DNA of 55,639 nucleotides, counting the filler, from Porpidia crustulata (taxonomy: Eukaryota), in the NCBI GenBank assembly GCA_964255105.1. It is 4 parts of 4 records of this genome, joined end to end, with 100 filler letters (N's around TTAATTAATTAA, not from the genome) between each part and the next. Parts side by side here need not be neighbours in the genome. Positions count along the whole stretch, not along the records: positions 13,968 to 27,806 come from CAXUWE010000409.1; 3 more parts are not named here. One strand, written 5' to 3'. The notes under the pieces were generated by a model, which did not search any database, was not told where the DNA came from, and saw only the letters and a program-made list of their open reading frames with translations. The position numbers and the translations under genes are program-made. Below are positions 1 through 55,639 of the stretch, piece after piece; the stretch's first letter is position 1; each line of letters starts with the position of its first letter.

Positions 1-3000
1 GGCGAGGGCGAGGAAGACGGCGTGGGTGTTGCGGGAGCGGTCGGTCGCGTTGGGGTTGGCTCGAAGGGCGAGGGCGTACATGACGGCCTGGAGGTCATTC
101 TTCTTGACAGAGGCGAGGAGGGTTTCGTCGGCGGTGGGGTAGTGGGATAGGGTTGGGGATAGGGGAGTGATATAGGCGCGCTCAACGTATTTGGCCGTGA
201 TGAATTTGAGGCGTTGGTCGCGTGTGGCTTGGGGCGATGGCTTGAGGCCGAGGGAGGGGTTGAGCTTGGCTTCCCAAATCATATTGCTGACGCGGTTGCC
301 AATTTGAAGGAGGAGCTCGACGATGTCGGTGGTGAAGGAATGGGTGTCGAGGGTGAGGGAACGAATTTTGGAAATGTGCGTGCCAAGGGAGCGGTGAATA
401 CCGCTGCACTCGATGCAGAGGACTATGCCCAGGTTGATGGAGACCCATTCCGTCTTGACACCGGAGTTGCAGTCGGCGCACCATTGGTTACCTTGGTCGG
501 TGTCACGCACGATTTGGAGGAGTTTTGACGGGTTGCTTTGGAAGATGCCGCTGTCACTGCGGACGTAGGTCGGACGGGCACCTACAGTGATTCGTCTGTA
601 GACGTTGTTGGCGGCAGAGCCAGGGATATGGGAGGGTGAGTGGTGGTGATGATTATGGTTGGATAGAGAGGAGCTTTTGCCTGTGAGGACGGAGCCGATA
701 TCTCGGTGTGTGGTTTTGTCGCTAGAAGTTGTGGGTGTAAATGGTAGTGGCTGTCCTCGGCCTTCGACTGCACTTTGAACCGCATTATTGATGGCGTTTA
801 TCCAATTGTGCAAATCGTCTTCTGATGGTGCTTGATACACACGTTTGTACTGGGGCGTAATAACCTCAAAACAGAACCTTCGTTCGCCATTACGAGCTTC
901 TCGAACTGATGCCATACGTAAATCGATTGGATCCATATGTAGATCCAGCTTTTGTTTCCAATTGCTATATTCTGACAATTTCCCTTGATCGAGTACAATC
1001 CAGAACCTAGCCTTGTCAGCATGTGTGAAGAAGAGACATTGGCTACGTACTTATGCCAGGCCTGTTTATTCAAGCCTTTCATGTCTACATGAGAGTCTGG
1101 CTTGCTCAATGCCCAAAGCAGCCCTTCTTTTCTCTGCTGAACCTTGTCTGACATATTAGGGGCACTATAGTCCTTCTCTTCCAGATCTCGAATGCCTTTG
1201 AATTTGTCCGGGCTGATAACGTGAGCGCCACTAGCAGGCCGATGATTTGGAGTAGCGGGATAGCCATTGGCGGAGGGCGCAGAGAGAGAAGCGCCGTATT
1301 GTGATGCCGTTGATGAGCTGTAGTGAAGTGCGTTGCCACCAACACTGTCCGCACGAGATAGATCGGATCCTGGGACAGTGACTCCGTTGGTACTTGTGTT
1401 TCCGAGTGTCGTGCCAGACATGATAGATGGAGCAACCTCAGGTTCAACATATGTTTTTGTGCTCTTCTCCAGTGTCCTTCTCTTCTCTTCTCTCTCAGTC
1501 CTCTGAAACTTGAACTCCTTATCTGCCTCAGTAACCTCATGAATCAACGCCTCAAGTTGTGGAGTCATCTCTTCGACCTTTTTCGCAGTTGCCAGGTAGC
1601 TTTTCGCCTGCGTGTCTGCATACTTGGTCAAGTGAGATAAAACTTCCTGCTCCTTCCTACCACCATGCAAGTCTTGCATGAATGAAGAGTAATCGAATCG
1701 CTTAAGCTCGAAGTTCCGCCTTTTGGTTTGGTACTTCGAGTCACTTTCGTTTCGCTTTTTCTCTTTTAGAGAATCTTGACGTTGTCCAAGATATCGACTG
1801 ACGTATGCGTAGTAGTCCCTACTCTCGTCCTCAAAATCTTTCTTCTTAGATTCAGCTTGCTTGATATCGATGTTGTAGAGCCGTGACACAGGATCAATTA
1901 TGAGTTTTTGAAGGTGAATGGTATTTTGTTGTTCGTATCGCAAAATTTCCTTCGCAATCTTCTCAAAGTAGTGCTCCAGCGCTGGTTGTACAGCATCTGC
2001 ATTTGATTCTCGAAGTGCTTCCATGAAAGCCGTTACGGCATTGTTGCATTCGACTTGAGCAACTTGAGCAGCTTCGGCTTTGCGTAAAACTTTCTTCATT
2101 CGCATTCGCATGTTACCCGTCTTCTGCTCCAATGCCTTCATTGTGGCACGGAAAAGCGGTCCGTCCTCTACTGCGCTGAGATCCTCTCCCGGCCTTCGAC
2201 AAGAAACGTCAATCTTGACATTATCCTTGGTGGGAGCTGTTACCAGACCTAGTGCAATCTCGGCTGGCTCACTGGGCGAAGGAGGCCCAATATATTCGTA
2301 ATGTTCGGAGTCGCTGAATCCAGACTGGACAGACTGTGATGAAGGGAGTCTTAGTCGAGGTGGGATACCCATGTCGTAAGAAGGTGACGGCATTCGGGGA
2401 CTCAGCAGTGCTTTCGGTGTATTCTGAACCCAAAAGCTGAATATAGCGAGGGGTTCAAGCCTATGAGCTCGCTGATCGTATTCCAGCAGACTGCACGTAT
2501 TCCGCCAGCCCCCACCTCTATCCTCCATCATCTTCGGAGGCTTCCATTTCCACGACCAGTCCAGCCGTACCGATGAGCTCCCACTAGTCGAGCAGTCCCC
2601 CACGAGCTCGACATTAGAATTTTTGTGTAGATTTGGATCAGCGTGAAATTCTCTTGTGACTAGGTTTTCTAGGTCCTTGCTATTTGATGCAAAGGCAAAA
2701 GTCAGGCCGTTGATTGAAGTGTCGGTCAAAGCAGCACTTCCTGGTTGACTGCTCTGCCCTTGCTGAATGACGAATGTAAAATTAAAAATTAGGTCCTCTT
2801 CATTATTAAGGCGAAGTATAAATGACGGTAAGGGCGAATTTGGAGAAGAATCAGGATCCTAATTAGGGAAGATACACCATCAGTGTAAGCTCTGAAATAT
2901 GATCCAATTCATTTACCTGTATATAGTCTACAAAACTTTCATCGCCCATATCCCTCTTGGCGATTAATCTAGTGGCAGGGAAGCCATTGGGTACAACATT

Positions 3001-3170
3001 GAGTAAAACCTTTCCGCGAGAGTTTGTGACTGAAAGACACGCGATTGATACTGCACATAGGCGCATTAGAGCCATCTTGACGAAGAGTTTCTGTATGCGG
3101 TCTTACAGCGATTTTGGTCCCGAAGGACCAGTGCAGGCCCCTCCTCAAGTCGACTGCTCACGTTCCCCAT
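1..3170 (-). CDS. BAR-PH-ArfGAP (centaurin/ACAP-like) protein, multi-exon, 3' end runs off the window
   Basis: Starts MGNVSSRLEEG at 3170 (possible N-myristoylation). ORF 798..2729 has BAR signature EDGPLFRATM...FELKRFDY. A 44-nt intron (1007..1050) joins WHK|FWIVLDQGKL (PH domain, RRFCFEVITP). The same frame continues to the ArfGAP zinc finger WCADCNSGVKTEWVSINLGIVLCIECSGIHR at about 400-500. Confidence 0.9.
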
Positions 3171-3959
3171 CTCCAGGACAGGACAAGAGTATATTTCGCA
3201 TCGGCTGCAGGATGTCTAGATAGACGAGCGCAGATATGCAAGAATGAAGGCTAGACAGCGTGTATTTTATATTTATTGCCAGCTTCTGTGTGAACTCGTG
3301 AGTCGATGAAAGAGGATTCGCAGGTCATGGGCGAGAAACGGTGGGGGCAGTTACTGGTATCTTAAAAGACGGCGACAGGCTTCCCAAGTTTTAGCGTGCA
3401 CAGCGTTATACTCACCTGTAATTGGTGAATGGGCGATGACAGAATTGAAAAGATGACTATCAGGGAGCCATGGTCATAATGTGATTGGCATGTTGCCGCA
3501 ACTGATGGTACCACGTTATTGGGGGAGTGTGCACACGGCGGAGCCATCAAGTTCCCCAGATTCGAGATTCTTAGCGCCCGAGGACTTCGGGAGCCCAAAT
3601 CTTTGTGTACCAGATTGGACAATCAGTAGATACGATTTATTGGGTAAGAATGAGAATCATCAAGCCTCGCTCGAGATAGATTCAGAAAGTAATACTGAGT
3701 ATGGGTATATATTGAATATTCTTCCTTTGGTTGGTTTATTCCATTACTTATCCCGTCTACAAGGCAAATACTACCAATCTTTACTCCTTAGCCATGGGCT
3801 AAGATAGAGAACCAGCTCTCACCGGGGTTTCGTGGCTTTGAACTTCACACATCGTTCTTCGCAATTAACACGAAAGCCATCGCTATCTTTGAAAAAGCCA
3901 TCAATTCGCTTCTAGAAATGAATCCACTATGGCCATTCTCGGCTCCTAAATCGCCAAGC

Positions 3960-4752
3960 CTAATCCTGTCTACCCTTCAATAACCTTTTGGTGACTTTGT
4001 CTTTCTCAATGATATACACATGTGCACCCCAACCTGATAGAGCGTCTCGATCCACGGCATTGAGAAGAGCTTGTGAAACAGTTTCAAACAGATCCTCCGG
4101 TTCCTACAGTCACGTCAGTCCATTATCGCACCATCGTACCTTGGTATATTGCATAAGATGGGAAATGTGCGCACAAGATCTGGTTCCCAGAGTCCCTCAC
4201 ACGTCCCAAATAGCTGATCACTTGCCGTCCCTGACACGATGAAATCCTTCGCGAAATCTATACACCCAATACTATCGAATCCGCAAATGAAAGGCTTCCC
4301 TGCTTTGTGGTTTATTCCTGCTATGACTGGACTAACAAAGTACGGCCCAAATCTTCTCTCGTACAGGCTGCTTGAAACTAAATTCGCCATGGTCTGTGGG
4401 GAGATCTGGCGTTCCTCTCGCAGTCGGTACATGTTGACTTTATAGCGAAATAAGTCGGACACTGTAGAGACATCTGTGGCCAGACCTGTAAGACCAAGGT
4501 ATACGTCACCATATGGGAAGATCTTTGGAAAATTATTTGAGACAGTGAGAGATGAGAGGCCCAGCCGTAGGTCGCACGCTATTGCAACGCAATCTTTGCC
4601 TACCATAGCCACGCACGCGCCGCCGTCTGGGGAATGTTAGTCACAGTCCTGGAGACCGGGGAGACGGCAATCAATACTCAAGCTGAAAGGGGAGCTCTGT
4701 TGTAAAATTAGTAGAAGTTGCATGATCAATCATAGCTACAGCTTCATACCAT
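3960..4752 (-). CDS. PUP3: 20S proteasome subunit beta-3
   Basis: ORF 4115..4612 [14 protein letters not shown]...RFGPYF...[23 protein letters not shown]-only first exon at 4750-4752. Last exon ends ...LLKGRQD* (TAG at 3960-3962). Confidence 0.95.
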
Positions 4753-5120
4753 GACCAATAGCTCCCAGAATTATTCGAGGCAGGGGAACGGGCGGTTGGA
4801 GCTTGGGAAAAGACCTTGGAGCGGTGGTAGTATAGACCTGATCCTGATTCTGATGGCGAAAGATGTTTTCAAATTGCAAAAGTCTACGCAATGATAGCTA
4901 CCTGCAGAGCTTCAATACGGCGGGTACGGCGGCAGCGCGCTAAATTGGGGTTCACCAATCTCAAGGCGGACTTTCGCAGATGTTTCCAGGCCTAAAACAC
5001 ATAAATTTTCTAAAAGTTGCTGAAGCAGTCCTGAGTAGACTAGAGTTCCTCAAGTTTTTCGAGTTGATGTGTCATATTGTGACTAATTTCTAACTATACT
5101 GAGAATATCCAGTAAGCAGT

Positions 5121-5842
5121 ATGGCGTCTCGATCGCTTGCAACTCATAACGGACCTCCGCAGAAATCAGGTGGAACTCCAAATCAAACGTAGGCAGCAGT
5201 TGGATTCCATTTAATAAAGTATACAGGTTTTGCTGACATAAATTTAGTCTTTATTGCACAAATCTACCGGACAAGCTGCGAAAGGAGGACCTTCGCTTCT
5301 CGTTGTACACATTATTCTCAACTTACGGCCCCGTGCTCGATATTGTTGCCTTGAAGAGTTCAAAGCATCGCGGTCAGGCTCATGTTGTTTTCCGTGACGT
5401 TCATGCTAGCACACAAGCTTTGAGAGCTCTGCAAGGATTTGACTTCTTCGGAAAGGAAATGGTAAGGATTTTTCTTATGATGCTATAATCGATCCAAGTA
5501 ATCATAATGGTGTAGAAAATCCAATATGCCAAAGGGAAGTCAAATACCATTGCAAAACTCGACGGCACATATCGTATGCCCACGATTGCAGGAAGTAAGG
5601 TAGCCACCACGGAGCTGCAACAGTCTATATTCAACGCACCACCTTCCTCAGCCACCGAAACTGCGTCTACATTAGCTCCAGCTACGAAAGCCCTCCCAGT
5701 GACCACCAATGGTATGATAACGGATGGAGACGGCCCGAAGGGTATCAAGAGGACTAGAGATGACGAGAGCGATGACGAAGGAGCGCCGATGGAGGAGGAC
5801 GATAGTGATGCGCCGATGGAAGCTTCTTCAGACGAAGATTGA
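5121..5842 (+). CDS. U2 snRNP B''/U1A-family RRM spliceosomal protein
   Basis: Spliced PNQT|LYCTNLPDKLRKEDLR...LDIVALKSSKHRGQAHVVF...FFGKEM|KIQYAKGKS is the U1A/U2B'' RRM1 pattern. Acidic tail ends at 5842. Confidence 0.88.
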
Positions 5843-5983
5843 TCCGAATTGATCAAAACCCTATTCAAGAAGACCCATGTTCAGTCCAGCCCAGAAACCC
5901 GGTGGAAATCCTGAGATTCTTAAATTAAAGCCCGTTCTTCTTCCACCTGGATTAGGAAGGTCTTATCCACGGGCTGTGGTACT

Positions 5984-6875
5984 TCAATCAAAGCTGATAA
6001 AATCGTCTGGTCTGTCTAAAACCAGTTCTTTGGGTATTTGCAATCCCACATACCCTCCTATTATACCCATCCATATTTGCAGATACTGCAGCGCAGGCAC
6101 CTCTTTAACACCACACGTCTGCCTTATTGCCTCCGCAGTGTTGCATGGATGGACGAAAAACACTGGAATATTAGTGACCGGATGGTTCTATACATCGTAT
6201 CTATTTAATATGCATTTCGTATTGGACCATCGTAAGAAACTTACGCCCATACTAATGCCACCCATGACGCCGAAGTCGCGGAACCCTAACCAGCATTCCT
6301 CCGGGACGAGTAAGGAATATACAGCGTCTAGCCCTCGCGGGTATGAGGGAGGGATATCGCGTAGCAAGAAGTAGAGCACTGGGACCCTGTACGTTGGAGA
6401 GAATAGGACGCTGTATTCCACTACCAGAGGCTTAACTGGAACATGATGAAATGCCGCCTGCAGATGTCAGGGGGAACAGTAATGAAGTCACACAAATTAG
6501 CACTCACTTCGTCTTCATCTTCGTCAACAGCAGCTTGGTTCTCATAGGAAGTGTCCAGCTTGTTCTCGGCCGCGTTCGCTACGAACGACGATGAAAAATT
6601 TGAGCGTATTTGACATGTAATAACGAGATATTCATATTCACCCTACATGGCAAATTTATAATGAGTTGAGGCTCGCCTGAAAATGTTTGGCTCGGAAGGG
6701 ATGCTCGTAATGGAATATTAAAAACGCTCTGTACCCCACTTTGAAGTCTGAAGCTCATGCTGCCAGTATCGGCATGCTGAGCTCGTTCTATTAGTGAGCA
6801 GCAAGCATGATTAAACGCTTCTTCTGTCATGAAACCACAATCTCCTGTAAATTTCGTGGGTGATTGATCCGCCAT
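5984..6875 (-). CDS. ATG10: Atg10-like E2 (autophagy conjugating enzyme, Autophagy_act_C family)
   Basis: YSVLFSPTYRVPVLYF (ORF 6188..6421). Downstream exon HPVTNIPVFFVHPCNTAEAI carries the catalytic HPC. C-terminus YLQIWMGIIGGYVGL, stop at 5984-5986. Confidence 0.82.
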
Positions 6876-7851
6876 CGCCCCAAATGGAACACAATCTGTA
6901 GTACGCCTTTGAATATGCCCGTGTTGTCCCTCAGGACTCTCTACTGCGGCAGATCCTAGTCTTCATATGAAATGCGTATCCATTAGAGGAGATGATAAGA
7001 TCGTCGGTTGTCATGGCAAAACTATTTGCGCCGTAGGCTATTCCGGATTTTTAAGCCACACTTGACATATTTCATTGGACTGTTAACTGTACAATCTCTC
7101 GACTCAATACTAGCTGTTGTTCGCGAAGAAGTCTTAACGTTGAAATACCTGTGGTTCGTCCAGGAACAAGCGCAACGTCTGTTGTCCCACGGTTGTATGT
7201 CATTAGCGTCACTGTCGGGTTGTGGCTGTGCTGCGGCTCCTAATGCTTGAGAACAGCCGATCTTCCCTTTAGTGGAAGTTGGCCTGCCGATCGTGTGGCA
7301 GCTGTGGCTGGTAATTACGTTGCCTTGTTTACTATCCAAGGAACCGCCCTTGGTCGAGCCAATCAGATGTTTTGTGACGACGATTACTAGTTGGCCAGAC
7401 TCCTACTCCCAATTTCGATAAAACCAGCCATTCCCTTCTCTGTCGCATTTCCTAGCGGTCGTTGTCCCAGTGATTCTGTGTTGCGTACATCTTTTTTGGG
7501 TTTCGTTATCTTCTGAACGAGTCCTGGGCGTTCAAGGCAAAGAAGGTCTGAAACGAGGCCGTTTTGCAGGCCTGCAGTCTCACCGTCCAGTAAGTGGACA
7601 TTACATCCGATACTGTGACAGATTTGAAGTATCTGGCACCTAGAGCATCATTCCAGCACCGGAGGCTCAACATCTCTTTCTCTAATATCTTTATCTGGCT
7701 AGTCATTTGAAGATCTTCCTACCCAGCCATGATGTGTAGCAAGGAATAGACATTGAGGCCCAACAATCGTTTCTTGCGTCCATGCTTTCATAGCCTTACC
7801 AACTCACTGGACCGCCCGTTGACCCTTCGACTTCTACATTTCGAACCTGCA

Positions 7852-10800
7852 ATGGGCGGCAACCTCCAGTTGGATCCTGAGATACGTCCTCAGCGCCTAT
7901 CAAAACCCCGGACCAGTACCTCAACGTCAAATCTTTTAAATTTCACACAACAAAAGAACGAAACGCCATCGCCTTTAACGCCGACCGACACACATGTACT
8001 TGGAGAAAACGCTACGACAGTGACTTCACCGACCGGAGAAGTCAGAAGTCGTCGTGATACACGATCAAAGCTCCGTGATTACCTGTATGGACCCGGCAAC
8101 CAGGCTCAAATGGTGTCATCTGAAGACGAAGACGATGGACCTAAACGTTTTTCGAAAGTTGCTGGCCTTAAGAAGCGGCTCTCAAGGAGCGGCTCTTCCT
8201 TCACGCAGCTCCCAAGCGCTAAATCATCTTCGCTCTATCTGATAAATGCTTCAGGCTCCCGTCTGCTCTTACCTTCGGAACTTTCGACAGTCGACAATGA
8301 AGAGTCTGAAAGGCTTGCCGAAGATATCAAGGAAAAGGCTCATGCAGACAGTATCGCAGCTCACAATCACGTTGCCTTGCCAGTGGACGAGGATAAGCAT
8401 CCTGACTCGGTCATGGCTCCCATTCGCCGAAGGTCCCTATTCCTACCCGGTATTGCTACACGGGACGCAAACGACATCCTACGGAAGCCACCTTTACCAA
8501 ATAAGTCGCAGTCGCAAGTAGATTTGTCGTATTATTACAATCCGTTTCTCTCTGAAACTTCCCCATTGTCACAACTCGCTGCTCTTGATAAAACGCACGA
8601 TGGACGGTCTACCCCATCAGATCTTGACTATTCACATCTTGGAGGACTCAAGCTCGGAACCCTGCGAGTCACAAATGGAGGGGCAGCCTCTCCAACCCCT
8701 GATGCGCAGCACGACTATCATACCGCTCACAACAGTGGCAAAGATGAAGGGGGCGTTTCATTCCGTAAAGGAATCATCCACCAATCAAGCCAAACGCTTA
8801 ATCATGCGAGTGATTCACAGGTTGCGACAAGTGAACACAAGGAAATAGCACGAGCCTTGGAAGGCTATGCTGGAACCTTCGAGACAAGTATACAAGGAGG
8901 CGAGAGTCCTTCAAAGCGTGGGTATACAGGGAGATCTATGAAAACAGAACATAATGCTGTCTATCAATCGTGTTTGAGGTCTCTTTCCACAAACGAAAGT
9001 GTTACATCTACCAACCCGTCATTTAGATCGCCCGATCGTGCTTCAATCATTGCGCAGAATTACATGTTGGAGCTCCCTGGCAGTCCTTTTCCAAAATCAG
9101 AGCTGTCAAATTTGGGCATTTTGGAGCCAGGATTCAAACCTGCAGACCACACTATCCAGGTAGGCATACGTGAAGACGAAGATATTGACGTAGCCATGCG
9201 GCAGAATCCAGCTTCCGAAATGTGGAGACTTTTCATTAACGATGCAGAAGTACGACACGCGAACAGCGAAACTCGGGAAGATGCATTCAGAACACTTACT
9301 GCCAATGCAGCTTCTGTCTCGGACACGGCTTCTCGGTCTGTGTCATCATCACAGAGTTCGAGACATCGTGCATCTGTAGGCACGCTCATCGACTCAGCCA
9401 GTGGCAAGGCTTTCAAAAAGGCTGATAGTGGTTACAACTCGAATGAGTCCTTGCAGACGCTGAGCAGTGTAGCAATGAGCAATAATTTGGAAGAGCTATC
9501 CGCCAGGCTTACTCCGAACTCAGCTGTTCGACTATCTCATTCTATTTCTGGGCCGCGCGAGATGCGGCGGTCTGCCTCAAGCGTTGAGCAGGTCGTTATC
9601 CCGGATCAAGTTGATCGGCCCATTCCTGTTCGTCCCTCGGCCTTGGTCACCTCTAAGGCACTTTCAGCGATCGATCCCATAACTCCGACATACCAGACTT
9701 CGTCAACGACGACCGTGACCGTCACTTATTCCACTAGTCCTGTTGTGCACAAGAATCCAGTCAGTCAGATCAATACCGTTCCAACGAGAAATCCGATTGG
9801 GCATCCACGCCCTCTCGATCCTGGTGCCGCTAAAGCCCACAAACTACGTAAACCAAGACCGCTATCGCAGCCTCTTCCTGTGGATCTCATTACTTTACAA
9901 TGCAATCTTTCGTTGAACCAATGTGACATCCCACCTGTGCCGTTCTATGTATCTTCGAAACATGCGGATAGAGTGCGCGACTTTCCCTCGCTCGAGCACA
10001 CTGTTCCATCTTCACAATACACTGATGATCTGTCTACTGAAGAGGCCGTGTACGTTCCCATACGATTTCCATCGCCTGCCAGCGTCAAAGAAGACGAGAG
10101 TTCCTTCAAGAATATCTCTATCACAACACGGCTGTCGCAGTACAGTACAAGGGAGCCCAATACACCTGATTTAGACGGCAATAGAGAAAGCACTATTTCA
10201 GAAGCTGAACATTTTGCCGCTACTGACATAGTTCGTTCTCCGAGCTGGTCCGAGTTTGGGCGTAGAGGCAGGGAGAAGAAGAGAATAGAGAAAGAGAAGA
10301 AAATCGCCAGGAGGATGGAGACAGGCCAGGATACCACTGGGCTCGATCTGGACGGGCTGCGAGTCTCTGAGATATGCACATCTCCAAGCTGGTCTACCTT
10401 TGGAGGGGCTAAGAAGCAAAAGAAAAAACCGGACTCGGCAAAGAAAGACTTAGCAAAAAGCCCAGAGAAAGATAGAACGAAGAGAAGCAGTGTACTGACT
10501 CGTAACCGTTCTAGTATAACAACGAAGGATGAACGCCAGCCGGGCCAGCCTAGTGCCGAGGCCATGATAGCGGACTTCGGTACTGTTACTGAATCTCTTG
10601 GTGGTAGTCCATATGACATTGCCAGAGCTGCGCTCACGTGCAAACCTCGAGCGGGCCAGAACACAAACATTACATATCCTTATCAGATGAGTACCGCAGT
10701 TGTAAGAGTCAAAAGTCATGTTGGAATGGACGAAGAACATGCCGTAGAATTTTCCCGGCTACGAAGTCGGCAAAGGAGTAGTAGTTCATCTCGACCGAAA

Positions 10801-12066
10801 GCGCCAATGCGCAAATCTTTTGATGACCATGCTACAGTGCCTGGGCGGGTGGTACGTCCGAAAAGCATGTATGCAGATGTCCCACCTGTGCCTAACCTAC
10901 CCAGAGATTTTGGACAGAATGAGCCAGAAAACCATTATCGTGAGCGGCCAATACCTAGTCGATCCCGAAGTATGTTTCCCGGAGCCCGCCACATACCTGA
11001 TGCTGCTCCGATGGAAGAGCCTGGACGTTATGAATCGGTCAGCCGACAAAACAATTTACCCGAGGACAGAGCTCTACCCCAGAGTGTCAAGATTCAACCG
11101 ACATCGGCATTTGCGTTCGTGGATTTGCCAATGCATCGACGGGTTATTAGCAATCGTAATGAGCAGCCAAAGGAAATGGTCCGTTCTCGAAGTATGGTCA
11201 TCGAATCGTTGCCTAAATATGACTACGCTCTAGCAGAGCATCAGGGCCCACGTGAAAGCTTCAATGACCGCAATGGAGCCCCAGGCCTCAAAAATCGGCC
11301 GAGAAGCATGCTCCTCGACATCCCACCAGTGCCAGCATTACCTACTGCTGAGCAAGTCCAGCAGAAGGAAGCTCAGATCTCCAGATCCAGCTCGGAGAGA
11401 TTCATGACCTCGATCGAACCACGCAAACTGACGACATCCGTGGAATCGCCCAAGAAGGATCTCTGGGAAAGGACCGCGCTGGCTGAGGGAAATGCTGCAG
11501 CACCCAGATCTGACAGTGGCTGGGAGGCTCATCAGCGACTATGGGCCGATCGCCGAAAGGCGGCAGGCGATGCCCTTCTTCAGAGTCACCAACCAACAGC
11601 AACGGTCGATACGGCTGGTCCACTCCAATTGTATTCGGGCGTCAACAGACCTACCGAAATTATAAGTCACCTATTCCCTGACAGCGCCTTGCCTGCCAGA
11701 TCACGGACCCCCTCGCCGGTCAAGCCGGTCTCACGACCTTTCCACAAACCATCGAGTTCAGAACAGCACATGCCATCCACTCCTACAAACCCACCTCCGC
11801 CACCATCAACAGCTCAATCCCTTCCTCCGTCTGCCGCTCCACCTCCTCCTACAGGTGCGACAACTCCAAACCCGCAATCAAATGACCGCCTTGCTGGCCG
11901 CTATGAGGGCGGCCTATCTTATGGCTACGAGCCCGGCGTTGGCGTCGGCGGTAGTGCGGGAACACGGAACGCGCAAACAGGCGCGAGTAGGAAGAGCATT
12001 GGGTTTAGTCGAGGATATGGGGTCGACTTGAGTGACATCCCAATTTTCGTCGCACCCAGGGGATAA
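7852..12066 (+). CDS. Large Ser/Pro/Arg-rich, probably disordered hypothetical protein
   Basis: 1437-codon uninterrupted ORF; first ATG at 7852 (MGGNLQ...RLSKPRT). Short motif-like islands LGGLKLGTLRVTNG, DSGYNSNESL and C-terminal GRYEGGLSYGYEPGVGVGGSAGTR...YGVDLSDIPIFV. Confidence 0.8.
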   Translation: MGGNLQLDPEIRPQRLSKPRTSTSTSNLLNFTQQKNETPSPLTPTDTHVLGENATTVTSPTGEVRSRRDTRSKLRDYLYGPGNQAQMVSSEDEDDGPKRFSKVAGLKKRLSRSGSSFTQLPSAKSSSLYLINASGSRLLLPSELSTVDNEESERLAEDIKEKAHADSIAAHNHVALPVDEDKHPDSVMAPIRRRSLFLPGIATRDANDILRKPPLPNKSQSQVDLSYYYNPFLSETSPLSQLAALDKTHDGRSTPSDLDYSHLGGLKLGTLRVTNGGAASPTPDAQHDYHTAHNSGKDEGGVSFRKGIIHQSSQTLNHASDSQVATSEHKEIARALEGYAGTFETSIQGGESPSKRGYTGRSMKTEHNAVYQSCLRSLSTNESVTSTNPSFRSPDRASIIAQNYMLELPGSPFPKSELSNLGILEPGFKPADHTIQVGIREDEDIDVAMRQNPASEMWRLFINDAEVRHANSETREDAFRTLTANAASVSDTASRSVSSSQSSRHRASVGTLIDSASGKAFKKADSGYNSNESLQTLSSVAMSNNLEELSARLTPNSAVRLSHSISGPREMRRSASSVEQVVIPDQVDRPIPVRPSALVTSKALSAIDPITPTYQTSSTTTVTVTYSTSPVVHKNPVSQINTVPTRNPIGHPRPLDPGAAKAHKLRKPRPLSQPLPVDLITLQCNLSLNQCDIPPVPFYVSSKHADRVRDFPSLEHTVPSSQYTDDLSTEEAVYVPIRFPSPASVKEDESSFKNISITTRLSQYSTREPNTPDLDGNRESTISEAEHFAATDIVRSPSWSEFGRRGREKKRIEKEKKIARRMETGQDTTGLDLDGLRVSEICTSPSWSTFGGAKKQKKKPDSAKKDLAKSPEKDRTKRSSVLTRNRSSITTKDERQPGQPSAEAMIADFGTVTESLGGSPYDIARAALTCKPRAGQNTNITYPYQMSTAVVRVKSHVGMDEEHAVEFSRLRSRQRSSSSSRPKAPMRKSFDDHATVPGRVVRPKSMYADVPPVPNLPRDFGQNEPENHYRERPIPSRSRSMFPGARHIPDAAPMEEPGRYESVSRQNNLPEDRALPQSVKIQPTSAFAFVDLPMHRRVISNRNEQPKEMVRSRSMVIESLPKYDYALAEHQGPRESFNDRNGAPGLKNRPRSMLLDIPPVPALPTAEQVQQKEAQISRSSSERFMTSIEPRKLTTSVESPKKDLWERTALAEGNAAAPRSDSGWEAHQRLWADRRKAAGDALLQSHQPTATVDTAGPLQLYSGVNRPTEIISHLFPDSALPARSRTPSPVKPVSRPFHKPSSSEQHMPSTPTNPPPPPSTAQSLPPSAAPPPPTGATTPNPQSNDRLAGRYEGGLSYGYEPGVGVGGSAGTRNAQTGASRKSIGFSRGYGVDLSDIPIFVAPRG

Positions 12067-12435
12067 GGATGAGGAGGGGAAAAAGCGATGGAGGACGCTT
12101 CGGGATGTTTCTAAGACCATGAATTGTTATGTATGCCCTTCGACGATACCCTTTACATTCGGTACATAATTGCGGCTTTGCTGCAGAGGTCTTTTGATAA
12201 TTGGCAAGATAAACAACTTACACAATCAGCGAGTAATACAAAATGTAACTACACGTCGCTTGCGATAGTTGCTGGACAGCTGATAAGTTACTGCGCTAGT
12301 GATGGCTTCCGGTATCTGAAATTAAGTGGTATTCTTACGCGTGTTTTATCCCTGCCTAAGTAAGAGCTTAGCAGTAGAGTATCGGATCCATTTGGACAGA
12401 CCCCCTACAGCTTCCTCGCCACACCTGCTGCTACA

Positions 12436-13575
12436 ATGGTGAGCGTTAACATCTGCCACATAAACAGGCTATGCTAAACATCATTCTTGGCATAGACATC
12501 AATCGGCACAGGCTATGACCTCCAGAACTCCGTCTTCTCGCCCGACGGCAGGAATTTCCAAGTGAGCTTCCCAAAAGCTATCAAAGGTTGCGAATGAGCC
12601 GTCGACTTTTAGCTGACGGGTTTCTTTCAAGGCTGAATACGCAGTCAAAGCGGTAGAGAACGGAGGAACATCAATTGGCATAAGATGTAAAGACGGTGTG
12701 GTATTGGCGGTAGAGAAGATCATAAGTAGCAAGTTGTTGAAGCCTGGTGCGAACAAGAGGATAGCTACAGTAGATAAGCACGTTGGTGTGGTGCGTATCT
12801 ATGAGCTCGAATGGTGTCTAAAGCGCACCCACGTTGACAGTCTAATGTCTGGTGCTACATAGGTCTCTTCAGGATTAATCCCCGATGGCCGACATTTCGT
12901 ATCACGAGCTCGTGATGATGCATCGTCATGGCGGTCAACATACAAATCTCCTATACCCGTTGCTACTCTCGCCAGCCGACTCGGCAGCTACGTACAAGCA
13001 TACACATTATACTCCAGCGTTCGACCATTTGGTGTCACGGCCATCATGGGTGGCTATGATATGGAAGGCGAACGAGGGGTTGATGGGCAAGTGGGCTCTG
13101 GACCGAAGGTAGGAGGGGGCGGCAAAGTGGAGGGAAAGAAAACTGGAGGCCCTGGTTTATACATGGTAGAGCCCAGCGGTTTATATTGGGTATGCTCGGC
13201 ATGTCCATCCCTCTGTCTTGACCGTTGGACTGACAAGATACTGTATAGGGATACTATGGCGCAGCAACCGGGAAAGGCAGACAAGCGGCCAAAGCCGAAC
13301 TCGAGAAGCTAGACCTAGCAGCTGGCACGCTATCACTCGAGGCGGGTGTCAAAGAAGCCGCGCGAATTATCTACGTTGCTCATGAGGATAGCAAGGACAA
13401 GGAATTTGAACTGGAGATGACCTGGATCAGCTCGGCCAACGGGCTAACCAAGGGAAGACATGAGGAAGTGCCTAAGCACATACTAGAGGAGGCAGAGAAG
13501 GCGGCGAAGAAAGCAATGGAGGGTGAAGACGAAGAAGAGACGGCGGCGACCGAGGGGGAAACGATGGAAGAGTAG
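12436..13575 (+). CDS. PRE10: 20S proteasome subunit alpha-7
   Basis: ATG-only first exon, then [38 protein letters not shown]...SVRPFG...[31 protein letters not shown]...[11 protein letters not shown]. Stop TAG at 13573-13575. Confidence 0.95.
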
Positions 13576-13867
13576 GATCGATTTGTCGGGGGCGTTCGTG
13601 TAATAATACCATTCTGGTCCATAGCGAAGAGCGTTCTCGAAAGAAGTCGATCTAGATATTTTCAGCCCGTAAAAGTCTCGTCATGAGAAACAAAACTTAG
13701 ATACGCACCGAACACAATTCTGGCCCTTGAAATTTGCAACCATTCATTGACGAGCACAAGAAACGTCTCTAGCTAGCCTTCACCCCCCCGACCGTCAACC
13801 TCTACCCATCAAGAACAACTAGAAAATGACCTCCCTCAAAGGCCCCGGCGCCCCTCAGCTCCACGAC

Positions 13868-13967
13868 NNNNNNNNNNNNNNNNNNNNNNNNNNNNNNNNN
13901 NNNNNNNNNNNTTAATTAATTAANNNNNNNNNNNNNNNNNNNNNNNNNNNNNNNNNNNNNNNNNNNN
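13868..13967. other. Artificial contig spacer (N44-TTAATTAATTAA-N44)
   Basis: 100-nt N run with the six-frame-stop linker TTAATTAATTAA at 13912..13923. Confidence 0.97.
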
Positions 13968-14114
13968 ACCTCCGATATATAGACACGTAGCTAGACCGAC
14001 TCAATCCACAACCCTTTTCACCCTAAGTCAGCCCATCATATATTTCAACACTTGTTTTATTTAAATCTTAATCAGAGTTATAAATAAGCTTAAAAGGTTG
14101 AGAAATCCTATCGC

Positions 14115-14244
14115 TGTTGCATAACGAATGAATTACTACATCTCCATAACCCTAACCCTAGGGATTAGCGCGGACCGTGGGGGGTGGGAAAACGAGTGGT
14201 GTCCTCAGCCCCGTGTGGCGGAGATTGCCAATCCTTTATCGACA
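14115..14244 (-). mobile_element. Possible LTR / retrotransposon relic at contig end
   Basis: 130 bp bounded by TG...CA with imperfect inverted ends (TGTTGCATAA ... TTATCGACA). Next to AT/TA-rich sequence running to the contig break. No matching target-site duplication seen. Confidence 0.35.
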
Positions 14245-14338
14245 AAATTCAAGCCACTGATTTGACAACGACAGTTGGAAAAAGACCGAGTCTCCTAATC
14301 GCCAGGGGGCTTACTCGCCCATTTCCGTCTTCCACCGT

Positions 14339-16159
14339 TCACAACGGTGATACGAGCATATCCATCTCCGTCTGCTTCGTCACCCAATTTCCCACGACGT
14401 CCCATTGCCGGTCTGGGTGAGTGAGCTCGGCAGAAAAGTGGCGATAAAATCCGGTGATGAACTTGTAGATCTGCATCACAGCGATATTCTTCCCGATGCA
14501 CATGCGAGGGCCGGCGCCGAACTGATCCGGGATTTTAGCCGAATCATCCTACATTTCTCCAAAGGGACTGAAAACTTACCGAGAAAAGATTTCTCCTCAT
14601 TTCATCCACTGTCGCCGCGGGCCCGTCCAGCCATCGCTCCGGTCGGAAAACGTCTACATCTTGTCCATAGATCTCGGTGTTTCGATGAATGACCCAAGGG
14701 TTTACACCTACAATGGTGCCACCCGGTATTTTGTAGCCATCGATAACAGCACCCTCTGCAGGTGTTACACGTTCGTTGATAAGACCCAGGTTCCCATGGA
14801 TACGTAGCGACTCGTCGATGACTGCGCCCCTATTGCCAAAAATTTCTTAGTATTTGACATAGAACGAGATTGAATTGCTTACAGATACGAGAGCTTAGTG
14901 AGCTCTGCGTACGGAACTCTATTCGAAAGAGCATAATATGGTTCCAGAGTAGCAAGCTCGGTACGAAGCTTTGTTTCGACTCGAGGTGTTCGAGCAACGT
15001 AATAGAGTATTGCCCTGAGTGTCACAGCAAGAACATCGTGACCAGCCAGACTATATGACTTGTCAGTAAGCCCATCCGTTGGTTTATTGGTAGAAGAGCA
15101 AGCTGACAGATTGATATATATTGACCCCGTAATGTCTCTGATGGAGAGTTTGTCAGGCTGAGCCTCCCGGAGCTTAAGGAAGTTGTGGAGCATATCAGGA
15201 GTTTCAGTGGGTTTCTCAAGTCGTTCCTTGATTGCGGAAGCTGTGTACTGCATGACTGAGTCATCGCGTCGAGTCTAGCCATGTAGAGTGTATGCCAACC
15301 TTCAATACGGGATTCGACCGTTTCGAATCCCAATGATTTTCCTTGATCCATCGGAACCACTCAAGCAGCGGAGCTTGTGCATACTGCTCGTTGGCTTCAA
15401 AAACGTCCCTTTCATGGAGAAAACACTGGATCTACTCACCAATCCAGTTGCGAGTAGTTCTCGATCCGAAGCCTCGATCATCCCCTCGAAGTCCTCTCCA
15501 CCCTCCATAAATCCGAACATTTTCGAGATATTGAGCTCCCCGAGACAGTCGAAAGAGAAAAGGTGCACCCACAAAGACATATCCAGATTGGTAGGGTTAA
15601 CTTTTTGAGTTCGCTTTCGCATATGATTTAGAAACACCTCCATACACAAGTCGATCTTGGATTCTAAATCAAGCACAGCAGTCTTGGTATACAGACCGCC
15701 AACAACCTTCTTAAGAGACGAGTGATAGTTGACATCCCGGGCTGCAAATAGATTCAGTAATGGCGCTCCTTCAAAGGGTGCCGCCGTTGGATTGTAGAAA
15801 TCAGACTAGATCCGACTCATGATTAATATGATCCTCCACATTAACTGAAAGATGATGTATGAGAATATTCCCACTTTTGGGTAAGCTTGCCTAGATCCAT
15901 GAATGATCTGGAGTGCTCCCGGAGTCGAGAAGGATACATGTTTCGGGCCTATTCGGACAACTGGACCGTATTTTCTATGTATCGCTATATTCCGTTGTGG
16001 CATCTTGTCGTTGTAGACCGCTAGGACCTTCCATAGGTTACTGAAGCTTGCGGAGAAGGGCCCTGGAATGAGACTCAAGTCTCCACCGTATCGAGTGTAA
16101 ATCATCCGAAAGCTCAAACAGAGAGCACCAAGCGCAACGAACACCCAAATTGCAGCCAT
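14339..16159 (-). CDS. Cytochrome P450, multi-exon, apparently intact
   Basis: N-terminal TM anchor + IPGP, KYGPVVRIGP. I-helix NLLAGHDVLAVTLRAILYY, ExxR (DESLR), FRPERW, heme motif FGAGPRMCIG. Stop at 14339-14341. Exons join in frame at GT-AG introns. Confidence 0.95.
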
Positions 16160-17301
16160 TACTGAGGAAGATGGTGACTGGAAGTGTGTGGAATGAGGAA
16201 ATTGGTGGTATAAAACCTATGAAGCTTGATTGCTGTGGAAGGTTTAATCCCAGACTCAGTGCTTTATGAAATTGATATCACACTGCATCGTCCGATGTCA
16301 GGGAGAAAGTTACAGACAATGACTAGTGTAAACAATACAACTGTACGACGCCGATGTACGTCTGTACATGTTTATTACCTCGTCAACAAGTGGACTCTTA
16401 CGGAGGCAGCTGCCAGAAAGCTATCGGGGGGCTACGTCCAGCGAAGACACCCTCAACTGTCACAACCTACAGTCGATTCACGATAGAGACCTACCTTTGG
16501 CTCATCCCGGTGTCATAATGGAGGCAGTCGGAGGCAGCTGTTTTGCTTGTTGGCCACTCAGCATATTCTTCGGAGCCGCGCGGAATACTTCCGCCCGCTG
16601 CCTTGTTGTTGATCAACACGAATATGTGCAAATGTCGCCGGATTAGCTGGATGCAACCTGCTTTCTCCAGTACAAGCTTTGTGCAGGTAGGATGTAGTGG
16701 TGTGAGATAAGGAGCTCTGGAAGGATGGTTGGTTCTCGGAGGTGACAGCGAGGGAACCAAGCCGGCCAATTTTGGGTTCGCAACTCGTTTTCAATTTGCA
16801 TTTCTCCTGCATGCAAACGACATCTAATTGCAGTGATTTCACCAACTGCCGAAACTCAAGTCTCTTCACCGCTCCTTCAACCTCAACCATGCCAAAGAAT
16901 TGGACTTCATGTTCACATCTGGGGACAGGAAGGATGATGCTACCTTCCGGGATTTTTTTCATCGTTGATCGTCACCCAGCCTCGCAGATCGCACCTCAGG
17001 TTACTTGGTAGTAAGATTCATCTTTGGGTTGGGAGAGAAGATTGGTTTGATACAAGGTACTTGATGATCATGAGAAGGATTGACTCGTAGTCATTAACCC
17101 CGACATGGCCAATGAGAATATACTGGAATCCAGGTCTGATGGAAGTGCACACTTTACGCGCACATGTCTCGTGGGCTCTTGGCCTTCGACAACCGACCCT
17201 TCCATCTTTGAATATTTGAAAACTCACAAAGGGCACACGATATGCCCTGATTCGTACAACACCCTTGCAACTATCTTGAGAGATTCATTGAATCAATAAA
17301 C

Positions 17302-18788
17302 ATGGCTACAGCACTGCAAGAAAATAACTCCAACCTCAGACTCTGCCGTCTTCAATCTGCTTTGGACGGATTTTCCGTGGCCTCTAAATGGAACGAACTT
17401 CAAATGCACGACGAAAGAGTCAGACGATACCCTTGTTATCCCGTTGAGCTTTTGATCTGGAATCAAGTCAACTCGGAGCTCAAGAATTCTGAAACCACAA
17501 ACCACCGCTTTTGGTGGAGTCGGCACAGCGGAAAAGCACTTGCAGTCCTTCTTCACAATGCGAGATATCCTCCAGATATACAGTATCGGGACTTGAAGTT
17601 CTTTGCACAAGTTGTGGCTCCTAACCTTGGCGCCTCCCACGAGACTAGCATTGAAGGAGGTAGATCCTCGTGGCAAAGCTTCATGACTGATGATGGCACT
17701 CCTCTTGAGATGAGCTGGGACTGGGGCACAAAGGATAGTCTGCCAACAATACGCTATTCAGTAGAACCGATTGGGCTGCACGCAGGCACTGCGCTCGACC
17801 TCCACAATCTAGCTGTTGGACCTGGATTTCAGGATCAGCTTGTGCGTTGCTTGCCGAAGATGAGACTGGAATTGTTTCGACATTTCATGTCCTTCTTCAA
17901 TAGCGACGTCAACCATGAGGCAGGCCCCAAAGGGGACCACCAATCCTCCATCTTCTACGCATTCGACTTGGCAGCAACTGAAATCACGGCCAAAGTGTAT
18001 TTCTTTCCGAAGATGAGGGCAGAAACATGTGGTCAGTCAAATTTGGAAGTTATGCTGCAGGCAATCAACTCAATCCCTGCCGTGTCGAATGATGACCTGG
18101 AGGCTTGTACCATTTTTCGTGACTTCACTTCCGACGAAGTCAACAAAGATCTGGAATACGAAATGCTAGCCATCGATCTCGTCAACCCAACGAAGTCGCG
18201 CCTCAAGGTTTATTTTCGTTCCCGCGATACTAGCTTCGCCTCCGTCATCAACATAATGACTCTTGGTGGCCGTCTCAGGAATTCAAGGATATATCTAGGC
18301 CTCGTAGACCTTCACCGACTCTGGAAGGCGTTCTTCGGCGCCTACGGGCCCCTGGATCAGCCACTAGATGAAAATGGCCATCGTACAGCCGGCGTCCTCT
18401 ACAATGTCGAGTTCAGGCTGGGAGACTCAATCCCTGTTGCCAAGATCTATATACCCGTTCGACACTACTCCAGTAGCGATGCAGCCGTCATCAAAGGCCT
18501 GAATGATTACTTCCAATATCGCCAGAGAGGGAAATATATGCCTGATTATATCAAGGCAATGAGCACACTCTTGTAAGTTTGTTCTCCTATTCAGTTGAGG
18601 GCAAGGGAGTGTCTACAGTATTATTACTGATTTTCCAACTGTATAGCTCCGCCGAAACCATGAAGGCGCAGTCAGGAGTCCAGACCTACGTTGGGTGTAC
18701 TATTAGAGCAGATGGAACCTTGAGAGTGATTTCGTATTTTAAACCACAGATACCGGCACTCTTGTTTGGTGATGATGAAGGCACATAA
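17302..18788 (+). CDS. DMATS-superfamily (ABBA-fold) aromatic prenyltransferase
   Basis: FWW...L..LL..A.Y, SFMTDDGTPLEMSWDW, IRYSVEPIG, KVYFFP, AIDLVNPTKSRLKVYFR, AKIYIPVRHY. Intron 18573..18646 joins to the last exon GVQTYVGC...LRVISYFKP. Confidence 0.95.
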
Positions 18789-19876
18789 GCATTTCCGCGC
18801 AAGTGCTCAAATCCCAGCAGTCGTTCGATATTCAACCCATCAATGGTGCTTTGCGAATATATCAAATGCCACCTCGGGGAATCAGGACACTAGATCAGAT
18901 CGAGCATGTATAAAATCAGATAGCTACTTAGCTTCATTCCCATAGTCACTCCCATGCTAGCTAAGTCATTTCTGGGATGACCACTCCCCTCCTTTTCCAA
19001 GATTCATGCCCCCCTGCACCAACCAGAAACGGATTGTGCATCGATCGCCATTGGGCATGATCATTTGTAAGAACGATTCTTGGATGGTTATGTTACACAC
19101 TGGTACTCCGAGAAAACCCCGGGGCCCCACTCTTGGTGATCGGGGTGCTAACCAACACTGACACCTTTCACCAAAAGCGAATGCAAGTATTGCTATCAGG
19201 CCACGACGCTGTTTCCGCTTTTCCCGAAATAAGCAGGTAGTTGGAATATGTCATTTCATCGATTTCGTAGCTTTGTTCGCATCTCTCTGCACACAACATT
19301 GCATGGGGTGACATTGGACACTCCGGTCCGAGTGGGGCTGGCAATAAACTGATGGCATGCTCACGATCATCGATCCCGAACCCTCGAGATTGAGGACTTT
19401 CCTGATAATTGCCAGATCGGGTCCAAATCGCTGAAGTTGCTTGACCGAGCATATTTCCTATGGTCGGACACTATGTAGTACTGCTCGCAGATGATTAAAT
19501 ACGATATATTTGCAGCGGCGTTGCTTGACTTGCTTACCGAGCTTGCCGAGCTTGCCAAGGCTCCGTTAGACTTCTCTCGCTTGTCTCATCTCTCACTGCT
19601 ACTGTGACAGCTTGGATTTCTGACCAGCGTGCTGCATAGACTATTGCATGTAGATCTGCTGCAAGTTCCTTTAGCTGCCATGGGTATCCGTGGCACATCA
19701 AATATCACCGGAAGAGTGTTTCGAGTGCTCACCAATGCACTCTCTCCAGTCCACCCAGTCCGTCAAAGCCCGAGTCAGGCCATGTCAACTACTCACATGA
19801 TATTTCCAGAACGTGTTTGATGCCTTCTGTGTGAAAACCCTCCCGCCGAGTTGTCTATCCGTCGAGCAGCACCATC

Positions 19877-22290
19877 ATGAACCACACCGACATAGTCATC
19901 AAAGAGTGGCAGAATCTGGAGAATCTGCTCAATAGAGAGGACTCGCATTCTGTCGTCCTGACAGGCCATGCTTTGACTATTCCAGATATTGTCGCGGTCT
20001 CCCGGTTTGCCAGCCCCCTCGTCATTTCAAGTCACATGGCTTAGGGGATTTCATGACTGAAAATTGCAGTCACAATGTATATACAGACATCAGTCCGTCT
20101 GTTATTGAGTCTATGCTCTCCAGTCTAAATACGCTTGAGAACAAGATTCGAGATGGCGACATTATCTACGGTATGAGTTGCCCACTACCGAAGGTTGGCA
20201 TATTTTAATGTTTGTTACTTTAGGTGTAAATACTGGCTTTGGAGGGTCAGCAGATATACGTACCAAAAAGCTCGCTCAATTACAACGGGCCGTAATCAGA
20301 GAACTTCACTATGGTGTTCTACCACCTGGGGAAAGAGACCACCATTTACCGCCACTGGAAGCGTCTCTGGCCAAACACCACCACGATGTGATGACCGACA
20401 CCGAGACTGAGAGGTCTTATCTGCCAAGGTCTTGGACCCGCGCAGCCATACTGATTCGAATCAACTCTTTGATATCCGGATTTTCAGCTGTCAGACCCGT
20501 GATCGTCGAACGAATGCAAGACTTGTTGAAACACGACATCACACCAATGATTCCTATGCGCGGGAGTATCTCCGCATCTGGCGACCTGAGTCCCCTTTCC
20601 TACATTAGTGGTGCCATTCAAGGCAAATCTTCAATCCGGATCATTTCCAGGGACAGTCAGTCTCTGTACGCGAACGACGCTTTCTTCAAGTTTGGTTTGG
20701 AACCACTTACATTGCAAGCGAAGGAGGGCCTTGCTATGACTAACGGAACGACCGTATCAGCTGCCGTAGCTGCTTTGGCTCTCAATGACACCCATGTCCT
20801 AGCAATTATGGCCCAACTTCTGACTGCCATGAGCGTTGAAGCTCTACACGGAACAAGCGAAAGCTTCCATCCTTTCTTCTCTGAAATTCGACCACATCCT
20901 GGCCAGGTAAATAACCCAACTCCTTCTCACCACGCACTTTACTTGTCAATTGAGCTAACATCAGCGAAAGATTGAATCTGCACGCAATATCTTGGGATTT
21001 CTGAAAGGCTCTAAGCTGACCAGAGTCAACGTTGGAGCCAATGCTGTTTTACGCCAGGATAGATATTCAATTCGGACCGCCCCACAGTGGCTTGGTCCTA
21101 TTCTGGAAGATCTTGTCCTGGCCCATCAACAGATATCCATTGAATGCAATTCCGTGACCGATAACCCCCTTGTGACCTCGGACGGAGAGTTCCTGCATGG
21201 TGGGAATTTTCAGGCCAAGGCAGTAACTTCTGCCATGGAGAAAGTAAGACAGGGCCTTCAAGGCATCGGTCGCATGATCTTTTCCCAATGCACTGAACTC
21301 ATTAACCCTGTCATGAACAGAGGTCTTCCTCCAAATTTGATCGCCGATGATCCCGGCGTCTCTCTGATTTTCAAGGGCACAGATCTCAATGTTGCAGCAC
21401 TAGCGGCAGAGCTTGGCTTTCTTGCCAATCCTGTTAATCACGTACAGACGGCAGAGATGGGAAATCAATCGCTCAATTCTCTAGCCCTCATATCTGCTCG
21501 ATATACCCATACTGCGATTGAAGTGCTTTCTCAGCTGATGGCAGCACACTTAATCGCCGTTTGCCAGGCCCTGGATCTCCGTGCCATGCACATTCAGTTT
21601 CTGGAGCTCTATCGGCCTCAGTTTTACGAGCTAGTTGCCGAACATTATGCGGCCAGTGGCCTTGTAGAGCTATCCCCATATACCAAAACGCTTCCGGAAG
21701 TGGAGTCGATTTTATCGAACCTTTCAAACCCGTCTGCGAACCTGACGAAGCTGCCAAATGGCTCAACGCACAACTCACCCGGCCAGACCAAGTCATCAGC
21801 CTTGGATGGATTGGGGGAATTGCTTTGGTCTCAGGCTCTGGTATCTTTCGATACAACGACCAGCATGGACGCGGCGGAACGGTTTATTACCATTGCAAAT
21901 TCGCTGCGTCCCGTTCTGCTGGATCACGCCTTCCTCAACAAGGCCGCAGACTTTGTTACCCGGCTCGAGGCTTTCACCGATGCCACCAGTGTTTCGATGA
22001 GGGACGCCTGGTGCTCGCACAGGGACGCATATATAGTTCACGGTGATGCAACTGCAGTACTCGGTACCGCATCGAAGGCAATGTACACATTCGTCCGTCA
22101 ATCACTGAATGTGCCAATGATGGCGACAAGAAATCTTTCGACGCCCCGAATGGATCAGTCTTTTCCCCCCGGTGAACATGGCTCTCGAGCGCCGACGGTG
22201 GGCTCATATACGGGCGCTGTTTATCGGGCTCTGAGAGATGGCACCATGGGGAAATTCGCAGTAGACGTCTTGAAGACTGTTTCAGAATAG
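19877..22290 (+). CDS. MIO-dependent aromatic amino-acid ammonia-lyase (PAL/TAL family), 4 exons
   Basis: ATG 19877 (MNHTDIVIKEW...LTGHALTIPDIVAVSR). Spliced IIYGVNTGFGGSAD (catalytic Tyr loop), MIO triad GSISASGDLSPLSY, KEGLAMTNGT. Intron 20907..20970, then QDRYSIRTAPQWLGP, NSVTDNP, HGGNFQ, AEMGNQSLNSLAL. Confidence 0.96.
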
Positions 22291-25139
22291 TCAAAATTTA
22301 CAACCGAGATTGACTCTTAGTACCTCAAACCAGAATGGTGTATGGAAACAATTTACTCTGGCTTTGTTTGTTACACAGATGAAACTCGATACGATTGCGT
22401 ATTCCCCTTCTGCCGACGTGTAGAGCATGGAAGTGAAAAGGATAAACCATGTGCTACCTTCGCAACCAGATCCAGTCTGTTAGCATTTGTTAATAATCTC
22501 CGCCACATGTGGCTGTAGACGCCGACAGAATTTCCCTCAATTTTTTCCTGTTCCAACCCCTCCTCCAAATAACATCAAACCATACCTGATCCGCCGACAG
22601 ATCTCAGTTTCTCTGCGCTTTTACAAACCCACTCCTTCGCTTGTAATCGTCGCGTGAAGTTCCGCGCAGTCATCTTCGGGACTACGAACGTGATCTTACT
22701 GTATTTGAATTACTCTAAATTAAATCGAGGACTACCTACTGCTTTCTTTACGAACGCGCTCGATACACAGGATTTTTGAAGTATAGTTCATGGCTTAGGT
22801 GGTTGACGTTGATTTGATATTATGAGGTCCATTTTTTAGGGAAGAGTGTCAATGTGCCAGTTGGTATAGACGGCAGGGTTGTTGTGAAGGATGATGGATG
22901 AGTAAAATCTGTTTGGCTGGACTGATCTATTATCTTTGCCCCAGAATACTCTGCAACGTTTGTATTGTTGACGTCCACTCATGATACCTCGTAACATCTG
23001 TGGCCAAACACTATCGCTTTGAACCAGGCTTCGAAGTGATGATACTCGGCCGACTTTACTGTTCATTAACGAGAACACACTTCATCGCGTTTGGTCGTGT
23101 CCACTGCGATGTTGACCGGGAATTCGCAACGACTGTGTTGTCGAGGACTCGGATGGCTGATCTATATCCAAATTTCTTTGAATCAAAATTTTCTTTGTTT
23201 GAAAACACGCATCCGACTGTGCTTGGGCTCGTGGAATACTCGATGAGTAGATTCAAGGTATAGTATGGCGCTCATGTACCCAGCGTGAGGGACGTTGCTA
23301 TAAGACCATATTACCCTAGTGGATATTGAATATACTATGCAGGCTAGTAATGCAATGATCGCTGTCATGGCTGGGACCTAGGTAATTACGGGACCGGCTT
23401 GCGCCACTTGAACCTAACGTTATCCGCAAATGGTTGCTTGAGGCTGGTGATGGATTTTTCTATTCGCAGCCACATTCCGCCGGCAAAGTCGCGAAAATTG
23501 ATATCAATATATAATAAAACGGTTCAGAGGTGCTTGATCATCCTAAAAACATACGAAGCAATGACACGAAAATGCATAATGGAAATTAAAGCACCATGTT
23601 TGATGATTTTCAGATTGAAGCTTTCAAGCATTGAATCGTTGAAGTGTTCGAATATCATGCTATTGAATAACATAATCGACTCCCTCCATCAATAGTCATG
23701 TTGCGCGATCACATATATTCCTCTGTTGGTTGCTATCTGCGCACGCTCCGAGAGACCTCAAGCACTTGATGAATTTAAGTAGGGTTAGTCAGGCAAAAAT
23801 ACCATCGCAACCGATATCTTAAGCCGTGGTAAATAGCTAGATTCTTGTACGGAGATGGCTTGACATTAGTTATTCCAGGGTCTAAGAGTTTTGGCGACTT
23901 TGAAAGCCAAATGATGAGTCGAAAACTGGCTTTGAAATTCATAACATACAATTATATATCTAGAGCCTTGTCAGTCGAGGTGGTAAGTAAGAGACATGTG
24001 GCTGCACAGGCCTCTTGTTCTATGGAGTAGAGGAGCCTGCAGATTGAGACAACAGGTGGGTCAGAGGCGACATTTGCGGTACTTCAGCAATCACTGTCTC
24101 ACCTCAGAGTCTCAGAGCGAGTGTACATTCTCCTCATGACGACGACGGACAACGTAAACCTCGGAGGAAAGCGACGTCAAGGAATAGAGGGATGATAGCA
24201 CAAAGCGCTGTCACGTAGCCGATTTAGAGTCATACAACTCTCGTCACGCGCGCCGATGGTGAGGCTTTATTCGCGTGAGGAAGAGTCATTGCGATCATCC
24301 TGAAAGCATCCTGAAAGCCACAGCCTCACTTCCTGTGCTTCGCGGTCGAAAAGTGGTCAGGTTAGGCAAACCAGTAGTTGTGATAGTTATGTGGCAAACT
24401 GCTGCGCCATGGCCGCTAGCACTTATGAGGTCTAGAGCAGGGGCCGTCAGCCTCGCTCGTGCGCTCGCGCCTCGGGCCGCAGTTGACAACCTCGTCCCAC
24501 TCCTCCAATCAACTCATCTATCCGACAAATGATGAAGGAAGGGACCAGCCAGTGCCCCACAAACTGAGGCTTACACCATCGTCACGACCCAAAAGATGAC
24601 TCTGATTCTTCCTCGGTGATCCTTTAGAGCGAACTTCCATCACACATTGTCACTGCTGAGGGCTGTATTTCTTCGCTCAGCCCCTCGGCTGACAGCCCCA
24701 TCAGCTCCAATTACCACGACATCCCGTCAGTCAAGTTTCTCTCTCTCGCAAACTCAATGGCTTGAGCAGCTCCCTCTCCATAATGATTGTTTGTATGATT
24801 TCGAAGTCCGAGAGCCGCCATGAACGGACGAAGGAATAAGGCTGCGCTTAATACCATTTGCGAAGGGTGTACAAGGGCAGCGGATTATGTGTGGATGATC
24901 TCATGCACACAATAATGGCCCTTTATGAGGCCAGGGGTGGTTGTATATCATCCTGTGCTCCCTTGGTACATTTGGAGGAAAAACCACAAATCCATTGAGC
25001 AATCAGAATCATCGCCACATGCCTGGTATTAAAATATTCATCGACTTCACTGATTGGTCGTTGATAGTCAGAAATCTTCCGATTACCCAGTCACGGCGAT
25101 CAATTGCTTGAAGAGCTAATTCATTGCGGACCACCGCTG

Positions 25140-26974
25140 ATGATGACAACCTTCAACAACTACCGCGGAAGTCTCTCCCACAGAGTGCCGAACAATGGCT
25201 ATCTGCCTCGCAATCAACCGGATCGAGCCTCTGCGTCTATGCACTCTGATGATCCTTCCGAAGACTCTCTGTCCGTTCTGTTCCATGGTAGCTGTCCAAG
25301 ATGCTTTCACCTACATACCGGGTTCCCGCTTACGCTGCCTCGTAACCCGACGGTACATACTCGATTTAGATGTGAGAACTGTGACCATATAATGTTTGGT
25401 ATCGGCAGGACATCCACGCAAACAACGCTTACATCAATGGAATCTTTGGTTATTGGTTACGAAAGTGCGAGGACGCCAGTCCATCATTGCGTCAACCGAC
25501 AGAGCCTTTCTCTAGACCCAGCTGTTGTTTCCGGACCAGATGACCCCTCAGAGCCATTGACTACAATCGCAGAAGTGAATACAACACCAGGACGGAGTAG
25601 GTCTACGTCAAATATACATCCACTGGAGACCCCATCCATTTGGCAAGAAGACCGTCCACCCGCAAGTATGCCTATCTTCGAAGATTCTCCCGAGGAGCGA
25701 ATCGCTGGGCCTGTGCCTGGACCAAGAGATGATCGATATATGGATGCCACGACAGGAAAGACATCAAGGCGTTGGCAGGGCATAGTAACATGGGCAAAGA
25801 AGCGGCTGCTCAACAGATGGTCGAAGTCAAAGACCCAGGAGAAAGCGAAGTAAGTCACCACGACCGCTTGTTCGCAACAAACAGTGACCTGTACAGATCG
25901 GGAGGAAATCACAGTCCAGCTAGTCACCCCCATGATGGTAATGCACGCATGGAGGTTCCAAGTAGTGCGAGCTCCCATCAGCCATCGATCATTGGAATAG
26001 GAGCTTCAGATACGTCGCCGCGGGTACCAGATTTCGCTAGAGATCTTGATGTCATCTCGAACTCACATAGCTCTTCCAACTTAGAAGAATCGATTCTCCC
26101 TGACCCCAACTCTACTGAGGCTGAACTTGCAAGTAGAAGAAAGCTTGAGCGTGTGCAGGCCAAGCGTAGGGAGGGGACCCTGCGAAGACAATTCGCCGAA
26201 AGGCCAAGATGCTTGTGCACCTCTGATTGTCATTGTATGGAGGACAATGGAGATCCAGACATAACGAGCACTGACAGAGGAGGCTCTTCAATTGATATCG
26301 AGGTACTTGATCCTCATTTGGGCCGTTTCTTAGGCCGGGCCCCCTACATTAATGTTCTCGCAGGGTTAGGCACCCTTTTTAACCCGGAGCCGCGACCTTC
26401 TTCCAGCGAAGGAAATTCAAGTACGGTGGCGGAAAGTACAAGGACATCGAGCAGGCTAAGTCAAAGAACTGCAGTAGATGGTGCCGTACCATCTTCGCGA
26501 AGTAGACCAACCTCCGCAGGACGTTCATCTAGTGCGCCCCTAATCCAACGGCGCGACCGTGGTGGCTTTTACCATCCCACACCTAGAGATCTCCGTAGAC
26601 GATCCGAGACCCGAGAAGATCGCCACTCCACAACAGACGGCGAGACTTCTACTTCACGGCCCCCGACCACAGACGACGCTGCCTCCAGCGCATCGAACAG
26701 CATCGATGGCTCTCGTAACTTTCGTGTCCCCAATCACATAGGTGCTAACGACCTCGCAAACCTACCTACCCCAGGGTCGCATGAAATGCCGATAACGCCC
26801 TCCCGTCAGGTATCGGCGGTAGGCGATAGCCAAGAGATAACCCCGAGACCATATAGCTTCGACGGTGCAGGCAACGGGTCCTCAGGATCAGCTCGATCTC
26901 TGTCGGAGACGTTAACAACAGCATTGGAAGAGCTTGTGAACGGTATTTCGGATGATCACAGTGCCGTCCGATGA
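25140..26974 (+). CDS. Hypothetical protein with Cys/His (putative zinc-binding) motifs, 2 exons
   Basis: ORFs 25104..25853 and 25772..26974 are joined in frame by intron 25850..25896 (GTAAGT...TGAC...CAG). Motifs CPRCFHLH...CENCDH and CLCTSDCHC. Confidence 0.7.
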
Positions 26975-27806
26975 AGGTGCTGTGTAAGACTTCACGACAG
27001 AACCAAAGGACGGAATCAGGCCGTCGCTCTTACATGCTTGGTTTTCATCTCTATTGGGTTTCATCTCAGGCTGTTTGGTTGAGTCGCTTCATTAATTTGA
27101 TCTGTTTTTGTATTCTATATAGTCTTGACTCCCACAGCGGTTCTTTGTATTTGTAAGCCTTGTCTTCTGCGCTTATATACCATGTTCAATTATCCGAGTC
27201 TATTCAACTCGGCGTTTCCATATCACTCTTTCAGCGGCATGTCTATCCCGGACTGCCCCATCATTGATACATCTTGCTCTTGGTATTGAGAGTGTTGAGA
27301 TAACAGATTCAGCTTTGAAGAAACTGATATCACATCTTTGCTGTAACTCTGGACGCGACGTATCGGGGATGAAACAGATTCTTTCCGTTTGATATTCTAC
27401 TTGTCGTCATGCTTGCCCAATATTTAAACCACCATCCTACCTGCTTAACGCAACGCTAAATTATAGACACCCAATTTCCGTTTATCTCAACACATGTCTC
27501 CAAACGTCACGTCTCAGGCGTATGCTTTCGAACCCACGCCTTCCTGAACGTACAATCCTCTATCCCTTTCCCTTTGCCAAAAACCCTTCTACATCCACCT
27601 CTCCCAACCAGTAAATGTTTACTCTAAGTACTATTCAAATATATGATACAACCCAAACACACACCCAGAATCCTCTCCCATTTCTTTAATAACTATCATC
27701 CGCAATTCACTCATTCTAACCAATAGTTTTCTCTCCTACGGGAGACACGAACTCGAGCGTGAAAAAAGTGGGTTTTTTTATTAAGCTCGCCCTGGTGGGG
27801 TTGGGG

Positions 27807-27906
27807 NNNNNNNNNNNNNNNNNNNNNNNNNNNNNNNNNNNNNNNNNNNNTTAATTAATTAANNNNNNNNNNNNNNNNNNNNNNNNNNNNNNNNNNNNNN
27901 NNNNNN
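27807..27906. other. Artificial contig spacer
   Basis: N run with TTAATTAATTAA at 27851..27862. Confidence 0.97.
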
Positions 27907-28082
27907 GGAGGGCTGGGACAACTTTTTTTTTAGAAAAGAGGCTTAGGCATGGGAAAGCGTCGGTTGATTGCATGATTAGATGCTCGCACGTAACCGACTG
28001 CCCTACCTTGGCCCCATTTGCGAAAGCTAACCATTTGCGCACCTCACCAAGCAGTACCACCGCAGCCATCGCCTTTTCCGCC

Positions 28083-29461
28083 TCAACTCTCATTCAACAC
28101 GTTCGAAAACGATTCCGCCGCACGCACCGGCTTGTCCTCCCCCATCTTCTCCGACCCCAGCTTCTTCTCGCTGAACACCTTGGCGTACGGATTCAGCCGC
28201 AGCAGCACCTGTTTGTTCTTCAGCGGATTCTTTTTCTGCACGCCCGCGCGCTTGGTCCGGGCTCCACCCTTGGCGGGTCGCACGACGGCCTGGACCTCGG
28301 CGGAGTTAATCAGGCGGCTGATGTCGGCGTTGGCAACGACGTTGGAAGGGAGCAGGAAGTCCTTCTTGAGCGCGGAAGGAGCCGTGGTGGAGCCGTAGAT
28401 GGTGTCGAGGGCGGCGAAGGCGGAGGAGGTCCAGACGATAAAGCGACCGAGGTGGCCGCCGGGCGCGAGCTGGAGGAGGTTGAGGGCAAAGACGGACGAG
28501 GTTTCGACGCCGGGGATGTTGCGGAAAGCGCGGACGAGTTCTTTGCCATCTTTGTCTGGGTCATAGACGATCAATGGGCCACGGCGCTGGCGATGGCGGC
28601 GGCCTCGAAGCTTGCCCTTGCCTGCGCGGAGCTTGCGAGATTTGCTGACTTTGCTGACGTCCGGGCCTGCGCCAACGGCTCGGAGGAGACTTAGGGCTGC
28701 AGAAGTCTTAGCAATGGCAGCACCTTCGAACGCCTTTGACGCAACAACGAGAGGAACTTCAGGGACGGTGGAGATGTGGTGTCCACGCGCTAGAAGAAGG
28801 GATGGGACTGAGGATGCTGCCAAGGCAGATGTGGTGGCGAAACGTCTGCGATAGAATTAGACTCCTGAATCGTCGTGAATCACTACGCGGGCGCCCGCAC
28901 TTTTGGCCAAGGTTGATCTTCTGATGCCATTTCCTCCAGACCTTTGTAGGTGCAAACATCCGGCCAGAGCGACACATGTTGCCAAACGCAGCTTGACCCG
29001 CGCGATGAGTTCCTCCCCCAGAGACACGTGGAATACGGGCAACAGCACGACCTAGCGGAGAAACTTCATTAGCTATCGATTTCTGGCTCAAAATGATCGA
29101 GTCGGGTTCCACAATGTTCGCTACTTCCTCTGAATCCTAAGCGACTTTGCATACATCCGAAACGATAATGTATCAGAATAGTAAAATGGATGAACCCACC
29201 AGTTCCCCATGACTCGGCAGAGGTCTGATGACCGGCTTTCTCGCTCACTGCATACGGCTGTCTCTTATTCTTAGCCATTCCAGAATGGACTGTCCTGTCA
29301 ATTTGTCAACTTCTCCGGATATTTCAAGTTGAGACTCATATTGGGTCTTACTGGACAACATCCGGACGGATTGGCGCTTTGAAGACCGCCGGAAGAGGGT
29401 GAGTCGATCCGCTTGGGCTTCCATCAGCCGAAGTAATGGTGACTGTCGGTCGGGTTGTCAT
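28083..29461 (-). CDS. RPL4: 60S ribosomal protein L4 (uL4)
   Basis: MTTRPTVT...[95 protein letters not shown]. Confidence 0.97.
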
Positions 29462-30174
29462 CGTGAGGCAATCGTGCGCATATGTGCGCCTCGAAGTCGG
29501 GTTGTGGAGGGGACGACTGAAGTTCAATATCTTAGCTCGGCTTTGTGGGAAGCTAAGGGTTCGAAACCCTGGCACTGGCGCTAATTCAGTCTGACCTCAT
29601 TTACGCAGTCTCAGCACCACGAGCGCGTACCGAAAACTCAGCATCCCGTGCAGGTCCATGAACACTGTACACTCCCCGTTACCCATCACGAAAGACAAGA
29701 GGGAAGGCTAGTGTTCTGGATTTCTTGATTTCTCTCAGTATACACTTATCAGTTTGAGTCATAAATCGAGATCATGTTGACTTCCATTTTCATGGCAAAC
29801 TATTTATGTGCCTTAGACCTCTACCCGAGGCTCCACCGGAGTGAGAATACACTATTCAATGTTTCATTGTGCCTTGTTGGTCACCTTCAGCGTTACATAT
29901 CAACATTGAGGTACCAGTGCAGGCGGTCACCCGAAACCGGCTGCCATGGATCACCCTGGCAAGTATCATTTTGTCTTCTTTGGTGCTGCTATACAAGTAT
30001 TAGGTAGATTCGGGTTGCTCACTTTCAAATCTCAACCTGCGGCCTACTACACAAATCTCGGTGTTCCGCTCGTATATTCTACACTTTGTGTACAGACTGC
30101 ATCTCTTACTCTCACAGTCTAAGTCGCTACATTTTCTACGGAAACTTCAAAAAATTTGTCAGGTAATATCGGCG

Positions 30175-33100
30175 ATGATGCAGTGTATCGATAGGTTTAG
30201 AGGGTGGACCCTACCAGAACTCCAGTTCAAAAAGGGAACAGCTAAAGGTATTTAAATTGAAACAATTTATCCAGAGATATCTGACATAGCCGCAGAACGT
30301 ATCAGTCCGGACTGGAAACCGATCACTCTGAGGGCGCCTATACTAATAGTCATTGCATGCTTTAACGTGGCCATGATCGCTGTCCTTGAATGCTTATCAT
30401 TGGTTAGTGATCGACAGGGAGGTATCGCCTTTGCCAAAGATGGATCAAAGTTCTCATATGCTACACAATTTTCATACATGTATCTTCCCGTTATAATAGG
30501 TGTCTTGTACGGTATGCTGTGGAGTTGGGTCGATCTGGATGTGAAGAGACTCGAGCCTTATTTCCAGATGTCAAAAGCAGGAGGAGCGCCTGCCCAAGAC
30601 TCCATACATCTTCATTATCCATTTGACTTTATTGCATGGGCCCCGTTGCGTGCTTTACGAAAACGGTAATACTGGATTCTCTAATTCATCACATATATCC
30701 ATTGACAGCTTTCTCTAGGCACTGGTCAGTAGTACTTGTCAGCATTGCCGTCATGTCGACTTCTTGGGCCATAACTCCACTCCTTGGCGCGGTCTTCGCT
30801 AAATCAAGTACAACGCGAACCATTGCCGTGCAGGCGACAACAACAGCCGAGTTTCTACCTCTTAGTGACCAGGAAGACAGAATTGATATTGGTATACTTT
30901 CCGCCGCCTATGGAATCGTATGGCTAGGTCAGAGTTTGCCCCCCTTCACAACAGCAGCAGGTGCTTTTGCTCCCTTCAAGATCAATTCGAGCCCTCCCTC
31001 GCCCTCTGCAAGCATTTCTTGGACGACCCAGACCGATATGTGCAGTACAACCTTGAAATGCAAGCCCGCAACCATGGCTCCTGCAGTCTCACCTGGCTTT
31101 ACTTTCGATGATGGTGAATGGTGTCACACAAGTGGCATGGAAGTCTTCGAGGGCGACAGCAATTATACCGCTCTGTACGTCGGCTATTATGATAACCCCA
31201 ACACAGACTGGTCGCTTGTTCAGCTTGGATGTCCAATTAGTGCTCTACACACTTTTCTGGCTGTCTGGGCGAGAAACAATGGGTCAAATACAGAGAGCGT
31301 TACTGCAATTTTCTGCCGGCCAGAGTACTGGGTGCAGAGAGTCAACGTCACGGTCAAAGTGCCTGATGCAGTTGTCACAGATGTCATTCCTCTGGAAACA
31401 CCATCATTACTGTCAGATGCCGTCTTCAACGCCTCGGCTTTCGAGTACATCATCGATTCCGGCATCGGATCCAAGCAATCACAAGCTGATGGCCCCCAAC
31501 TTACCTTGATAGATCAAACACCTCGCACACTCAGCATGGGCATCGCGCAGCGAACTTCAAACATGATAGGATTTGCTTTGGGTCTAAGCCGACTGCCACC
31601 GGCGCAGTTCCTCAATCCTACAAATCTTGCCACCAGCTTCGAGAGCGCTCACAAACTAGTTTTTGCACTTGCCGCATCAAGTATTATGACTAGAAATATT
31701 TCATCTCCCGGCTCGCGGTTTGCGACTACTAATGATAGTGTCAGCGCTATTATTGTGATCCGTATCTTAGTCATCGTCATCGAGGTTTTCTTTGGGCTTG
31801 TTACCATTCTCACTTTAGCTATACTCTGGATATCTCGAAGTCGCTCCAGTCAGCTAAAGACCGACCCTGCGTCGCTCGTCGATATACTGAAGATGATAGA
31901 ACACCCCAGTGCTAGTAAGATGGAGAACTCTTGTCGTCGTTCGTGTTGTAGAGACAAGACTAAAGCAGAACTCAAGGACGGAAAGATTCTAATCTCGGCG
32001 AAACGCTTCGATGGTGAGCATATAGATGAGGGAAATAATACTGAGGGTATCAAAAGAAGCTGTAGTGGGCAGCACCTCGCGGAACATAGGCCCGAGTCTA
32101 GACTCGTCCGGCCACGAGAAATGACCTGGACAACAGCTTTCATTTTTATCTCTGTTTTGGCTGTAGCCATTGCTGCCTTGGTCATCCTACAGATCAAAGC
32201 TCGTAAAGGAAATGGCCTGACTCTACAGTCAAAAAAATCCTGCTGTTGTGCACCTGATGCTCAAATATCTCCCAATCGTCTTTGCAAAGCTTCTCGAACC
32301 ATTCTGGATACTACTCAATCGACTTCTTTGTATTCTCAAACCCTTCGAAGAGCTCCGTGAGGGCGAGGCTAAGCTCTCCAAGTCTCTAGCTGTGAAGTAT
32401 ACTACCTTACCACCTCAGCTGGTGATTTTAAGGGCTCTTAAGGCAGGCCATTACTTGCTTGTGGCTGTCTGCGCCATTGGCTTGTCGGGTCACCTACTCA
32501 CCGTCTCACTAGGTGCTCTATTCCAGACCAATATCACCCACATATCATCCGACAGTCTATTTAAAGCAAGCCTTTTGCCTCAAATCAACCAAACAATACC
32601 TCACATCTTCGATGGCGGCTCTGGTATTGGATATTCCGAGCATTTCTGTGTGGAGGAAACAAATATTACTAGTAGAACCCCTCTGCCACCATGGGTGTCG
32701 TCAGATTACATTTTCCTACCCGTTGATATGGAAAATGTATCACGACTTGGAGATGCGCAGTTATTCAAGGTTACAACGCAAGGGTTCGGCGTCGACGTAA
32801 GGTGTACGCAGTTGAATATACCAGGAAGTAACATTACTGTCACGATCGATTTGAGCACAGCAAAGACCAACACTTTATCTTCTCTTGACAAAGTTGCATT
32901 GTTGAACGTACAAGACAATGACGGCCGTAACTTCGGTTGCGTTAGCCGTTCACTTGGAGCAATAACAAACCTTTCTCGGGCAAATCAAAGCATTGAAAGT
33001 GCGGCACAAATTGAAGACGTCTTGATACCACTTAGCCAGAATGCGACAGTCGATCAAGCTACATTTTGCTCCAGCACCTCGCTCATAGGGTTTCTCCGAA

Positions 33101-33942
33101 CTAACGGCAGCGATAGACCGCCCAACTCCAGCCCACGTAAAGAGTCGCAGGGCATCACAGGTGTCTATGCTGAAGCTCTTTGGTTGGGTTGCCGACCTAC
33201 CTTGCAAGTCGCCGAGTTTGAGGTCTCTATTGACCCAAGAGGTTATGTATTGAACTCTACTCGCACTGGTGAATTTGCCACAGATATTTCCTCATTTTTC
33301 GTCGGAAGTATGAATGCGACCGCTCTTTATGCCCAGACCAATGACCTTATAACTGCAAGTAGCATAGCCCTAAGCACAACTGCTCGTTTCTGGCATAACG
33401 ACACTTTCGCCGATACCTGGCCCCCCTACCTCATCAAACTATGCTCAAATTCCACGGACTTGCTTTCTGGCTCCTCTCCACTACCATTGGCAGCGTCTAT
33501 GGCTCCCATAATCGAAGATCTCCATACCCGACTCTTTGCCATCATCCCTGGTCTCAACACAGACATTTTCACTCCCGCTCCACTAGGTACTACTACATTG
33601 GGGACCACCATTGTCTCCTGTACCCGCATTATCATGTCGGAGGCCATGTATATCATTGCTACGACCCTACTGTCCTTGAACATCTTAGTCGCAGTGGCAT
33701 ACTACGTTCGTCGACCGAGACGTCTGCTACCCTACATGCCCATTACCATTGCGAGCGTGCTTGAACTATTCCAAGGTAGTGGTCTGTTGAGTGAGGCCAC
33801 GTCGGCTTGAATTCGGGACTGGGCGGAATGGAAGATTGGGTATGGCAGGTTCGTGGGCACAGATGGAAAACCGCACGTTGGTATCGAGAGGATTCGATTT
33901 GTGGTTCCTTTTGGCACGTCGGGAAACGATGAGTGCCCTTGA
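30175..33942 (+). pseudogene. DUF3433-like multi-pass membrane protein, copy 1, with three reading-frame lesions
   Basis: WKPITLRAP, YLPVIIGVLYGMLWSWVDLDVKRLEPYFQMS, second repeat LLEPFWILLNRLLCILKPF, C-terminal GYGRFVGTDGKPHVGIER. Lesions: in-frame TAA 30253-30255, extra A in the A7 run 32231-32237, in-frame TGA 33808-33810. Intron 30666..30718. Confidence 0.75.
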
Positions 33943-35547
33943 GCCATTTTCCTGGTCCAATTTTCTATTGTATATTCTCCCACACCCACACCCGCATGCT
34001 ACACCGTATAACCCCCGTTTGGAGATGTTAATGTTTATTCCCTATCTACGAGTAATAAGTAGCGACGAATGTACCAGGTCACCGCACAGGCTACCAATCG
34101 TTGTGTATATCCCGACCACAGGTATCCCCCTTTCGAAGATTCAGCACCTGAAAATTTCCACAAGCACGACTTCAGCGCACCCTTTTTCCCGTGGGTTGGC
34201 GTTAGCTATCCATTACTTCAAAGTCTTTGATCCACACCTATCCGATCCATGACCGCCATCACTCCACCTCTCATACTTCAATGCCAGATTCCCGCTCTCT
34301 CTCAACCCATCATCCTCAAACAACCCTTAACGTGCCTTAGCCACATGTTACGTCTCGATCATCCAATCCATTCAACTCATTGGAAAAAGCGGCTTACAGC
34401 GTCGGCGCTAAGGCCTTGAGTGAGGAGGTACGTCAGTTAGAGGTCCTAATACATGATAAAACCGGCACGGAAATGAGCATGTGCAAGGTCATCAGACTAT
34501 TCTGCGGTGGAACTTGGGACCTTCGTAGCCGATCCGTCAAACAAAGAAACCTCTTTGTTCTGAACACGAATCTCGAGCGTCTATTGGTCATTTTGTAATT
34601 GCTAACAACCGACGGACAAGTCTCGCAATACGTCCATGTATACTTACTGCGGAGTGAAGAAGACTCTGTAAAAGGATTTTCATCGGGGAAGTGAAAATGG
34701 GTTTCGGCGCGTTCAGGGCTAATGTCAGGGAACTGTCTATATGCCATTTACAATCAAGACTCTCTCCTTATTTATTTAATGAAGTCCTATAAGAATTCCC
34801 TCCCCAATCCACATAGCAATCATTCATCTACCCCATCAAATCTTCCCTCTCACTCCCCTTCCTCAAAACTCCCTATAACGTACCTAGATCTAGCGCCCCC
34901 GAAGCCAGAAAGTCGCTCCCCTTAGGTACGTTGTCTCTTTCCTAATTCAGGCTTTCACACCCAAGTTCAATCATTCGGTTTACGTTTCAGCACAGGAATC
35001 TTGCAGAAGCGACTGCCAAAGCAACGGTCAAGTGTGCTATGACATAGCCACACATCTAGTTGTGCTTCATTGATCTTATCCTCGTCGGGCGTCGACTGAG
35101 CTAAATTGAACTCAGCTGATTATTTTGGAAACATGACACGGACGAAAAGTTTCCTCCTCCACGACGGGCCAGTCTACGTAGGTTTAGGGCTCGTTAAAGA
35201 AAACCAGCGTCCTTCTTTACTTCATCAATGTACTCTTGCAGCAACGCTCTTGTCCACGGTAATCCAAAACTGTCTTTTATACTCACATCTATGTGGTATG
35301 TTGCTGTCATGTACATTTCTGGTCCATTCATATCGTTCTACTCTTTAGCTGAGGGTGGGCTTGTTGACGTGTGCAAGTATCAATCTAATATCTGGCATTG
35401 GGTGAAATTCTTGGTGCTTTCTTGCAGATTACGCTACTCTGTTATAGTCCGTAAAGTATTAATCTAGGGGATACTCTGCAGACTTTGCCAAAGACCGTTC
35501 TACAAATTGCCAGGAATTGCTAGAAAGTCAAAGCAGTCCCATGAAGT

Positions 35548-38500
35548 ATGTTTAAAATCTTAATGTCGCTCATAAACGCCTTTTCGACGACAAAAGCAGA
35601 GACTACGAGCTCTGTATGCGTTCTTGGTACTCCTCGAGCACCTCTGTTGCTGAGCACAATTGGTCTTATAGTGCTCCTGATCATAATACTTGAACACCTG
35701 TCCTGGAAGAGCCAACAAAATGGTAGCATATTTCTCGCATAGCAATTTCTCCGCTGGAAAACCCTTAACTATCTAGATTTACCCATTTTGGTGGCAGCTC
35801 TCTACAGAATACTCTGGAGCCGGGTCGACCTCGATGCGAAAAGACTTAATCCTATTTTCAGATGTCAATGGATGGCAGTGCTACCGCAGAAAATTCTTTA
35901 TTTATTCACTGCCAATTTGATGTTATTGCTTGGCGTCCTCTCCGGGCCTTTCACATACGGTAAGTTGAACGGCGCGTATGTTCTGATTCTCCGTTGATTA
36001 ATAAAGGCATTGGTCGGTACCATTAGCTGGTGCAACAACAGTGGTGATGTTTTGGTCCGTCCCCCCAATTGTTAATGCGATCTTCTCGAAGGTTTGAATT
36101 CAGTATGTCGTGCACTCGAGAGCAAGGATAACCGCTCGCCTGAGACCAATGGAAGACTGATTCTCGCTGCAAAATGTTGACTTCATTATGACAGTCTATG
36201 AGCATTTATGGTTAGGACAAGAACTGTCACCATTCACAACTACCAGCGCAGTAATCACACCCCCGGATGACATCGCTGTTGTGACAGCGGCAAAGGGTGC
36301 GCTATTGAGTCTGGAGTCATCAGTCCTGAAACTTCGCTAGGATTCGCTGGTTCACACGTTGGCTACTGCTCAGATCAACAAATAGATGATTCGTTGTTAG
36401 GTATGGGCTGTAAAGCCGTGAATAATTCGCACACCTTTATGGCTGACTCTGCCAGCGACTTAGATGTTCGAAATCCTAAGATCACCGCCGTATTCTGTGA
36501 ACCGGCTTACTAGATACATAGCGTCAATGCTACAGTTTCTATCCCAAATATGACAGTAGATATCTATTATTGCCCCTTTGGCATCACCATCGCCGCTGAA
36601 GAATGAACTTTTCAAAGTAACCAACTTTGAGTATGTTACTGGTACTCGCGCTTTGACCAACTTCCAGAGATCTGACATCCCCCGCACAGCTCCTAATATT
36701 GATCAACGACCCCGAGTCCAGACGATAGGACTGCAACACATAATCAGCAACATGGTTAGCTTTACTATGAGTGTCAGCATTTTAAGCCCAGCTCGATACG
36801 TAGATCAAGAAGAAATAGCCAGCAGCTTTGAGGAAACCCACATATCGCTATTTGCGCCATTAGTCGCAAATCTTCTCGCTCCTGGTGCCTGAACTACTGA
36901 ACCAACGCTTGGGATCGTCCGATGTAGTATCAATGCCATCGTGGTGTTTCGACTACTTGTAATCATCACCGAAGCTCTCCTAGGCCTGATTGCTACACGT
37001 ACTGTTGGTCTCATGTGCAACTCGTGGGCTCGCGGAAGTCAGCCTAGAAAAGACCCGGCGTCCACTACAGACTTCGTCAATATGCTGGTGCCGAGCCCCA
37101 ATCCAGGTACGATCCATCTCCTCCCGAAAAAGTTTTCTGGCCTCTCTGCACCTGAAATTTTACGCGAAAGCAAGTCTCAAAGAAAAGCAATAGATGACTC
37201 CGGCAACGATGGTACCCATTAACAATGACAAAGACAATAGTAGATACAAAGACAAACGTAAGAGCAGAGGAGTTTCGGCATTTTGGAGAAACGGCAAGAT
37301 GTACATTGGAGCTCATTATACTGTTACCACCTCTTCCATGCCTAGATTCAGATACAAGAACAACGCTGGCTTTCCTTGCCGTCAAGCAAGTCTATGCTAA
37401 CGAATGCTTTCTCGAAATATCTTTCTATCGTCTTTGCTACATTATGGTCATTACCCAAATTCTTACTAAATTCTGCTCAATCGATTGCTCTGCGTCTTAA
37501 ATCCTAATCAGGCACTTCGAGATGAGGAAGCGATCTCGTTATCATTAAACCTGAAATATACGTCTTTACCACCACAGCTGGCTAATTATTGAGCTTTGAG
37601 GGCTCGGCATTTCTCGCAGCCAGATATGCGGTACTCTAAGCATATGACTCAACGTACTTGCTGTACCTCTAAGCGGTCTCTCTCAGAAAGATTGTGACCA
37701 TGGAACCACTAATCTTTAGGCAAGATAGCGGAACAAAGGACTCAGATCATTTTTCAATTGCGGAATCCAGTTTTAGTGATGGAACAGTTCTTTCCCCTCG
37801 TATCTCCCGTGATAGACTCTTTGTTCCATACAGACGAAACACACAGTATGGACTTGGGAACGCGCAAGCCTACAGAGCTATAGCGCAAGACTTGGGAGCC
37901 CAACTCCAATGCGTACAGGCCGATCTACACACAGAGAGCTACATCAAAAATGTAGTTGATTGTTTCGTTGTACCACAGGTAGCACCTCATGGACGCCGCA
38001 CAGAGTGCAAGGGAATTAAATACATCTATGGGCGGTCAAAATAACTCCGACGCTGCGCTCGAGGTTCTTCAGAATGTGAAATCCTCCAGTTCGGACCCTC
38101 CACAAGAAAATTATGAGCTATACGAGACGTTAGTGGTGGTTGGGGGCTTTCTCCGCGCCAACCTTACCGCGTCGAAGGATAGCTTCAAACCCGACGATTC
38201 AGTGACTGCCGAAACAGCAAAAGTTCGCCAAATCAACTCACTCTCTGCGCCCTGGCTTACTTGACGTTTCACCGTTTTGACCTCCCTGTACGAAGTCACG
38301 GTAAATTCCAATGATCGCGTCCAGAGCTACACGCGTCAGACTCCGTATACAAGCGATCTGGGCCAGTACTTCATCGACACTTTCAACATTACAAGACTCA
38401 TCAAGAATAATACTTGGCTACTCACAAAGACTCCCGACACTAACTTGTGTTTGCATAATGATTACTTTGTTGATTCCGGGTTCGGCTACTTCGTCAAGTC

Positions 38501-38999
38501 GCTCTCCACTTCGTCTACTCCGATCGATCCTTCCGCTTCGCCTCCAAGTTTTGACTCCATTGCACCCACAGTGAAAGATATCTATACTCGACGGTTCGCG
38601 ATTATACTTGGCATCCACCCGGAATAAGTCACCTCCGCTCCTGTTAGCACGGGTACCATCCTGGTTCCTTGCAATCGGGTCTCCATGTCACGTCCCATGC
38701 AAATCATTACATATACTCTGAGAATCCTCAAAGTGGTCATTGCGATGACTTGTCATGCCAAGCGGCCGAACCGGATACTGTCACTGTTGCCAAACACCAT
38801 TGCCAGCGTTGCGGAGTTATTTGATGGAAGCGCACCGGTAGCTGAACAGAGCTCGGAAAATGGATGACGTGAGGACTGGAAGTTTGGCAAAGGTGAATTC
38901 ATAGGATTGAATCAACCACCGAATTTGGGCATTAGAAGTAGGCCATTCGTGATACCTTTGGTGGGTGGAAGAGGGCCAAGCCGGCGTCAAAGCCAGTGA
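35548..38999 (+). pseudogene. DUF3433-like membrane protein, copy 2, heavily degraded
   Basis: Collinear fragments match copy 1: RAPLLL...ILEHLS, LWSRVDLDAKRL, the same intron position before HWSV, KDPAST, LKYTSLPPQL, DIYTRRFAIILG, PNTIASVAELFDGS, WKFGKGEFIG. Many stops and frameshifts. Confidence 0.85.
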
Positions 39000-40473
39000 A
39001 TAGATATGTACATTGCTAGAAACCGCTAGCATTCTCTTCACGGTCCGTTTGTTTGTGATTACTTCTGCCCAGGTAGATTTTCAAGCACGAGAACTTGATA
39101 TGATTGAGTAAGGTGGGCTGCGTCCAGGTCTAAGACTTGAAAACAGTGGTATGATTAAAGTGATGAAAGACAAAGGCTATGCATTGACCGACAATTTGAC
39201 GCATTGCTCAGAGATCCTAGATCGCCTCTCAGACTCGCAACGACAATTCTCACCGACGTCCTCAAGGAGCAAGCCGTCTAACGACATAAGCATTCCCATG
39301 CAGCACCGTAGAATATGGTATCATCGGTGTGTCCATCCTCGCCTTTTGCCCTGCCAACTTGGTCCCATTTGTATCGCTCATGCCGGAGCCCTTGTGCTTT
39401 TTTTTGAGATCTAAAACTCTCTCATGGAACGGAAGAGGAGAGTATTGCGTCCGCTGGCGTTTGTCGTGAATTAGAAGACATCACGAGTGATCTTCGAGGG
39501 TGCAAGGAGGCGGATCGTTCGTGCTTCCTCACGGAGAGCACACTTCATAGTCGAGCGATACTCATCAGCGCTTACATGAATATGCACTCACGATCAGTGT
39601 GTCGTTGTCATATATCGCGGTGATAGAACGAGACCGTATGGTCCACGCATGAGGACCGATAGGAAGCGTTTCGCGATGAAACACTTTGTGTGTGGAATTT
39701 GATTGGTCGCGGGCCGCTGTACTACGGCCGCCCGTTGCCAAGCTTCTTCAGATCCCCCGCCATTGGCTGGCTGTGCCACGGAAGCGCTGGATGGTCTTTG
39801 TTTCTTCCTCTCTTCCTCTCTTCCTTTCTATTAACCACTAATATCTACTCTTCTCTTTATTCTCAAAAGGGCTCTACCTCCCACATGATTGATCTCCCAC
39901 CATGACTCCCGTTCCTGAATTACTGTGGTCTGTATCAGATAGCCAATCGCTATCGTGGCGAAGATGCAGGTACCCTGATCGTGGTCTGCAGATCTGTCCC
40001 TGCCTCGCGCTTCCGAGAGCCTCAGATTCGACGACGAGCTTCTTCCTCACCTCCTGCCTCAAACACGATATACGTACTACCGTGTCACTGGTCACCATCG
40101 TCAACTCGACGTGGCCGTGTTTCAACCAGCATCACGTGCCGGCTGTTCGAAGGAGTTCGTGGTGAAAGATCCAAGCGCCGTCATTAATCAAATTCCAGTG
40201 GCGGCCACTGACCCAATAGCTGTCAATGTCGCCCTCGGTCATGATGAACAAGTCTACTATTTGGCGTGTGAAGGTCCATCCTGCGAGTGAAGAGTCATAT
40301 CACGGGTGCTAGAGGCATCATCGATGGACGGTGATGTATTAAAGCTCCGTTCTGCCCCTTCTGTTCCGCCATCATCTCACTATCAAATCGTCTGCGTTGA
40401 TTGCTGTGTCCAGCTACACCTTACTTTCTCTCAAGTTCTCTACCTCGTCTTGCCTGGAGCAGACATTCCTTTC

Positions 40474-40815
40474 ATTGTACAAAGTTTCTTTACGCACATA
40501 TTGACCTGAAACATACATTGCCATTGTCAAATTCACTGTCCATAGGTACGTGTTCATTGTTCTCACGTCGTCTTATTGTCATTGCGAATAATTTCCTTAT
40601 AACGTTAAACATGTGACTCCTATTGTCATAATCAACATCCTCCATTGTCTTCAATGTCTATTGTATTGTCACCCTACCCCTAAGTCAAGGCAATTGTTCT
40701 GCTCCTCAAACAAAGAATCATACTTGTTGTTCGCTGTACCGTTGTAACAATACCTTTGCTCATCATTCCCATTGTTCAGAGTCGAAGCTTTCAGTCACAT
40801 CCAACCTCTATATAA
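40474..40815 (+). promoter_or_regulatory. Cluster of ATTGT (HMG-box-like) sites plus TATA box upstream of the LPMO gene
   Basis: ATTGT on + at 40474, 40523, 40556, 40575, 40622, 40644, 40660, 40665, 40693, 40771; ACAAT at 40747; AACAAAG at 40709; TATATAA at 40809-40815. Confidence 0.55.
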
Positions 40816-40994
40816 CCATCAACTTCTCTCACTTCCTTTTCTCTCCAAACCATTCAACCACACTCAAGCACTAAAATATCAACAACCAGATTTATCTCCA
40901 GACTCTCCAAACACCATCAAGCCACTACAAAAGCGATCCTCCTCCCACGAATATCAAAGTAGATCTTCAGGCAAGACCTACCACACGCAACGTC

Positions 40995-41726
40995 ATGCAT
41001 CTCACACAATCCACCTACATGGCAGCCGCCATGGTCTTCGCCGGCACTGCCCGCTCCCACATGATCATGGCGACGCCAACGCCTTTCGGCAAATCCTCGC
41101 TGACCAACTCTCCTCTCGAGGCGAATGGGGGCGACTTCCCTTGCAAGCAACGCCCTGGAGTGTACGACGCACAAGGAGCCAGCAACACCATGCCTATTGG
41201 CGTGAACCAAACACTTTCGTTCACCGGCAGCGCCGTCCACGGCGGTGGTTCGTGCCAGATCTCTCTGTCCAAGGACAAGAATCCCACAAAGTCATCAAAA
41301 TGGATGGTCATCCACTCCATCATCGGCGGCTGCCCTGCAACTGCAGCAGGCAACATCGGGAATGACCCCAATGGCAGTGGCGCCTCCAAATTCGAGTATT
41401 CCATTCCTCAAGGCATAGCTGCGGGAGACTACACTCTTGCCTGGACCTGGTTCAACAATGTCGGCAACCGAGAAATGTACATGAACTGTGCCCCGGTCAC
41501 CGTCACCGGTGGCTCAGGCAAGCGCGACCAAATCGAGGAGCGCGACACATCCTTCCCCGACATGTTCATCGCCAACATTCCAGAGACTGATTGTAAGACC
41601 GGCAAGAACGGCGGTGGCGGCAACGTCGACTTTCCTAACCCTGGCGCCTCCGTCTCAAGACTTGTGGCCAACGCGGATCCACCAGAAGGTCTCAAATGCG
41701 GCGCTGCCTCGGGTGGTTCCAGCGCC
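40995..41726 (+). CDS. Secreted AA11 lytic polysaccharide monooxygenase (chitin-active family), truncated by contig end
   Basis: Signal peptide ending ...TARS followed by His1 (HMIMATPTPFG...NSPL...DFPCK), SAVHGGGSCQISL (second Cu His), TLAWTWFNNVGNREMYMNCA (axial Tyr). Confidence 0.92.
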
Positions 41727-41826
41727 NNNNNNNNNNNNNNNNNNNNNNNNNNNNNNNNNNNNNNNNNNNNTTAATTAATTAANNNNNNNNNNNNNNNNNN
41801 NNNNNNNNNNNNNNNNNNNNNNNNNN
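41727..41826. other. Artificial contig spacer
   Basis: N run with TTAATTAATTAA at 41771..41782. Confidence 0.97.
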
Positions 41827-42199
41827 TATTACTCTCTCTGTTTATATCTTGTGTTGTTAAAGGGACAACCGTTACATAGAGATTAAATTTTTATTATCTG
41901 TTTAAAAATGTAGCAAACAGTTCTACATCATGTGATTCTGCTAGCGGCTTGGCAAGCACATACATATTTGCACTATACTTTCTAGCACGAGATTTACTCC
42001 TTAGTCCACTCAATACAGGTAGATGTTCAACAAATCTCAACATCATCTAGAGTGCTACGACCACCCCCAGGGGTATTGGTTTACCCGGGTGAGGAAGCTA
42101 GGTGGGGTGGGCGCAATCCACATGAGGGGCGCAATACCCAACTGCACCACCTAAAAGGCGAAATACCAAGTTGGAAGACTTGGTCCAATACTACTAGAT

Positions 42200-43704
42200 A
42201 TGGTGGGTATGGCCGTAACATAGAGATACTAGGGCCGCCGCTCGGGCAGCAGCCTGCAAAATTTTTGGGATTCTCTACCCGTAGAGATTCAGATACATAT
42301 CCTAGAAGCCCTTGTTCTTCATGAAGATTCCGCTCGGTACGCTTCAATCTGTCGAGCATGGCAAACGATCATCGAGCAAAGGATTTTCGCTCGCCTTAAA
42401 GTCACGCGATCACGTCTTGCTGGCTTCAGCGACTTTGGCTACCGCCATCGGCATTTGGTGAAGTATATATGGTTTTCCATAGAGCCCTTTGAGTACCATT
42501 GCCCGCATTGCGGAGGCGAGGGGATTTATAGTTGGCATCAAGTTTCTACCCAAACTATAAGGAAGGCGATCCAGGATTTGGTTATCCAGTTGAGTATATG
42601 GGAACCAAGCGGCAGCTTGTTACTTGATATCAGCGTCAAGGCTCCAAGCGCCTTGAGGCATTCTTCCAGTACCATCCAATATGGACCAGGTGTTATCTTA
42701 GAGCCGAAGAAGGCCAAAATTATTCAATGCGCACATTGGCTCCACGATACAAGCGTCCAGAGTCCGGCTGCGTATTTATTTAATAAAACCACCGACATTA
42801 GCGAACCCGAGCCCGAACCCATCCAAGAGATGCCAAAGGCTAGAGCTGTCACAAGCCTCCTGCGCCGACAAAATCGCCGTCCTTGGAAGTCAGAGGCACT
42901 CGAAGAGCTTCTAGACCTTCTTCCCGAGGTCCGCGAAATCCATTACGAACCTTGGAGAGACTGGCGTCGAATGGAGGAACGACCCACCAATACAAGTAGG
43001 GCTCGAGACACGTTACCGTAGACATGGATTTCTGCTAAAGTTTTGTAGCTACAATGCGGCTATGCGAGTCACTTAGATCTGATCAATTGAGGCGAATGGT
43101 GATATTCGAGAACTTCCATGGCAATAACCCAGCCATGTCCTTAGCAGTACAAGCCGCAGAGATTGACACCGGTCACGCCCTTGTCGAAGCCAGTCTCGGG
43201 CTTGAGCATCTCGCAGCATCGTTCGTTTCAGATGCTTCACATTTCTTTGATGCATGTCAGAAACGGAACATCTGGCCCAGGCTGGAATCGCTCGCTCTGA
43301 CCTCGAATGTTCTAGAATCTCAACAGCAGTCTGTCTACATCAACGATCTTCTTGAAACGATTGAGCTAGTAGCCATGAAGATGCCACGGCTAAAATCGAT
43401 GGAGATCTGGAATGGCAGGGCTGGGTTTGCAGGTGTTTTCCAATACCAAATATTTGAAAGCGACGGGACTGCTAAGATTACTTGGCGAGGTACTTGGGAT
43501 TTACCACTAGAGCCTCGTGTTCGGAAAGCATGGCAAGCTGTGGCATCCGAGCGGGTGGACTGCAAGCTTCAGGTCGTTACAGAGATATTGGACGCCAATG
43601 TCGTTATTACATCTCATGGCGATGCTATCCGTTACCTGAGGCTTCTGAATACAGTCGTTCACCCCGTTTCGTTGTGGCAGGTCCAAAAGGAGACTGCCTA
43701 TTAA
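42200..43704 (+). pseudogene. F-box-like fungal protein (resembles DUF6546 family), 5' end interrupted by stops
   Basis: WDSLPVEIQIHILEAL...ASICRAWQTIIEQRIF (F-box-like), IHYEPWR, intron 42996..43048, LEHLAASF..DA..FF, WPRLESLALTS, MPRLKSMEIWNG, SHGDAI..L. The only in-frame ATGs upstream of the F-box (42200, 42209) are followed by TAG at 42221 and 42230. Confidence 0.6.
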
Positions 43705-44075
43705 AGTAAGTCTAGATATCCGTAAACTTTCAGGATCCTTCGCTATGAGGACGACCACGCTGTCTTAGATAGCACCAATCCTGGCATAGATCGGCTGGCT
43801 TACCGTGATCCAGAGGCTCTGATTTGTAACGCAGTGTTTCTCGCTCATCATGCCCCAATCTCTCTAGGACGGCAGATGATTGTGGAGATGGAAGCTACAT
43901 CGTTCATTGGTTTAGTACTGAAAGGGGAGGATCTCGCCCAATAGAGCTTTTGGAACCTATCTTCTGCTAGTGTTCCTTCTTCTTGATTTCCTTCTCTTTC
44001 TCTATCTTCTTGTGGTAAGTACAGATCGTAACCACATTTCGTGTCTTTGTTGCGCTTTCTTTTCACATCATACTA

Positions 44076-44255
44076 TCCCTTAAGCTGGTGACGAAGCAAC
44101 ACCAGGATATTCGGACACCATACCCACCAAAGATATGATTTATACCTATACAGGCTACGGGCTATGACTAAGCTGCACTCAAATTTCTATGTCCATACCC
44201 TGAAAGGTAAGGTGGCCGAACATCCTGGTGGCTGCTTCGTCACCAGCTTAAGGGA
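44076..44255. mobile_element. MITE (non-autonomous TIR element, TA-flanked, Tc1/mariner-pogo-like)
   Basis: 44073..44124 and 44206..44258 are inverted repeats: first 26 nt perfect, about 48/53 overall. TA on both sides (44074-75, 44256-57). Short non-coding interior. Confidence 0.8.
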
Positions 44256-44732
44256 TAGAAACGTTGCTTCTCAGGCTATATCTATCCCTTCCTCTCGAAC
44301 AACAACCCCCCCTTTTCCAGCCATGCACCGCCCTACCTACATATGCAGATCGATCCTAGGTCATTGATTTCTTCGCCGATATGGTATGGTTGTATTTTCC
44401 TTGTGTTGAGATGAATATGTGGAATATATGTGGGGCGGGAAAGGAGTGATGCGAGGAGTGGGGTGTGGGTTTCGGCGATTTGGGGTTGTGGTTAATTGCT
44501 GTTAGGTTGAGCTGGTGGGTGCATCTGGGGGGCCGGATTTTCCATATGGGTGGCCCGAGACGGTTGGTGGATGGATGAATGAATGAATGATGAAACGGCA
44601 AAATGGAATTTCACGTGGCACAATCACATTCAAGTCAATATACGGGGGTCGAAGTATGTAACTCATTGGCGTCTCTTGAAATCTTGCGAGCAAAATGATC
44701 AACTGTCCCAAAGACCAAGAAAATTTTCTCCG

Positions 44733-46888
44733 CTACCACGTTTCTTGCCTATACCTCCCTTCCCTCTCCATTGCCTTTAAGTATTCTTCCGCTGTCGCCA
44801 GCGGCATGCCTCCACATGTCTTAAGGACCTCCGTGATCGCCGCCCGAACCGCCTGCGGCATCTTACCTGATGATCCGCAGACATACACGATACCACCTGA
44901 ATCGTGAAGCAAGCGGAAAACGAGATCGGCTTGCTGTTTGAGAATATCTTGGACGTAGATTTTTTGGCTCTGGTCACGGGAGAAGGCGGTGAAGACCTGC
45001 AGGGGCATTTTGGTTTTTAGGTGGGCCCAGTCTTGGCGGTAGAAGTAGTCGGAAGACAAGTTTCGGCACCCGAAGAAGAGGATGGTTTGGCCGATGGTGT
45101 TGGTGTTGATATATGTTCCGTTCCCGTTTCCGACTCTGTTCTCGCGTTTTCCGGCTTGAGCCTCGAATTCTTCGGCCCATTGAAGTCGTTCCCATATCAG
45201 AGAACGCATTGGTGCCACCCCTGTTCCAGGACCGATCAGCACTACCGGCTTCCTGGCTTCGGCTCTCGTGATACCCAGACCACCCTTCTGCAAAGTCACC
45301 AGCATTTCTGCGCCGGGAGACATGGCTGCGAGATATCGCGTGCATACTCCTTGACGGATCTTCTTGATCACGGTCTTGTATTTGACAATGGCTACCAACA
45401 GATCAAATGATGACTTTCCGTCGGCAGTTCTTTTCAGTTGGCCGCCGCTGGCGATACTGAATTGACGACCTCGAAGCTCTGGTAGAACACTAGCAGCCCA
45501 TTGCCAGGCAATACGCACAGATGCAAATTCTTGCAAGACTTCCGGAATACTGCGCCTAGGTCTGGTGGTATAGTCATATAACTCGTCAATATATTCTGGC
45601 TTCGTAAATTCAAGTAGTCTGTCCTTGTGGTATTGATCTTGTGTGAAATGTGCTATCAGAGCAAAGAAAGAGCGGCGTGGTACTGCTGTAAGATCTAAGT
45701 AGGAAGTTAACAATTCTCGAAGGGTCAAACGACGGTATTCGGGCCGAATGGCGATCGGGAGGTTGGACTTTGAATCTGCGGCGGAATCTGAGCCAGTCCA
45801 GACGAAGTTCAATGGCTTATCCGCGACAGCCTTCCAATCCATCATGTCGATGAAGTTGTCTACGTCTTCAGGAAAGTTCTTTGGATATATCGTAAGGACG
45901 TCACCAGGTTCATAGACAGATGGCAAATTGCTCTGGAACACCAAATGACGTACATCCTGCCAATGACCTGGATGAGTTAATCTTCGGTTCTCTTGAAGTG
46001 AGACATTGAGCCTATTATCAAGCTCGCACGTTGTATTTTCAGCGACGTTTCCATTAGTGATTAGTGTTTTACCCTTCTGAGGGTCTTCAGATAAATTCTC
46101 AGGCTGTCGCTTTACGCTATGGTGATTCCCATTGGTGACTGGATGATCGGACTTATTCGTAGATTCTTCTAGTAAAGCCAAACTCCATTTAGGAATGAGG
46201 AATTCATTCTCGGGGATAGGGTTGATGCCTTGATCCAGGGGAAACGTATGTAGTAGATGCCGGCGAAGATCTGTGGACCATGGAACAAAACTTCCATCAA
46301 GACTTTACCAACAAGGTCAGAGAGAGGTACTTGAAAATTGCACTATCAATGGAGATATTATACCCATCTGGATGCTGCTCATCTCCTTCACCACAAGGGT
46401 ACAGCTCATGTGCGCCCAACTGGATCAATCTTTTATGTAGCTTGCGGGCGGCCCAGTTAAATCTTTGTTATATCAGCATGGAATGCGAAAAAATCATCAG
46501 CTCCACGTTGTACTTAGGGTATGAGCTGTCTCCAAGCCCAAATGTAGTAAATTGAACATCTTGGAGATAATCGGGTGGCAACTTTCGCCGCAGCAAGCTC
46601 TTCCAGAATTGTCGCGCGTTGTATGGCAGATCGCCTTGGCCTGCAGTCGATATGGAAATAACGAGAATGGAATATTCGGAAAGTGACCGCTGAGGTAAAT
46701 TCAATCAGCCTTGCCAGTAACAGTATGTTGCCACGTACTGGTTCAATTGTGTTTAAACTTGAGACGTGTGTTTGAAATCGGAGTCGCTCTATGATGGAAC
46801 CTAATTCTCCAGCGAAATCTTGCGCAGTACCGGTTTCTGAACCGTAGAGGACTAGAGCCGATCTATTGCGACGTCCTTGGCCGGCCAT
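44733..46888 (-). CDS. TAH18: NADPH-dependent diflavin oxidoreductase 1 (Tah18/NDOR1)
   Basis: Flavodoxin motifs LYGSETGTAQD, STAGQGDLP, FGLGDSSYPK; FAD/NADPH motifs RQFSIAS, GVCTRYL, IGPGTGVAPMRS, LFFGCRN, AFSRDQ, YVCGSSGKMP; ends RYRQETW*. Confidence 0.94.
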
Positions 46889-47067
46889 GCTTGCGGAGTC
46901 AAGACAGAGGTTTTGATTGACATGGCATCATTTATCTATTCAAAAGTCCATCTAAATACCATGAATCATCAAAGTGTTCATATGACAGCAAGACGTTGAT
47001 GACTTTAATGCTAAATCTACGATACTTGATACTTGCTATTACCTACTTTACATTCAACCTCGTGATC

Positions 47068-48351
47068 CTAAAAATCTTCCCATTTATCATCATCGCCACC
47101 TTTATCTTTTCCAATTTTCTTCATGGCGGCCGTGCCAATAGCACTCGGTTGACCGCCAGTTCCTATTTTACTTGCAACGCTCTGCTGCTCGTCTGCCGAA
47201 GCGCCGAACGAGTCCCAAAAATCTTTTCGTTCCGGCTCCGCGGTCGACCTCGATATTCCCTTCGAGCCATTAGCGCTTCCCGTATCCTCTACGAACTTAT
47301 TGAATTGCTCTGCCGCGCCTTTGGTGCCGATTTGAACTTTTTGTGCCACCTGTGCGGCGGTCGTGCGTGCTTGGGCTGCCAGGTCGGCTTCTGCCAACTG
47401 TCGATTCACATTAGTGACCATACTTTGGGATATATATACGGGGTCCATTGAAGCGAGCTAGAAAGGAGTATGAGACCGAGTATGGTGATAGAACGTGGCT
47501 GAACAAACCTACCTTCTGAGCGGTTGGCTGTATCCAACCATCATTCACTGTCTTCGCTCCCTTCCCTACTGTCGTGGTGAACCAGCCAAACCCCTTCGTC
47601 AATGCCGCCATGGGATCCTTCTGAAACTCGTCCACACCGGGTAGTGCTCCTCCCTTCTGTGCTCCCCCTACCGTAGGCACGGGATCGCTCCCAAACCCAG
47701 CGTATTTTCCCCCTTGTGAAGGCGGCAGATCTGCTGATCTCAATGCGTTTTCGTTCCCTTTCTTAGCGAAGAACGACTCGTTTGCCTCTTTCCTTGAGGG
47801 TCTACCCATAGAACCCGCTGGTGACGATGCTCTTGCCGGTGACTCTGAGCCAAACCCACTTGGTGTCGCGATCCGATTTTCCACCTTCTTCTTCATCGGC
47901 ATGGCTGTAAATTCTCTACCCTCGATCTTGGCGCTCAACCGTTCCTTCCACTCTTCCCCTGTGTCCCCTGAGTACCTGTCCTCCAGGCCCACATTCGCCC
48001 ACTTTTGCCCTTCTCTCTCCTCCCAGAATGTCTTCCAAGCCTCGTTACCTCCAAGCTCCATCCTCTTCATCTCGTTTCCTTTAAATGCATCCATGGTGAT
48101 ACTACGTACAAATGAAATATGTACACCAAGCCCGCGATGTAGGCCAGCGCATGTCAGGCAGATGAAGGTGCCAAATTTGGGAGAGGCCCATTGGGGAGAC
48201 GGGGCGCTGCAGTCGCAGCAGATAGAATTACCAGGGCGTTTTTGAATCGCAAGAAGCTACTATGCTTATGATTAATGTTTCTGGGTCAAGTGGTCATGGC
48301 TGATCTGGAGTTGAATACCTTACTCTTGGTTTCAGGATCTACCTCCCACAT
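47068..48351 (-). CDS. GCS1: ArfGAP Gcs1
   Basis: MWEVDPETKSK|LLAIQK...CCDCSAPSPQWASPKFGTFICLTCAGLHRGLGVHISFVRSITMD; LPPSQGGKYAGFGS; LTKGFGWF; ends DDDKWEDF*. Confidence 0.92.
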
Positions 48352-48858
48352 GACGCACAGCGCTGCATCCACGGACCAAGCAATTTGATTGATGACAAAG
48401 GTACGATATTATATGAGCCCATTACAGATTCAAGGTTGTACGACTTCGTCGACAAAATTAGGCGCGCGCACTGATATGAATCCCCCTTTTTTCTCGGAGA
48501 TGCTGGAGTCTAAAGCAATGCAACTTTTCCATTTCCTTGGTCTTCGGCTAACTAAGCACTAGTATACAGAGGTTAAAAGACCAGAGCTAGGAGCACGCCA
48601 GCAAGAAGAGAAATTCGTAAAGGTGGTAATACATGCACGGAATCCCGAGTGCAGCTGCCAAGATAAAGCCTCTAGAACCCCCCGAGAAGGAAACAAGGAC
48701 GCTCTAAATGCCACATCGAACTATCACTATGCTAGCCACCACCTTGCAGAACAAGGAAATAGCCTCCAAAATCCGTCACATGTCGGTCCGGGAATCTGAT
48801 AGGCACAAGAGCTAGAAAATCCGCCGAGTACATCGACACGAAATCTCCGAAGTGCAGA

Positions 48859-50106
48859 TTAAGCTGCAGTTGCGGGAGGATCATTGGCTTGAATAACTCC
48901 GTTCTCCGTCAGGGGCGCTGTTCCTGCTGCCTCAGGATCGACGTCCTCTTTGCCAGGGCTATCAATCGCGACTTTCACAGCAATCTCGCGGCCTTCGATT
49001 TCTTTACCGTTCATTTCACTGACAGCCTTTTGTTGGAGTTCCTCAGAGCCAAGGGAGACAAAGCCAAACCCACGACCTTTACGAGGCTCATTGCGAGCTT
49101 GGAGCTTCTTGACCATGAAACGCGGAATGGGACGAAGTGCAATTTTAGCAGCAGTAGGGCTGTAGGCTTCAAACAATTCCTTGAGCTAGTCGAAAGGTAA
49201 GCAGATTTCATATAATCTACAAGGTGTGGGGTCATACCTTGTCTTCACTGAGATCGTATGGGAGATTTGCAACCATGACCTTGTTCTTGGATGGGATACC
49301 ATCTTCAGGTGGTCCACGCTGCTTTGGCTGTCTAGGAGTACGTGGCTTGCTCTCAGCGGTGGGTGCCTCGGCCGCGTGCTCGGCGGAAGTTGCTTCATTG
49401 GTAGCCTCAGTCAGAGGTAGAACTTGGCTAGGTGCATTGGGTGGGCCATCGGCGTTGTTCTGGCGCTGCCAGTAAGCTCCGGTCAGCTACGGGTATTGAT
49501 GCAGGATATCAAAGATAGGAAACTTACGCTTCGGCCACCACGTCCCGAGCGAGCGCCGCGACCACGTCCGCGACCACGACCGCGTCCGGAGTTTCTCCTC
49601 CTCCCTCCTTCGCCCCCACTAACACCTTCCCCGCCACTAGTAGCTGCCTCTGCCTTCTCTGCTGCCGTCTCAGGCTTACGAGCCAGCTGCACCGACACTT
49701 TGCGCTCGAGAATCTCTTTACCTGACAGCTCGTTGATCGCACGTTCAGCCTCGGGTGCTGTAGATAAATCTACGAAAGCGTAACCGACAGGACGAGTGGT
49801 ACGGGGATTGGTGGGAATTGACGTGGTCTCCCTAAGACAGCATTAGAAATACATTTCTATACTACAGAGGATTGGTATGAGTTACACAGAGTATCCAGTG
49901 AAGAAGTCTTTGAGATCCCCCTCAGTGGTCGCGTACGCGAGGTTCCCAATGTAGAGACGACGCCCTTCAGCTGCACTGGCAATGACAGCTTCATTTTCAG
50001 AGGCGTTGACAGTCTCACCACCTGCGACGTTGTTGGCGCCAGTGGGTGCAGATGTACCAATGCTGGTGTTGGCCAAAGCCTCAGTAACACCCTCGATAGC
50101 TGACAT
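48859..50106 (-). CDS. Two-RRM RNA-binding (RNP domain) protein with RGG-like linker
   Basis: RRLYIGNLAY, RPVGYAFVD, GRGRGRGRG linker, KVMVANLPYDL, KGRGFGFVSL...EGREIAVKVA. Confidence 0.88.
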
Positions 50107-50595
50107 TTTGAGCGATGTTTAGGTTGACGTGAGCTTAGCTTTGTCTGATTTTTGGACACAACTGATGCGGTAGAGGGTGATCTTGACGGAGGGGGATTTG
50201 AAAGGGTAGCAAAGGCCCTAGATGGGTGTACTTGAGTCTAGAAGCTTGAAGTTGACGGTTTGTCGATGTTTGTTCGTGGTAGAATAAAAACTTTAGGGGA
50301 TCAGAATTTGCTTAAAGGCAAGCTGTATCGTATGCGGGCGCTAAAATAGGCGATGATACCCAACGGCTTCACTGCCCTTCCCAGCTGCGGATTGTAACGT
50401 AGGGTAAACACCTAATCTGTATTGATACCCAATCACGGCTCACGCACAATAGCCCAGGAAGTCACGCTTACGGATGGGTCCTGAGGATTCACCCAAATTT
50501 GAATTTCACTTGGCTTTTGCATCTGATGAATTCTTATTGGAAGGTGCCATCATTGTGTGTTTCTATCCATCTAAGTAGGCAGGCTCTGGGCCTTA

Positions 50596-53496
50596 TCAAT
50601 ATCCTCTCAGTTCCTTCAATAGCGCTTGCTCTCTTTGGCCGACGACTCTCTCAAATCGGTCGGCATTCATGACGAAGGTCCCTCGTCCCCCTGTCAAGCT
50701 TCTGAGATGATTCAAGTATCCTACCATCTCTTTGAGAGGTACTCTGGCCGTAATGCTCCGATGTCTTGAACCGTAGTCCATCTCACCATGCTCCTTGGTT
50801 TCGCCAGATTGCGGCGCAGCGAAAGGGTCAGGAGGTATGTACACCTTACGCATATCAATCATTGGAATATCATTTCGAGTCGCATTTCCGCCGCCAGCTG
50901 GTAGCACGTCGGCATCGTCAACGGAGATGACATGGCCACCACGTGACGAAGAAATATCATTCACGACCGCGCCAAGGCTGGCTTCATCAGTACTGACCGT
51001 GACGTTCATGACGAGTTCCATCAGAGCAGAACCTCCCTCCGTCATAGATTTCTTGATTGCCTCTTTCGTAGCAAAGCGTGCCGCCGCTTGGATTGTGGCT
51101 GGTGTGGTTTCATTGCCAAAAATCTGAGTTCTAGGGTTGATGGTAAGTGAAACACGGGTATTTATGAGAGGAAACCCGTGGACAATGCCACGACCAAGTG
51201 CGGCCAGTGCTCCGTTCCTCAGAGCCGTATGAACTAGCGGAAGTGGCAGGTGCGATGGTAATTCACCATTCCAGGATGTATTTGCAGTGTTTGTGTTATC
51301 GATAGCGTTGATGGTGGTTGTGATTTGGTTGTTGTTATCAACGGTCACACTCGTGAAATCATCCCAATTTGTGTTAGGACCGTTGTCTTCGCCCCAAGGA
51401 CCAATTATAACAGTGCAGCTAGCTTTGCCCTTCTTCCCTGCAGTCTCCTGATCAAAGGTGTAGAGCTGGGGCAAAGACGGCAATAGAACAGACTCCCGAT
51501 ACGCAATTTCTATCTTACCCATGGATGCCTTTGCTTTGAAATCCCGAGTTAATCGGTCTTTCGCAATCTCCAAGTGGAATTCGCCCATACCACTCAGAAG
51601 GGTTTGACCGGAATCCTCGTCGGTGTTAAGCTGTAAGCTTGGGTCTTCCCTGACAAGTAAAGCTAGCGCATTGGAAACTGCTCTCTCTTCGCCTGAGCTT
51701 TGAGACTCGATGCTCGAGAAGAAGACGGCTGGAGGAACTTCAATTGGTCGAAGCTGCAGGCTGTTTAGTGGAGCCGGAGGCCCATTTTTGGGATTCATGC
51801 CTTTGTAGCATACAAGCGTATCCCCAGTCCTCGCATACTTCAAACCTGGAATAGCACCGATCTGGCCTGCAGGTATTTCTGATACCTCAGTTGAGTCTGA
51901 AGCGTACATCTTGAGAAGTCGAGATGCTTTTTCAGATCGCTGAAGGTTCGTATTAAATAACAAGGTGTTCCGCTGGATTGTGCCTGAATAGACCCTTACA
52001 TAGACTAAGGCGCCGCGTTGAGCATCATGAACAACTTTGAAGGCCAGGGCGCAAGCTTCGATGAATTTTATGACAGCAGTACTAATCTTGCGAGGGGACA
52101 TCAGCTGTTTTTTCGACTTTGATGACAGTCCGGCTTGTTCCACGAGAAGTTTGCCGGCCAGCAATTCTGCGAGACTGCCATTCAGTTCGCCAACGCTGAC
52201 TTCCGGATCTCTAGCTTCGCTAGGATTAGGTAATAGGTTGATGACAGCGTCAAGTAATGGCTGGACTCCTATATTCCTAAAGCTGGCCCCGGCAAACACA
52301 GGAACAACGTTAGTTGCAATGTCTAGCACACACCGCCTGAGACTAGCATTTACATCTTTTGCCAAAACGGCTAAGTGGTTCTCATTGCAATCAAGGTATC
52401 TCTCTACCATAGTATCGTCGTGTTCGCCGAGTAGCTCGATCAATGCCACTCTGGCTTTTTTGATCTCTTGTCCAAATTTTGTATCCCTAGGGGGAAGATC
52501 GTCGAGGTCAATGGCTTCTATGAACTTACCATCTCCATCATCTGCCCATCGACAGGCCTTGAGACCGATTACGTCCCCAACACCTATGAAGCGACCTTTG
52601 CCGCCCTCCCACCAAGGTATCTGGCAAACGGCAGGCCAACAAAACAAGCGTGACGCGATTTCTTGCACAGTCTTTCCAAAGGCCGCTCCATCTCGGTCCA
52701 GCTTATTAACATAAATGATTTTGGGAATATGATAAGTAGCTGCTTGATACCAGACCTTTTCGGTCTGAGCTTCCACACCTGCTACACCGTCAAGAATACA
52801 TATAGCTCCATCAAGGATACGGAGTGATCGTAAGACCTCAAATGTGAAGTCTGCATGTCCAGGAGTATCAATTAGGTTGATAGTATGAGGTAGATGAGGT
52901 TCTTGGACCTGGGAGGGCACCCCTGCCTTATGTAAACGCCTCATGTCATGGCCTTCCTGCGGCAACGTAGGCCAGTGGAAAGTAATAGCAGCAGATTGAA
53001 TGGTAACACCTCGAGCTCTCTCGGCAGGTAGGAAGTCTGTTACTGTGGAGCCATCGTCTACGTCTAAGATACAAATTAGCCGGTTCATAAAAAGAAGAAT
53101 AGCTAATACTCCATTGTGAAACAAATATTAATGTAAATGATCGAAGTTCACTCAAAATAACAGCATAATAATAACATGATATGCAAACATTGAAGACTTT
53201 ACATACTTCCTATACGATGAGTGTGTCCACTGTAGTAAAGCATACGCTCAGTTGTAGTGGTTTTTCCCTAGCATGTTGTGAGCTCTGTGTTTAAAAAGGT
53301 GAGATTCAAAGCTTACTGCATCGATGTGGGCAATGATTCCTATGTTCCTAGTCTTTTCGATCGATAATTGGATATCTCCAACAGACTTCTCTGTTCTTTG
53401 GAGAGAAGAGCTGAAGGAATGTCTCCATTGAAATGAGAATAACGCTTTCTTGTATGATCTACACCAGACGCGACCTGCCACTGGTCCATACTGCAT
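50596..53496 (-). CDS. MEF2: Mitochondrial elongation factor G2 / ribosome-releasing factor 2
   Basis: Presequence-like N-terminus, RNIGIIAHIDA|GKTTTTERML, VDDGSTVTDFLPAERARGVTIQSAA, DTPGHADF, NKLD, EDPSL, SGMGEFHLEI, LRSLTGGRGTF. Confidence 0.93.
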
Positions 53497-53843
53497 CTAC
53501 AAGAGATCTGTCCCACAAAGAGTTTTCGACGACCCCGGAATTGTCCTGTAAGAGACTTGCACGACTTGTCTGTCTAGGGCCCTTCGGAGTAATTCCGCGT
53601 GATGCGGCGGTGCCACATCTACAAGCCTTGGTATCAATGTTTTCTACCAGATTGATTATTGCAAAGTTATAAGGCCCTCTACGATGTCGATTCAATCATT
53701 CCCTGAAATCACCGATAGGCTAGGCTGAGAAATATTGAACACACAGAACGGTCAAAGTTGAGCGCAATTGCTATAATCAGCATTCAGTCGAGGCATAGCA
53801 TCCTCAATCCCAGCGGCCATTTTTTGCGATCAACACTCCGAAC

Positions 53844-55639
53844 ATGGACTACTCCTCGCTACCAAATGACCCAGATTTGCCAGCTGGTACATCTCCCTGG
53901 CAGTCTTCCCCACAACGTCCAACTAGACGAAGTGACAGTACGTCCGAAGCGGGCAGCGTGCCCTCGTCGCCACTTGTAAGGCATTCACCCTACCGGCCTG
54001 AGCCTCAATTGCAGAGCGATAGTACAGATGACCAGGAAACGCTTGCAGGCGGAGTAAGAGCCCTCGGATCAGAAAGAGAACGAGACCTATCCGCTCCGGC
54101 ACAAAATGGAAGCGCAGAAGAGACGCCTGAGGGTGAGCCAAGTTTAAGAACGAATGAGCAAGATTTTCAAGAACGGCAGCGGTATTCGCAAGTAAGGCAT
54201 GATCGTCAGCCGCAACAACAGCAGCAGCAGCAACAACAACAGAGAGCTACAGGTCCAAATAGATATCACCCTGGCGCCCGTTCAACCGCAAGGCAAGGTT
54301 TACCACAATACAAGCTGCAGGCAAAGGTTACTGGTCTAGAGAGGACGGGAAGAAAAGATCCGGCTGTAAGATTTGACGTACACGTGAGTTCAACGTTCCA
54401 TGCCAGTGGTTGTGGCCTTTGACGCAGTACCTAGACAAACCTCCCCAAGTTTCGCACCACGCAGTTTAGAGATGTCAAGCGTACACATTCCGAATTTGCC
54501 AAGCTCGCCGATCACTTGATATCGTCAAATCCTGAAGCTTTCGTACCTGCGGTACCTCCACCGTTGACTTCTGCTGGAGCAGGAACAGACGAAGATGAAG
54601 CTCGGGTAAAGGGATCTCTACAAAGATGGCTTAACTATGTCTGTGGAAATGATGTTCTGATGCGAGACGATGAGATGGTTTTCTTCGTAGAAAGTGACTC
54701 TGGCTACAGTCCAGTGATCAGGATGAAGCAGCCTGCTACAGGAGTCCGGAGAAGAGTCATTAAGCAGTTCGCCCCACCGCCGGATGACACACCTGAGCTA
54801 CATGAGGCTAGACCTACTGTCAAGCTCTTTTACTTGGGTACAATGGAAGCGGGACAAAAAGTTGATAGAGTAGTCAAAGCTCGACGAGGTAAAAGCGCCA
54901 CTGACGGTCATTTTATAATGATTTAGACTAATGTTCATCAAGGGCTTGGACTAGCAGAATCAGACCTTGGCGTTAAATTGGGCGCAATGCACGTACAAGA
55001 AACCCACCCTGGCCTGGCATCCGCCTACCGCAAACTTGGAAAAATCATTCAAACTGCCGGCGACTACCACGCCGCACAAGGCACCGCAGAAGCGACGACT
55101 CTCGGCGATCCACTCAACTATCACTCTTCGGACGCCTTCATTGTCAAAGAAACCCTCACAAACCGGCACATCCTCCTCCGCGACTACCTCTCAGCCCAAC
55201 AAGCCACCCGTTCCAAACTCTCCGCCGCGGATCGCCTCAAGGCCAGCAGCTCCGTGCGCCGAGAAAAGGTTGACGAGGCTATCAGCGCCCTCGATGAGGC
55301 TCGTAGTCACGAAGTCTACCTTGCCCAAAAAACACAACGCGTGACGGCAAACCTCCTTCACGAAAAGCGCCGTTGGTTCGCCCGCACCGCCGCCGATCTC
55401 CGCGTGAGCATCCGCGAGTACGTCCTACGCGAAATCGAAGCCGAGCGCCGTACCCTCGCTACCCTCGAGTCTGTCCGCCCGGACGTCCGCGCCATCGATG
55501 CCTCCGGTGGCCTCTCCCGCCTCGGACGCGAAGCCCACCCGCCAATCCGACGTTCCAGCATGGCTGCCAGCCAAGGCCCGAAGGGCGACGCGTGGAGCGG
55601 AGTTCCCAGGAGAGCTGACGCGCTGGAGAGGAGCGTGGG
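53844..55639 (+). CDS. VPS17: Retromer PX-BAR subunit Vps17, 3' end runs off the window
   Basis: YKLQAKVTGLERTGRKDP..RFDVH|TNLPKFRTTQFRDVKRTHSEF, GYSP...PATGVRR, FAPPPDD, VKETLTNRHILLR, IDASGGLSRLGR, SQGPKGDAWSG. Confidence 0.92.
54213..54242 (+). repeat. CAA/CAG microsatellite encoding Q10 in Vps17
   Basis: caacaacagcagcagcagcaacaacaacag, in frame in ORF 53844..54422. Confidence 0.85.

Follow-up and report, generated by a model that had tools for sequence, protein, structure and literature searches.

A three-gene locus of Porpidia crustulata and its probable kinship with the penipratynolene cluster

Genes for a cytochrome P450, a DMATS-type prenyltransferase, and an aromatic amino acid ammonia-lyase lie side by side within 8 kb in Porpidia crustulata, raising the question of whether they form one pathway and, if so, what it makes. 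A sequence-only reading had proposed a novel pathway in which the lyase supplies the scaffold, and it was right to single out a small cluster without a core synthase as chemically interesting. Judging by analogy to the ppn cluster of Penicillium polonicum, we consider it probable that the trio makes up the core of a cluster of the ppn type (Clade I), whose products are O-alkylated tyrosine and aryl allenyl-ether metabolites.

Gene models and surroundings of the trio

The window, the whole stretch of 55,639 nucleotides that was analyzed, consists of four pieces of the assembly with N44-TTAATTAATTAA-N44 linkers between them; the real piece holding the trio spans positions 13968 to 27806 (13,839 bp), a length equal to that of the longest contig recorded for the window's own proteins. 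Pfam matches and spliced open gene models bear out that the three enzyme genes are intact (Table 1). All contain introns, and each of the 10 introns placed by homologue-guided splicing is of the GT-AG type and 52 to 89 nt long. The limits first assigned to the locus, 14339 and 22290, fall on the stop codons of the P450 and the lyase, and the arrangement described with them also holds: the P450 and DMATS genes diverge across about 1.1 kb (start codons 1,142 bp apart), and the lyase follows in tandem, 1,088 bp from DMATS stop to lyase start in the gene models.

Table 1. Positions of the trio and adjoining features, counted along the window
Feature	Position	Strand	Basis or remark
Artificial linker N44-TTAATTAATTAA-N44	13868..13967		Real piece starts at 13968
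Cytochrome P450 gene, 7 exons, 491 aa	14339..16159	-	Pfam p450 on two exons; spliced model
P450 exons	16159-15875, 15805-15440, 15383-15300, 15247-15108, 15050-14883, 14829-14580, 14521-14339	-	
Divergent intergenic region (presumed shared promoter) between P450 and DMATS start codons, 1,142 bp	16160..17301		Gene models
DMATS-type (ABBA) aromatic prenyltransferase gene, 2 exons, 470 aa	17302..18788	+	Pfam PF11991
DMATS exons	17302-18572, 18647-18788	+	
MIO-type aromatic amino acid ammonia-lyase gene, 4 exons, 735 aa	19877..22290	+	Pfam PF00221
Lyase exons	19877-20004, 20094-20170, 20224-20906, 20971-22290	+	
Right flank up to piece end	22291..27806		Pfam scans, composition, translations

The spliced P450 model has six introns, all GT-AG and 52 to 69 nt long, and contains the family motifs: the Cys-ligand loop FGAGPRMCIG (FxxGxRxCxG), ExxR as ESLR, and PERW as RPERW. 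The I-helix reads AGHDV, with Val in place of the canonical Thr in all 24 family members, a replacement that would fit peroxo-type C-C cleavage chemistry. In the P450 tree, the window protein falls within a clade of Hypoxylaceae sequences to which a Penicillium/Talaromyces group is sister, and it is closer to Penicillium than to the half of the tree with Xylaria, Nemania, and Apiospora. Several homologues carry the NCBI name "benzoate 4-monooxygenase cytochrome P450."

The DMATS protein matches PF11991 (Trp_DMAT) over its full length (1.5e-88, 298 bits, profile positions 2 to 356 of 357), and its intron, GTAAGT...TAG, can be read directly in the sequence. We found 302 homologues of this protein. 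It also matched 16 solved structures of the DMATS family, the nearest being the amino acid prenyltransferases 8DAY, "dimethylallyltryptophan synthase 1" (1.4e-42), and 9IIA, GliD1.

Both large exons of the lyase match PF00221 (Lyase_aromatic) on the plus strand. The MIO-forming Ala-Ser-Gly triad lies within GSISASGDLSPLSYI, and SISASGDLSPLSYI aligns to the ASG of 1Y2M. Substrate selectivity pairs are Phe-Leu in PAL and His-Leu or His-Gln in TAL and PAL/TAL enzymes. In the alignment to Rhodosporidium PAL 1Y2M, the window lyase has none of these canonical pairs, with Glu-Leu in the columns of His137-Gln138; of 77 homologues that were aligned, 76 share the Glu, and the P. polonicum protein is among these.

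The P450, DMATS, and lyase are 82.6, 76.8, and 82.8% identical to proteins of Hypoxylon sp. FL0543 and 73.1, 61.0, and 70.0% identical to P. polonicum OQD61524.1, OQD61507.1, and OQD61545.1, respectively.

Around the trio, the piece has only 371 bp to the left of the P450 stop codon. On the right, 22.3 to 25.0 kb is ORF poor with a GC content of 0.43 to 0.45, and serine-rich ORFs without assigned function occupy 25068 to 26971, of which 25068 to 25850 gave only weak Atlas matches (scores of ≤0.81). Pfam scans recognized no further enzyme gene in this flank and no acyltransferase domain in the ORFs of the 13.8-kb piece. None of the 59 ORFs of at least 45 aa in intergenic and flanking stretches matched a Pfam family at an E value of ≤0.1, and the ORFs of the divergent intergenic region gave no Pfam match. 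This region shares no k-mer of 10 nt or more with the DMATS-lyase spacer, and common 9-mers are no more frequent than in shuffles. Across the rest of the window, we scanned 51 of the 128 ORFs of at least 90 aa and found no PKS, NRPS, or terpene synthase among those 51. The earlier statement that the contig lacks PKS, NRPS, and terpene cyclase genes agrees with the ORFs scanned but says little, because on a real contig of only 13,839 bp the absence of other genes carries little weight.

The trio in other ascomycete genomes

In each of 12 named ascomycete genomes, homologues of the three genes have consecutive identifiers and follow the sequence P450-DMATS-lyase: Xylaria flabelliformis, Aureobasidium pullulans, Penicillium freii, Penicillium sp. 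CMV-2018d, P. longicatenatum, P. viridicatum, X. telfairii, Apiospora arundinis, Hypoxylon sp. FL0543, Lentithecium fluviatile, Nemania bipapillata, and Lasiodiplodia mahajangana. Together, these presumably span at least three ascomycete classes. The identifiers are near-consecutive in Ophiocordyceps australis and P. egyptiacum, and in P. polonicum, from which ppn comes, each trio gene has a single homologue, all on one 621-kb contig. Given the fixed order and consecutive identifiers in 12 genomes, the trio is conserved as a unit rather than grouped by chance, and the view of it as a biosynthetic unit, for which the sequence-only reading had named co-localization elsewhere as a check, is upheld. 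In A. arundinis and X. telfairii we found exactly the consecutive trio, and the ppn preprint names both as holders of ppn-homologous Clade I clusters (PMC13232330).

This P450 family adjoins a DMATS gene in every genome with comparable identifiers. At one metagenome locus, a 53% P450 homologue is divergent from a DMATS gene without a lyase. The Nemania serpens P450 in our set adjoins neither of the listed N. serpens DMATS genes and so could not serve as a Clade II reference. The closest named relatives of the trio genes come from a lichen-associated Stictis MAG and from Hypoxylaceae. Because identity to Hypoxylon reaches 77 to 83%, and because an Ophiocordyceps P450 is 84% identical to the Penicillium P450, the three genes may have passed between fungal classes together.

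A candidate route and its alternatives

The ppn (penipratynolene) cluster was described by Liu, Ohashi, Han, Zhou, Houk, and Tang in a bioRxiv preprint of 28 May 2026 and functionally reconstituted (PMC13232330). There, PpnA O-prenylates free L-Tyr only and rejects p-coumarate, 4-hydroxybenzoate, and the corresponding alcohol and aldehyde; PpnB accepts O-prenyl-Tyr only, rejects O-prenyl-coumarate, and removes one prenyl methyl by oxidative C(sp2)-demethylation to give the terminal allene O-homoallenyl-tyrosine; PpnC deaminates O-alkylated Tyr only, with no activity toward Phe or Tyr; and O-prenyl-p-coumarate occurs as a genuine intermediate or shunt product (PMC13232330). The P. polonicum proteins OQD61507.1, OQD61524.1, and OQD61545.1 would correspond to PpnA, PpnB, and PpnC.

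We infer every chemical step in P. crustulata from this pathway. The window DMATS, a predicted PpnA-like L-tyrosine O-prenyltransferase, would use DMAPP to convert free L-tyrosine to O-prenyl-L-Tyr. The P450, a predicted PpnB-like prenyl C(sp2)-demethylase, would oxidize one terminal prenyl methyl stepwise and then split it from its sp2 carbon by a CYP51-like C-C scission, leaving the four-carbon terminal allene O-homoallenyl-L-Tyr. The lyase, predicted to be a PpnC-like O-alkyl-tyrosine ammonia-lyase specialized for O-alkylated Tyr, would remove ammonia to give O-homoallenyl-p-coumaric acid, with O-prenyl-p-coumarate as a possible shunt product; its noncanonical Glu-Leu pair agrees with the inactivity of PpnC on Phe and Tyr. 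General fungal catabolism could later shorten the coumarate ether to a 4-hydroxybenzoate ether. Because the DMATS, P450, and lyase are 61, 73, and 70% identical to the P. polonicum trio, O-homoallenyl-p-coumarate is the most likely trio product by this analogy. A lyase with no acyltransferase on the piece is what a Clade I cluster would show, unlike one of Clade II.

It is unlikely, though conceivable, that tyrosine O-prenylation and O-alkyl-tyrosine deamination are kept while the P450 has a role other than the allene-forming demethylation. One candidate role is that of a PpnD-like late P450, which would turn the ether of benzoate or cinnamate into an allylic or propargylic alcohol; another is some different oxidation of the prenyl ether. 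The ppn cluster as described contains two P450s, PpnB and PpnD, so that OQD61524.1 could be either, and the published heme-pocket residues are V127/L380 for PpnB and I126/F379 for NseB (PMC13232330). OQD61524.1 has K127 and Y380 instead, and no plausible site in it offers a V...L pair with the 253-residue spacing; the published PpnB numbers map on none of the 24 P450 family members, and the NseB-type I/F pattern occurs in none of them. Given this mismatch, the conserved P450 could be PpnD, or the gene model of the authors may differ; a second P450 could also lie past the contig end. Moreover, NseB, a 65% homologue, forms alkyne for the most part, and pocket residues do not reveal the selectivity, which in the preprint's account is governed by distal residues (PMC13232330), so sequence cannot predict the allene or alkyne outcome. 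Several observations nevertheless argue for a PpnB-like P450. PpnB homologues are tightly linked to PpnA homologues in the preprint (PMC13232330), and this P450 family stands beside DMATS wherever identifiers are comparable, and also at the metagenome locus without a lyase; the cross-class P450 identities of 65 to 73% equal the values given there for the PpnB family (PMC13232330); and the genomic context holds a lyase, not an acyltransferase.

The order first proposed, in which the lyase makes cinnamate or p-coumarate, the DMATS prenylates the acid, and the P450 hydroxylates the product or cyclizes it to a chromene or benzofuran, now appears highly improbable. It follows the generic functions of the families, and since O-prenyl-p-coumarate occurs in the characterized pathway (PMC13232330), prenyl-derived p-coumarate ethers survive from it. 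Its step order, lyase role, and P450 chemistry do not, by analogy to ppn: there, the prenyltransferase acts first and rejects p-coumarate, the lyase rejects Phe and Tyr and so does not supply the scaffold, and the P450 rejects O-prenyl-coumarate and makes an allene by demethylation (PMC13232330). The Glu-Leu selectivity pair common to the window lyase and the P. polonicum protein likewise stands against it. That the genes are neighbors without a common pathway, for example a catabolic PAL, a benzoate-hydroxylase-like P450 as the NCBI name of several homologues would have it, and an unrelated prenyltransferase, is hardly credible given that gene order and consecutive identifiers are kept in 12 genomes of different classes and that the P. 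polonicum cluster has been reconstituted, according to the preprint (PMC13232330).

The trio thus belongs to a real pathway that the 2026 preprint already links to unusual allene- and alkyne-bearing tyrosine ethers (PMC13232330). The claim of novelty fails: a homologous cluster is already characterized, which in substance satisfies the refuting condition set with the claim, although the source is a preprint rather than a MIBiG entry. The chemistry of the family, in which a methyl is cut from a prenyl sp2 carbon to leave an allene or alkyne, is presented as without precedent (PMC13232330). The window trio is an extra homologue from a different lineage, possibly in minimal form, and opens no new question; it is useful to enzyme mining as a further sequence, and to efforts to map what controls the allene or alkyne outcome. 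Our survey adds the fixed gene order, the Glu-Leu pair of the lyase family, and a P450 family without the I-helix Thr. More speculatively, the trio could be a complete three-gene form of the pathway in a lineage far from Penicillium or, alternatively, the conserved P450 may not be PpnB, and the most widespread cluster form would then have undescribed chemistry; we hold this only tentatively. In the three-gene case, the pathway would stop at a free aryl homoallenyl (or butynyl) ether built on p-coumarate or 4-hydroxybenzoate, a terricollene-type compound such as has been reported from an endolichenic fungus.

Comparison with known systems

In the ppn cluster as in the window locus, a prenyltransferase of the DMATS/ABBA type is neighbored by a P450 and an aromatic ammonia-lyase, at the identities given above, and related Penicillium genomes have the same gene order. 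The two differ in that counterparts of PpnD (the second P450), the methyltransferase PpnE, the oxidoreductase PpnF, and the BBE-like PpnG were not found between 13968 and 27806, on a piece whose left end lies just 371 bp from the P450; the expected final compound is therefore an allenyl coumarate or benzoate rather than penipratynolene. The sinuxylamide clusters nse and xte2 (Clade II) share a PpnA-like prenyltransferase and a PpnB-like P450 acting on O-prenyl-Tyr, but as described they carry an N-acyltransferase in place of a lyase, and the main product of their P450 is the internal alkyne (PMC13232330). The window locus instead has a lyase and no recognizable acyltransferase.

Free L-tyrosine is also O-prenylated by the DMATS-family enzymes SirD (sirodesmin) and TyrPT (Aspergillus niger). 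These are distant relatives, and SirD feeds an NRPS pathway; PpnA is about 30% identical to SirD in the preprint (PMC13232330). The window prenyltransferase is of the soluble DMATS type, proposed to act on tyrosine with one carbon later excised, and no scanned ORF gave a UbiA match. By contrast, asperpentyn/biscognienyne-type enyne clusters, which also contain a lyase and a P450 that turns the prenyl group into an unsaturated C-C system, use a membrane-bound UbiA-type prenyltransferase on 4-hydroxybenzoate and keep all five carbons. The mechanistic analogy drawn in the preprint is to the sterol 14-alpha-demethylase CYP51, with three methyl oxidations followed by C-C scission (PMC13232330), although CYP51 belongs to an unrelated P450 family, acts on a methyl on an sp3 carbon, and yields an alkene.

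Gene models and conservation of the trio

The genes for the P450, the DMATS prenyltransferase, and the aromatic ammonia-lyase are all intact in spliced models with ten introns of 52 to 89 nt, which were obtained by aligning close homologues to the DNA and choosing GT-AG introns for frame and best alignment score. Pfam searches of stop-to-stop ORFs placed the P450 exons on the minus strand; on the plus strand they recognized two ORFs as Lyase_aromatic and one as Trp_DMAT. All lie within 14339-22290, the interval delimited by the sequence-only reading, and the nearly full-length DMATS ORF covers profile positions 2-356 of 357. The P450 retains the ESLR and RPERW motifs and the Cys loop FGAGPRMCIG, and the lyase retains the Ala-Ser-Gly triad. 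The three-gene observation is therefore borne out by the intact models and the Pfam matches. A spacer of 1,142 bp lies between the divergent P450 and DMATS genes, and 1,088 bp separate the DMATS stop from the lyase start; no promoter motif common to both intergenic regions was found beyond chance.

Features of the trio and its surroundings, in window positions
Feature	Position	Strand	Details
P450 gene	16159-14339	minus	7 exons, 491 aa
P450 exon with AGHDV	15050-14883	minus	model residues 294-302
DMATS gene	17302-18788	plus	2 exons, 470 aa
Aromatic ammonia-lyase gene	19877-22290	plus	4 exons, 735 aa
Lyase exon with IRELHYG	20224-20906	plus
Piece bearing the trio	13968-27806		13,839 bp
Linkers	13868-13967, 27807-27906, 41727-41826		N44-TTAATTAATTAA-N44
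Inverted repeat copies	14198-14226, 22495-22523		29 nt
Partial repeat copy	23994-24012
Lower-GC region	22400-24200		GC 0.43-0.45
Diflavin reductase/P450-reductase-type ORF	44736-46304	minus	FAD_binding_1, NAD_binding_1

Searches gave 302 matches for the DMATS exon, 2009 for the large exon of the lyase, and 21 for a single P450 exon, with further rows taken from three homologue clusters, and neighbors were judged by comparing the locus tags or accession numbers of named matches. This is not a census, as a partner is visible only if it is in the match lists, and the P450 list is short (21). The grouping of the trio is more than chance, because the order P450-DMATS-lyase recurs with strictly consecutive identifiers in 12 genomes. 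DMATS matches with no visible partner among the matches listed (e.g., Diaporthe citri, Jackrogersella, and Truncatella) are not evidence of absence, and neither is the Stictis urceolatum MAG, in which the DMATS and lyase lie on separate short contigs.

Genomes with P450, DMATS, and lyase homologues as neighbors
Genome	Identifiers	Arrangement
Xylaria flabelliformis	FHL15_001249/48/47	consecutive
Aureobasidium pullulans	QM012_006364/63/62	consecutive
Penicillium freii	N7527_005375-77	consecutive
Penicillium sp. CMV-2018d	N7465_003777-79	consecutive
P. longicatenatum	N7507_004383-85	consecutive
P. viridicatum	N7501_007584-82	consecutive
Xylaria telfairii	KAI0446170-68	consecutive
Apiospora arundinis	PG989_006995-97	consecutive
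Hypoxylon sp. FL0543	KAI1138396-94	consecutive
Lentithecium fluviatile	KAF2676486-88	consecutive
Nemania bipapillata	ONZ43_g2647-49	consecutive
Lasiodiplodia mahajangana	O1611_g5238-40	consecutive
Ophiocordyceps australis	CDD81_4296/4295/4293	near-consecutive
P. egyptiacum	CAG8900566/63/60	near-consecutive
Hypoxylon texense, Talaromyces islandicus, X. longipes, X. arbuscula, P. expansum, Annulohypoxylon sp. FPYF3050, Stromatinia cepivora		pairs only, among the matches listed

A scan of metagenome contigs returned 30 loci, all distant DMATS relatives of at most 44% identity, with no orthologue of the trio DMATS among them. DMATS genes of 30 to 43% identity adjoin aromatic ammonia-lyases at L004 (9881-14761), L016, and L018/L020 (6987-11239), with AMP-binding (CoA-ligase-like) and fungal-rhodopsin-domain genes close by. 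Because such distant DMATS genes also adjoin lyases, the pairing is wider than the family of the Penicillium polonicum ppn cluster.

Assembly context and flanks

The linkers join four pieces of approximately 13.8 kb each, and the left end of the trio-bearing piece lies 371 bp past the P450 stop. Because the window consists of joined pieces, genes across a linker are not demonstrated neighbors, which touches any finding there that rests on long-range context. A trio island bounded by housekeeping genes (a proteasome subunit and ribosomal protein L4) was rejected, as both genes are on other pieces; the diflavin reductase-type ORF is likewise on a separate piece and unlinked to the trio. The 5.5 kb from the lyase to the right end of the piece contain no Pfam-recognizable enzyme, comprising an ORF-poor region of lower GC and serine-rich ORFs of no recognized function, one of which drew only weak matches in an Atlas search. 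The lower-GC region, approximately 2 kb 3' of the lyase with no long or Pfam-matching ORF, may be decayed sequence or else an extended regulatory or untranslated region. An imperfect inverted repeat flanks the trio on both sides, 113 bp past the P450 stop and 205 bp past the lyase stop; complementarity between its copies is 83% and is exact over a 13-mer at their inner ends, and apart from one partial copy it occurs nowhere else within the window. The pattern search gave 2 matches, one by construction, against 0.22 expected (100 shuffles), a weak significance.

Chemistry of the ppn cluster and features of the window enzymes

The ppn cluster (PpnA-G) is characterized in a preprint (Liu, Ohashi, Han, Zhou, Houk, and Tang, bioRxiv, 28 May 2026; PMC13232330), the only literature found on the biosynthesis of this pathway in a search with thin coverage of subscription journals; the work may also have appeared in a journal, and a rival account may have been published. 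The gene trio is real, intact, and conserved. The sequence-only reading of it as a small pathway to prenyl-derived phenylpropanoids stands in outline and, judged by the ppn cluster, fails in the order of steps, the role of the lyase, and the P450 chemistry. The proposed order, with the lyase acting before prenylation, is contradicted by the ABBA-type prenyltransferase PpnA, whose sole substrate is L-Tyr, converted to O-prenyl-L-Tyr, and which refuses p-coumarate, 4-hydroxybenzoate, and the related alcohol and aldehyde (PMC13232330). Nor does the ppn lyase supply the scaffold: the aromatic ammonia-lyase PpnC does not use Phe or Tyr, and its substrates are O-prenyl-Tyr and O-homoallenyl-Tyr, from which deamination gives the matching p-coumarates (PMC13232330). 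In place of the hydroxylation or cyclization first envisaged for the P450, PpnB converts O-prenyl-Tyr to O-homoallenyl-Tyr by oxidatively removing a methyl group from an sp2 carbon, with O-prenyl-coumarate and O-prenyl-benzoate not serving as substrates (PMC13232330). Penipratynolene is completed by a second P450, PpnD, and a methyltransferase, PpnE, and PpnF and PpnG are left without an assigned role (PMC13232330). Because distal residues are reported to govern the allene or alkyne outcome (PMC13232330), the exact product of the window P450 is not readable from its sequence.

Among solved structures, those nearest to the DMATS belong to amino-acid prenyltransferases (8DAY and 9IIA). When the window lyase is aligned to Rhodosporidium PAL (1Y2M), its Glu-Leu, within IRELHYG, falls in the columns of His137-Gln138, which we take to be the sites deciding Phe versus Tyr use in PAL/TAL enzymes, and the loop directly after them is longer than in 1Y2M. 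Glu occupies this selectivity site in 76 of 77 aligned full-length fungal homologues, the P. polonicum protein included, and Glu-bearing lyases reach down to 51% identity, including proteins of Aspergillus section Nigri. This distribution points to a large subfamily of fungal lyases for which Phe and Tyr may not be substrates, and the Glu accords with the reported inactivity of PpnC on both amino acids (PMC13232330). The P450 carries AGHDV in its I-helix, with Val replacing the usual conserved Thr in all 24 family sequences. This Val may be linked to peroxo-type C-C cleavage, in that weakened proton delivery would favor the ferric-peroxo route to C-C scission considered in the preprint (PMC13232330).

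Identity of the P450 and placement among known clusters

A 621-kb contig of P. polonicum carries one homologue of each of the three genes: OQD61524.1 (P450, 73.1% identity), OQD61507.1 (DMATS, 61.0%), and OQD61545.1 (lyase, 70.0%); close relatives of P. polonicum carry the homologues as consecutive genes. The nearest named relatives are from Hypoxylaceae and the Stictis MAG, at 77 to 83% identity to Hypoxylon sp. FL0543 (P450, 82.6%; DMATS, 76.8%; lyase, 82.8%) and 82 to 83% to S. urceolatum, and the P450 of O. australis is 84% identical to that of P. polonicum. These identities lie far above taxonomic expectation, a pattern that would fit movement of the trio from one fungal class to another by horizontal transfer. 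The window P450 groups with Hypoxylon, Nodulisporium, and Annulohypoxylon sequences (SH-aLRT 99) in a maximum-likelihood tree of 24 sequences, in which this group is sister (88) to a Penicillium/Talaromyces/Ophiocordyceps group. The Nodulisporium sp. sequence AVY05537.1, deposited alone as a "cytochrome P450 monooxygenase," is an orthologue of the trio P450 and nearly identical in the tree to that of Hypoxylon sp. FL0543.

The conserved trio P450 may be PpnD, as the pocket residues published for PpnB (V127/L380) and for NseB, the P450 of the Clade II nse cluster (I126/F379; PMC13232330), do not map onto OQD61524.1 or its family. OQD61524.1 has K127 and Y380 at PpnB's numbers, its V...L pairs 253 residues apart occur only at 67/320 and 211/464, and the Ile/Phe pattern of NseB is absent at the corresponding columns from every family member aligned, a set with no verified Clade II sequence, since its Nemania serpens P450 is adjacent to neither listed N. 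serpens DMATS. The mismatch in numbering may reflect a gene model of the authors that differs from NCBI's. Against PpnD, the preprint stresses tight linkage of PpnB and PpnA homologues and quotes 65 to 70% identity within the PpnB family (PMC13232330), which is matched by the unusually high cross-class identity of 65 to 73% seen here. The trio P450 family is also the DMATS-adjacent one wherever identifiers are comparable, and at the distant metagenome locus L001 (6273-11125) a 53% P450 homologue is divergent from the DMATS, with an FMO-like gene and no lyase. On these grounds, we favor OQD61524.1 as PpnB.

With the trio P450 taken as a probable PpnB homologue, the three clades into which the preprint sorts PpnB homologues can be compared. 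Clade I comprises ppn-like clusters, and its named examples, A. arundinis and X. telfairii, hold exactly the consecutive trio; Clade III is described only as distant kin of Clade I (PMC13232330). Clade II combines a prenyltransferase and P450 with an N-acyltransferase, and NseB gives mainly an internal alkyne leading to sinuxylamide (PMC13232330). That acyltransferase has no counterpart on the window piece, which instead bears a lyase, as in Clade I. Based on the P. polonicum homology, the trio in both Clade I examples, the P450 tree, and a lyase without an acyltransferase, we assign the trio, as its putative core, to a ppn-type cluster of Clade I. The pathway type was already characterized, in a preprint (PMC13232330); the window adds another homologue to it, possibly in a minimal three-gene form.
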